Assembly (NCBI GenBank): GCA_036653735.1 | Contig: JAVVTI010000004.1 | Location: 1-43,912 of the forward strand | DNA: 43,912 nt | From: Bacilli bacterium | Lineage (GTDB): Bacteria > Bacillota_I > Bacilli_A > RF39 > UBA660 | Direction of reading: 5' to 3' | Part shown: positions 1 to 43,912 of the stretch, piece after piece | Position numbering within the stretch: position 1 is the stretch's first letter | Layout: every line of letters begins with the position of its first letter | The notes under the pieces: generated by a model | Seen by the model: the letters and a program-made list of their open reading frames with translations, nothing else | The model's database searches: none | Told to the model about the DNA's origin: nothing | Program-made: the position numbers and the translations under genes

Positions 1-501
<501 letters not shown>

Positions 502-663
502 AAGGAGAAAGACTTTTAAACAAAGATACTTTTTAGAAAAAGCACTTTTTGCTAGTTTCTGTGATTAAATCAAAACTAGTAGTAACACTTAGTTACAAAA
601 CAATAAAATTATTTTACTTAGCTTTGAGAGATTATTTCTCTCATATGTTGTTATTAACAACGT

Positions 664-692
664 ATTGTTCTTTGAAAACTAGATAATGTAAT
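664..692 (+). promoter_or_regulatory. rrn spacer boxA-like element and 5' strand of the 23S processing stem
   Basis: TGTTCTTTGAAAACT boxA-like motif. ATTGTTCTTTGAAAACTAGATAATGTAAT is largely complementary to ATTACATTATCTTGTTTTGAGAGAATAAT at 3725-3753. No tRNA seen in the 16S-23S spacer. Confidence 0.8.
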
Positions 693-787
693 TGTATATA
701 ATTTTTTATATACGCGAGTAAAATTTTTGAGTAATCTTACTTTATTGTAAGATATTAAGAAACTAACTCATCAAATTAGGATTAAGT

Positions 788-3710
<2,923 letters not shown>

Positions 3711-3778
3711 AATTTTAATTTGATATTACATTATCTTGTTTTGAGAGAATAATTGTTGTATAATAACAATATATCTAA

Positions 3779-3882
3779 ATTGGTTGCGATAGCAAAGAGG
3801 GTACACCTGATCCCATCTCGAACTCAGAAGTTAAGCTCTTTTACGCCGACGATAGTGTAAGCGAAAATAGGAAGTTGCCAAT
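3779..3882 (+). rRNA. rrf: 5S rRNA, short (~104 nt) form
   Basis: TTGG...GCCAA closing helix, CCCATCTCGAAC and GAAGTTAAGC motifs, loop E region GATAGT...GAAAATAGG. Confidence 0.95.
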
Positions 3883-3900
3883 TTTTTTTTGATTTAAAAC

Positions 3901-3929
3901 TTGTATTTTAAATACATGTTTGATATAAT
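3901..3929 (+). promoter_or_regulatory. Sigma-A-type promoter for tRNA-His
   Basis: TTGTAT-17 bp-TATAAT with extended -10 TG, 10 bp upstream of the tRNA. Confidence 0.75.
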
Positions 3930-3939
3930 ACTAATACAT

Positions 3940-4016
3940 GGCGCTATTGGTGAAGTGGTTAACACGGCGGATTGTGGTTCCGTTATGCATCGGTTCGATC
4001 CCGATATGGCGCCCCA
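3940..4016 (+). tRNA. tRNA-His (GTG)
   Basis: Cloverleaf: acceptor GCGCTAT/ATGGCGC with G-1:C73, anticodon arm GCGGA-TTGTGGT-TCCGT, T arm ATCGG-TTCGATC-CCGAT, encoded CCA. Confidence 0.97.
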
Positions 4017-4043
4017 AAAGAAAAAAATCGAATAATTCGATAT

Positions 4044-4077
4044 AAAAAAACTTAATTATTAAAATTAAGTTTTTTTT
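4044..4077. terminator. Probable bidirectional intrinsic terminator
   Basis: AAAAAAACTTAATT-ATTAA-AATTAAGTTTTTTT inverted repeat between the convergent tRNA-His and 4095..6473. Confidence 0.65.
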
Positions 4078-4094
4078 ATATTTGTAAACTTTAA

Positions 4095-6473
4095 TTAACA
4101 GCAAGTACAGCCATTAATTTGACAATTAACTATATTTAATTTTTGTTTTAAAATAGATTCTAATGTATTTATTGAATCAAGCATATCTTGAACACTCTTA
4201 TTAATACATAATAATTCATCTTTTGTTATATTACCCATAGCAAGAGCAGCCTGAATTTTTAAACCTTCTGAGTTTGCAATAGCAGCAAGAGCAGCTTGCT
4301 CAAGAGCTACAGACTGTATTAAATCATTAATTTCTTGTTTATAATTATTTCTAAAAATTAAAGTATTAACTACATTACTAGTAGAACTTCCACTTTCACC
4401 ATTAGGGTTAAGAGGATTTAATGTATATTTAAATGCTGAACTAGCCTTATTAGCAATAGGATTAGGACTAGGCATTGATGTTACAGTAACTTTAAAAGAA
4501 ACTGTTACACTATTTCCAGGTAGGATAGGATTAGTTAAATTAATTCCAGTATCAGGAGTACCTGTACTAGGAACACTTACTGATAAAGAACCTGGTAAAT
4601 AAATAGTTCCATTATTAATTGCATCAGTTATAATAACACTATCTACTGGTACATTTCCTGTATTCTTAACCAATAAATTATATGTAATAACTTGATTTAG
4701 ATAAGATACATTATCACTAGCTGTTTTAGTAGTCTCTAAAGTAGCATTTACTATTTTAGTAGTTACTGTATTACTATTTCCAGAAGCCTTCTCTCCATTA
4801 GGATTAGAAGGATCAACTGTATAAGTATAATCAACCTTTCCAGTATTTTCTATAGGATTAATAGTAGGAACAGAAGTCACTTTAACCTTAAACGTAATAG
4901 TTGCAGTACTTCCAGCAGCAATAGGAGAAGTTAGTACGATAGATGAAGTAGGATCTCCAGTAAACGGTAAAGTAGAAGTAACAGAAGATGCAACATAACT
5001 AGTTCCAGCAGGAACGGTATCAGTTACAACTACATTATTAGCAGCAACATTACCTGAGTTATGTATATTAAGAGTATAAGTTAAAATATCTCCTAATTTA
5101 GCAAAAGTTTTATCAACAGTCTTAGAGAAATTTCCATTAGAAATTAAATCAGCACTATTAATTAATGTAGAAACTAAATTAGTATTCTTAATAGGTTGAC
5201 CTGGAATAGCAACCGATGCAACATTATTAACCTGAGTATTAGGCGTTGCAGTATTTACAAGAACCTGCCAAGAAATTGTAACATCACTATTAGGAGCAAC
5301 TGAAGTAAGAGTAATTCCAGTATTAGGATTAGTTCCTGTATACGGAGTACTTACTAATAGATTCCCAGCATATGTAGTACCAGCTGGTAAAGCATCAGTT
5401 ACAACAACATTATTAACCGCAAAATTATTAGGGTTATGTCCGGTTATTGTATAAGTTAATACATCTCCTGGCTTAGCATAAGCCTTATCAACAGTTTTAG
5501 TAAATGTTTCAGGAGCAGCATTAGTTATAGTATAAACAATATTATCTCCTAGAGCAGGAGTTATATTAAGAGGCAAACTTCCTGTTGCAGGAACCGTTCC
5601 TCCATTAGTTAAATTTACTGCAGAAACAGCAACAGTATATAGAGATAAAGGACTTACTGATCCAGGTGACATTGCTTCATTAATAGTATACGTATTTCCA
5701 GGTATACCATAAATAGTAGCAGACTGTGGCTGAATACCTACAGCACTACCAGTAGTAGATACCAAGTTACTAGGAGATCCTCCTATATTTAAATCAAATT
5801 GATCAGCACTATTAATTCTAGCACCAATATTCTTCTTAATAGTTACTCTAGTAGTTACGAAACCAAAAGCTACAGCCTCTCTTCCATAAGTTTCTAAAGT
5901 TAATTTAGTAGGATTACTTGTAGCTAAAACATAAGCTGCTTGACTACTTTGATTAGTTCCAGTAATTGTTACCAAGGGAGTTCCAACACCAGTTATAGTA
6001 GGAGGATTAGGTCCTATAGTAGTAACTAAACTCCATGGATTACCAGTAGTAGTAAAAGTTAAATGCTCTGTATACTGAGGAAAATTATTAGTACTTTCAG
6101 CATCAGCTACTACAGCATTAAAATTAGGTACAACATTTCCATTAACATCCTTTACTACAATATTATAAACTTCTATTGTACTATTAGCAGAGTAAGAAGG
6201 TAACAGCGGTGTAGTTAAAGCTACATTACCTACTATTCCAGTATATTGAAGACTTCCAAAAAACGAAAACGGACGTGGTACAGGACTAGCAACAAAAGGT
6301 ACGATTGATGAAGGTATAGATTTAATATCAAACGTAACAGTACTACCATCCTTTAAAGTACCAGTTTGGTTTGTTAATATTTGACCGGGTGTTAAAGTTA
6401 AACTACCAAAATCAAACCATCCAATTGAATCAGAACCAACACCAGTACCTGGGTTTGCATAGACAAATGACAT
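4095..6473 (-). CDS. Multidomain adhesin-like protein: CshA NR2-like N-terminal domain, SpaA/prealbumin-like domain, three DUF11 repeats, C-terminal A-ENA-like helical domain with Cys-rich tail
   Basis: YANPGTG..IGWFDF, VADAEST..E...TTTG.PW and GREAVAFG resemble CshA NR2. KNIGARINSADQF opens an Ig-like domain. Three K-T-(V/A)..(L/I)TY-T/N..N..V(V/I)(V/I)TD repeats. The last ~84 aa align with the upstream 92-aa protein. No signal peptide or TM helix. Confidence 0.75.
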   Translation of the reverse strand: MSFVYANPGTGVGSDSIGWFDFGSLTLTPGQILTNQTGTLKDGSTVTFDIKSIPSSIVPFVASPVPRPFSFFGSLQYTGIVGNVALTTPLLPSYSANSTIEVYNIVVKDVNGNVVPNFNAVVADAESTNNFPQYTEHLTFTTTGNPWSLVTTIGPNPPTITGVGTPLVTITGTNQSSQAAYVLATSNPTKLTLETYGREAVAFGFVTTRVTIKKNIGARINSADQFDLNIGGSPSNLVSTTGSAVGIQPQSATIYGIPGNTYTINEAMSPGSVSPLSLYTVAVSAVNLTNGGTVPATGSLPLNITPALGDNIVYTITNAAPETFTKTVDKAYAKPGDVLTYTITGHNPNNFAVNNVVVTDALPAGTTYAGNLLVSTPYTGTNPNTGITLTSVAPNSDVTISWQVLVNTATPNTQVNNVASVAIPGQPIKNTNLVSTLINSADLISNGNFSKTVDKTFAKLGDILTYTLNIHNSGNVAANNVVVTDTVPAGTSYVASSVTSTLPFTGDPTSSIVLTSPIAAGSTATITFKVKVTSVPTINPIENTGKVDYTYTVDPSNPNGEKASGNSNTVTTKIVNATLETTKTASDNVSYLNQVITYNLLVKNTGNVPVDSVIITDAINNGTIYLPGSLSVSVPSTGTPDTGINLTNPILPGNSVTVSFKVTVTSMPSPNPIANKASSAFKYTLNPLNPNGESGSSTSNVVNTLIFRNNYKQEINDLIQSVALEQAALAAIANSEGLKIQAALAMGNITKDELLCINKSVQDMLDSINTLESILKQKLNIVNCQINGCTCC

Positions 6474-6492
6474 ATATATTCTTCCTTTCTTT

Positions 6493-6771
6493 TTAATTTA
6501 TTTGACAAATAGTACTAGAAAATAAATTTAATTTATTCTTTAGACTCATTTCTAAACTAATTACAGTATCTACTGTATTTTTAACAGACTTGTTAGCTGC
6601 AATTAAATCAGCAGGCGTAATATTAGGCATATTAATAATACTATTAAGTTTTTCACTTTCAGCATTAAGAATATGAGAGATACCTGCTTCCTCATTAGCT
6701 ATTGATTCAATTATATTACCAACAGCATCACCTCTAGTTATAGTACCAGGCTTAATTATAGGCATACCCAT
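6493..6771 (-). CDS. Small helical protein resembling the A-ENA (alpha-helical endospore appendage) fibre subunit family
   Basis: MGMP N-terminus, ITRGDAV..IIESIANEEAGISHILNAESEKL and DLIAANKSV...LEMSLKNKL helices. Strong RBS (AAAGGGGG) upstream. Family recognised from memory. Confidence 0.7.
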   Translation of the reverse strand: MGMPIIKPGTITRGDAVGNIIESIANEEAGISHILNAESEKLNSIINMPNITPADLIAANKSVKNTVDTVISLEMSLKNKLNLFSSTICQIN

Positions 6772-6929
6772 ATATAAGTCCCCCTTTCATATAAATAAAA
6801 TTTAATAATAATATTTCTTTTATTCTCTATATACTATGAAAGATAATAATATATGAAAAGAACAAACATAACAAAATAGATAATATATAAAAACATATAA
6901 CTATGATATACTTATTTATAGAGGTAAAA

Positions 6930-8114
6930 ATGATATATGACTGTATAATTATAGGTTCAGGACCATCTGGTTTAATGGCCGCTATAGAAGCATCAAAAAA
7001 TAATAAAATACTAATAATAGAAAAAAACTCATCCCCAGGAGTAAAACTTCTTTTAACAGGCAATAAAAGATGTAACCTAACTAACTTAAAAAGTAATAAT
7101 GATTTTATCAATGAAATAACTCACAATAAAAAGTATCTTTATAGTACTATAAATAAATTTGGTCCTAAAGAAATATACGATTTCTTTATAAACAATAATG
7201 TTTTATTAAAAGAAGAAGAAGATAATAAAATATTCCCAGTAAGTAATAAATCAAGAGATATTTTAGATGCTCTACTTAATAACTTAAAAGGAGTTTCTAT
7301 TAACTACAATGAAACTCTTAATAATATAATTAATGAAAACATAAAAAAAGTAATAACTAATAAAAACATATATAAAACAAAGAATATAATTATAGCACTA
7401 GGAGGTTCTTCATACCCTTTAACTGGAAGTAATGGTGATAACCTAAGAATAGCAAAATTATTAAAACAACCAACTACTGATATTTATCCTTGTGAAACAA
7501 GTATTATACTAAAAGATAACCTCTCTTTAGCAGGTACTTCTATAGAAAAAGTTAATATAAAGTATAAAAAATATAGTTCAGCAGGTAATCTAATGTTTAC
7601 TCATAAAGGTATTAGTGGTAGTGCAATAATGAAACTAAGTGAATACATTTATTTAAACAATGAAAAAGAAATCATAGTTGATTTCTTACCCGACATTACA
7701 CCCGAAGAATTACTTATTAATATAAAAGAATATGATAATAATAAAAGCATAGCTTCTTACTTAAATCAATATTTTACAAAAAAATTTATACTATACTTAC
7801 TTCAAACAATAAATATAGATAGTCAAACCTTAATAAAAAGATTACCAAGTAAATACTTAGATAATATTATAAACACAATAAAACATAAAACCTTCATAGT
7901 AAAAAGTACTGAAGATATAAAGTATTCCTATATTACAGGAGGAGGAATAGATATGAAATATATAAATACCTCTACTATGGAATCATTAATAAACAAAGGA
8001 ATATATTTTGTAGGAGAATCATTAGATTTACATGGTCCACTTGGAGGATATAATATCACCATTGCTTTATCAACCGGTTACACAGCAGGTTCTAATATAA
8101 ATAAGAAACTATAA
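6930..8114 (+). CDS. HI0933/YhiN-family NAD(P)/FAD-dependent oxidoreductase
   Basis: IIGSGPSG Rossmann motif, TGNKRCNLTN, GGSSYP.TGSNG, FTHKGISG, GGYNI..ALSTG. RBS GAGG favours ATG 6930 over 6903. Confidence 0.92.
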   Translation: MIYDCIIIGSGPSGLMAAIEASKNNKILIIEKNSSPGVKLLLTGNKRCNLTNLKSNNDFINEITHNKKYLYSTINKFGPKEIYDFFINNNVLLKEEEDNKIFPVSNKSRDILDALLNNLKGVSINYNETLNNIINENIKKVITNKNIYKTKNIIIALGGSSYPLTGSNGDNLRIAKLLKQPTTDIYPCETSIILKDNLSLAGTSIEKVNIKYKKYSSAGNLMFTHKGISGSAIMKLSEYIYLNNEKEIIVDFLPDITPEELLINIKEYDNNKSIASYLNQYFTKKFILYLLQTINIDSQTLIKRLPSKYLDNIINTIKHKTFIVKSTEDIKYSYITGGGIDMKYINTSTMESLINKGIYFVGESLDLHGPLGGYNITIALSTGYTAGSNINKKL

Positions 8115-8570
8115 AATACTATGTGTTAATATACTACTATCAATTAACTTAATAATACTACTAGGTCTTATATCCATATTATTAAGATCCTCTTTATTAA
8201 CCCAAAAAATCTTAGTAGAATCTTTATCTAAACAACTAAAATTATTTTTACTAGCAAGATCTTCATCACTAGAAATATTTATTTTATATATCATAAGAAT
8301 TTCATGAAATTTACATTTTTTAGTATCAAAAAAGTTCTCACTAATATTAATAAGCTTACAATTACTTATATCTGCTTTATAACCAATTTCTTCTTTTACT
8401 TCTCTAATTACAGCATCTAAGGAAGTCTCTCCAAACTTAACCCTTCCACCTACTAAACTAAAATAGTTGTTATTATTACTTTGTTCTAATAATAATCTAT
8501 TATTATTTGTAATAATAGCACAAGCTCTATAATTAAAAGTATAGTTATTATTCATATAACTAATATCCAT
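8109..8570 (-). CDS. NUDIX hydrolase
   Basis: Nudix box GGRVKFGETSLDAVIREVKEEIG. RBS GAGGTG and an extended -10 (TGTTAAAAT) favour ATG 8570. Confidence 0.9.
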   Translation of the reverse strand: MDISYMNNNYTFNYRACAIITNNNRLLLEQSNNNNYFSLVGGRVKFGETSLDAVIREVKEEIGYKADISNCKLINISENFFDTKKCKFHEILMIYKINISSDEDLASKNNFSCLDKDSTKIFWVNKEDLNNMDIRPSSIIKLIDSSILTHSIL

Positions 8571-8678
8571 AAAGTAACTCACCTCTGTATATAATTTTAA
8601 CATATTAAATATTAATTACAAATACTTAAGTAAATTTTAATAAAATATAGTATAATTATATATAGTATTGAGGAGTAA

Positions 8679-9299
8679 ATGAATAAAAAAAACATATATA
8701 TAATTTTTTCTAGAACTAATAATAATATGGGAAGCTTTATTAGAAAAGTAACCAATAGCAAATATAATCATGTCTCTTTATCTCTAAATAAATCATTAGA
8801 AGAAATGTATTCTTTTGCAAGATATAATAAAGAAAACATACTATATGGAGGTTTTGTTATAGAATCTAATATAAGGTATCAAGATTCTCAAGTTCTAATA
8901 TTTAAAATACCTATTACTATAAAAGAATATAACAATTTATCATTACAAATTGAAACAATGAAAACAAATAAAAATAAATATATTTATAATTATTTCTCAG
9001 CTTTTTCATATTTGTTTTCAAAGAAAATAACAATATATAATTCATATACATGTGTAGAATTCATAATAAATATAATAAAAACTTATATAAAAGAAATTAA
9101 TATAAAACAATTCTACTCATTAAATGAACTAAGAAGCATATTAAAAAAATATACTATATTTGAAAACAATTTTAATGTATACAAAAAAATCTATAATAAT
9201 AAAGAAGATAACTACACACAATCGCACATAATATTTTATTATTATTACAAAATCATAATAAACTTTATAGCTCTATTATATAGATTAATATTCATCTAA
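8679..9299 (+). CDS. Hypothetical protein with permuted papain-like (NlpC/P60, YiiX/YebB-like) features
   Basis: N-terminal YNHVSL histidine, later Y.YN and YTCVEF cysteine (His before Cys order). RBS GAGGAG. Confidence 0.55.
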   Translation: MNKKNIYIIFSRTNNNMGSFIRKVTNSKYNHVSLSLNKSLEEMYSFARYNKENILYGGFVIESNIRYQDSQVLIFKIPITIKEYNNLSLQIETMKTNKNKYIYNYFSAFSYLFSKKITIYNSYTCVEFIINIIKTYIKEINIKQFYSLNELRSILKKYTIFENNFNVYKKIYNNKEDNYTQSHIIFYYYYKIIINFIALLYRLIFI

Positions 9300-9311
9300 G
9301 AGTGTACAATA
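9274..9311 (+). repeat. 38-bp direct repeat, copy 1
   Basis: TATTATATAGATTAATATTCATCTAAGAGTGTACAATA, identical to 9475-9512. Overlaps the stop codon of 8679..9299. Confidence 0.95.
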
Positions 9312-9333
9312 TAAAACATATATAAATTTATCT

Positions 9334-9439
9334 CTGGTTTTGCAGCGATAACCCACAACCCATTATACAAAAAGGCATCAAGCACTTTTTGATCCGTTGT
9401 GTAATATTAATTTTTAATATATTGAGCAGTAAAACTCAG
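9334..9439. ncRNA. Candidate structured non-coding element (rod with central bubble), family unidentified
   Basis: CTG-GTTTTGC pairs with GTAAAAC-T-CAG, ATTATACAA with TTGTGTAAT, GG(C)ATCAA with TTGATCC. GC-richer than flanks. Confidence 0.5.
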
Positions 9440-9474
9440 TATATAATCATACATAAACACATATAACATTTTAT

Positions 9475-9512
9475 TATTATATAGATTAATATTCATCTAA
9501 GAGTGTACAATA
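9475..9512 (+). repeat. 38-bp direct repeat, copy 2
   Basis: Identical to 9274-9311, offset 201 bp. Confidence 0.95.
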
Positions 9513-9581
9513 AAAAATAAATATATAAAAAAGTTTAAATTCATATAAAAATGTTATATAATAATAAATAAGAAGGTGTAT

Positions 9582-10298
9582 ATGAAAAAGATAATATTAC
9601 TATTTAGTTTTCTATTGATAATAACAGGTTGTAGTTCCAAAAAAGAATCCCTAGTAATGGTAACAGAAGCAGGCTTTGCTCCATATGAGTATTATGAAAA
9701 TAATAAAATTGTAGGAGTAGACGTAGAAATAGCAAAAGAAATAGCTCAAAAATTAAAACGAAAACTTGTTATAAAGGATGTAGCATTTGATTCAATAATC
9801 AATGAATTAAATGCAGGAAAAGCATCATTTGCAGCAGCTGGACTTTCAGTAACGGAAGAAAGAAAAGAAAAAGTAGACTTTTCAGTAGAATATTCAACAA
9901 GTAAGCAAGTAATTGTAATAAGAAAAGATAGCTTAATAAAAAGCTCTGAAGATTTAGAAAATAAAAAAATAACTTGCCAACTTGGAACAGTAGCTGACTT
10001 ATATCTAAGCGATCATTATAAAGAAGAAAATATTAGTAGACATAAGAAATTTCTTTCAGCAGCACAAGATATAAAAACTAAAAAGGCAGATGCATTAATA
10101 ATGGATTATTTTCCAGCTAAAGAACTAATAAAAGAAAATAAAGAATTAAAAATGCTAGATAAAGAACTTTTTAGTGATACATACGCTATTGCAGTTAAAA
10201 AGGGAAATAAAGAACTGTTAAAAACAATTAATGAAGTATTAGATGAACTTCTAGCAGCCAATAAAATAGATGAATATGTTATTAAACATACAAAATAA
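9582..10298 (+). CDS. Polar amino acid ABC transporter substrate-binding lipoprotein
   Basis: Lipobox IITGC, EAGFAPYEY, GVDVEIA, VDFS.EY motifs (SBP family 3). RBS AAGGTG favours ATG 9582. Confidence 0.92.
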   Translation: MKKIILLFSFLLIITGCSSKKESLVMVTEAGFAPYEYYENNKIVGVDVEIAKEIAQKLKRKLVIKDVAFDSIINELNAGKASFAAAGLSVTEERKEKVDFSVEYSTSKQVIVIRKDSLIKSSEDLENKKITCQLGTVADLYLSDHYKEENISRHKKFLSAAQDIKTKKADALIMDYFPAKELIKENKELKMLDKELFSDTYAIAVKKGNKELLKTINEVLDELLAANKIDEYVIKHTK

Positions 10299-10307
10299 GG
10301 AGAAATA

Positions 10308-11006
10308 GTGTTAGAAAATATATGGGAAAGTTTTTATCAAAGTGTTATATTTGATTCTAGATATATTTATATTCTAAAAGGATTAGGAAATACTATTATA
10401 ATGGCTTTATGTGCTGTAATAATAGGTGCTTTCTTAGGACTTATAATCGCAATAATAAGAAACAACTATAAAGTAAATAACAAATTAAAAATCCTTAATT
10501 ATATATCCTCATTATATGTTTCTATTATAAGAGGCACACCCGTAGTACTACAATTAATGATAATATACTATATTATATTTAAATCCTCTTCAGCTAATAT
10601 ATTAATATTTGGTATAATAGCCTTTGGACTTAATAGTGCCGCATACGTTTCAGAAATTATAAGAGCTGGGTTAGAATCCATAGATAAAGGACAAACTGAA
10701 GCAGGAAAAACCCTTGGTTTTAACTACTGGAAAATACTTATTTATATTCTATTACCTCAAGCATTTAAAAACATTCTTCCCGCACTAGGAAATGAATTTA
10801 TTACATTACTTAAAGAAACCGCAGTAGCGGGTTATATTGGAATAATGGATCTTACTAAGGCATCTGATATTATAGCCTCAAGAACATATGATTATTTATT
10901 TCCTCTACTCTTAACAGCACTTATGTACTGGGCTATGACTATGGGTCTTACTAAACTATTAAAAATAGTAGAAAGGAAACTAGATAATAATGCTCAAATT
11001 AAATAA
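10308..11006 (+). CDS. Polar amino acid ABC transporter permease (HisM/GlnP-like)
   Basis: IRGTP..QL, NSAAYVSEIIRAG, GQTEAG EAA loop, GNEFITLLKET. GTG start with RBS AGGAG. Confidence 0.93.
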   Translation: MLENIWESFYQSVIFDSRYIYILKGLGNTIIMALCAVIIGAFLGLIIAIIRNNYKVNNKLKILNYISSLYVSIIRGTPVVLQLMIIYYIIFKSSSANILIFGIIAFGLNSAAYVSEIIRAGLESIDKGQTEAGKTLGFNYWKILIYILLPQAFKNILPALGNEFITLLKETAVAGYIGIMDLTKASDIIASRTYDYLFPLLLTALMYWAMTMGLTKLLKIVERKLDNNAQIK

Positions 11007-11709
11007 TCTATATATGAAATACCATAAAAACTATGTATTAAAAGACATAGATTTAGAAGTTAATAAAAATGATGTACTTTTTATCATAGGACCTTCTGGA
11101 AGTGGTAAGTCTACATTACTAAAATGCATGAACCTACTAGTTAAACCTACTAAGTATCAAATAACATTTAATGATAAAAAGATTATTACAGAAAAAGATA
11201 TTAAATATTTAAGAAAAAAGATGGGAATGGTATTTCAAAGCTTTAACTTATTTCCACACCTAAGTGTACTAGATAATATTATACTAGGTCCAACAAAAGA
11301 ATTAAAACAAGATAAAGATAAATGTATAAAAGAAGCAAAGGAACTACTAACTAAAGTAGGACTGTTAAATAAAGCAAATGAGTATCCTGATAACTTAAGT
11401 GGAGGACAAAAACAGCGTATAGCAATAGCTCGTTGTTTAGCTATGAAACCAGATTTAATTCTATTTGATGAACCAACAAGTGCATTAGATCCTGAAATGA
11501 CAGAAGAAGTTCTAGAGATAATAAAAGACCTTGCAAAAGAAAACGTAACAATGGTTATAGTTAGCCATGAAATAGAACTAGCTAAAGAAATAGCAACTAA
11601 TATTATATTTGTAGATAAAGGTAAAATTGTAGAAAGAGGAACTCCAGATCAAATATTTAACCATCCTAAAGAAGACAGATTAAAGGAATTTATATCAAAT
11701 ATTAATTAA
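10990..11709 (+). CDS. Polar amino acid ABC transporter ATP-binding protein (GlnQ-like)
   Basis: GPSGSGKS, MVFQSFNLFPH, LSGGQKQR, LFDEPTSALDPE, VSHE. Confidence 0.95.
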   Translation: MLKLNNLYMKYHKNYVLKDIDLEVNKNDVLFIIGPSGSGKSTLLKCMNLLVKPTKYQITFNDKKIITEKDIKYLRKKMGMVFQSFNLFPHLSVLDNIILGPTKELKQDKDKCIKEAKELLTKVGLLNKANEYPDNLSGGQKQRIAIARCLAMKPDLILFDEPTSALDPEMTEEVLEIIKDLAKENVTMVIVSHEIELAKEIATNIIFVDKGKIVERGTPDQIFNHPKEDRLKEFISNIN

Positions 11710-11731
11710 AATATAAATATGATGATTTTTC

Positions 11732-11760
11732 TTGATATTTATAAAAAATACTGATATGAT
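11732..11760 (+). promoter_or_regulatory. Sigma-A-type promoter
   Basis: TTGATA-17 bp-TATGAT with extended TG, followed by RBS AAAGGAGG. Confidence 0.6.
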
Positions 11761-11785
11761 TATATAGTAAAGGAGGTAAGTAATT

Positions 11786-12400
11786 ATGGAGAACAATAAA
11801 GGACAGACAATTTTCTTGTCAGTAATTGGAGTTGCAACTTTATTAGTAGCTATTATTGGTGCTACTTTTGCGTATTTCACTGCAAGTGTTGCTGGTAACG
11901 ATAAAGCTTCATCAATATTAGTTAATACAGCTACTATAGCAAGTATTAATTTTCAAGATGGACCGCTTATATCTTTAGCAAATGCACTTCCAGGAGATTC
12001 TGCTACTAAGAATTTCACTGTTGCATTAGCTGGAACTGATAGTACTACTGTAGATATGTCATATGAAGTATTGTTAACTACTACTAATAGTGGTATAACA
12101 GACTTAAAATATACATTAACTTCTACTGGTGGTACACCTGTTCCTGCTGGACAACAAGCTTTAGGAACAACTGTAACTAATAAAAAAATTGGTACAGGAA
12201 CATTCTTAGCTGGAGCTACTGGAGCAGCAAGAAGTCATTCATGGAGTTTAGTAATTTTATTCCCTGAAACTGGCTCTAACCAAAATACACAACAAGGTAA
12301 GTCATTTACAGGAGCTGTTCAAGTTAAGTTCGCTGGTGGAAATGATATTTATTATAACAATTCTAATACAGGCGGAACTGGAACTAAACCAACAGTTTAA
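11786..12400 (+). CDS. Secreted protein with SipW-class signal peptide (TasA/CalY-like)
   Basis: Hydrophobic stretch ending GATFAYFT, LPGDS motif, C-terminal NQNTQQGKSFTG. Thr/Gly/Ala-rich. Confidence 0.7.
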   Translation: MENNKGQTIFLSVIGVATLLVAIIGATFAYFTASVAGNDKASSILVNTATIASINFQDGPLISLANALPGDSATKNFTVALAGTDSTTVDMSYEVLLTTTNSGITDLKYTLTSTGGTPVPAGQQALGTTVTNKKIGTGTFLAGATGAARSHSWSLVILFPETGSNQNTQQGKSFTGAVQVKFAGGNDIYYNNSNTGGTGTKPTV

Positions 12401-12423
12401 TAAATACTTACAATTAAAAAAAG

Positions 12424-12454
12424 AAAAAAGAAGTGGACTAGTCCTCTTTTTTTT
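12424..12454 (+). terminator. Possible intrinsic terminator
   Basis: A-tract, GGA-CTAG-TCC core with AAAAAAGA/TCTTTTTT arms, T-tract. Confidence 0.5.
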
Positions 12455-12480
12455 GTTATCATTATAATAGGAGTAATATT

Positions 12481-14094
12481 ATGAATATAAAAATAAGAAA
12501 AGAATTTTTAAAAACATTTAAAATAGCTAAATTAGAATATTTCTATAAACTTATAACATCTATAGGAATAAGAGGAATATTACTACTTATTCCATTACTC
12601 TTTGGTTATGTAATAAATGATGTAACATGCAAAAATTATGAAAAAGCAGTTATACTTTGTTTAATATTGATAATAGTAGCAGCTATCTATAAAATAATAG
12701 AAGTACTAAATAAAAAATCATATTTTATGCTATATAATAAAATATATACATACTATAATAATTTAGCATTAGACAAAACCAAAGATAATTCATTATTTAG
12801 TTTATCAAGATTTGATATAGGAGAATATAACAATATATTAACAACTGATACTGACCTAATTTCACTTTACTTTAGTGCTCTAGTAATAAGAATAGTACTA
12901 ATAATTGAATTTCTAATAGTATTTGTTTACTTCTATTACATAAACATCTATATATTTTTTATGGCACTCATATTAACTATTACATTGTATATTATATCCT
13001 TAAGAGACAACAATAAAATTCAAAAATTAAATGAAAAAAGTAAAAATGAATATGATAAAATGAATTCATCAGTTATAGAGTATTTCTCAGGTATAAAAGA
13101 AATTAAAAGCTTTAACATCTTTGAAAAAATAGTAAGTAATGTAAAAAGTGATACATTATCATACTTAAATGCATCAGAAAAATATAATGTAACATTTTTT
13201 CGTAATAATTCAATTATTCTTTACTTCTTTGAATTTGTAAGAATGCTAAGTATTATATTTGGAATATACTTAATAAGTATAGGTAAGATGGAACTAGGCG
13301 CTCTTATAGTAATATTTAACTATTATCAAAAAATAATAGAAAACTTCTTAGCAATCCTAACAGTTAATGTAGAAACTAGAGGCGTAAAAGTTTCATTAGC
13401 AAGATTTAATAAACTAATAGAATATACACATAAAAAAGAAAATAAAACTGCAGGACCACTCCATATAGATGGAAACATAGTATTTAAAAAAATACTTTAT
13501 GGATATAAGGCTAATCCAACTCTTAAAAATATCTCATTTGATATAAAACCCAACACTATAACAGTTCTAACAGGCAGAAATGAAGTTGCACAAAATGCAG
13601 TGTTTGATCTATTACTAAAACTTAATAGACAACATACAGGAGATATTTTAATAGACAATATAGATATAAATGATATAGATGATGACGATTATTTCTCATT
13701 TATTTCAATGTCAAGAAAACCATCATACTTCTTTAATATGTCAATTATAAACAACCTAAAAATGATAGATCAGGATGAAAATCATATTATAGAAATGTGT
13801 AAGAAAATAGGTCTTCATGATGAAATAATGGCGTTACCTTCTAAATATGAAACAATAATGAAACCTAACATTCAAGTAAATGAAAGTTTTAAAGAACTTC
13901 TTTCTATAGCACGTATGTTCCTTAAAAATAGTAAAATCTTACTATTTGATGATACAATAAACAATCTTAGTGATCCAGAACAAATAAAAATACTAAAACT
14001 ATTGAATAATTATAAGAAAAGTCATACAATTATAGTAATAGGACATGAAAAATATATACTAAAAAATGCTGATAAAATTATTGAATTTAATTAG
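12481..14094 (+). CDS. ABC exporter half-transporter (TMD+NBD) with degenerate ATPase motifs
   Basis: About six TM segments, E..SGIKEIKSF coupling helix. NBD with GRNEVAQN at Walker A, LLFDD Walker B, IGH switch. Confidence 0.85.
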   Translation: MNIKIRKEFLKTFKIAKLEYFYKLITSIGIRGILLLIPLLFGYVINDVTCKNYEKAVILCLILIIVAAIYKIIEVLNKKSYFMLYNKIYTYYNNLALDKTKDNSLFSLSRFDIGEYNNILTTDTDLISLYFSALVIRIVLIIEFLIVFVYFYYINIYIFFMALILTITLYIISLRDNNKIQKLNEKSKNEYDKMNSSVIEYFSGIKEIKSFNIFEKIVSNVKSDTLSYLNASEKYNVTFFRNNSIILYFFEFVRMLSIIFGIYLISIGKMELGALIVIFNYYQKIIENFLAILTVNVETRGVKVSLARFNKLIEYTHKKENKTAGPLHIDGNIVFKKILYGYKANPTLKNISFDIKPNTITVLTGRNEVAQNAVFDLLLKLNRQHTGDILIDNIDINDIDDDDYFSFISMSRKPSYFFNMSIINNLKMIDQDENHIIEMCKKIGLHDEIMALPSKYETIMKPNIQVNESFKELLSIARMFLKNSKILLFDDTINNLSDPEQIKILKLLNNYKKSHTIIVIGHEKYILKNADKIIEFN

Positions 14095-14103
14095 GAGGAA
14101 CTA

Positions 14104-15024
14104 TTGAAAAAATGTATTATTATATATAACCCATTAAGTGGTCATTTAAAAAAGCAAGAAGTATTAGATAACCTATATAATACACTAGAGAAAAATGGAT
14201 ATGAAACTAAACTTATAAAAACCGAAAGAAAAAAACATGCTTGTGAAATAGTTGAGAACCTAGACCACTATGATCTAGTAATATGTGCTGGAGGTGATGG
14301 TACATTAAATGAAACAATAACAGGAAACGATAAAAGAACAAATAAACTACTTCTAGCACACCTTCCATTTGGAACTTGTAATGATGTAGGAACTATGTAT
14401 GGCTTTACTAAAAACTATCTAAAAGATGTAGATGCCCTACTTAATGGAGTAGAAAAAACCATAGACGTATGTAAAATAAATGATCATCCATTTATATATG
14501 TAGCTTGCTTTGGTGACTTTATAGATGTATCATACGAAACCCCAAGAGAAATGAAAGCTACATATGGTCGTTTAGCATACATATTTTATGGAATTGGTAA
14601 AATAACAAGAAACCTAAGTACATATAAACTAAAATATAAAATAGATGATAAAGAAGTGAGTGGTGAATACTCTTTTATATTTGTAACAAATAGTTCCCGT
14701 GTAGCAGGAGTAAACGACATATATAAAGATGTAAAACTAGATGATAAGAAATTCGAAGTAGTATTTTGTAAAGCAAAAACTAAAGTAGAACTTTTATCTA
14801 TTGGTACTCAAATGATAGCTACAGAAATAAAAAATATAAAAGCATTTGAGTACTATAAAACAGATAATCTTATAATAGAATTTGAAGAAGTACCTCCTAA
14901 AAGCTGGGGAATAGATGGAGAAGAATATCCTAATAATAATAAAATATTTACATTTTCTCTAAATCATAATATGAAAATGTTAATGCCACAAAAAAGAATA
15001 AAAAAATTATTTGAAAACAATTGA
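14104..15024 (+). CDS. Diacylglycerol kinase family lipid kinase (DgkB/YegS-like)
   Basis: YNPLSG, GGDGTLNE, PFGTCND, IDGE motifs. TTG start with RBS AGGAGG. Confidence 0.92.
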   Translation: MKKCIIIYNPLSGHLKKQEVLDNLYNTLEKNGYETKLIKTERKKHACEIVENLDHYDLVICAGGDGTLNETITGNDKRTNKLLLAHLPFGTCNDVGTMYGFTKNYLKDVDALLNGVEKTIDVCKINDHPFIYVACFGDFIDVSYETPREMKATYGRLAYIFYGIGKITRNLSTYKLKYKIDDKEVSGEYSFIFVTNSSRVAGVNDIYKDVKLDDKKFEVVFCKAKTKVELLSIGTQMIATEIKNIKAFEYYKTDNLIIEFEEVPPKSWGIDGEEYPNNNKIFTFSLNHNMKMLMPQKRIKKLFENN

Positions 15025-15049
15025 TAATATTATAAAAATATATTATAAT
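15021..15049 (+). promoter_or_regulatory. Sigma-A-type promoter
   Basis: TTGATA-17 bp-TATAAT upstream of 15074. Confidence 0.6.
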
Positions 15050-15073
15050 TAACTAAAGAGTAGGTGAGGACAA

Positions 15074-17427
<2,354 letters not shown>

Positions 17428-17506
17428 TATAATATTTAATGCACCAATATTTAAGTATAGAAAAATAACATAAAATATAGTATAATTATAACCAAGGAGA
17501 TATTAC

Positions 17507-17971
17507 ATGAAAAAAAAGTTTATGAAAAATAAAATCTTATATATTCTAATTACGATAGTTCTTATTTGTTTTATACTAATAGGAGCTAGTCTAGTAAAAT
17601 ACTTTTACTTCGGAAGTGGTGAAAGTAAGTATGGAACAAGACTAAATGATATAGAGAAGCACAAACTACCTAAAGATATTGAAACTAAAATAAGTGCTTT
17701 ATATAAAGATGATAAGTCTGTTAATAGTGTTAAGTACGTTTTAAAAGGTAAAATCATATATATTACTATAGACTATAAAGAAGCTTTAAAACTTGCAGTA
17801 GCACAAACTACTGCCTTAAAAACTTTAGAAGCGTTTAGTAAAGAAGACCTAACATTTTATGATTTGCAATTTACTTTAACTGCAAATACTTTAACTGAAA
17901 AAAGCGATATTTTTCCAACTATGGGCTATAAAAATGCAAAAAGTGAAAACGTATCTTGGATAAGGGGATAA
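17507..17971 (+). CDS. Membrane-anchored hypothetical protein
   Basis: Single N-terminal TM helix. RBS AAGGAG. Coupled to the next gene. Confidence 0.75.
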   Translation: MKKKFMKNKILYILITIVLICFILIGASLVKYFYFGSGESKYGTRLNDIEKHKLPKDIETKISALYKDDKSVNSVKYVLKGKIIYITIDYKEALKLAVAQTTALKTLEAFSKEDLTFYDLQFTLTANTLTEKSDIFPTMGYKNAKSENVSWIRG

Positions 17972-17972
17972 A

Positions 17973-20000
17973 ATGAAAAAAAGTAAGAAAAACCTGATAA
18001 TAATTATTTCTTCGTTAATACTGTTAACAGTATTAACTCTAGTAGGTATTATGGTATACAACTCATCACTTCATAATTACTCTTTTAGCGAAAAAAAATG
18101 GATGAGTGATAACTCTAAAAACATAATAGATATACATGTAGATCCTATGCTACCAGTTTTCTCATATAAAGGAAATGGTGTATACATGGACTTCCTTAAA
18201 GATGCTGAAAAAGATACTAAACTATCTTTTAATATTGTATACGATGCAGCATCTGATTATAGTTTAAGTATAAAGAATAAGATTACTAAAGATGACTTAG
18301 TATTTTATGAAGATCATTTTATAGTAGTATCTAATAGTAAAATAAAAATTAATAATCTATCAGAACTTAAAAACTATAAAATAGGAGTACTATCTAAAGA
18401 TGCATCAGATATTTCATATTACTTAACTGATTATCCATCAGTTTCACTTACTAATTATGAAACAATAGATGACCTAAACTCAGCATTTGATTCATCTGCA
18501 ATAAACGCAGCAATAGTACCTATGTACGAATATATGAATAAAATAATTACATCATCACTTAATATATCATATCATTTAGGCTCACTTAAAAACTATTATA
18601 CTCTAAAAGTTAATCCTAATAATAAAGAACTAAGTTCTATATTCTCTAAATTCTTATCAAAATGGAAAAATAAAGCTAATGAAAAAATTAATGAACACTT
18701 TTTAGATTTATATTATGAAATAAAAGATTACACAGAGTTAGAAAAAGAATCAATTATAAATGATGACTTAATAGTAGGATATATTGATAATATGCCTTTT
18801 GAAGGTAAAGTAAATGGTACATTTACCGGAGTAACAGGACTTTACCTTAATAAGTTTTCATCCCTTACAAGTGCAACATATAAATATATTAGATACAAAG
18901 ATATAAATAAACTAGTAGGTGCTTTAGATGGAGAAAAAGTAGATATAGCACATAACTACTATGGAGCAACAAGTGGTAAATATGCCAATAGTATTACTCT
19001 AGGTAATAGTGAATATGTAGTATTAGCATCAAAAGATTCAAACCTTATAGTAGATACATTACATAGTTTAAAAGGTAAAGAAATAGTTACTCTAGGAGGA
19101 AGAAATCTTAGAAACAAACTAGCAGAAAAGAATATATTTACAATCATAGAATACCCAGATATTAAAAAACTACTAAAAAAAGTGGATAAACATTCAATAA
19201 TAATATTAGAAAAAGAAGTTTATGACTACTATAAAACAAATAAACTTAAAAAATATAATATTAGATTCACTGATACAATAGTACTTAATAATACATTCCT
19301 ACTAAGTCAAAAGAATAAACCACTAAGTGATTTATATAACTTTTATTTAACTACGCTTAATCCAAGTGAAATAAATACCTTAGCACTTAACCAATCATTA
19401 AAAGACTTACATACTAATGTAATAACATCTTTCTTAGTAGACAATATATTATATATTATTGCTTTTGGACTTCTAGTACTTTTTGTACTTCATAAATTTA
19501 ATAAAAGAATTAAAATAACTAAAAAAATTAAAAAAGAAGATAAAATGATGTACCTAGATGTTATGACTAACCTAAAAAATAGAAACTACCTAAATGATAA
19601 TATAGAATACTGGGAAAAGAATATAGTATTCCCACAAACTATAATAATGGTAGACTTAAATAATATAAAAGCACTTAATGATAAATATGGACATGAAGAA
19701 GGAGATGCTCAAATAGTAGCAGCATCCAACGTATTAATTAGAAACCAAAGAGATAACTCAGAGATAATAAGGACAGATGGAAATGAATTTCTTATATATA
19801 TGATAGGTTATGAAGAAAAAGTAATACTATCATACATACATAAAATAAATAAAGAAATAAAATCATCTCTACCTTATAAAGACTATGGAGTAGCAGTAGG
19901 CTATTCTATGATAAGAAGTGAAGTAGAAACTATAGATGATGCTATTAATGAAGCATCCTTAATGATGCGTAATAATAAAGAGGCATCACGTGAAGCATAG
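17973..20000 (+). CDS. Membrane sensor with extracellular solute-binding-like domains and a degenerate GGDEF domain
   Basis: Two TM helices, PBP-like repeats, D.MTNLKNR, DLNNIK..ND.YGHEEGD, and RTDGNEF in place of RxGGDEF. Confidence 0.85.
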   Translation: MKKSKKNLIIIISSLILLTVLTLVGIMVYNSSLHNYSFSEKKWMSDNSKNIIDIHVDPMLPVFSYKGNGVYMDFLKDAEKDTKLSFNIVYDAASDYSLSIKNKITKDDLVFYEDHFIVVSNSKIKINNLSELKNYKIGVLSKDASDISYYLTDYPSVSLTNYETIDDLNSAFDSSAINAAIVPMYEYMNKIITSSLNISYHLGSLKNYYTLKVNPNNKELSSIFSKFLSKWKNKANEKINEHFLDLYYEIKDYTELEKESIINDDLIVGYIDNMPFEGKVNGTFTGVTGLYLNKFSSLTSATYKYIRYKDINKLVGALDGEKVDIAHNYYGATSGKYANSITLGNSEYVVLASKDSNLIVDTLHSLKGKEIVTLGGRNLRNKLAEKNIFTIIEYPDIKKLLKKVDKHSIIILEKEVYDYYKTNKLKKYNIRFTDTIVLNNTFLLSQKNKPLSDLYNFYLTTLNPSEINTLALNQSLKDLHTNVITSFLVDNILYIIAFGLLVLFVLHKFNKRIKITKKIKKEDKMMYLDVMTNLKNRNYLNDNIEYWEKNIVFPQTIIMVDLNNIKALNDKYGHEEGDAQIVAASNVLIRNQRDNSEIIRTDGNEFLIYMIGYEEKVILSYIHKINKEIKSSLPYKDYGVAVGYSMIRSEVETIDDAINEASLMMRNNKEASREA

Positions 20001-20907
20001 ACTTCAAAAATATATAAAACATATAATAGAATTGTCTAGAAAAAAAGAACTTACAATATTACCTGGTAATCTAGCATTCTATTTTCTTGTCTCAATTATA
20101 CCAGTAGCATCTATTACCTTCTATATATGTACATTCTTTAATGCATCCCTAGAAGTAATAACATCCTTTATTAAAAATACCTTCTCAACAGATGTAGTAA
20201 GTATGCTTAATCCTATATTTATTAAACATGGATTCTCAATAGAAACCTTAATCTTTGTAGTAATGGCCTTCTTTATAGCAACTAATGGTGCAGATGCTAT
20301 AATAATAGCATCTAATAGCGTATTTAATATAGAAAATAAAGGAATAATTAGAAGAAGAATAAAAGCAATAATCCTAACAATACTTATAATACTACTATTC
20401 TCCTTTATGCTCTTTGTTCCTCTCTTTGGAGGACAAATACTTAATATGATACATTCTAGTGGTATAAAGAATATTATGATATACTCATTTAAAATACTAT
20501 ACCCAGTACTTAAAATACCAATAAGTATTATAATTATGTTCTTTCTTATAAAAGCAATATATACTATAGCACCTGATGAAAAAGTATCCTCATCAAGTGT
20601 TAATAAAGGAGCAATATTTACTACAACCTTGTGGCTTCTAGTAACATATGGATACTCACTATATATAAATACAATAGCAGGTAAGAACTTCTCAATATAC
20701 TATGGATCACTTGCTAACCTAATAATAGTACTAATGTGGTTCTATTTTCTAGCATATGTCTTTGTACTAGGATTAATAATGAACTATAGAAATGTTAATA
20801 AAGATATAGAACTAACTAATACATTTAAATTACAAGAATTAAATAATAAAGTTTCACAAATAAAACTTGATACAGTAGATATAAAGAATAAAAAAACTAG
20901 TAAATAA
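19990..20907 (+). CDS. YihY/BrkB family membrane protein
   Basis: LAFYFLVSIIP, YYGSL...IVLMWFY motifs, multiple TM helices. Confidence 0.9.
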   Translation: MKHRLQKYIKHIIELSRKKELTILPGNLAFYFLVSIIPVASITFYICTFFNASLEVITSFIKNTFSTDVVSMLNPIFIKHGFSIETLIFVVMAFFIATNGADAIIIASNSVFNIENKGIIRRRIKAIILTILIILLFSFMLFVPLFGGQILNMIHSSGIKNIMIYSFKILYPVLKIPISIIIMFFLIKAIYTIAPDEKVSSSSVNKGAIFTTTLWLLVTYGYSLYINTIAGKNFSIYYGSLANLIIVLMWFYFLAYVFVLGLIMNYRNVNKDIELTNTFKLQELNNKVSQIKLDTVDIKNKKTSK

Positions 20908-20994
20908 GAATACTTCTGTTTTACATTTATTACTCATAATAAATTGGTAAAGCATTCTTTAAAGTGGTATAATAGTACAGAAAGGATATCCTAA

Positions 20995-22974
20995 ATGAAA
21001 CATAAAACTATAATAAACAATATAAAAAAATACACATCTACTAATATTTTATTTATTAGTTATTGTTTATGTGCAGTAGTTTTAGATATAATATTAAGAG
21101 GTATAACAGGAAGCTCTATATTTTCTATAAGACCTATTCTAACTGATGCAGCCTTTGTAATAATGATAGGCTCTTTTGGTTACTTGTTAAAACCTAAAAA
21201 CCAAATAAAATACTTCTTTACTTTAACCTTTATGTTTATGCTCCTTTGTACTATAAATGCTGTATACTATGAATTCTATGAGTCCTATGCTTCATTTAAC
21301 TTAATATCTACATTACCAATGATAGAAGCAGTAGATGACTCAGTATACCAAAAGATACACTTCTCACAATTTATATATCTTTTCTTTCCTTTTATATTAC
21401 TTATAATACACAAAGTACTAAAAAAACAAAATTACTATGTAAAAAATAGTGAAGAAAAAAGAAAGAAAATGTTTAAATATACTTTTTTTACAGGCTTATT
21501 ATTTACTATATTACTCTTTGCTTCCCTAAAACCATCTGACTACTCACGTTTACTTAAACAATGGAATAGAGAATACCTAGTGCATAAAATGGGTATATAT
21601 ATATACCAAGCTAATGATATAATTCAAAGTGTACAACCTAAAATAAATACTATGTTTGGCTTTGATAAAGACTATAAGACTTTTAGAGACTTCTATGATA
21701 AAAAAGCCAAAGAAAAGATAACTACTAATAAATATACTAATGTATTTAAGGGTAAAAACGTTATATTTATACATGGAGAAAGTATTCAAACATTCCTAAT
21801 AGATTTAAAAATAGGTGATAAAGAAGTAACGCCCAACCTAAATAAACTTGCTAAAAAGAGTATGTATTTTTCTAAATTCTATCCTCAAATAAGTGTAGGA
21901 ACATCATCAGATACAGAGTTTACTCTATCAACAGGACTAATGCCATCCTCTAGTGGAACAGTCTTTGTATCATATTCTAATGTAGAATATGATACAATGC
22001 AGAAATACCTAAAAGATAATGGATACTTTATATATAGTATGCATGGTAATAAGGCAGACTACTGGAATAGAAAAGTAATGCATAAAAGTTTAGGATACGA
22101 TAAGTTTTATGCAAAAGACTTCTATAATGTAACACCAGAAAATACTATAGGATTAGGTATAAGTGATAAAGCTTTCTTTGAACAAAGTATACCTGAAATG
22201 AAAAAGATAAAAGAAGAACATTCACCATTTATGTCAACCATAATAACATTATCTAACCACTCATCATTCAATCATACTGATAAATATGGTATGTTTGATG
22301 TATCAATGAAATATAATGATCCTATTACTAATGAAGAAAAAACAGCCCCATACCTAGAGGGCACATATATGGGAGATTATCTAAAAAGTGTTAGATATGC
22401 AGATGAAGCTCTAGGAGAGTTCATTGAAGCCCTAGATAAAGAAGGTATTTTAGATAATACAGTATTCATATTCTATGGAGACCATGAAGCAAGATTATCA
22501 CAAAAACAGTTCGAACTACTATATAACTATGATCCTATAAAAGATGATTTAAAAGATAAAACAGACCCAAGCTATATATCATTTGATAACTATGGATATG
22601 ATATGACAAAGAATACACCATTAATTATATACTCAAAAGATAATAATATTGCATTTGAAAACAAAGATATAATGGGTATGTATGATATACTTCCAACACT
22701 CGCTAATATGTTTGGATTTAAAGAAAAATACTCTCTAGGCCACGATATATATAGTAACCATGAAAAAATAGCTATATTTCCAAATGGGGACTTCATAACA
22801 AACAAAGTATACTATGGTAACCTAAAAAATGAATATGTACTATTAGATGATAAACCTATAGATACAAACTATATAAAAAGATTAAAAGAATATACTAATG
22901 AGAGATTAAACGTATCAAATGCTATTATCTATCATGATTTAATTAAATATTCAAAAGGAAAAGAGGAAAAGTAA
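20995..22974 (+). CDS. ltaS: LTA synthase family protein
   Basis: Five N-terminal TM helices, sulfatase-like domain with HGESIQ, GTSSDTEF, H.N...WNR, TLSNH, YGDH. Confidence 0.88.
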   Translation: MKHKTIINNIKKYTSTNILFISYCLCAVVLDIILRGITGSSIFSIRPILTDAAFVIMIGSFGYLLKPKNQIKYFFTLTFMFMLLCTINAVYYEFYESYASFNLISTLPMIEAVDDSVYQKIHFSQFIYLFFPFILLIIHKVLKKQNYYVKNSEEKRKKMFKYTFFTGLLFTILLFASLKPSDYSRLLKQWNREYLVHKMGIYIYQANDIIQSVQPKINTMFGFDKDYKTFRDFYDKKAKEKITTNKYTNVFKGKNVIFIHGESIQTFLIDLKIGDKEVTPNLNKLAKKSMYFSKFYPQISVGTSSDTEFTLSTGLMPSSSGTVFVSYSNVEYDTMQKYLKDNGYFIYSMHGNKADYWNRKVMHKSLGYDKFYAKDFYNVTPENTIGLGISDKAFFEQSIPEMKKIKEEHSPFMSTIITLSNHSSFNHTDKYGMFDVSMKYNDPITNEEKTAPYLEGTYMGDYLKSVRYADEALGEFIEALDKEGILDNTVFIFYGDHEARLSQKQFELLYNYDPIKDDLKDKTDPSYISFDNYGYDMTKNTPLIIYSKDNNIAFENKDIMGMYDILPTLANMFGFKEKYSLGHDIYSNHEKIAIFPNGDFITNKVYYGNLKNEYVLLDDKPIDTNYIKRLKEYTNERLNVSNAIIYHDLIKYSKGKEEK

Positions 22975-23622
22975 ATGAAAAAAAATAAAACTGATAAACC
23001 TAAACTAAAGAAAGCACCAATAATAATTATTATAGAATTAATAGTGTTATTTCTATTTGTAGGAGTAGTAGGATATCAAATTAAAAAAGACTTCTTCACA
23101 AAAGAAAAAGAGGCAATTAATAAAGTAGAAGAAAAAGATAATATAAAAGAATATGGATATACACTAGATGATAGAGACACTGCCTTATTTAAAAAAGAAT
23201 ACAATTCATTAAAAGAACTACTAAATAAAAAAGAAATAGACTATAAAATCTATGCTGAAACATTAACAAAGATGTTCGTAATAGACTTCTATACATTAAA
23301 TAATAAATTTACTAGTACTGATATAGGATCCCTAGAGTTTGTACACCCAGATCAACTAGAAAACTTTAAATTAAATGCTGGAAAAACAATGTATAAAGGA
23401 ATAAAGAGTAACCTATATGATGATAGAGTGCAAGAACTACCTACTGTAATAAGCACAACACTCATATCAAATGAACCAACAAGTTATATATATAATAAGA
23501 AAACATATGAAGCATACAAAATAAAAATATCATGGGAATATGATAAAGACCTAGGATATGAAAAAGAAGGCACATTTATCTGTATTAAAGATAATAAGAA
23601 GATATACATAGTTAGTAAATAA
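22975..23622 (+). CDS. Membrane-anchored hypothetical protein
   Basis: One N-terminal TM helix. Abuts ltaS. Confidence 0.75.
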   Translation: MKKNKTDKPKLKKAPIIIIIELIVLFLFVGVVGYQIKKDFFTKEKEAINKVEEKDNIKEYGYTLDDRDTALFKKEYNSLKELLNKKEIDYKIYAETLTKMFVIDFYTLNNKFTSTDIGSLEFVHPDQLENFKLNAGKTMYKGIKSNLYDDRVQELPTVISTTLISNEPTSYIYNKKTYEAYKIKISWEYDKDLGYEKEGTFICIKDNKKIYIVSK

Positions 23623-23647
23623 AAACTAAAGCAAAGCTTTAGTTTTT
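23621..23647. terminator. Bidirectional intrinsic terminator
   Basis: AAAAACTAAAGC-AAA-GCTTTAGTTTTT perfect inverted repeat between convergent genes. Confidence 0.8.
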
Positions 23648-23662
23648 TATTTACTTATTTAT

Positions 23663-25672
23663 TTATGGTTTCTTAATAGAAGAACCTTCATTATCAGGCT
23701 TACTACTAGGTTTCTCTCCTGTACTAGGCTTTTCCCCTGTACTAGGCTTTTCTCCAGTACTAGGCTTCTCTCCAGTACTAGGCTTCTCTCCAGTACTAGG
23801 CTTATCTTCTACTTTAGGAAAACCACTAGTCTTCTTAGCATACACAGTTATTTGTCTTACCCTAGATGCAAGAACTCCAGCTCCTTGAGATTGATCAACT
23901 ATAGTATATTTAGAATAATCAGCAGCATTAATAGCTTGTTTACTATCAACATCTAGAGCTATAAAAGTAATCCTATTTCTACCACACCAAGAAGATGCAT
24001 TAGATAAAGAATAAGAGTTAAAATTAGGTATCATTTCTATCTTAGCAGAACCAAAAGTATTAGCTCCTATAACTTCCTTTTCATATGGCTTATTTAAATC
24101 AAAACTAAATGTTTTAACCATAGTATAAGGAATCTTTCCTAAATTAACATTCATAGCATTAACAATTTCCTTAAGTCCCGCTGTACTGTGAAAGAATGCA
24201 AACCTAGGAGTAGAAGAACCAGGTTCTTTAACATAAGCATTCTGACCTCTTAAAAAAGTTCCTTGAATATTTAAAGTATTAATCTTATCATTAAATATTA
24301 ACTTCTTAGCTACCTTATAAAACGATAACATCTGTTCCTTTGTAATATTAGTATCAATATTCTTACTAACAGTATCAAATATATTCATAAAACTAGTTAC
24401 ACTTCTAATAGTTTTCCCTTTATTAAGCATTGCTTCTACTAACTGCTGTTGATTTTGTCCTCTTTGATAATCTCCTAAAAGAAATGCATACCTATTACGA
24501 GCAAATGCTAAAGCTTGCTCACCATTTAAAGTCTGATAACCCTTCTTTAAACATATCTCATACTCACCCTTATTTCTATTACTATCTTGTTCACAAAAAT
24601 CTATTGGAATAGTAGTTTCTATACCACCTAAAGCATTAACTAAACCAACAACGCCTTTAAAATTAACTTTAACATAATAATCAATAGTAATACCAGTTAA
24701 ATTCTGCATAGTTCTAATAACACAAGAAGTCCCTCCATAAGCAGAAGTATTAACCTTCTTAACGGCATTTCCACTACAAGCAATAGGAACATAAGTATCC
24801 CTCGGAATAGAGAACATAGTAGCTTCAAATGTATCAGGATTAAATGTAATCATCATAATAGTATCACCATTAAATGCTTCATTCTTATTAAGACCATCTT
24901 TTTCAGAGTCAACACCAAGTACTAAAACAGTAAAAGGATCAGTTAACTTCTTTTCACTATTACTAGTAGTATCATCCTTAATATCCTTCTTATTATAAGT
25001 CTTAGATAAACTAGTTACTTCTATAGCCTTCTTCTCAAGATCAGGAAACTCCAAAGTAACATTCTCACTCTCATCCCTAGAAGATACTCTAGAATAAACA
25101 TCTATATAATTACTACCAATAAATATTAAATCAACTTCTCCCTTATATAAAGCATTAAGTAAATCAGTACTAGAAGCATACTGCATAATAGTATTATTCT
25201 CATCCATCTTATACTTCTTAATAACCTCATTAGGTAATTTATAACCCTCTATATTACTTTCATCTTCAAGTAACCCAATCTTAGTCTTCTTTACATTTCC
25301 TATTTCTTTATACTTATTATCAAATGTTAATAATACAGTCTTATAAGTAACAGTATCCTTACTTAGATTATCTAACTTATTAGATATATTATAAAAGTAA
25401 TAAGTTCCAGTGCAGTCAATAACACAAAGAATAATAGAAAGCACACCAAGAACTATAAAAGACTTAACATGCTCCTTCTTAGTATTATAGAATAACCAAC
25501 CAATTATAACGCCCGCAAAATATATAAGTAATAATGCACACATTACCCTATAAAACCCTAATAACCCATTAAATAAGTATAACCCATAACAAATACTACA
25601 AGTACTTACTACTAAACTAAACGTTAAAATAATAGATGCTATAAACATAATCTTCTTTTTATTCTTTTTCAT
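23663..25672 (-). CDS. LCP (LytR-CpsA-Psr) family protein with N-terminal TMs, PBP-like accessory domain, PASTA-like segment and repeat tail
   Basis: VLVLGVD, SIPRDTYV, IDYYVKVNF, LNGEQALAFARNR, GDYQR motifs. Confidence 0.9.
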   Translation of the reverse strand: MKKNKKKIMFIASIILTFSLVVSTCSICYGLYLFNGLLGFYRVMCALLLIYFAGVIIGWLFYNTKKEHVKSFIVLGVLSIILCVIDCTGTYYFYNISNKLDNLSKDTVTYKTVLLTFDNKYKEIGNVKKTKIGLLEDESNIEGYKLPNEVIKKYKMDENNTIMQYASSTDLLNALYKGEVDLIFIGSNYIDVYSRVSSRDESENVTLEFPDLEKKAIEVTSLSKTYNKKDIKDDTTSNSEKKLTDPFTVLVLGVDSEKDGLNKNEAFNGDTIMMITFNPDTFEATMFSIPRDTYVPIACSGNAVKKVNTSAYGGTSCVIRTMQNLTGITIDYYVKVNFKGVVGLVNALGGIETTIPIDFCEQDSNRNKGEYEICLKKGYQTLNGEQALAFARNRYAFLLGDYQRGQNQQQLVEAMLNKGKTIRSVTSFMNIFDTVSKNIDTNITKEQMLSFYKVAKKLIFNDKINTLNIQGTFLRGQNAYVKEPGSSTPRFAFFHSTAGLKEIVNAMNVNLGKIPYTMVKTFSFDLNKPYEKEVIGANTFGSAKIEMIPNFNSYSLSNASSWCGRNRITFIALDVDSKQAINAADYSKYTIVDQSQGAGVLASRVRQITVYAKKTSGFPKVEDKPSTGEKPSTGEKPSTGEKPSTGEKPSTGEKPSSKPDNEGSSIKKP
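23705..23803 (-). repeat. 18-bp coding tandem repeat, (KPSTGE)x5 plus partial copy
   Basis: Units such as CTCTCCAGTACTAGGCTT with synonymous variants. Confidence 0.95.
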
Positions 25673-25780
25673 ACAAACTCCACATTTCTTTAATTATTAT
25701 ACTCTAAAAACCTAAAATTAACAATTAATTTCTATTCATATTTACATGATAATATTAATAAATAATAAAAAAAACAAATA

Positions 25781-27157
25781 TTATTTTGTTTTTTTCTTCT
25801 TACTTACTTTTAATATATCTTCCTTAGGCTCATCTATTATTTCCTTCTTCATATCCTTTATCTTCTTCTTATTATTACATATCTTTTTAATAAGAATTAT
25901 TAATAATATAATAAATAACCCACCAGTTTCACCAAGTAACAAATAAGTCATCTTCCTATTTCTAATACTTTCCTCTTTATATATCTTAGCCTCATCATCA
26001 TAATACTTAGTAAAAGACTTATTAATAGTATCATAAACATAATAGTCCTTCTTCCCAGTCTCAGCATTCATAGCATAAACAACCTTATATAAAGACTTAC
26101 TATTTAACTCATAGCACTCCGCGTCTATATTATTAATCTTAAAACTAGACTTCTTATAATTACTAAACATATCACTATTTTCTAAATCACTCATAATAAG
26201 CACTAAACTACTAGAAGTTATCTCATTATATAATGTATAACTTCCACTTTTACTATTATAAGAATACAAACTTATTTTACCACTCTTATCCTTAAGACCA
26301 ACTAAAGTATAAGGAGTAATTTTAGATGTAGCACAAGGCACTATAGTACCATTAATATCTACTGTTCCCTTTTCATAAGTAGTAGGGAAGATAAGACTAC
26401 TTTCTCTTTTAACTACAAAATACTCTTCATTACCAATTTTTACCTTAATAGGACTTGCATCCTCTATACTACATACTATAGTATAAACTTTTTCACTCCC
26501 ATTTTCTGCAATTACTTTAACCTTAAAAGTATTATCTCCTTCACTTACTTTAAATGTTCCAGCCCCAGATACAGATGCTCCATTATGATTCTTAACAGCA
26601 TTAATAACAACTTCTTCAGTACTTGATGGAAGCTTAACTTTATATTCTGTCTTATCTTTATTAAAAACTGGATCTAAGTCACCACCACCTACAGATAAAC
26701 TCTTTAAACTATTATCTTTAGAATAAGAAGCCTCCAACTGAGACTGACTAATAATATTAATTGTCTTAGGAGATACATTTAAACTAAATCTACTTTCATT
26801 CATAGCATAAGCATCATATGACTTAACACTAATTACCGCCTTACCTGATGCAATAGCCTTAAAACTATAATTATATGTAGTACTTCTTTGATTTCCATTA
26901 CCATAACTAACTACAGGAGAAGTTCCACTAACTAACTTAAGAAGACCTGTATTATAACTTAAAGAAAATTCCCAACTACCAAGAGCCTCAGCAGATGATA
27001 ATGTAACAGATGCATTAAAAGTCTTACCTATTACAACCTGATTATAAGGACTAGTAACATTAAAAGTAGCACTAGCTGCATCTAATTCTTTAGTACCAAC
27101 TATAAAACATAAACAACCAATAAACAAAACCAATAACTTTTTAAATCTCTTTTCCAT
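25781..27157 (-). CDS. Membrane-anchored protein: signal peptide, cohesin-like domain, cadherin-like beta-sandwich, two internal repeats, C-terminal TM
   Basis: VVIGKTFNASVTL..LSYN..LKLVSG..FKAIASGKA cohesin-like pattern. SLKSLSV..L.P.FNKDKTEY..V.AENGSEKVYTI cadherin-like pattern. Hydrophobic helix followed by a Lys-rich tail. Confidence 0.75.
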   Translation of the reverse strand: MEKRFKKLLVLFIGCLCFIVGTKELDAASATFNVTSPYNQVVIGKTFNASVTLSSAEALGSWEFSLSYNTGLLKLVSGTSPVVSYGNGNQRSTTYNYSFKAIASGKAVISVKSYDAYAMNESRFSLNVSPKTINIISQSQLEASYSKDNSLKSLSVGGGDLDPVFNKDKTEYKVKLPSSTEEVVINAVKNHNGASVSGAGTFKVSEGDNTFKVKVIAENGSEKVYTIVCSIEDASPIKVKIGNEEYFVVKRESSLIFPTTYEKGTVDINGTIVPCATSKITPYTLVGLKDKSGKISLYSYNSKSGSYTLYNEITSSSLVLIMSDLENSDMFSNYKKSSFKINNIDAECYELNSKSLYKVVYAMNAETGKKDYYVYDTINKSFTKYYDDEAKIYKEESIRNRKMTYLLLGETGGLFIILLIILIKKICNNKKKIKDMKKEIIDEPKEDILKVSKKKKTK

Positions 27158-27165
27158 ACTTCCTC

Positions 27166-29373
27166 CTATAACTTTAATAGACCTAATATATTCTTTTGAA
27201 CCCTAAGTAAATCAAGTATATCAACCTTCTGATCACCATTAGTATCAGCAGCTAAAGCTTGCTCATTAGTTAGTGTATTACTCTTAATAATATGCTTTTG
27301 AACCTTAAGTAAATCTAATATAGTAACTTTTCCATCACAACTAGTATCACCATTAACTACAATAGTATATTCCATACTCTCATTAGAAGTAGTAGTAACA
27401 GTTAACCTATTTCCTGTTGCAAACTCATTACCAGGACTTAATACATTCCCATTAGAATCACTAAACCTAATAGTAGCATTAGGATCAACTTTATTTATAT
27501 TACTAATAATATCACCAGCAATACTACTAGAAGATATATTAGTTATATAATTATTAGTTACTTTAACAGATAACTTACTAAATATATCTTCTAAAGTCTT
27601 TGTCCCATCAACTAAAACAATATTTACTTTATATTCTTTAACTTCACCAGTTTCAGAAGTTACTTTAAGTATAACACTTAATGTATTACCATTAATTTCA
27701 TAAGTATTATTACCACTTAACTTACTTTTATTATTCTCTAAAATACCCTCTATAGTAACCTTCTTATTATCATTAGTTAAATAATGAGTATACTCAGTTA
27801 CATCCCTATCAAAAGTATTAATCCTAATACCATTAATTTTAATATCACTTAAATAATTATTAGAGTCTCCTATAACAGGAAGAGATACATACTTAGGCAT
27901 ATTACTATATACTGGAATAACAAAAGTATATCCATAATTAAGTAAGTTCTTATCATTATAACTATAATACATCTTTCTACTCTCACTAACAGCAGATTGT
28001 ACATTAGTTTGAAACTGATGAGTATAGTAATATTGAACAGCAGTATTAAACTTTTGAAAATATAAAGTATCTTGACCAGCATTTATATATCCATTTGCAA
28101 TCCAAGAAGCACCACCATCAATTGCCTTCTTAGGAGTATTCCAAGGCCTATAATCATTATTACTAAACCCACAAGCAGCTCCACAAGCATAAGCAAGACC
28201 TCTATCACCAGGCTCATTAGTATATGCATCAGCATGAGACCCTATATTAAAGAAATTATAAAACCCTTTTAATGAGTAACCCCTATAAGTTCTATTATAA
28301 TTACCACTAACCATTCCATAATTAGGATTCCCAGCACCCTCCTGTAAAGCCCTAGCAGCTAAATGAACAGGACTTACATTACTAGAAGCGGCAGCACCCA
28401 TAAAATAACCAATAAACTCATTAGAATTTAAATAAAGATTTTGAAACATAGTTCCAAGTAAAGCAGGACTATGAACTTCTTTATTATAAGAAAGCTGCTC
28501 AAACATAAATATAAAATACTTATTTAAAAAATTTCTAGGATCCATATAAAAAGCATTAACTCCATCAGTAGCAGTATACCACCCTCCAACTTCTCTTTCT
28601 ATAGGATTAGTAATATAATTAATCTCCTTAGATTGTAAATAATTCTTACCACTTTCCCCATTAATAACATCCTCCCAAACTAAATTATTATTCTTAGCTT
28701 GAAAATTCCATAGAGGAAAATCCTTATGAAGTTTAAGTAAATAAGGAATATAAGAATCAGGAAACCCTTTTGCCTTTAAAGAAGCAATATAAGCATTTTC
28801 CTCACTAGTATAAACATCCTTCTTAAGCACCATATTATCATATAATTCTATATAAGAACCACATATATATCCTTTAGAATTACCTTTAAATGAAACATTA
28901 TACCACTTATTATTACAACCAGCTCCCTCAGGTAAAACATTAATTATATTAAAACTAGTTCCACTAATAGCATAATCTACTGGAGTAGAATACTCACTAG
29001 CACTTGATCTTATAGGCATACTTTGAGAAGTAATAAGTCTAGCATCAAATGGAGCAGTACTATAAGTAGTATTAGAATATGATACACTCCCTAATACTTT
29101 AATAAAAGAACTACATATATAAGCCCCATTATTTTGATAACGTATCTTATACCATCCTTCATTACATCCACTTCCAACATACTTAGTAGTATCATATAAA
29201 AATACTTGAGTACCATTACTATATTCAGTTAATACATTACTATTAACATTATAATTATCTCTTACCCTAACAGAATTACCTACAATAGAACCATAAGTAT
29301 CGGCATTAACATTTATATATACAAAAAACATAAAAAATGTGATAACAAACATAATTATATTACTTTTTTTCAT
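27166..29373 (-). CDS. Secreted cell-wall hydrolase: two SH3b-like domains, GH73-like glucosaminidase, cadherin-like domain, C-terminal dockerin
   Basis: VRVR..WYKI..YICS SH3b-like repeats. RALQE, YNFFNIG, GQDTLYFQKFN catalytic-domain motifs. Duplicated GDTSCDGKVTILDLL / ADTNGDQKVDILDLL dockerin loops. Confidence 0.85.
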   Translation of the reverse strand: MKKSNIIMFVITFFMFFVYINVNADTYGSIVGNSVRVRDNYNVNSNVLTEYSNGTQVFLYDTTKYVGSGCNEGWYKIRYQNNGAYICSSFIKVLGSVSYSNTTYSTAPFDARLITSQSMPIRSSASEYSTPVDYAISGTSFNIINVLPEGAGCNNKWYNVSFKGNSKGYICGSYIELYDNMVLKKDVYTSEENAYIASLKAKGFPDSYIPYLLKLHKDFPLWNFQAKNNNLVWEDVINGESGKNYLQSKEINYITNPIEREVGGWYTATDGVNAFYMDPRNFLNKYFIFMFEQLSYNKEVHSPALLGTMFQNLYLNSNEFIGYFMGAAASSNVSPVHLAARALQEGAGNPNYGMVSGNYNRTYRGYSLKGFYNFFNIGSHADAYTNEPGDRGLAYACGAACGFSNNDYRPWNTPKKAIDGGASWIANGYINAGQDTLYFQKFNTAVQYYYTHQFQTNVQSAVSESRKMYYSYNDKNLLNYGYTFVIPVYSNMPKYVSLPVIGDSNNYLSDIKINGIRINTFDRDVTEYTHYLTNDNKKVTIEGILENNKSKLSGNNTYEINGNTLSVILKVTSETGEVKEYKVNIVLVDGTKTLEDIFSKLSVKVTNNYITNISSSSIAGDIISNINKVDPNATIRFSDSNGNVLSPGNEFATGNRLTVTTTSNESMEYTIVVNGDTSCDGKVTILDLLKVQKHIIKSNTLTNEQALAADTNGDQKVDILDLLRVQKNILGLLKL

Positions 29374-29510
29374 ACATAGCCTCCTTTAAGTTCTATAAAA
29401 ATTATAACATAAAACACTAAAAACTAGTAAATATAACATAACCATATACACATGTACTTTACATATAATAAGACATTTACATTCATACATACGTATAAAA
29501 TTAAAAGTTC

Positions 29511-29539
29511 TTGTAATAATATGAGTAATTGTATATAAT
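29511..29539 (+). promoter_or_regulatory. Sigma-A-type promoter for tagO-gpsA
   Basis: TTGTAA-17 bp-TATAAT. Confidence 0.65.
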
Positions 29540-29556
29540 GTTTATGGGGATGAAGT

Positions 29557-30600
29557 ATGAAATTTATAGTAAATGGACACAATATTTTCTTAATAGTATC
29601 AATATGCACTATGGCATCTTTTATATTTGTACAAATAATGAAAAAAGTAGCCACATATATAGGAGCACTAGACTATCCAGATAAAAGAAAGATTCATTTA
29701 AAACCAATTCCAACTCTAGGAGGAGTAGGAATCTTTGTTGCATTCTTACTAGGATATATACTTTTTGGAGAAGAAAGTACTCTTATGCTTTCTATATTAA
29801 TAGCATCATTTCTTATTCTAATATTAGGAATATTTGATGATATAAAACCAATAGATGCTAAATATAAGTTTATAATTCATATTATTATAGCTTCTATTGT
29901 AGTATTTTATGGAAAATTAGAAATTACTAGAATAATCTTCTTTGATATAAACTTTGCACTAGGATCATTATCATCAATTATTTCCGTAGTAGCAATAGTT
30001 GCTATTATAAATGCAATAAACTTAATAGATGGACTAGATGGACTATGTGCAGGAATCTCCTCTATATACTTTTTTACAATAGCGGTTATTGCATTACTAT
30101 TAAATAAACTAGGTGGGTTAGATATAATACTATCTCTTATAATGCTAGGATGTTGCTTAGGATACCTAATACATAACTTTCCACCAGCTAAAATATTTAT
30201 GGGAGACACAGGTTCTACATTCCTAGGACTTATGATAGCAGTTATTATGATGCTAGGATTTAAAACATACACACTTACTTCCTTAGTAATACCACTTTTA
30301 GTTCTAGCAATACCTATATTAGATACAATATTTGCTATTATTAGAAGACGTATACACGGTAAACCAGTAGGACAAGCAGATAAAGAACACTTTCATCATC
30401 AACTTTTAAAACTAAACAAATCACCTAGAAAAACAGTACTATCTATGTATGCTATTACAGCTATATTCTCCATAACAACAATTCTTTATGCAGTTGGATA
30501 TAAAAAAGAGATGTTTATCACATATATAGTATTACTATTAATGATAATATTTCTAATATTTAAAACAAACATACTATTTGACTGGGGAAAAAAGAAATGA
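29557..30600 (+). CDS. tagO: Undecaprenyl-phosphate GlcNAc-1-phosphate transferase (TagO/WecA)
   Basis: RKIH..PIPTLGG, GIFDD, NAINLIDGLDGL, IFMGDTGS, DKEHFHH. Confidence 0.9.
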   Translation: MKFIVNGHNIFLIVSICTMASFIFVQIMKKVATYIGALDYPDKRKIHLKPIPTLGGVGIFVAFLLGYILFGEESTLMLSILIASFLILILGIFDDIKPIDAKYKFIIHIIIASIVVFYGKLEITRIIFFDINFALGSLSSIISVVAIVAIINAINLIDGLDGLCAGISSIYFFTIAVIALLLNKLGGLDIILSLIMLGCCLGYLIHNFPPAKIFMGDTGSTFLGLMIAVIMMLGFKTYTLTSLVIPLLVLAIPILDTIFAIIRRRIHGKPVGQADKEHFHHQLLKLNKSPRKTVLSMYAITAIFSITTILYAVGYKKEMFITYIVLLLMIIFLIFKTNILFDWGKKK

Positions 30601-31565
30601 ATGTTGCCATTTTAGGAGCAGGTGCATATGGTCTTGCTTTAGCATCCATTCTTATTAATAATAAACACCATGTTCAAATATGGACAAATAGTAAAGAAGA
30701 AAAAGAACTACTAACTAAAACAAGAAAAAGTCCTAAATTAAAAAATTATAAGATTCCAAAAGAACTTATAATTTTAGATGATTTAAAACAAGTAGTTAAG
30801 AATAAAGATCTCGTTATTATAGCAGTTCCAACTTTTGCATTCGAAACCATAATAATAGATTTAAAGAAATATATATTAAAAAAACAAATAATATTAATAA
30901 CCTCAAAAGGAATACAACAAGAAACATGCTTATTTTTAAGCGATGTTCTTTTAAAACATCTAAATAATAAATATGCAGTAATTTCAGGTCCAACATTTGC
31001 TTTAGATATAATTAAACAAACACCCATAGGCTTCTCATTAGCAACAAAATATAAAGCAGCAGAAGAAATAGTTGTAAAAGCATTTTCAAATAAAACCACT
31101 AAATTTAGAAGAACAAGAGACATAATAGGAGTTGAAATATGCTCAAGTGTAAAAAATGTAATGGCTATAGCAAGTGGCATCTTAGAAGGAATGAATGTTA
31201 CAGATTCAACAAGAGCTTTATTTCTAACAGAATCACTAAATGATATAAAAGAACTTATTAAAGCATTAGGTGGAAACAAAAAAACAATACTTTCATTTGC
31301 TGGCTTTGGAGATATCCTAATGACATGCACAAGCCATAATAGTAGAAACTTTACATTTGGCTATCTAATAGGAAAAGATATAAACAAAAAAGAAATAGAC
31401 TCCTTTCTAAAAGAAAACACAGTAGAAGGAATGTATACATTAAAATCAATTAAAAAATTAATAATAAAAAAGAAAATAAATCTACCAATAATTAACTTAA
31501 TATATGATATTATATTAAATAATAAAGATAAAAAAGAACTATTAAGATTTCTAATAGAAAAATAA
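30597..31565 (+). CDS. gpsA: NAD(P)H-dependent glycerol-3-phosphate dehydrogenase
   Basis: GAGAYG, SKGI, SGPTFA, KNVMAIA.G, GFGD..TC.S.NSRN, VEG. Confidence 0.95.
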   Translation: MNVAILGAGAYGLALASILINNKHHVQIWTNSKEEKELLTKTRKSPKLKNYKIPKELIILDDLKQVVKNKDLVIIAVPTFAFETIIIDLKKYILKKQIILITSKGIQQETCLFLSDVLLKHLNNKYAVISGPTFALDIIKQTPIGFSLATKYKAAEEIVVKAFSNKTTKFRRTRDIIGVEICSSVKNVMAIASGILEGMNVTDSTRALFLTESLNDIKELIKALGGNKKTILSFAGFGDILMTCTSHNSRNFTFGYLIGKDINKKEIDSFLKENTVEGMYTLKSIKKLIIKKKINLPIINLIYDIILNNKDKKELLRFLIEK

Positions 31566-31603
31566 TGCTATGTATATTAGTATTTATTTGATATAATGGA
31601 AAC

Positions 31604-33082
31604 ATGAAGTTTGAATTAAGTTTTAAAAAAATATTTATGATATTCCTTGTTACATATCCTATATTTGATATGTACCCTTTTTATAATAGAATAACAACCC
31701 TTATAAGAGTTGCTATTATAACAACAATGTTTCTATATGTACTTATAAAATATAAAGATAAGAAAGCTTTTTTACTTTTTTTCTTATATTTCATATTACT
31801 AGGTATATTCTTCATAATTCACGATAATCACTGTTCCTTCTTTAGATCATTTAGCCCTACAAACTTTGATTATAATGTACTAGAAGAAATGCTATACTTT
31901 GTAAAAATGACTATGCCACTAATATTTATATATATCTCATATAAAATAAAACTAAATAAAAAAGATATAAAAAATATAATAATAGCACTAAGTATATTAA
32001 TATCTACTAATATAATTATAACTAATTTCTTTGTAATAAGCTATTCATCATACTCTAATGAATTAATAAAAGGAAACTTCTTTTCGTGGTTCTTTGGAGC
32101 ATATGCTAAATATGGATATATGCAATTAGCATCTAAGGGATGGTTCTACTTTGCTAACCATACAATAGCTATATTAGTAATGATATTACCAATTATATTT
32201 TATTACCTAATAGAAGACTTTAACTATAAAAAAGTAATTATATTATGTTGTCACTTGTTTGCCCTTGTATTATTAGGTAATAGAACTAGTGTTATAGGAA
32301 CATATGCTATATTGCTTATAAGTATATTTACATACTTTGTTTTTACTGTAATAATAAAAAGAGATAAACCAAATAAGAAAGTACTAATATATATGATCTT
32401 ATTAATAATTATCTATCCCTTTTTTATATTTATTAGCCCTGCATACCAAAGATTCGAAGATACAAAAACTATTGTCAATTCAGTAAACAAAGAAACCATA
32501 TTAAATATAAATAATGAACAAAAGATTAACTATATAGTTGAAGAAAAAGAAAAGAAAATAAATTATATATTAACAAACTATAAAAGTAAAATGGTTAACC
32601 CTATATTCTTTAAATATTATCCATATGAATATGATACAGATTTTTGGTATCTAGAAATAAAAAACAATGATAAAACAAACTTTATTAACTATAGAAATTT
32701 AGAAATAAAAATACTTAATAGAGTTATAATTACAAACAATAATAAATATGATAAGTTACTTGGAATAAGTCACTCAAGACATATGAATATAGTTAACTAT
32801 GAAAGAGACTACTTTAGTCAAATATATAGTGTAGGTATTATAGGATTATTCTTATTAATATCACCTTACATAATAATATTATTATATTTAATAATTAAAC
32901 TATTTAATAAGAAAAACTTTAAACTAAAAAATATATTATTTATATATTCCTTAGGAATCTTTTTAAGCCTCGCACTCCTATCAGGCAACCTGCTTAATTC
33001 CCTAAGCGTTACAGTTATTTTTTCGTTCATAATGGGAATAATGATTAATGAAGAAAATTATGCTATAATTAAGAAGAGGTGA
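31604..33082 (+). CDS. O-antigen ligase / Wzy-like polytopic membrane protein (TuaE-like)
   Basis: About 12 TM helices, KGWFYFAN, LGNR, large late extracellular loop, ERDYF...GIIG. Confidence 0.7.
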   Translation: MKFELSFKKIFMIFLVTYPIFDMYPFYNRITTLIRVAIITTMFLYVLIKYKDKKAFLLFFLYFILLGIFFIIHDNHCSFFRSFSPTNFDYNVLEEMLYFVKMTMPLIFIYISYKIKLNKKDIKNIIIALSILISTNIIITNFFVISYSSYSNELIKGNFFSWFFGAYAKYGYMQLASKGWFYFANHTIAILVMILPIIFYYLIEDFNYKKVIILCCHLFALVLLGNRTSVIGTYAILLISIFTYFVFTVIIKRDKPNKKVLIYMILLIIIYPFFIFISPAYQRFEDTKTIVNSVNKETILNINNEQKINYIVEEKEKKINYILTNYKSKMVNPIFFKYYPYEYDTDFWYLEIKNNDKTNFINYRNLEIKILNRVIITNNNKYDKLLGISHSRHMNIVNYERDYFSQIYSVGIIGLFLLISPYIIILLYLIIKLFNKKNFKLKNILFIYSLGIFLSLALLSGNLLNSLSVTVIFSFIMGIMINEENYAIIKKR

Positions 33083-33086
33083 ACAA

Positions 33087-34397
33087 GTGGGAACATTTTT
33101 TGAAAAAGTAGAAAAATATTTTAAAAAAATAAAAAGAGATGGAATAGTAAGTGCAACTAAAAAGGCAATTGTGAAATTTAAAAGTGATTATTTGTCTAAA
33201 ATTAATCCGGTAACAATAATTAAATTTTATAAAAACAAGAAAAATATTTATGCTGAACTTAATAATATTATAAAAAATAATAAATATGATAGAGTACTTG
33301 TATGGAGGAGTTCTATAGGATGGAATATTCCTTTATTTCAAAGACCTCAACACTTGTCTAAATGCTTAGCACAAGAAAACTGCTTAGTGTTTTATGAAGT
33401 TACTAAGATGACTGATAAGGTTGATTTTATTAAAAAACAAAGTAATAACTTATACTTAGTAAACTTTGAAACAAATAGATTCAATAAACTATTTCATGAG
33501 GTAATTAAAGAAATAGAAAAACCTAAATATGTTTTTATTGCATCTACTTCATGGGACTTAAATGAAAAAACAATTATTAATTATGTTAATAATAACTTTA
33601 CATTACTATATGATTACTTGGATGACCTTAATCCTGCTTTAGCTGGCATTGAAAAATTACCAACAAATGTAAAAACAATACATGATTATGTAGTAAATCA
33701 TCCAAAGAATACATATGTCATTTGTACAGCTGATATTCTTTATAAAGATATGGTAAAGAAAAGAAATAATGATAAAAACATAACCTTTGCTTGTAATGGT
33801 GTTACATATGAACATTTTATTAACCTTAATAAGAAAATAAAATATACAGAAGACTTTAATAAAATATTAAAAGAAAAGAAACCAATAATAGGATATTATG
33901 GAGCACTAGCAAAATGGTATGATTATGAACTTATAAAAAAGTTAGCATCAGAAAGAAAAGACTGTAACATTGTGTTAATAGGAGCAAAATATGATACTAG
34001 TTTTGATGCATCTAAAATAGAAAAAATAAATAATATACACTTTATAGGATCTAAATCATTTGATGAGTTACCATACTATGCTAAACATTTTAATGTTTCT
34101 ATTTTACCATTTTTAATAAATGATATTACAAAGGCAACAAGTCCTATTAAACTATTTGAATATATGGCTTTAGGAAAGCCAATAGTAACAACTGACTTAA
34201 ATGAATGTAGAAAATATAAATCAGTCCAGATAGGTAAAACACATGAAGAATTTATTAAATTAATAGATAAAAGTTTAAACCTAAAAGATAATAAGTATAA
34301 TGAACTTCTTAAAACAGAAGCACTTGAGAATACTTGGGAAAGTAAAAGCAAGATAATTGTAACTGACTTAAAAAAATATGAAAAGGATAAACAATGA
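33087..34397 (+). CDS. GT-B glycosyltransferase (TuaH/YqgM-like)
   Basis: FQRPQHL, IGYYGALAKW, SPIKLFEYMA.GKPIV. Confidence 0.88.
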   Translation: MGTFFEKVEKYFKKIKRDGIVSATKKAIVKFKSDYLSKINPVTIIKFYKNKKNIYAELNNIIKNNKYDRVLVWRSSIGWNIPLFQRPQHLSKCLAQENCLVFYEVTKMTDKVDFIKKQSNNLYLVNFETNRFNKLFHEVIKEIEKPKYVFIASTSWDLNEKTIINYVNNNFTLLYDYLDDLNPALAGIEKLPTNVKTIHDYVVNHPKNTYVICTADILYKDMVKKRNNDKNITFACNGVTYEHFINLNKKIKYTEDFNKILKEKKPIIGYYGALAKWYDYELIKKLASERKDCNIVLIGAKYDTSFDASKIEKINNIHFIGSKSFDELPYYAKHFNVSILPFLINDITKATSPIKLFEYMALGKPIVTTDLNECRKYKSVQIGKTHEEFIKLIDKSLNLKDNKYNELLKTEALENTWESKSKIIVTDLKKYEKDKQ

Positions 34398-35110
34398 AAG
34401 CTTTAATAGAAAAAACATATAATGATTATTTATTAATAAAAGAAATAGGGATAGATAAATATTTAAAAAACAATAAAAAAGCATTTATTGTTACTGTTAA
34501 TCCAGAAGCTTGTATGATTAGTGAAAATAGTAGAAGATATCAACAACTACTACTTGATAAAGATACCCTTTTAATTCCTGAGTCTGTAGGATGTGAAATA
34601 GGTATTAAAAAGATATGCAATAAAACTATAGAAAAAATTCCGGGCGTTGAATTGTTTGAAGATATACTAAAATTTGCTAATGAAAATTCAAAGAGTATAT
34701 ATCTGTATGGATCTATTGAAAAAGTTAATAATGATATGAAAACCTATGTTAAAAAACATTATAAAAATATTATTATAGTAGGATCAAATAATGGCTATGA
34801 TAAAGAAGAAGCAGTTATAATGGAAGACATAATTAAAACAAAACCAGATATTATAGCAGTAGCTTTAGGAATGCCTAAACAAGAACTATTTATAAATAAA
34901 ATTTATAAAAATGTTAAAAAAGGAATCTTTATAGGCGTTGGTGGTACATTTGATGTACTTAGTGGAAATGTAAAAAGAGCACCTAAGTTTTTTATAAAAC
35001 ATAATTTAGAATGGTTATATAGAATATGTGGAAGCTTTTATAGAGTAAAGAAGTTTTTTAGATATAATGTAAAATATGCATTAAAAATTTACTTTTATAA
35101 GAAAGATTGA
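34394..35110 (+). CDS. tagA: TagA/WecG/CpsF-family (GT26) N-acetylmannosaminyltransferase
   Basis: TVNPE, VALGMPKQE, GVGGTFDV.SG..KRAP, LEWLYR. Confidence 0.88.
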   Translation: MKALIEKTYNDYLLIKEIGIDKYLKNNKKAFIVTVNPEACMISENSRRYQQLLLDKDTLLIPESVGCEIGIKKICNKTIEKIPGVELFEDILKFANENSKSIYLYGSIEKVNNDMKTYVKKHYKNIIIVGSNNGYDKEEAVIMEDIIKTKPDIIAVALGMPKQELFINKIYKNVKKGIFIGVGGTFDVLSGNVKRAPKFFIKHNLEWLYRICGSFYRVKKFFRYNVKYALKIYFYKKD

Positions 35111-35138
35111 TATAATGATTTAAAGAAAAGGAAAAACT

Positions 35139-35924
35139 ATGATAAAGAATATTATTGAGAATATTAAAAAATATAAATTTTTAATGAAACAATTAGTATC
35201 TAGAGATTTTAAAGTAAAATATAAAAGAAGTACTTTAGGAGTTATTTGGAGTTTATTATATCCCCTTTTAATGATGATGGTAATGGCAATAGTGTTTTCT
35301 AAAATGTTTAAATTTAGTACCCCTGGAGTAAATTACTTAGTATATTTATTGACGGGATTAACTTTTTTCAACTATTTTAGTGAAGCAACAAATCTAGCTA
35401 TGTCATCAGTAGTAGGAAACTTCTCATTAATAAACAAAATATATATACCTAAATACATTTTTCCACTCTCAAAATGCTTGTTTGTTGGAATTAATTTTCT
35501 ATTAACACTAATTCCTCTTTATATTGTTATATTTGCAACTGGAACAGGTATAAATATTTATCACTTATTACTACCTTTTGCATTTGTTTGCTTATTCTTT
35601 TTTACAGTAGGTGTAAGCTTCATCTTAGCAACGGTTTCAGTTTTTATGAGAGATATGTTTTATATATATGGAATACTTCTAACTGTCTGGACTTATTTAA
35701 CACCCATTATGTATGACATAAAAATGATTAACTCAACACTTCAAATAATTCTAAAATGTAATCCTCTATACCAATTTATAAACTTTGCTAGAACAATAAT
35801 TTTGTATGGACAGTGTCCTTCACCATCTCAGTTTGGATTATGCTTACTATCATCAGTCTTAGTTTTATTTGTTGGTTTATATGTTTTTAGAAAGAAACAA
35901 GATAAATTTATATACTATATTTAA
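35139..35924 (+). CDS. Polysaccharide ABC exporter permease (Wzm/TagG-like)
   Basis: RDFKVKYKRS.LG..W, LINKIYIP, FMRD, TPIMY, NPL..R. Confidence 0.9.
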   Translation: MIKNIIENIKKYKFLMKQLVSRDFKVKYKRSTLGVIWSLLYPLLMMMVMAIVFSKMFKFSTPGVNYLVYLLTGLTFFNYFSEATNLAMSSVVGNFSLINKIYIPKYIFPLSKCLFVGINFLLTLIPLYIVIFATGTGINIYHLLLPFAFVCLFFFTVGVSFILATVSVFMRDMFYIYGILLTVWTYLTPIMYDIKMINSTLQIILKCNPLYQFINFARTIILYGQCPSPSQFGLCLLSSVLVLFVGLYVFRKKQDKFIYYI

Positions 35925-35938
35925 GAAAGGTGTGTAAA

Positions 35939-36688
35939 ATGGATAAAAATGTAATGATAAAAGTTAATAATGTATCTATGAAATTTAATTTAGGAATAGA
36001 AAAAAATTTCTCGCTTAAACAATTTTTTGTTGATATGTTTAATTTTAAAAAGAAAAAACATACTAAAGAAGATTTTTGGGCTTTAAAAGATATTGATTTT
36101 GAAGTAAAAAAAGGTGAAGTAGTAGGTTTTATTGGATCTAATGGTGCGGGTAAATCAACCCTTTTAAAAGTTGTCGCAGGAGTTATGAAACCCACTAAAG
36201 GAAAAGTTTTAGTAGGTGGAAATATATGCCCTATGATTGAGTTAGGTGCAGGTTTCGATATGGACCTTACCGCTAGAGAAAACATCTATTTAAATGGAGC
36301 CGTTCTAGGATACACTAAAAAGTTCTTAGATGAAAAATTTGATGATATTGTTGAATTCTCAGAACTTCAAGAATTTCTAGATGTCCCTGTACGAAACTTT
36401 TCCTCAGGAATGACGGCCAGATTAGCCTTCTCAATAGCAACCATAGTTGATCCTGAAATACTAATAGTTGATGAAATATTATCTGTGGGTGATATTGCAT
36501 TTCAAGCAAAGAGTGAAGCAAAAATGCTTAGTATGATAAAGGGAGGAACAACTGTTTTATATGTTTCACATTCAATAGAATCCATTAAAACAATGTGTAC
36601 CAGAGTCATTTGGATAGAGCACGGAATTGTACAAAAAATTGGTGATAATACTGTATGTGATGAGTACTATAAAAAAATGACTGAATAA
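35939..36688 (+). CDS. Polysaccharide ABC exporter ATPase (Wzt/TagH-like, no C-terminal CBM)
   Basis: GSNGAGKS, LTARENI, FSSGM..RLAF, IVDE.LSVGD, VSH. Confidence 0.92.
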   Translation: MDKNVMIKVNNVSMKFNLGIEKNFSLKQFFVDMFNFKKKKHTKEDFWALKDIDFEVKKGEVVGFIGSNGAGKSTLLKVVAGVMKPTKGKVLVGGNICPMIELGAGFDMDLTARENIYLNGAVLGYTKKFLDEKFDDIVEFSELQEFLDVPVRNFSSGMTARLAFSIATIVDPEILIVDEILSVGDIAFQAKSEAKMLSMIKGGTTVLYVSHSIESIKTMCTRVIWIEHGIVQKIGDNTVCDEYYKKMTE

Positions 36689-36725
36689 TCTTTTGATATA
36701 AATTTAATAAGAAAAGAGTATAACT

Positions 36726-37057
36726 ATGAAAAAAAGCATTATTAGATAAAAATATTTTATTGTTTATTTATATTATTTTATCTATACCATTCATTATATT
36801 TTTTACATCTTGGTATAGATTGTATATTTCTATTCCAGTTATTGCTATATCTAACTATTTCATCTTCTACAAACATTAACGAGTTTCATAGAATGCTTAA
36901 ATATTTTAAAACATCTAAATTTGACATTAAAAAGAATAGAAGTGACACATGGAAAACTTCTGAAAAAACACAGTTCTCGCTAGAGCTTGTTTATATTAAA
37001 AAATTTGTCTTGCCATATGACAAAAACAGATATATATTAAAATATATCATGAAATAA
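36726..37057 (+). pseudogene. Probable remnant of a membrane protein gene (frameshifted, apparently internally deleted)
   Basis: ATG plus an A7 run. Removing one A gives MKKALLDKNILLFIYIILSIPFIIFFTSWYRLYISIPVIA. A second frame then reads ...TNINEFHR...YILKYIMK-stop right before the next RBS. Confidence 0.5.
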
Positions 37058-37068
37058 AGGAGGATCAC

Positions 37069-38781
37069 ATGAAAGAAAAAAGCTATTATAAATTTGTATT
37101 TAATTTAGGTTTAATAATATTATTGTTTATTTTTAACAATATACTAATATCGTCACTAGGTTTTATAGTTCATAAATCCATTATGCCCTGTAATTTTATT
37201 TTATCAATATTTTTAACCTTAATAGTGTCAATTATTATTATGTATAAAAATGGGTATAAGCTCATTCATTACATTTCTAGTTTAGTTCTATTAGCTATAT
37301 TAGTTGGATTGAGCATATTTGCTAGTGCTAGAACATTTGATACTTCATGGGATGGAAACTCTTATCATAAGGCAGCTATTGGACAGCTTAAAAATGGATG
37401 GAATCCTGTTTACCAAAGTATAGAAGAATTTAATGAATCAGAAAATAATCCATTGGAATTAAAAGAACCTTGTGGACTTTGGAATAATCATTATGCAAAA
37501 GGCTATTGGATATTTTCTGCAAATATTTACAGTATAACAGATAATATTGAGACTGGAAAATCCTTTGCTATATTAATTGCTATAAGTACATTTCTCATTT
37601 TAGCGGGCTTTTTTATTACAAAAACTAATTATTTTTTAGGAACTTTATTGTCTTTATTGTTAGTTGTTAATCCTATATTCTTAGCACAAGCGCTAACTTT
37701 TTATAATGATGGCATTCTAGGTTTAATGTTATTGGTTCTAATTGTGTCGCTTATAATGATTATAGATAAAAATAGTAAATTTAAACAATATGAAAAATAT
37801 ATTTTATTTTTTTTGAGTTTGACAATATTAATAAATATCAAATTCTCAGGTTTTGCCTATGCAGGAATATATTCATTAGTTTTTTATATCTTTATTATAT
37901 TTAATAAACAATTAAGAAAAAAAGAATTTTGGCCAATGACATTAACGGCTATTTTCGCTTTAATTATAAGTCTTCTAATAATTGGTCTTTCTACTTATCC
38001 AAAAAATTTAATTGAACATAAAAATCCTTTTTATCCAATTTTCGGTGAAAACAAAGTTGATATTATGACACCTAACCAACCAAAAGGATTTGAGAATAAA
38101 AATAATATTGAAAAATTTCTAATAGCAAACTTCTCAAAAAGTAATTCAACCACTGAAAAACCTATTTTAAAAATTCCGTTCACATTTGATAAGAATGAAA
38201 TAAATAAATTAGTGGTTTGTGATTTAAGAACTGCTGGTTATGGAGTATTATTTAGTGGTATTTTAGTGTTATCATTTATAACTGTCATTGTAGGTCTGAT
38301 ATTATTACATAAAAAAGATAAGTCAAAATTTTGGATGTATATCCTGCCAATAATCGCGACACTAATATTAATATTGTTTCTAGGAGAATCTTGGTGGGCC
38401 AGATACTTGCCTCAATTATATGCCTTACCCATAATTTCTATTTTATTATTAAACGAATTAAAGACCTCAAAAACAAAAAATGCACTTAAATGGCTAATAA
38501 TAATTTTATTAATTTTGAATATGTGTATTTTTATATCTTTAAGATATAAAATTAAAAGTATGAATTTTAAATCTATTAGAAATGAGATAAATAATATTAA
38601 ACAAATACCAGAAGATAAATTGCTTTATGTGTCTACAGAAAATTTTGATGGTGCAATTTATAGTTTATTTGATTATCATTATAATATAAAGGTTGTAGAT
38701 CATAAAGATGATATGAGTAAATACAGGAAAAGTACTTTTTATTTAAATTATTTGAATACTTATGATGAAAGGGATTTATAA
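37069..38781 (+). CDS. Polytopic membrane protein, probable GT-C fold glycosyltransferase
   Basis: More than 10 TM helices, acidic first loop motif DTSWDGNSYH, YND, IKFSG, NPFYP, WWARY.P. Confidence 0.65.
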   Translation: MKEKSYYKFVFNLGLIILLFIFNNILISSLGFIVHKSIMPCNFILSIFLTLIVSIIIMYKNGYKLIHYISSLVLLAILVGLSIFASARTFDTSWDGNSYHKAAIGQLKNGWNPVYQSIEEFNESENNPLELKEPCGLWNNHYAKGYWIFSANIYSITDNIETGKSFAILIAISTFLILAGFFITKTNYFLGTLLSLLLVVNPIFLAQALTFYNDGILGLMLLVLIVSLIMIIDKNSKFKQYEKYILFFLSLTILINIKFSGFAYAGIYSLVFYIFIIFNKQLRKKEFWPMTLTAIFALIISLLIIGLSTYPKNLIEHKNPFYPIFGENKVDIMTPNQPKGFENKNNIEKFLIANFSKSNSTTEKPILKIPFTFDKNEINKLVVCDLRTAGYGVLFSGILVLSFITVIVGLILLHKKDKSKFWMYILPIIATLILILFLGESWWARYLPQLYALPIISILLLNELKTSKTKNALKWLIIILLILNMCIFISLRYKIKSMNFKSIRNEINNIKQIPEDKLLYVSTENFDGAIYSLFDYHYNIKVVDHKDDMSKYRKSTFYLNYLNTYDERDL

Positions 38782-38782
38782 A

Positions 38783-39667
38783 ATGAAAAATATAATGAAA
38801 TTAATGCGTGTAAAGCATTATATTAAAAATTGCTTAATATTTTTACCGATATTTTTTAGCCAAAAGACATTAGGAATTGATGAGATATTTAAAGTCATAT
38901 TAGGCTTTATATCTTTTTCATTAATATCTTCTTGTATTTATATTTTAAATGATATTTGTGATGTTGATAAAGATAGAAATCATCCAACAAAAAAAGATAG
39001 ACCAATAGCAAGCGGAGAAGTTAGTATACGAAATGCATATCTTCTAGCAATAGCTTTATTTATTGTTTCATTAATTATAAATTATATATCTTCAGGTTTT
39101 AATTTCATATCTTTTGGATTGCTACTATTATATTTTGTACTAAATGTTCTATATTCTCTCGGATTAAAAAATATAGCTTTAGTTGATATTGTCATATTAG
39201 TATCAGGTTTTCTAATAAGACTTCTATATGGAGCTGAAATTGTTGATGTTCATATTTCTCATTGGCTTTACTTGACAGTAATGTCAATGGCATTCTATTT
39301 AGGATTAGGCAAGAGAAGAAATGAATTAGGCAATCAAGGATTAAAGACACGTAGTGTATTGAAAAAATATAACTATGAATTTTTAGATAAAAACATGTGT
39401 CTTTGCTTGTGTCTTACAATAGTTTTCTATTCACTTTGGTGTATAGATCCTAATATTGTTAAATTACATCCGCAATTATTATGGACAATTCCTTTAGTAT
39501 TGGTTATCTGTATGAAGTATAGTTTAACTATTGAAGGGCAATCGTCTGGAGACCCCGTAGATGTAGTTTTAAATGATAAAATGTTAATGAGTTTGATTTT
39601 TATTTACGGTATTGTCATAACATGGTTTTTCTACGGTACTACTATTATCGGACTATTTAGATTATAA
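38783..39667 (+). CDS. UbiA-family polyprenyl-phosphate phosphoribosyltransferase (DPPR synthase-like)
   Basis: RVKHYIKN, YILND..D...DRNHPTK..RPIASG, YS..LK, GKRRNE, GDP motifs. Confidence 0.85.
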   Translation: MKNIMKLMRVKHYIKNCLIFLPIFFSQKTLGIDEIFKVILGFISFSLISSCIYILNDICDVDKDRNHPTKKDRPIASGEVSIRNAYLLAIALFIVSLIINYISSGFNFISFGLLLLYFVLNVLYSLGLKNIALVDIVILVSGFLIRLLYGAEIVDVHISHWLYLTVMSMAFYLGLGKRRNELGNQGLKTRSVLKKYNYEFLDKNMCLCLCLTIVFYSLWCIDPNIVKLHPQLLWTIPLVLVICMKYSLTIEGQSSGDPVDVVLNDKMLMSLIFIYGIVITWFFYGTTIIGLFRL

Positions 39668-39676
39668 AAATAATTG

Positions 39677-39705
39677 TTTACAATTCTGTTAAAACCATTT
39701 ATAAT
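39677..39705 (+). promoter_or_regulatory. Internal sigma-A-type promoter
   Basis: TTTACA-17 bp-TATAAT in the gap before the last GT block. Confidence 0.6.
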
Positions 39706-39823
39706 AGAGATAGATTTATAGATTTTATTAGAACAAATATTTTAAAAATTGATATATATTTTAAATTGGAGTTAAAATTAAAAATGCTAACAAAAGGCAT
39801 TAATAGAACAAAAAAACTTAAGA

Positions 39824-40990
39824 ATGGAAATAGGTGAAAAATTGAAAAATGACGAAGAGATTATTAATTTAAAAAAACATATAGATTATAAGACTAAAGT
39901 TTGTGAGAGAATGAAGACTTCTCCTATTTTAGATGATTTTAAATTCTTACAAAAAAGAATAAAAAACAAAGAATTTAAAGGGATTATATTATATGCAGAA
40001 GCTGTAATGTGGGAACCCATCCAAAGACCTCAACAATTATTAAAACAGCTAGCTAAAAATGGATATTTATGTTTTTTTTGTGAGATAAATAATAAAGAAA
40101 ATTATGTTTTGAAAGAAATAAATAAAAACTTATTTGTTGTTAATGGTGAAGAAATATTATTACCACTGCTACAAAATGAAGAAATAATTTTTTATATATC
40201 ATATTTTTTACAATATGTTTTTTCACAACATTTTACAAAAAAAATTATATGGTTTGATATACTTGATCGATTAGACTTTTTCTCTATCTATAATAAATAT
40301 AGTGAAAAAATATGGAGAGAACTAAGAAAAAACGCCGACTTTATTACTTATTCTGCGTTAAAATTGAAGCATTATACAAAATCAAGAAAATCAATTTTAT
40401 TACAAAACGCTGCTAATCCGGAAGATTTTGAAATAGATCAAGACATTGTTTATGAAGACTTGCAAAATATTATTTTGAAAGGTAAAAAAATAATAGGTTA
40501 TTATGGAGCAATTGAAAAATGGTTTGAATGGGATATTATTAAATTATTAAATGATTCAGATAAATATTCTATTGTTCTAATTGGTAATATTGGAGTTGAA
40601 GTAGATAAAAGTTTGAAAAACGTTTACTATTTAGGCCCAAAAAAATATTCTGATCTAAAATATTATGCTTCACACTTTGATGTTGCATTGATACCATTCA
40701 TAGTAAATTCAATTACAAATTATGTATCACCAGTTAAATTTTTCGAATATTTAGCATTTCATTTACCTGTTCTTAGCACAAATATTTATGAAATGAAACA
40801 ATATAAAACTAGTGTTTTAAAAATAATAAATAAAAAAGAAATAAAACACGTAGAAAAATATATAGATGAACTAATAAAGATTGATAAAGAAACCGTTATT
40901 GCTGAAACATCTAAAATTTTAGCAGAAAACACATGGTCTATTAGGGCTAATAAAATAATCGAATTAATAAATAGGAGTAAAGAATTATGA
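39824..40990 (+). CDS. GT-B glycosyltransferase (TuaH/YqgM-like), paralog of 33087..34397; true start may be TTG 39842
   Basis: IQRPQQL, IGYYGAIEKW, SPVKFFEYLA, ENTW. Confidence 0.85.
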   Translation: MEIGEKLKNDEEIINLKKHIDYKTKVCERMKTSPILDDFKFLQKRIKNKEFKGIILYAEAVMWEPIQRPQQLLKQLAKNGYLCFFCEINNKENYVLKEINKNLFVVNGEEILLPLLQNEEIIFYISYFLQYVFSQHFTKKIIWFDILDRLDFFSIYNKYSEKIWRELRKNADFITYSALKLKHYTKSRKSILLQNAANPEDFEIDQDIVYEDLQNIILKGKKIIGYYGAIEKWFEWDIIKLLNDSDKYSIVLIGNIGVEVDKSLKNVYYLGPKKYSDLKYYASHFDVALIPFIVNSITNYVSPVKFFEYLAFHLPVLSTNIYEMKQYKTSVLKIINKKEIKHVEKYIDELIKIDKETVIAETSKILAENTWSIRANKIIELINRSKEL

Positions 40991-42876
40991 ACAATGATGA
41001 TTTAAGAAGTTATAGAGTATTAAGAAAATATAAGATAGTATCAATTGTTAACGCTATGCTTATATTCAAAGACAATGGATTTAAAGGAATAAAAAATAAA
41101 TTAATAAAAAAAATGAAAAAATCTAATGGTACTATAATAAAATTAAGTAAGCCTGTTTTCAAAATAGGATTTATTGATGTGGTTGTGGATTCTGAAGGGG
41201 ATATTAACAAAATTATTTCTAAACTTGAGAATTTAAATTTAAAGATTAACTTCTTTAAAATTAATAAGAAAAATGTAGAGACTAAGAACTATCAAATAAT
41301 AAGTAAATCTACTTTTGAAAATATTTTTGAAAAAAGAGCCTTTATTTACATAGGAGAAAAACAATGTAACTTTGATTTCTGCGCAAATATAAAATATAAA
41401 ACCGAGAATTTAAAAGATGCTATTAATAATCTTCTTATTGATTCTAATAATTTAAAATTATTAGCTAATTACAATCAACGAAATAATGTATCAGTTAAAG
41501 CGGCAACTTTCTTTGATTTTACTGGTACGAACTATTACTCTGGAGGAGCCGAAAGATATTTAATTGACCTTCACGACGTGTGTAAGTCATTAGGTTTAAA
41601 CTTAAATATTTATCAGAATGCAGAAAAGCCTTTTTTTAGAAAATACAATAATATTAATGTTATAGGATTAAAAGTAAAAGACATGTCAGTGGCCTATAAC
41701 CCTTCTTATTTTGATAAACAAACTCAGAACTATATCTCTCATACAATCTATAATAGTCAATTACACATATATTCAGCATTTCAAGAATGTTATCCTAATC
41801 ATATTGGCCCATCAGTTGGAATTAGCCATGGTGTAAGTTGGGATTGCAAGTCAAATGTATCATCTGATGGATTAACCTTTTGGAATAATAAAAGACAATT
41901 TATTGAAGGCGCTATGTTGTGTGACAAATTGGTATCAGTAGACACTAATACAGCAAATTGGTTTCAAACCATTGATTTTGAACTAGGAAATAAAAAGTTT
42001 TCTGTTATACCAAATTATGTAGATACTAAAGAGTTTTGTCCTAGAAAAGATTACTTAAAGAAAAGAGATAAAATAGTTATAACCTATCCTAGGAGATTAT
42101 ATGAGCCTAGAGGTATGTATATTGTACTTAATATTATTGATAAGATTTTCCAAAAGTATGATAATGTAGAGTTTCATTTTGTTGGAAAAGGATTTGACGA
42201 AGACGTAAAAAACATTGAAAATAAAATAAAAAAATATCCTGATAAAATATTTTGTTATAATAAAACTCCTTTTGAAATGGAAAAAGTATATAAAATGTCA
42301 GATATTAGTTTAATACCAACTCTTTACAGCGAGGGAACAAGTTTATCGTGTCTAGAGGCAATGGCAAGTGGAAATATTGTTGTTTCTACAAGGATTGGCG
42401 GCTTGACAGATCTAATAATAAACAATTATAATGGTTATTTAATAGAGCCTAATGAAAATGCTTTACTTGCAACCCTAGAGGATATTCTAGAGAATTATGA
42501 TAAGCAAGAAAAAATAAAAACTTTAGCGGTAGAAACTGCAAAAGCATTTAACAAAGATAAATGGAGAAAAAGCTGGATAAAAGTAATTAATTCATTTAAT
42601 TTAAAAAACAAATCAAATAATAATGAATTAATTGAAGTATATGTAAAAAATGCTAATCTTATGAATGAAAAAACCATTGAAATATTAAAGACTGAACTAA
42701 ACAAAGGAAATTTAATTTATTTAAGAAGTAAACATCCTTTAAAAAAGGATACATTGAGCTACGGATTATTACAAGTTATAGGTTTTGACGAAAAAATGGA
42801 AAGCGAAGCATCAAAAGTTTACGTTGAAAAAGGATTAGATATTAAAAATAAAACGAAGATTATTGAAATAAAATAA
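40987..42876 (+). CDS. GT4-family glycosyltransferase with N- and C-terminal extensions
   Basis: GGAERY, IPNYVD, PRRL, SEGTSLSCLEAMASG (EX7E), NGYLI. Confidence 0.88.
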   Translation: MNNDDLRSYRVLRKYKIVSIVNAMLIFKDNGFKGIKNKLIKKMKKSNGTIIKLSKPVFKIGFIDVVVDSEGDINKIISKLENLNLKINFFKINKKNVETKNYQIISKSTFENIFEKRAFIYIGEKQCNFDFCANIKYKTENLKDAINNLLIDSNNLKLLANYNQRNNVSVKAATFFDFTGTNYYSGGAERYLIDLHDVCKSLGLNLNIYQNAEKPFFRKYNNINVIGLKVKDMSVAYNPSYFDKQTQNYISHTIYNSQLHIYSAFQECYPNHIGPSVGISHGVSWDCKSNVSSDGLTFWNNKRQFIEGAMLCDKLVSVDTNTANWFQTIDFELGNKKFSVIPNYVDTKEFCPRKDYLKKRDKIVITYPRRLYEPRGMYIVLNIIDKIFQKYDNVEFHFVGKGFDEDVKNIENKIKKYPDKIFCYNKTPFEMEKVYKMSDISLIPTLYSEGTSLSCLEAMASGNIVVSTRIGGLTDLIINNYNGYLIEPNENALLATLEDILENYDKQEKIKTLAVETAKAFNKDKWRKSWIKVINSFNLKNKSNNNELIEVYVKNANLMNEKTIEILKTELNKGNLIYLRSKHPLKKDTLSYGLLQVIGFDEKMESEASKVYVEKGLDIKNKTKIIEIK

Positions 42877-42906
42877 AACGGGTTTTTAAGAAAGAAGGAG
42901 AAAAAA

Positions 42907-43912
42907 ATGATTAAAGTAATGTCAATATTTGGAACTAGACCTGAAGCTATTAAAATGGCACCTCTAGTAAAGGAATTAGAGAGTCGCAGTGAAATAGAAA
43001 GCATAGTTTGTGTAACAGCACAACATAGAGAAATGCTTGATCAAGTGTTAGAGGTTTTTAATATTAAACCTGATTATGATTTAAATATTATGTCACAAGG
43101 TCAAACATTAACAGACATAACTGTTAAAGCAATAAAAGGATTAGAAAGTGTAATACAAGAATCAAAACCAGATTTAATTCTTGTTCATGGAGATACATCT
43201 ACTACATTTGCAGGAGCACTTGCAGCTTTTTATAATCAAGTTTCTATAGGACATGTTGAGGCTGGACTAAGAACATGGGATAAATATTCACCATGGCCTG
43301 AAGAAATGAATAGGCAAATGGTAGATAGGTTAGCAGATATATATTTTGCTCCAACAGAAGTTTCAAAACAGAACCTTCTTAATGAAGGAATAGATTCAAA
43401 GAAAATTTTTATTACTGGTAATACAGCAATAGATGCTATGAAGTATACAATAAAAAATGATTATGATCATGAAGTATTTTCCTGGATTGGAAATGATAGA
43501 ATGATACTTTTAACAGCACATAGAAGAGAAAACCTAGGAGAACCTATGAGACACATATTCAAAGCTGTTAAAAGGATAGTAGAAGAGTTTAAAGATGTTA
43601 AAGTAATATATCCAATACATTTAAATCCTAAAGTAAGAGAAATAGCTAATGAAGTATTAAAAGATAATGATAGAATAAAGCTTATTGAGCCACTAGAAGT
43701 AGTTGATTTTCATAATTTTATAGCTAAGGCAAATATAATACTAACTGATAGTGGTGGAATACAAGAGGAAGCTCCATCACAAGGTAAACCAGTATTAGTA
43801 CTTAGAGATACTACTGAAAGACCTGAAGGAATAAAGGCAGGAACTCTTAAATTAGTAGGTACAGTAGAAGAAACTATATATGAAGAAACTAAAAAACTAT
43901 TGCTTGATAAAA
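42907..43912 (+). CDS. wecB: UDP-N-acetylglucosamine 2-epimerase (non-hydrolysing, WecB/MnaA), truncated by window end
   Basis: My translation gives MIKVMSIFGTRPEAIKMAP, QHREML, VHGDT, GHVEAGLR, HRREN, TDSGGIQEEAP, TERPE. RBS AAGGAG. Absent from the ORF track because it lacks a stop. Confidence 0.96.
   Translation, partial: MIKVMSIFGTRPEAIKMAPLVKELESRSEIESIVCVTAQHREMLDQVLEVFNIKPDYDLNIMSQGQTLTDITVKAIKGLESVIQESKPDLILVHGDTSTTFAGALAAFYNQVSIGHVEAGLRTWDKYSPWPEEMNRQMVDRLADIYFAPTEVSKQNLLNEGIDSKKIFITGNTAIDAMKYTIKNDYDHEVFSWIGNDRMILLTAHRRENLGEPMRHIFKAVKRIVEEFKDVKVIYPIHLNPKVREIANEVLKDNDRIKLIEPLEVVDFHNFIAKANIILTDSGGIQEEAPSQGKPVLVLRDTTERPEGIKAGTLKLVGTVEETIYEETKKLLLDK

Follow-up and report, generated by a model that had tools for sequence, protein, structure and literature searches.

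The closest described relatives of this locus are the A-ENA 'sporesilk' fibres of Bacillus thuringiensis sv. israelensis (Bti; Q8KNV8, PDB 9IHH), as presented in the main text and methods of Sleutel, Sogues and Remaut (2026, PMC13111695). In that account, A-ENA is driven by a SigK-type promoter and is sporulation-specific, and the protein self-assembles and crosslinks in the cytoplasm of E. coli, with no accessory factors needed. Fusions of the A-ENA domain are described there as well: the A-BclA ruffles combine an N-terminal A-ENA domain with a collagen-like region and C1q, and rarer passengers include SdrD_B, OmcB (PF01345, that is, DUF11) and 4Fe-4S (PMC13111695). A second related system is the fibrillar adhesin B9T28_05395 of Acinetobacter silvestris (PDB 9IFR), in which, according to the part of PMC12617251 drawn on here, a CshA_NR2 head is carried on a CLIPPER stalk.

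The window analyzed here is the whole 43,912-nucleotide stretch of contig JAVVTI010000004.1 (assembly GCA_036653735.1), which derives from a Bacilli bacterium. A sequence-only reading of this stretch had singled out two co-oriented genes spaced by 19 bp, a small product that resembles A-ENA and a large product that ends in the same helical domain, and each of these observations was borne out. The two open reading frames lie exactly where they had been placed (Table 1), and are separated by positions 6474-6492. Taken as a whole, the data are probably best explained if the two genes form an operon dedicated to an endospore fibre of the A-ENA ('sporesilk') type. This explanation is supported by the homology of the proteins to A-ENA, by their domain make-up and conserved residues, by the linkage of the genes and by the occurrence of the domain, among the genomes sampled, in spoIVA-positive ones only. 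The pair is chromosomal and adjoins an rRNA operon, with housekeeping genes on its other side; because of this position and the lack of a phage-like flank, a phage origin was rejected. No assembly or export factor was found among the neighbours, which encode an HI0933-like flavoprotein, a NUDIX protein, an amino-acid ABC transporter, an M73-like protein, LigA, a GGDEF protein and an LCP protein. The inverted repeat beyond the large gene is possibly a terminator shared with the convergent tRNA-His gene; it was not called by the terminator scan, which requires at least three G-C pairs.

Table 1 Features of the A-ENA-type gene pair and its surroundings in the window.
Feature	Positions	Strand	Basis
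P0002, single-domain A-ENA-type subunit, 92 aa, ATG start	6493-6771	minus	phmmer, BLASTP, AF2, Foldseek
P0001, adhesin-like rod ending in A-ENA hairpin, 792 aa, ATG start	4095-6473	minus	Pfam, AF2
Candidate sigma-E/sigma-K-type -10-like box CATAGTATA, 59-67 nt upstream of P0002 ATG	6830-6838	minus	sequence
Shine-Dalgarno-like AAAGGGGG of P0002 gene	6780-6787	minus	read from upstream sequence
Shine-Dalgarno-like AAAGGAAG of P0001 gene	before 6473	minus	read from upstream sequence
CshA_NR2-like head of P0001, aa 15-206	5856-6431	minus	PF18651
SpaA_3 prealbumin-like domain of P0001, aa 210-319	5517-5846	minus	PF20674, E 9.6e-21
Three DUF11/CLIPPER Ig-like stalk domains of P0001, aa ~323-707	4353-5507	minus	PF01345, TIGR01451
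A-ENA hairpin domain of P0001, aa 712-787	4113-4340	minus	BLASTP, 9ihh_A match, AF2 helices
Cys-rich tail CQINGCTCC of P0001, aa 784-792	4098-4124	minus	sequence, orthologue alignment
AT-rich inverted repeat, then T run, just past P0001 stop codon	4044-4077	minus	read by eye

The small protein, P0002, is genuinely homologous to the A-ENA of B. thuringiensis. In a phmmer search of all PDB sequences, its sole match is 9ihh_A, the A-ENA fibre structure (E 8.1e-13, residues 1-86), and BLASTP against Bti A-ENA gives 37 identities in 86 positions (43%, E 1e-19). The protein consists of an N-terminal latch, MGMPIIKPGTIT, followed by two helices joined by a loop and a single Cys (C89); in the AF2 model (pLDDT 80), the N-terminal tail is coil (residues 1-12) and the helices span residues 13-46 and 53-89. 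The top Foldseek match of this model is again 9ihh_A (TMq 0.73, 42% identity), with an E value of 5.4e-3 that exceeds 0.001 for a helical hairpin, a low-information fold; the matches ranked after it have E values of at least 0.28. The MGMPII N-terminus is conserved, and position 2 is G or S in 118 of 120 small homologues. In the precomputed Pfam column, both P0002 and P0001 are assigned to PF26595.1, which we take to be the A-ENA (alpha-helical endospore appendage) family. The whole-protein Pfam scan, with a model set that does not contain PF26595, returned no family for P0002. An NCBIfam match of P0002 to PduB (E 0.011) was discarded as spurious.

The same domain recurs at the C-terminus of the large protein, P0001. 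BLASTP aligns residues 17-92 of P0002 with residues 715-787 of P0001 (30/76 identities, 39%; 68% positives; E 4e-14), and the strings from which this alignment had been proposed are present in both proteins. The P0001 tail also matches 9ihh_A, with an E value of 1.4e-5 as a single sequence and 1.1e-9 as a profile. In the AF2 model of P0001 (pLDDT 88), the chain is all-beta up to residue 707 and continues with helices at residues 712-745 and 751-787, although as a monomer the hairpin reaches a pLDDT of only 52-72. The first Cys of the Cys-rich tail, C784, is the counterpart of C89 in P0002; among 26 orthologues, C784 is invariant and C792 nearly so. No collagen or C1q match was found in P0001, whose A-ENA domain occupies residues 712-787 of 792.

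Upstream of the hairpin, the CshA NR2-like head and the DUF11 stalk anticipated for P0001 were both recovered, together with a SpaA_3 domain. When residues 1-210 were scanned alone, PF18651 matched over its full profile (1-196/196; E 3.7e-14, 53.8 bits, cut-off 24); the whole-protein Pfam scan missed this family. The stalk is matched by PF01345 in three stretches (E 3e-23) and by TIGR01451 (E 1.3e-36), and its profile aligns with the CLIPPER structure 9ifr_A (E 2.2e-5) such that the K, D and N residues coincide. Each of the three DUF11 domains contains a candidate intramolecular isopeptide triad (K326/D360/N417, K451/D485/N543 and K583/D617/N675), and none of these nine residues varies in alignment A2. 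A candidate Lys-Glu-Asn triad is likewise present in the SpaA_3 domain (K214/E266/N318), where, in 26 orthologues, N318 is invariant and K214 and E266 nearly so. A Foldseek search with the whole P0001 model yielded generic Ig-rod matches (PrgB, integrin legs, antigen I/II), in which the head was not singled out. The head and SpaA_3 region is ~30% identical to Sphingomonadales proteins.

P0001 and P0002 belong to a larger repertoire. The genome encodes seven A-ENA domains, on four different passengers, and the seven genes take up ~8.3 kb, or ~0.8% of the genome DNA. Among the best 150 representatives, the fusion layout seen most often places the passenger at the N-terminus and the A-ENA domain at the C-terminus, with 60 cases against 31 for the published orientation. 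The B. thuringiensis plasmid gene that was inspected has its A-ENA domain at the N-terminus and its passenger at the C-terminus.

Co-assembly through the C-terminal hairpin, as suggested by the sequence-only reading, is supported by a model of two P0002 copies with P0001 residues 700-792. This complex scored 0.82 (runs of 0.81, 0.83 and 0.82) against 0.00 for the best of three controls, a score that may reflect the model's memory of 9IHH. In the calibration of the tool, 58 of 80 solved complexes and 2 of 110 mismatched pairs attain the mark for the complex score; this calibration applies only roughly to the present complex, for which custom alignments were supplied and one chain was entered twice. 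At least 89% of the contacts are common to the runs, and the partner pLDDT is at least 80. Both P0002 copies touch residues 711-787 of P0001, and the P0001 hairpin is stacked between the two small subunits. P0001 can probably be locked into a fibre via the same building block. At 33 of 37 assessable large-gene starts, and at 32 of 33 loci, a small A-ENA gene on the same strand precedes the large one within 300 nt, with a spacing of 18-75 nt in most loci. This near-constant adjacency, and the fact that the complex was modelled as a 2:1 assembly only, would also suit a P0002 that does not polymerize and instead caps or chaperones the P0001 hairpin as a 1:1 or 2:1 partner. Such a role is highly improbable, since single-domain A-ENA genes are also found with no large gene beside them (C56 in this genome and tandem arrays elsewhere, such as the six genes of L059), the small protein invariably keeps the residues for axial links between like subunits, and the homologous A-ENA is described as polymerizing alone (PMC13111695). 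A polymerizing P0002 is therefore the preferred reading.

To describe the crosslink residues, positions are given in A-ENA numbering for sets of 120 small and 59 large homologues. Two, perhaps three, of the five A-ENA isopeptide types are conserved, whereas the donor lysines of IPB4 and IPB5 are absent. Judging by the alignments, the axial isopeptide triads IPB2 and IPB3 are conserved in both small and large homologues. In P0002, the IPB2 triad is K41/N60/E38 (K42-N64 with catalyst E39 in A-ENA) and the IPB3 triad is K80/E28/E27 (K84-E29 with catalyst E28 in A-ENA); the corresponding residues of the P0001 hairpin are K739-N758 with E736 and K778-Q726 with E725. All 120 small homologues have K42, N64, E39, E41 and E29, and 119 have K84; at position 28, 101 have E and 19 have Q. 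K42, N64, E39, K84 and Q44 are each present in 59 of 59 large homologues, in which E29 is replaced by Q in 50 and E28 by Q in 6. For IPB1, which links the G2 amine to Q44 with E41 as the catalyst, P0002 contains G2, N43 and E40, so a bond between its N-terminus and N43 is possible. Among the 120 small homologues, 48 have M at the IPB1 acceptor position 44, 34 have Q and 30 have N; the large homologues have no free N-terminus, and E41 is A in 54 of 59.

P0002 and P0001 do not retain IPB4 (K77-E78) or the inter-protofilament bond IPB5 (K76-Q82, catalyst E86). The IPB4 donor K77 is L in both proteins, in all five other paralogues and in 108 of the 120 small homologues, and at the IPB5 donor position K76 there is no Lys among the six commonest residues, which cover 113 of the 120. 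With these donor lysines lost, IPB4 and IPB5 cannot form, and fibre geometry and stability may differ from those of A-ENA. The small homologues have an invariant C-terminal Cys, which Bti A-ENA does not. Proteins rich in Cys are characteristic of the coat and the exosporium. The lack of an inter-protofilament bond, the invariant Cys and Cys-rich tails in its place, and the spread of A-ENA domains over several passengers, which would fit a mixed surface layer, could indicate that the hairpins form a short patch in or on the spore coat, with P0001 as a surface anchor or spacer that attaches by its head to the spore itself. This arrangement is unlikely, as P0002 retains the latch together with the two axial triads from which long protofilaments arise in A-ENA, and the complex model gives a stacked, fibre-like arrangement. 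Moreover, A-ENA1 fibres that lack bond types 1 and 5 are reported to remain isomorphous and stable (PMC13111695), so the missing IPB5 is compatible with A-ENA membership. The fibre remains the favoured product of the pair.

The genome of this gut bacterium (1.06 Mb, 94% complete, 27% GC) fits the genome-reduced lineage that had been supposed, and sporulation genes, on which the sequence-only reading depended, are present: Spo0A_C (118 bits), SpoIVA, SigK (289 bits, cut-off 252) and SigE-like and SigG-like genes were found. In a phylum sample of 199 genomes, the A-ENA domain occurs in 7 of 14 spoIVA-positive and 0 of 185 spoIVA-negative genomes; in 41 relatives, it occurs in 4 of 27 and 0 of 14, respectively. 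The two samples overlap and give 11 genome hits in total. In 24 further genomes of this family, 21 of which have spoIVA, no A-ENA domain was detected, which makes the domain an accessory trait rather than part of core sporulation.

The box upstream of the P0002 gene has the form CATAnnnTA, behind which we presume a sigma-E/sigma-K-type -10 consensus. This form, a short motif in a genome of 27% GC, lies at -100 to -20 in 6 of the 7 A-ENA-domain genes, compared with 37 of 676 ORFs genome-wide, sigK itself being among the 37; the strict form is present in 14 of 39 orthologous upstream regions. With respect to the -35 spacing, C10 fits AC-N16-CATACTATA, and C4 and C7 have CTTTTCAT-N14-CATAG in common. 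Based on this sequence pattern, the box is a candidate CATA-type, mother-cell-like element, with no assignment to sigma-E versus sigma-K. No sigma-70-like site scored above 9/12 (13 found versus 17.8 expected); one weak site with a score of 9/12 is located at 6874-6846. In the 5'-UTR, a hairpin (GAAUAAA...UUUAUUC) recurs in the four leaders that were folded, with weak z-scores of -0.45 to -1.64.

In agreement with the earlier reading, no signal-peptide-like or transmembrane segment was detected in P0001 or P0002 with Kyte-Doolittle windows of 19 residues. The highest window mean is 1.24 for P0001 (0.61 in the first 40 windows) and 0.58 for P0002. P0001 has no K or R within its first 10 residues and no C-terminal LPxTG; a lone LPFTG (residue 502) sits inside a DUF11 repeat. 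Given the lack of export signals in both proteins, synthesis in the mother cell and release by lysis are most likely. A fibre of the vegetative or biofilm matrix that has no part in sporulation and is freed by autolysis or an unrecognised export route would find some footing in the weak sigma-70-like site, in the sortase gene present elsewhere in the genome and in the CshA-, DUF11- and SpaA-type domains, which are normally described on vegetative cell surfaces (PMC12617251). Such an origin is very unlikely in view of the missing signal peptide, C-terminal sorting signal and transmembrane segment, the confinement of the A-ENA domain to spoIVA-positive genomes in both samples, the CATA-type -10 box common to the paralogues and the sporulation-specific nature of the one characterised homologue, A-ENA (PMC13111695). 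An endospore fibre thus remains the preferred reading.

From this evidence, we infer polymerization, crosslinking, co-assembly, expression timing and adhesive function of the pair as follows. P0002 would be the major subunit, a hairpin with an N-terminal latch that stacks into cross-alpha protofilaments. Axial neighbours would be linked by autocatalytic isopeptides between K41 and N60 (catalyst E38) and between K80 and E28 (catalyst E27), with an extra bond from the free N-terminus to N43 as a possibility. P0001 would be the minor subunit, and insertion of its C-terminal hairpin into the stack would attach to the fibre a rigid four-domain rod with probable internal isopeptide bonds and a CshA_NR2-type adhesive head at its tip. 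Both proteins would most likely be made late in sporulation in the mother cell and freed by its lysis. The predicted outcome is a sticky, very stable fibre coat on the spores.

A broader joint reading, which we regard as possible but doubtful, is that the A-ENA hairpin is a general docking module, with a latch lock in trans and a disulfide in place of a lost isopeptide. In this clade, the catalytic Glu (E41) is retained by every small subunit (120/120), which also has a free N-terminus, and the latch-accepting Gln (Q44) by every large one (59/59), in which the Glu is mostly lost (A in 54/59), so the latch could lock the adhesin in trans. A disulfide of the invariant C-terminal Cys may replace the inter-protofilament isopeptide, which would result in a hybrid isopeptide-plus-disulfide fibre. 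The docking module would be secretion-independent and covalent, and would allow gut spore formers to graft varied adhesins onto spore fibres. These adhesins would comprise passengers of the DUF11/CLIPPER, SdrD_B, Ig-like, ice-binding-like and LRR types, and the module would be to spores what sortase anchoring is to cells.

If the fibre reading is true, sporesilk-type fibres would extend beyond insect-killing Bacillus and would be a widespread means by which anaerobic gut spore formers, among them lineages with genomes near 1 Mb, render their spores sticky. The C-terminal A-ENA layout suggests a display system that is modular, needs no export and crosslinks itself, of relevance to spore transmission, gut colonisation and protein-material engineering, where it may offer natural alternatives to SpyTag-like chemistry. 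It would also explain a recurring annotation puzzle, that of extracellular-type adhesins without a signal peptide.

Compared with known systems, the spore appendage proposed for the pair resembles S-ENA and L-ENA (DUF3992, with BclA-type tip fibrillae) in its small self-assembling subunits, minor adhesive subunit and covalent links, which are disulfides in S-ENA and L-ENA; the folds are unrelated, a beta jellyroll in those fibres and a helical hairpin in A-ENA (PMC13111695, main text and methods). P0001 shares with B9T28_05395-type adhesins a CshA_NR2-like head and an Ig-like stalk with Lys-Asp-Asn triads. However, those adhesins, in the part of PMC12617251 used here, have a signal peptide and an anchor (OmpA-like or LPXTG), whereas P0001 lacks both and has an A-ENA hairpin at its end. 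The closest likeness is to Bti A-ENA (PMC13111695, same sections), with which P0002 shares a helical hairpin of ~10 kDa, an MGMP... latch, the absence of an export signal and a CATA-type box, in a spore-former host with several paralogues per genome. In contrast to Bti A-ENA, the donor lysines K77 and K76 are absent here and an invariant C-terminal Cys is present; the genes reside on the chromosome beside an rRNA operon rather than on a toxin plasmid, with no amidase gene between them and no toxin genes nearby; and the host is uncultured, with a genome of ~1 Mb and 27% GC. As in the published A-ENA fusions, P0001 joins an A-ENA domain to a passenger, is encoded beside a single-domain subunit and is proposed to insert into or at the end of the fibre, with the passenger as the functional part (PMC13111695). 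In those fusions the A-ENA domain is N-terminal, whereas P0001 has the reverse order, with the passenger first and the A-ENA domain last, and no collagen or C1q. As a result, P0001 has no free N-terminal latch amine, and its chain leaves the hairpin from helix 1. The A-ENA family and its fusions are already published (PMC13111695), DUF11 passengers included, so the different cargo architecture claimed by the sequence-only reading holds for the position of the A-ENA domain and not for the type of passenger. Relative to the main text and methods of PMC13111695, of which Supplementary Fig. 8 may show the same layout, what is new in this locus is the C-terminal A-ENA position and the changed set of crosslinks.

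The small gene of the pair encodes a 92-aa protein (P0002) whose single match in a phmmer search of all PDB chain sequences is 9ihh_A, "Ex vivo spore-silk A-ENA fibers" (E 8.1e-13, residues 1-86), the helical-hairpin subunit of the sporesilk spore fibre of Bacillus thuringiensis israelensis (Bti). Relative to Bti A-ENA, for which the reference gene was taken from plasmid NZ_CP013279.1, P0002 is 43% identical over 86 residues (E 1e-19), the N-terminal MGMP included. The AlphaFold2 model (113 homologues, mean pLDDT 80) has a 12-residue tail and helices at residues 13-46 and 53-89. In the Foldseek comparison with A-ENA that the sequence-only reading had proposed, 9ihh_A ranked first among PDB entries (E 5.4e-3, probability 1.00, TMq 0.73), and the remaining matches are generic hairpins (E of at least 0.28). 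The A-ENA assignment made by that reading is correct in substance.

The two genes are co-oriented and 19 bp apart, as had been described, and the pair converges from the right on the rRNA operon. Residues 17-92 of P0002 align by BLASTP with residues 715-787 of P0001, the 792-aa product of the large gene (30/76 identical, 39%; E 4e-14). The resemblance between the small protein and the C-terminal end of the large one is real, not due to chance. Sequence inspection likewise bore out the absence of a signal-peptide-like or transmembrane segment from both proteins, and their sole LPxTG-like string is internal. The genes flanking the pair have housekeeping functions, and none of them is an amidase, chaperone or export gene. 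The GC content of the window is ~25% excluding the rRNA genes. Separately, 5 kb from the pair, a 204-aa protein weakly matches Peptidase_M73 of the camelysin/TasA family (E 1.4e-5, 25.5 bits vs a cut-off of 22.5) and may be another fibre-type protein.

Features of the A-ENA gene pair, its surroundings and related loci (window coordinates unless residues or a contig of the same genome, C7 to C79, are named)
Feature	Location	Strand	Evidence or remark
3' end of 16S gene, then 23S and 5S rRNA genes	1-3883	convergent with large gene	immediately downstream of large gene
tRNA-His(GTG)	3941-4016	convergent with large gene	immediately downstream of its 3' end
Large gene, P0001, 792 aa	4095-6473	-	ORF, SD-like site
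CshA_NR2 head	P0001 residues 15-206 (within 5844-6473)	-	PF18651, E 3.7e-14, full profile length
SpaA_3 domain	P0001 residues 210-319	-	
Three DUF11 domains	P0001 stalk, after SpaA_3	-	profile scans
A-ENA hairpin	P0001 C-terminal part	-	9ihh_A, E 1.4e-5 with single sequence, 1.1e-9 with 26-sequence profile
Tail CQINGCTCC	P0001 C-terminus	-	
Small gene, P0002, 92 aa	6493-6771	-	ORF, SD-like site
Leader hairpin	6772-6828	-	stem GAAUAAA...UUUAUUC
CATAGTATA box	67 nt before ATG of small gene	-	CATAnnnTA-type
204-aa M73-like protein	11786-12400	+	
790-aa paralogue of large protein, then 191-aa subunit	C7:13713-16704		subunit has ~100-aa C-terminal extension
97-aa subunit, divergent from 406-aa fusion	C56:322-2370		fusion very Cys-rich
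394-aa fusion	C10:13265-14449		ice-binding-like pAdhesive_15, Thr-rich linker, A-ENA domain
Interrupted spoIVA	C79:879-2081 and C10:28177-31477		outside window

The large protein was predicted to display a CshA NR2-like head on a DUF11 stalk and to end in the same helical domain. Both parts of this description are supported by the profile matches, with a SpaA_3 domain in addition, and in the AF2 model of P0001 (pLDDT 88) an all-beta region through residue 707 is followed by helices at residues 712-745 and 751-787. The CshA_NR2 match emerges only from a separate scan of residues 1-210 (53.8 bits) and is unreported by hmmscan of the entire 792-aa protein, even at E <= 1; it is reported in the whole-protein scan of an 89%-identical orthologue. 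In the stalk, 26 orthologues all share the triads K326/D360/N417, K451/D485/N543 and K583/D617/N675, and the SpaA_3 domain carries K214/E266/N318. By profile alignment, the Lys, Asp and Asn of the middle repeat fall on their counterparts in the CLIPPER structure 9ifr_A, where the published triad is Lys715/Asp748/Asn806 (PMC12617251). The stalk domains retain the residues that internal isopeptide bonds would require.

Five types of intermolecular isopeptide bond are described for A-ENA (PMC13111695): G2 amine-Q44 (catalyst E41), K42-N64 (catalyst E39), K84-E29 (catalyst E28), K77-E78 (catalyst E28) and K76-Q82 (catalyst E86), the last of which joins the two protofilaments. The Bti protein was aligned to the seven A-ENA domains of this genome and then to 120 small and 59 large homologues (Bti numbering). 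The K42/N64/E39 triad is kept in 7/7, 120/120 and 59/59 of these, respectively, and K84 in 119/120 small and all 59 large homologues. Position 29 is Glu in every small homologue (120/120) and Gln (50) or Glu (9) in the large ones; position 28 is Glu or Gln in both sets (101 and 19 small, 53 and 6 large). In contrast to Bti A-ENA, K77 is replaced by Leu in 7/7 domains of this genome and 108/120 small homologues, and Lys is absent from the six commonest residues at position 76, which account for 113/120 small homologues. Based on this conservation, a fibre of these subunits should be able to form the two main axial bonds, and is predicted not to form type 4 or the inter-protofilament type 5. A second difference concerns cysteine: Bti A-ENA has none, whereas the small subunits have one close to the C-terminus (C89, "ICQ") that is invariant in their alignment, and 115/120 homologues contain exactly one Cys. 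The large proteins retain the matching Cys (C784) and further Cys residues. Finally, the latch acceptor position 44 is most often Met (48), Gln (34) or Asn (30) in small homologues and Gln in 59/59 large ones, and the neighbouring catalytic Glu shows the opposite pattern (120/120 in small; Ala in 54/59 large). These opposite patterns would be consistent with a bolder reading, a directional, heterotypic lock between small and large subunits.

Co-assembly through the C-terminal hairpin, also part of the sequence-only reading, is favored by a structural model. In complex prediction, residues 700-792 of P0001 were paired as partner with P0002 in two copies (113-row alignment); this gave scores of 0.81, 0.83 and 0.82, against 0.00 for all three controls, with contact agreement between runs of at least 89% and partner pLDDT of at least 80. 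In the calibration of this score, the mark was attained by 58/80 solved complexes and 2/110 mismatched pairs. Nearly all of residues 711-787 are contacted by both P0002 copies, and in the model the hairpin of the large protein lies between them, much like a layer of a cross-alpha stack. This pass may stem from likeness to the solved structure 9IHH, and the alignments and copy number lie outside the calibration; the result is thus treated as likeness, not binding.

The region 3900-7000 contains no sigma-70-like site above 9/12 (13 found vs 17.8 expected). The box upstream of the small gene matches CATAnnnTA, the -10 consensus for sigma factors of the mother cell. This motif occurs at -100 to -20 in 6/7 A-ENA-domain genes vs 37/676 ORFs that are 60 aa or longer and have an SD-like site, sigK being one of the 37; raising the length threshold to 120 aa gives 27/548. 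The strict motif is present in only 14/39 orthologous upstream regions. According to PMC13111695, the Bti a-ena promoter is SigK-type and active in sporulating cells only. Between the box and the ribosome-binding site lies a hairpin that recurs in four leaders (the window, L045, L046 and L054; z-scores weak, -0.45 to -1.64) and may either stabilise the mRNA or act as a palindromic operator.

The genome bin (1.06 Mb, 112 contigs, 94% complete, 27% GC) contains Spo0A_C (118 bits), SpoIVA and a SigK that passes NF004471 (289 bits vs a cut-off of 252). The proposed search for spo0A and sigE/F/G/K was thus positive for Spo0A_C and SigK, whereas the SigE- and SigG-like genes are best matches that fall under the equivalog cut-offs. 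The spoIVA gene itself is interrupted. Codons 1-401 run to the end of contig C79, which shares its final 31 nt with the end of C10; ~3 kb with ORFs of 248 and 96 aa and a gene for a large serine recombinase (Resolvase E 2e-25, Recombinase E 2e-16) then precede residues 400-492. In G074, a complete genome, ~91 kb of one chromosome separates the two parts, and in five relatives (G001, G006, G010, G011 and G012) spoIVA is split near residue 122. The interruption looks like a skin/SPbeta-type intervening element, a kind known from sigK, gerE and spsM.

Seven A-ENA domains are encoded in this genome, by seven genes that occupy ~8.3 kb of the 1.06 Mb. The domain is C-terminal in 4/4 fusion proteins; the 406-aa Cys-rich fusion has no Pfam match. 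Full-length orthologues of P0001 were found at 35 loci (47-77% identity) in MAGs labeled Bacilli, Erysipelotrichaceae, Longicatena, Oscillospiraceae, Lachnospiraceae, Anaerovoracaceae, Clostridia and others. Of the 37 large-gene starts that could be assessed, 33 have a small A-ENA gene within 300 nt upstream on the same strand; the exceptions are locus L057 and, in tandem arrays, three second copies. The trait is patchy: the domain was found in 3/40 relatives and in 0/24 same-family genomes, 21 of which have spoIVA. In a phylum sample of 199 genomes it occurs in 7, all among the 14 with spoIVA (0/185 without), an association and not a statistical test, because related genomes are not independent. 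P0001 of this Bacilli-type genome is 53-61% identical over ~790 residues to its counterparts in most MAGs labeled as Clostridia-type families (L040-L074). Such identity across families, yet with the domain not found in the 24 same-family genomes, suggests that gut spore formers have exchanged the gene pair laterally.

A search of 1.84 billion representatives with a profile built from the seven domains retrieved 2588 proteins at E <= 0.001 (1313 at E <= 1e-10). The best 150 of the 2588, a list biased to kin of the query domains, comprise 53 single-domain and 6 multi-domain proteins, 60 with an N-terminal passenger and C-terminal A-ENA domain, and 31 with the reverse order. Passengers in the 60 include DUF11 (18), DUF7507 (13), SdrD_B (10), Bact_surface_Ig-like (9), pAdhesive_15 (5), SpaA (4), CshA_NR2 (4), Collagen_bind (4) and LRR_5 (1). 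No description of the C-terminal layout was found in the sporesilk and ENA-isopeptide endospore-appendage literature; the phrase "C-terminal A-ENA" is absent from the text of PMC13111695, whose supplementary figures may show it. The claim of a different cargo architecture stands to this extent, but the A-ENA fusion system is published in kind and the variant is common in metagenomes. In a B. thuringiensis HD1011 plasmid gene the A-ENA domain is N-terminal, whereas in P0001 it is C-terminal. The pair belongs to the A-ENA family; its layout and crosslink set are variants, and the host lineage is new.

Follow-up and report, generated by a model that had tools for sequence, protein, structure and literature searches.

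A membrane anchor with a cohesin-like domain and a dockerin-bearing GH73-like hydrolase are encoded as a conserved gene pair in Bacilli

Overview of the gene pair

We identified a two-gene operon that encodes a secreted, GH73-like putative peptidoglycan hydrolase ending in a dockerin and, directly downstream, a membrane anchor that carries a divergent cohesin domain. The genes lie in the window (the whole stretch of 43,912 nucleotides that was analyzed), which derives from a 1.06 Mb Bacilli genome estimated to be 94% complete. Searches of this genome with PF00404 and PF00963 returned one dockerin and one cohesin-like match, and these are in the two adjacent genes. Because the sole matches of both kinds adjoin, we consider the pairing to be more than chance. 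The two genes are also conserved together in related genomes. The most likely reading, to which we assign a probability of about 0.6, is that the pair leashes a housekeeping autolysin in a calcium-dependent manner.

All features described below are encoded on the minus strand. The hydrolase gene (27166–29373, 735 aa) was defined from the open reading frame and from Pfam, NCBIfam and PDB profile searches, and is followed by the anchor gene (25781–27157, 458 aa), the product of which was modelled by AlphaFold2 with a mean pLDDT of 87.5. As originally predicted, the anchor start codon is only 8 nt past the hydrolase stop codon. Across this junction (27158–27167), the ribosome-binding site of the anchor gene, AGGAGGA, overlaps the TAG stop codon of the hydrolase gene. 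Thus, the two genes appear to be translationally coupled. Every feature listed in the original prediction was found in the sequence where it had been placed.

The dockerin-bearing hydrolase

The hydrolase consists of a signal peptide, two SH3b domains, a GH73-like domain, a cadherin-like domain, an unassigned beta region and a dockerin, in that order. The signal peptide (aa 1–24; 29302–29373) was recognized from sequence, hydropathy and alignment. It ends in VNA, and the terminal residue, A24, is almost invariant in the family alignment. The protein has no transmembrane helix of its own by hydropathy, which gives the N-terminal signal (aa 3–25) as the only hydrophobic window. Pfam SH3_3 matches the hydrolase in two stretches (E 1.2e-10). 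These correspond to a first SH3b domain (aa ~28–98; 29080–29292; profile matches 2kq8 and 2krs) and to a second (aa ~110–178; 28840–29046; best Pfam stretch aa 121–176; profile matches 2kt8 and 2kyb).

The catalytic region (aa ~195–490; 27904–28791) resembles GH73 N-acetylglucosaminidases, enzymes that cleave the GlcNAc-beta-1,4-MurNAc bonds in peptidoglycan. The NCBIfam model for 'peptidoglycan release complex glucosaminidase SagB' matches aa 265–476 (E 1.7e-10, far under its 425-bit cut-off). The family profile, searched against the PDB, matches solved GH73 enzymes (6fxo, E 1.7e-16; 6fxp and 6u0o, E 1e-13; 4pi7, E 3e-12; and 5wqw). PF01832 (Glucosaminidase) had no match at E ≤ 0.1, either in the whole genome or in an hmmscan of the hydrolase. 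We therefore refer to the domain as divergent GH73-like, given that homology is recognized only via NCBIfam SagB and the PDB profile. Alignment to 6fxo and 6fxp places the predicted catalytic glutamate at E345 (codon 28339–28341), in a column that aligns with the Glu of their L-E-T-G motif and that is Glu in 67/67 family members. The original assignment to GH73 is thus upheld, with the catalytic Glu retained. This is the only GH73-like domain found in the genome, and a second copy of the hydrolase family was not found elsewhere in it.

The tetrapeptide FQTN (aa 454–457; 28003–28014) occupies the place of the GH73 YATD-type motif, as had been noted from the sequence. The family consensus HQYmTN aligns over HQYATD of 6fxo and 6fxp, so FQTN retains the aromatic residue and the Thr of the substrate-binding YA(S/T)D motif and has Asn in place of Asp. 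Other family members read Y-M-T-N, with Tyr (here Phe) in 66 of the 67 and Asn in all 67. Published mutants bear on both positions. In S. aureus AtlA, Y214A cripples activity, Y214F restores activity and D217N has markedly lower activity (PMC7170848). AtlWM stayed almost fully active after change of the equivalent Asp to Ala or to Asn (PMC4633669). As Tyr-to-Phe at this position restores AtlA activity, FQTN would, by analogy, be compatible with an active enzyme and need not signal inactivity. The family-wide Asn, considered together with the harmful D217N change in AtlA, points in the other direction.

Following the catalytic domain is a cadherin-like beta-sandwich spacer (aa 508–585; 27619–27852). 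The Pfam Cadherin-like match here is below threshold (E 0.0069; 17.2 bits versus a cut-off of 24.2), but 64 of 67 hydrolase family members match at E ≤ 0.01. The anchor has a spacer of the same type (aa 152–228; 26474–26704) that scores above the cut-off (E 1.7e-7) and is matched in 66/66 anchor family members. The hydrolase family profile also matches this domain of the anchor (E 3.9e-14). The expectation of cadherin-like spacers in both proteins is thus supported.

The C-terminus is a type I dockerin with two calcium-loop/helix repeats (aa 675–730; 27184–27351), identified by Pfam and by column counts. Repeats of this kind are ~22 residues long. Dockerin_1 (PF00404) matches with E 5.1e-11 (43 bits versus a cut-off of 22.9), covering model positions 2–57 of 57, and is found in 67/67 relatives of the hydrolase. 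Calcium-loop residues are D676, S678, D680 and D687 in one repeat and D710, N712, D714 and D721 in the other. Positions 10 and 11 are Ile-Leu in both loops (I685 L686 and I719 L720), and the predicted duplicated dockerin with symmetric recognition residues is therefore confirmed. Likeness of both repeats at the recognition positions is a trait of dual-binding dockerins. Among 98 pairs of repeats, 96 have the same residue at position 10 (II 68, AA 18, SS 4, VV 3, LL 2 and TT 1), and the residue class has switched at least seven times on the tree. This symmetry probably reflects a functional constraint on the dockerin. The further suggestion of additional dockerin proteins that use the same anchor is unsupported here, as the census found a single dockerin in this 94% complete genome. 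Genomes of some relatives encode 2 to 10 dockerins each, and the additional dockerin proteins of some relatives are 1,100–2,500 aa long.

The membrane anchor and its cohesin domain

The anchor begins with a signal peptide (aa 1 to ~30; 27068–27157) indicated by sequence, by a hydrophobic window at aa 4–28 and by the family consensus V-x-A-A-S-A. The cohesin domain and the cadherin-like spacer are followed by a membrane-proximal stalk of two tandem beta subdomains of ~75 aa (26000–26452), recognized from the model and from self-alignment. The stalk halves share 28% identity (E 5e-4), and the stalk modelled alone has a pLDDT of 91.7 and a pTM of 0.81. We found no relative of the stalk among solved structures (best Z 4.3 among 48,161 chains; best Foldseek E 0.17). 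A transmembrane helix (aa ~401–425; 25883–25957) is indicated by a hydropathy peak at aa 405–423 and by the AlphaFold2 model, in which aa 388–441 form one long helix. Apart from the N-terminal signal, aa ~405–425 are the sole hydrophobic segment of the protein. The cytoplasmic tail that follows (25784–25882) has 13 Lys in 33 residues. The C-terminal anchor of the original prediction is thus present. SLH repeats were not detected in the anchor by Pfam at E ≤ 0.1. We conclude that this is a type I membrane protein in which, after signal cleavage, the cohesin is at the outer tip of the stalk.

The N-terminal domain (aa 27–138; 26744–27079) was identified as a divergent cohesin by structure comparison and PF00963. 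Cohesins have a nine-stranded, flattened beta-sandwich (jelly-roll) fold. The AlphaFold2 model of the domain, which has a pLDDT of 93–97 over aa 30–140, has a predicted fold that is that of a cohesin. The best structural match by VIA-align is 2jh2 (Z 12.8, rmsd 2.4 Å over 110 residues), with 2vo8 and 2w1n at Z 12.7 and dozens of other cohesins, many of them cellulosomal, at Z 10–12. On this basis, the proposal of a cohesin-like domain holds. Some non-cohesin sandwiches score nearly as high, including the CLIPPER domain 9ifr (Z 11.3) and macroglobulin MG domains (Z 10–11).

Sequence matches to this domain are weaker. PF00963 gave 20.3 bits (E 3.6e-4), under its cut-off of 24.1, and an hmmscan of the anchor at E ≤ 0.1 did not return Cohesin. 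Within the anchor family, PF00963 matches 12 of 66 members (best E 3.7e-7), compared with 25/66 for BatD and 13/66 for the chagasin-like I42 model. When the anchor-family profile was searched against the PDB at E ≤ 1, four of the ten matches listed were cohesin or scaffoldin chains. All four align to the N-terminal domain and all are weak (E 0.014–0.43).

Co-conservation and genomic context

A relative of the anchor is present in 306 species genomes. Of 80 public loci, 79 have the dockerin-bearing hydrolase immediately upstream of the anchor (the one exception has just 71 nt of upstream sequence), as do 19/19 loci of relatives. Among 33 long matches to the anchor in relatives, 32 are directly preceded by a dockerin on the same strand; these counts are drawn from related genomes and are not independent samples. 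The genes are thus co-conserved, and the predicted pairing of cohesin anchor and dockerin hydrolase is widespread. In the taxonomic family of the window, the module occurs in 30 of 36 genomes. Five of the six genomes of this family that have no anchor match have no dockerin match either. In a post hoc count, canonical GH73 open reading frames of at least 690 aa were found in 5/7 same-family genomes without the full pair and in 0/30 with it. PF01832 also matches in 15 of the 30 pair-bearing genomes, mostly in open reading frames of 180–330 aa. Thus, the tethered enzyme is not always the only glucosaminidase.

The gene after the anchor encodes an LCP (LytR-CpsA-Psr) glycopolymer transferase (23663–25672), in agreement with the original reading of this locus (LytR_cpsA_psr E 2.1e-42; 145 bits versus a cut-off of 24.6). 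The arrangement is frequent, not constant: an LCP gene is directly downstream in 40 of the 64 loci with enough sequence. Envelope genes nearby are those for the LCP protein, a GT4 (TagO/WecA-type) transferase, an LtaS-like sulfatase, GpsA and an O-antigen-ligase-like protein. Five PBP transpeptidase matches and at least three SEDS matches were identified in the genome and, judging from this gene content, the organism makes a wall.

Proposed role and alternatives

The hydrolase is predicted to be secreted and to be the only detectable GH73-type peptidoglycan N-acetylglucosaminidase of the genome. Its two N-terminal SH3b domains may bind the wall. The anchor would be fixed in the membrane by its single C-terminal helix and would present the cohesin on the cadherin-like domain and tandem beta stalk. 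We infer that the dockerin plugs into the cohesin with calcium, and the hydrolase would therefore stay leashed to the membrane of the producing cell. So held, the enzyme could act only on the wall of the producing cell, as far as the two stalks extend. The role would then be a housekeeping one, for example wall remodelling, trimming of glycan strands or separation of daughter cells. Observations that run against the proposed leash are the sub-cut-off PF00963 score, the BatD and I42 matches, the high-Z non-cohesin sandwiches and the variable LCP linkage.

Action on foreign peptidoglycan, either to lyse neighbours or to harvest wall fragments as nutrients in a cellulosome-like display, would fit the small genome (1.06 Mb), the usual outward direction of enzymes by cohesin-dockerin display and the long additional dockerin proteins of some relatives. 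Fusions of dockerins to putative lysozyme modules in rumen metagenomes are regarded by their authors as possible tools of competition (PMC6487960). However, the anchor is in the membrane, under the cell's own wall, and the adjoining genes are for biosynthesis of the cell's own envelope. We favour a role on the own wall over the walls of neighbours because of this envelope-gene context and because no other GH73-like gene was found in this wall-building organism. Occurrence of the module in most genomes of the family is also what a core function would predict, and we regard attack on foreign walls as unlikely. We judge it similarly improbable that the two proteins do not bind, the anchor sandwich being a generic Ig-like or jelly-roll spacer and the dockerin a calcium-stabilized module that binds a wall polymer, something else or nothing. 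Such a case is consistent with the sub-threshold Cohesin score, with BatD and I42 models that match at least as much of the family as Cohesin does, and with unrelated sandwiches at Z 10–11. R. albus is a precedent for imbalance, with dozens of dockerins and at most one cohesin (PMC4081043). Against it, the genome's one dockerin and one cohesin-like domain are encoded by adjacent, apparently coupled genes, and this adjacency recurs in nearly all loci compared. In addition, cohesins are the top structural matches and the weak sequence matches, and position 10 has stayed alike in both dockerin repeats through at least seven changes.

The anchor could instead be mainly a regulator that sequesters the autolysin, or couples it via the stalk to wall-synthesis or LCP machinery, for timed release or activation. 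The conserved, confidently modelled tandem stalk that has no solved relative among the structures searched, and the frequent downstream LCP gene, would be in keeping with this, and SagB with SpdC is a precedent for membrane-coupled control of wall hydrolases. However, a short cytoplasmic tail that is no more than Lys-rich, a variable LCP linkage and the lack of an identified stalk partner speak against it. We consider a mainly regulatory anchor to be very unlikely. An extension of the leash, in which the anchor serves as both a radial ruler and a control hub, with the cohesin-dockerin joint and rigid stalks setting the depth of cutting and the stalk coupling to peptidoglycan-synthesis or LCP machinery, is speculative and, in our view, doubtful. 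If correct, it would represent a natural cohesin-dockerin system for spatial control of wall hydrolysis, and a functional counterpart of SagB-SpdC made from cellulosome parts across a lineage of reduced-genome gut Bacilli.

Comparison with known systems

The closest structural matches of the anchor cohesin are the non-cellulosomal cohesins of C. perfringens GH84C and GH33 (2jh2, 2w1n and 2vo8), with an rmsd of 2.3–2.4 Å over 110–111 residues for 2jh2 and 2vo8. Those cohesins sit within large secreted glycosidases and link enzymes to one another. In contrast, the anchor has a single cohesin atop a membrane stalk and a peptidoglycan hydrolase as its predicted cargo, and identity is 16%. C. thermocellum OlpA and OlpC (3ul4 and 4dh2; Z 10.9 and 11.5) also have one cohesin on a surface protein. 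Their cohesin directly engages a type I dockerin carried by an enzyme, whereas dockerin binding by the anchor is only predicted. OlpA and OlpC attach to the wall through SLH domains; the anchor gave no SLH match at E ≤ 0.1 and relies on a transmembrane helix near its C-terminus, and its predicted cargo is not an enzyme for plant polysaccharides.

The catalytic domain is homologous to those of S. aureus SagB and AtlA/AtlE (6fxp, 6u0o, 6fxo and 4pi7; E 1e-13 to 1.7e-16 for the first three). In SagB, itself a glucosaminidase held at the membrane, an N-terminal helix provides the tether, and the partner is a polytopic membrane protein. Unlike SagB, the hydrolase described here has only a signal peptide, its predicted tether is non-covalent, via dockerin and cohesin, and its YATD motif reads FQTN.

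[quoted passage not shown] That gut Firmicute is likewise non-cellulolytic and has exactly one module of each kind. It belongs to the Clostridia, unlike the Bacilli host here, and the published mention is an annotation. The amylosome of Ruminococcus bromii, described in the same source (PMC4611034), is a case of cohesin-dockerin assembly in a non-cellulolytic gut Firmicute. It comprises 26 dockerin-carrying and four cohesin-carrying proteins that organize amylases, in contrast to the one dockerin, one cohesin and predicted wall hydrolase cargo of the pair described here.

The hydrolase and anchor genes

We identified two adjacent genes on the minus strand, one for a predicted cell wall hydrolase that ends in a type I dockerin (27166-29373, 735 aa) and one for a membrane anchor with a cohesin fold (25781-27157, 458 aa). 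A gene for a LytR-CpsA-Psr (LCP) glycopolymer transferase (23663-25672, minus strand, 669 aa; Pfam LytR_cpsA_psr, E 2.1e-42) follows, so that all three are arranged head to tail. The sequence AGGAGGA overlaps the TAG stop of the hydrolase gene and the ATG of the anchor gene comes 8 nt later, an arrangement by which the two genes look translationally coupled. The window corresponds to contig C4 of a genome of 1.06 Mb (94% complete). In this genome there is one dockerin match and one cohesin-like match, and they are in these adjacent genes. The original prediction of adjacent genes with a dockerin and a cohesin-like domain at this locus is confirmed.

The single hydrophobic segment of the hydrolase is its N-terminal signal. 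Pfam identifies SH3_3 in two stretches (E 1.2e-10), a Cadherin-like domain at aa 508-585 (a match under threshold) and Dockerin_1 at aa 675-730 (E 5.1e-11). The Pfam Glucosaminidase model (PF01832) does not match the catalytic domain, and the NCBIfam SagB model matches aa 265-476 (E 1.7e-10). A profile of 67 members of the hydrolase family, searched against solved structures, matched the glucosaminidase of Staphylococcus aureus AtlA (6fxo, E 1.7e-16), SagB (6fxp and 6u0o, E 1e-13) and AtlE (4pi7, E 3e-12). In the profile alignment a Glu column of the family aligns with the Glu of L-E-T-G in the GH73 enzymes. The predicted catalytic glutamate, E345, is invariant (67/67 members).

The same alignment places the family motif HQYMTN over the GH73 motif HQYATD. 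As had been remarked from the sequence, the window hydrolase reads FQTN here (aa 454-457). The Asn is invariant in the family, and Phe (F454, 28012-28014, minus strand) replaces the Tyr of the other 66 of 67 aligned members, so that the window hydrolase stands alone in this substitution. According to one mutant study, Y214A cripples AtlA, Y214F "completely restored" activity and D217N lowered it (PMC7170848). In AtlWM, a second paper reports nearly full activity for the equivalent Asp-to-Ala or Asp-to-Asn mutants (PMC4633669). Given the AtlA Y214F and AtlWM results, FQTN is therefore no sign of a dead enzyme. By analogy, it is compatible with activity of the predicted hydrolase.

The cohesin domain of the anchor

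The AlphaFold2 model of the anchor was built with 66 homologues and has a mean pLDDT of 87.5. In structure comparison, the best matches of aa 27-138 are cohesins. The non-cellulosomal cohesins of Clostridium perfringens rank first (2jh2, Z 12.8, rmsd 2.4 Å over 110 residues; 2vo8, Z 12.7, rmsd 2.3 Å over 111 residues; 2w1n, Z 12.7), and cellulosomal and archaeal cohesins are next (Z 10-12). Non-cohesin sandwiches obtain Z 10-11.3 against this domain. The top Foldseek match for the anchor is also 2w1n (E 2.9e-8). At the sequence level the support is weaker. On Pfam Cohesin (PF00963) the domain obtains 20.3 bits, under the cut-off of 24.1, and at E<=0.01 the matches among the 66 anchor relatives are to Cohesin in 12, BatD in 25 and I42 in 13. 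The 10 PDB sequences listed include four chains of cohesins or scaffoldins, and these match the domain only weakly (E 0.014-0.43). We call the N-terminal domain a divergent cohesin.

The cohesin domain is followed by a Cadherin-like domain at aa 152-228 (Pfam, E 1.7e-7). The protein ends in a hydrophobic helix (aa ~405-425) and 33 further residues, 13 of them Lys, which puts the cohesin farthest from the membrane. A weak GreA_GreB match on the anchor signal peptide (E 0.0038, below cut-off) is taken as spurious.

Between the cadherin-like sandwich and the membrane are two tandem beta subdomains of ~75 residues each, which form a conserved stalk (26000-26452, minus strand; aa 236-386) that adjoins the membrane. 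The two halves are 28% identical (E 5e-4). Folded alone, aa 232-392 gave pLDDT 91.7 and pTM 0.81. A structure search of 48,161 chains found none at Z 5 (best 4.3), and Foldseek found no solved relative (best E 0.17); the absence of a match among solved structures does not prove a new fold. The protein atlas places the stalk in Bacillota clusters only, made up of cadherin-like or cohesin-named proteins of about anchor size plus unnamed hypothetical proteins.

Co-conservation of the pair

The two genes are conserved together. We surveyed the window genome together with 60 relatives. Within the same family, 30 of 36 genomes have the anchor and 31 of the 36 have dockerins; in other families the anchor is found in 2 of 24. 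Of the long anchor matches (n = 33, with 33 short rows that cover the cadherin-like domain only excluded), 32 have an upstream dockerin match on the same strand, with its end 27-483 nt away. The exception is a second paralogue, 26% identical. Five of the six same-family genomes without an anchor match also lack a dockerin match, and in the sixth a dockerin stands at the start of a contig (G022:C5:866-1033) with no downstream match to the anchor query. The anchor may have diverged there, or the genome may be a true exception. By tblastn, the hydrolase is upstream of the anchor in 19/19 loci of relatives.

A scan with one genome per species identified an anchor relative in 306 genomes, most of them gut MAGs under the labels Bacilli, Tenericutes, Mycoplasmatota or Mollicutes. 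Within the best 80 loci, a dockerin-bearing hydrolase is directly upstream of the anchor in 79, and the miss has just 71 nt of upstream sequence. Where 2.3 kb or more of upstream sequence is available (74 loci), the catalytic region is covered as well in every case. Of the 64 loci that extend 2 kb or more downstream, 40 have LCP immediately after the anchor.

Four same-family genomes (G031, G014, G020 and G028) have 4 to 10 dockerin matches each, several in ORFs of 1,100-2,500 aa. In these organisms, additional cargo may dock on the same anchor or on other cohesins.

The predicted dockerin interface

Both calcium loops of the dockerin are intact (D676, S678, D680, D687 and D710, N712, D714, D721), and both repeats read I-L at positions 10/11 and Q-K at 17/18. 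The first loop contains a cysteine, C679 (27337-27339, minus strand), where 62/67 members have Gly.

We compared the repeats in 98 natural hydrolase-anchor pairs, taken from 99 loci. Position 10 is identical between the repeats in 96 of the 98 (II 68, AA 18, SS 4, VV 3, LL 2, TT 1), and its residue class changed at least seven times on a tree of the anchor sequence minus the cohesin part. Concerted symmetry of the repeats is a trait of dual-binding type I dockerins. Its occurrence here argues that positions 10/11 form a working interface. Covariation of dockerin position 10 with anchor columns is weak and confounded by relatedness; the cohesin domain, which makes up 112 of the 366 tested columns, holds 10 of the top 20. 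A phylogeny-aware test yielded four independent pairs on supported branches, too few for significance. Prediction of a complex of the cohesin (aa 26-140) and dockerin (aa 664-735) with two calcium ions, run without controls, scored 0.21 and 0.19, where the mark is 0.32, and is read neither for nor against binding. Of the proposed tether, the anatomy and the co-conservation are well supported; the key step, binding, is a prediction.

Possible role in the cell wall

The window genome builds a wall, as it encodes five PBP transpeptidase matches and six SEDS matches (three in long ORFs of 243-389 aa). We did not identify a canonical PF01832 gene in it at E<=0.1, nor a second copy with the hydrolase-family profile. 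Of the 30 pair-bearing genomes of the family, 15 also contain PF01832 matches, most of them in ORFs of 180-330 aa, and thus the tethered enzyme is not always the sole glucosaminidase. This co-occurrence weakens the mutual exclusion of canonical GH73 and tethered enzyme suggested by five hand-picked close relatives. What remains is a post hoc split by ORF size, in which canonical GH73 ORFs of at least 690 aa were found in 5 of the 7 genomes of the family that lack a full pair and in 0 of the 30 that have it. The five (G002, G003, G018, G021 and G025) have large canonical GH73 proteins instead (ORFs of 693-1,175 aa). This post hoc grouping suggests that the large proteins are an alternative solution to the same job. 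The original prediction allowed either remodelling of the cell's own wall or attack on neighbouring cells. We read the hydrolase as a probable housekeeping autolysin, leashed to its own cell via a putative cohesin-dockerin joint, and consider it less likely that the leashed enzyme attacks neighbours.

Wall hydrolases are potentially lethal, and how bacteria hold them where they belong is under active study. The solutions described so far are repeats that bind the wall, a membrane helix of the enzyme itself and activation by membrane complexes. If our reading is true, a dedicated cohesin-dockerin leash would be a further, modular way to place these enzymes, and from its distribution in genomes it appears to be the standard solution among uncultured gut Bacilli of a large lineage whose genomes are ~1 Mb in size. 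The pair is small and one-to-one, an easy in vitro target, and would be a natural orthogonal plug-and-socket for surface display.

The value of the finding is limited by an earlier remark on a lone cohesin-dockerin pair linked to GH73 in Ruminococcus bicirculans (Ze et al., PMC4611034). A study of rumen metagenomes describes dockerins on putative lysozyme modules (Bensoussan et al., PMC6487960). In the literature covered, which lies largely outside subscription journals, we found no experimental work on a peptidoglycan hydrolase tethered by a cohesin and a dockerin. We therefore file the pair under an already known, experimentally unexplored kind. The present analysis adds the stalk with no relative found among solved structures, the dockerin repeats that stay symmetric in concert, support for FQTN being compatible with activity, and the counts across the family.

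Surroundings of the locus

An rRNA operon opens the contig (1-4013), with the 3' part of the 16S rRNA (1-499, cut by the window edge), 23S rRNA (788-3712), 5S rRNA (3779-3883) and a tRNA (3941-4013). Because of this operon, G+C rises to 43-45% in the first 4 kb; it is ~22-32% elsewhere in the window. Other envelope genes near the pair encode an LtaS-like sulfatase (20995-22974), a GT4 transferase (29557-30600), GpsA (30597-31565) and an O-antigen-ligase-like protein (31604-33082).

The 108-nt gap between the anchor and LCP genes contains TTGTTA-17-TATAAT, a hint of a promoter-like site ahead of the LCP gene; in the scan, such sites (41 vs 38.9 +/- 6.3) and terminator-like sites (2 vs 1.3 +/- 1.2) were not above shuffles. 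Between the LtaS-like and LCP genes, a gene on the plus strand (22975-23622) encodes a protein of 215 aa that starts with a hydrophobic segment at its N-terminus and has no Pfam match at E<=0.001. The C-terminus of the LCP protein (23663-23800, minus strand) has five tandem copies of PSTGEK (KPSTGEKPSTGEK...), which form a low-complexity extracellular tail.
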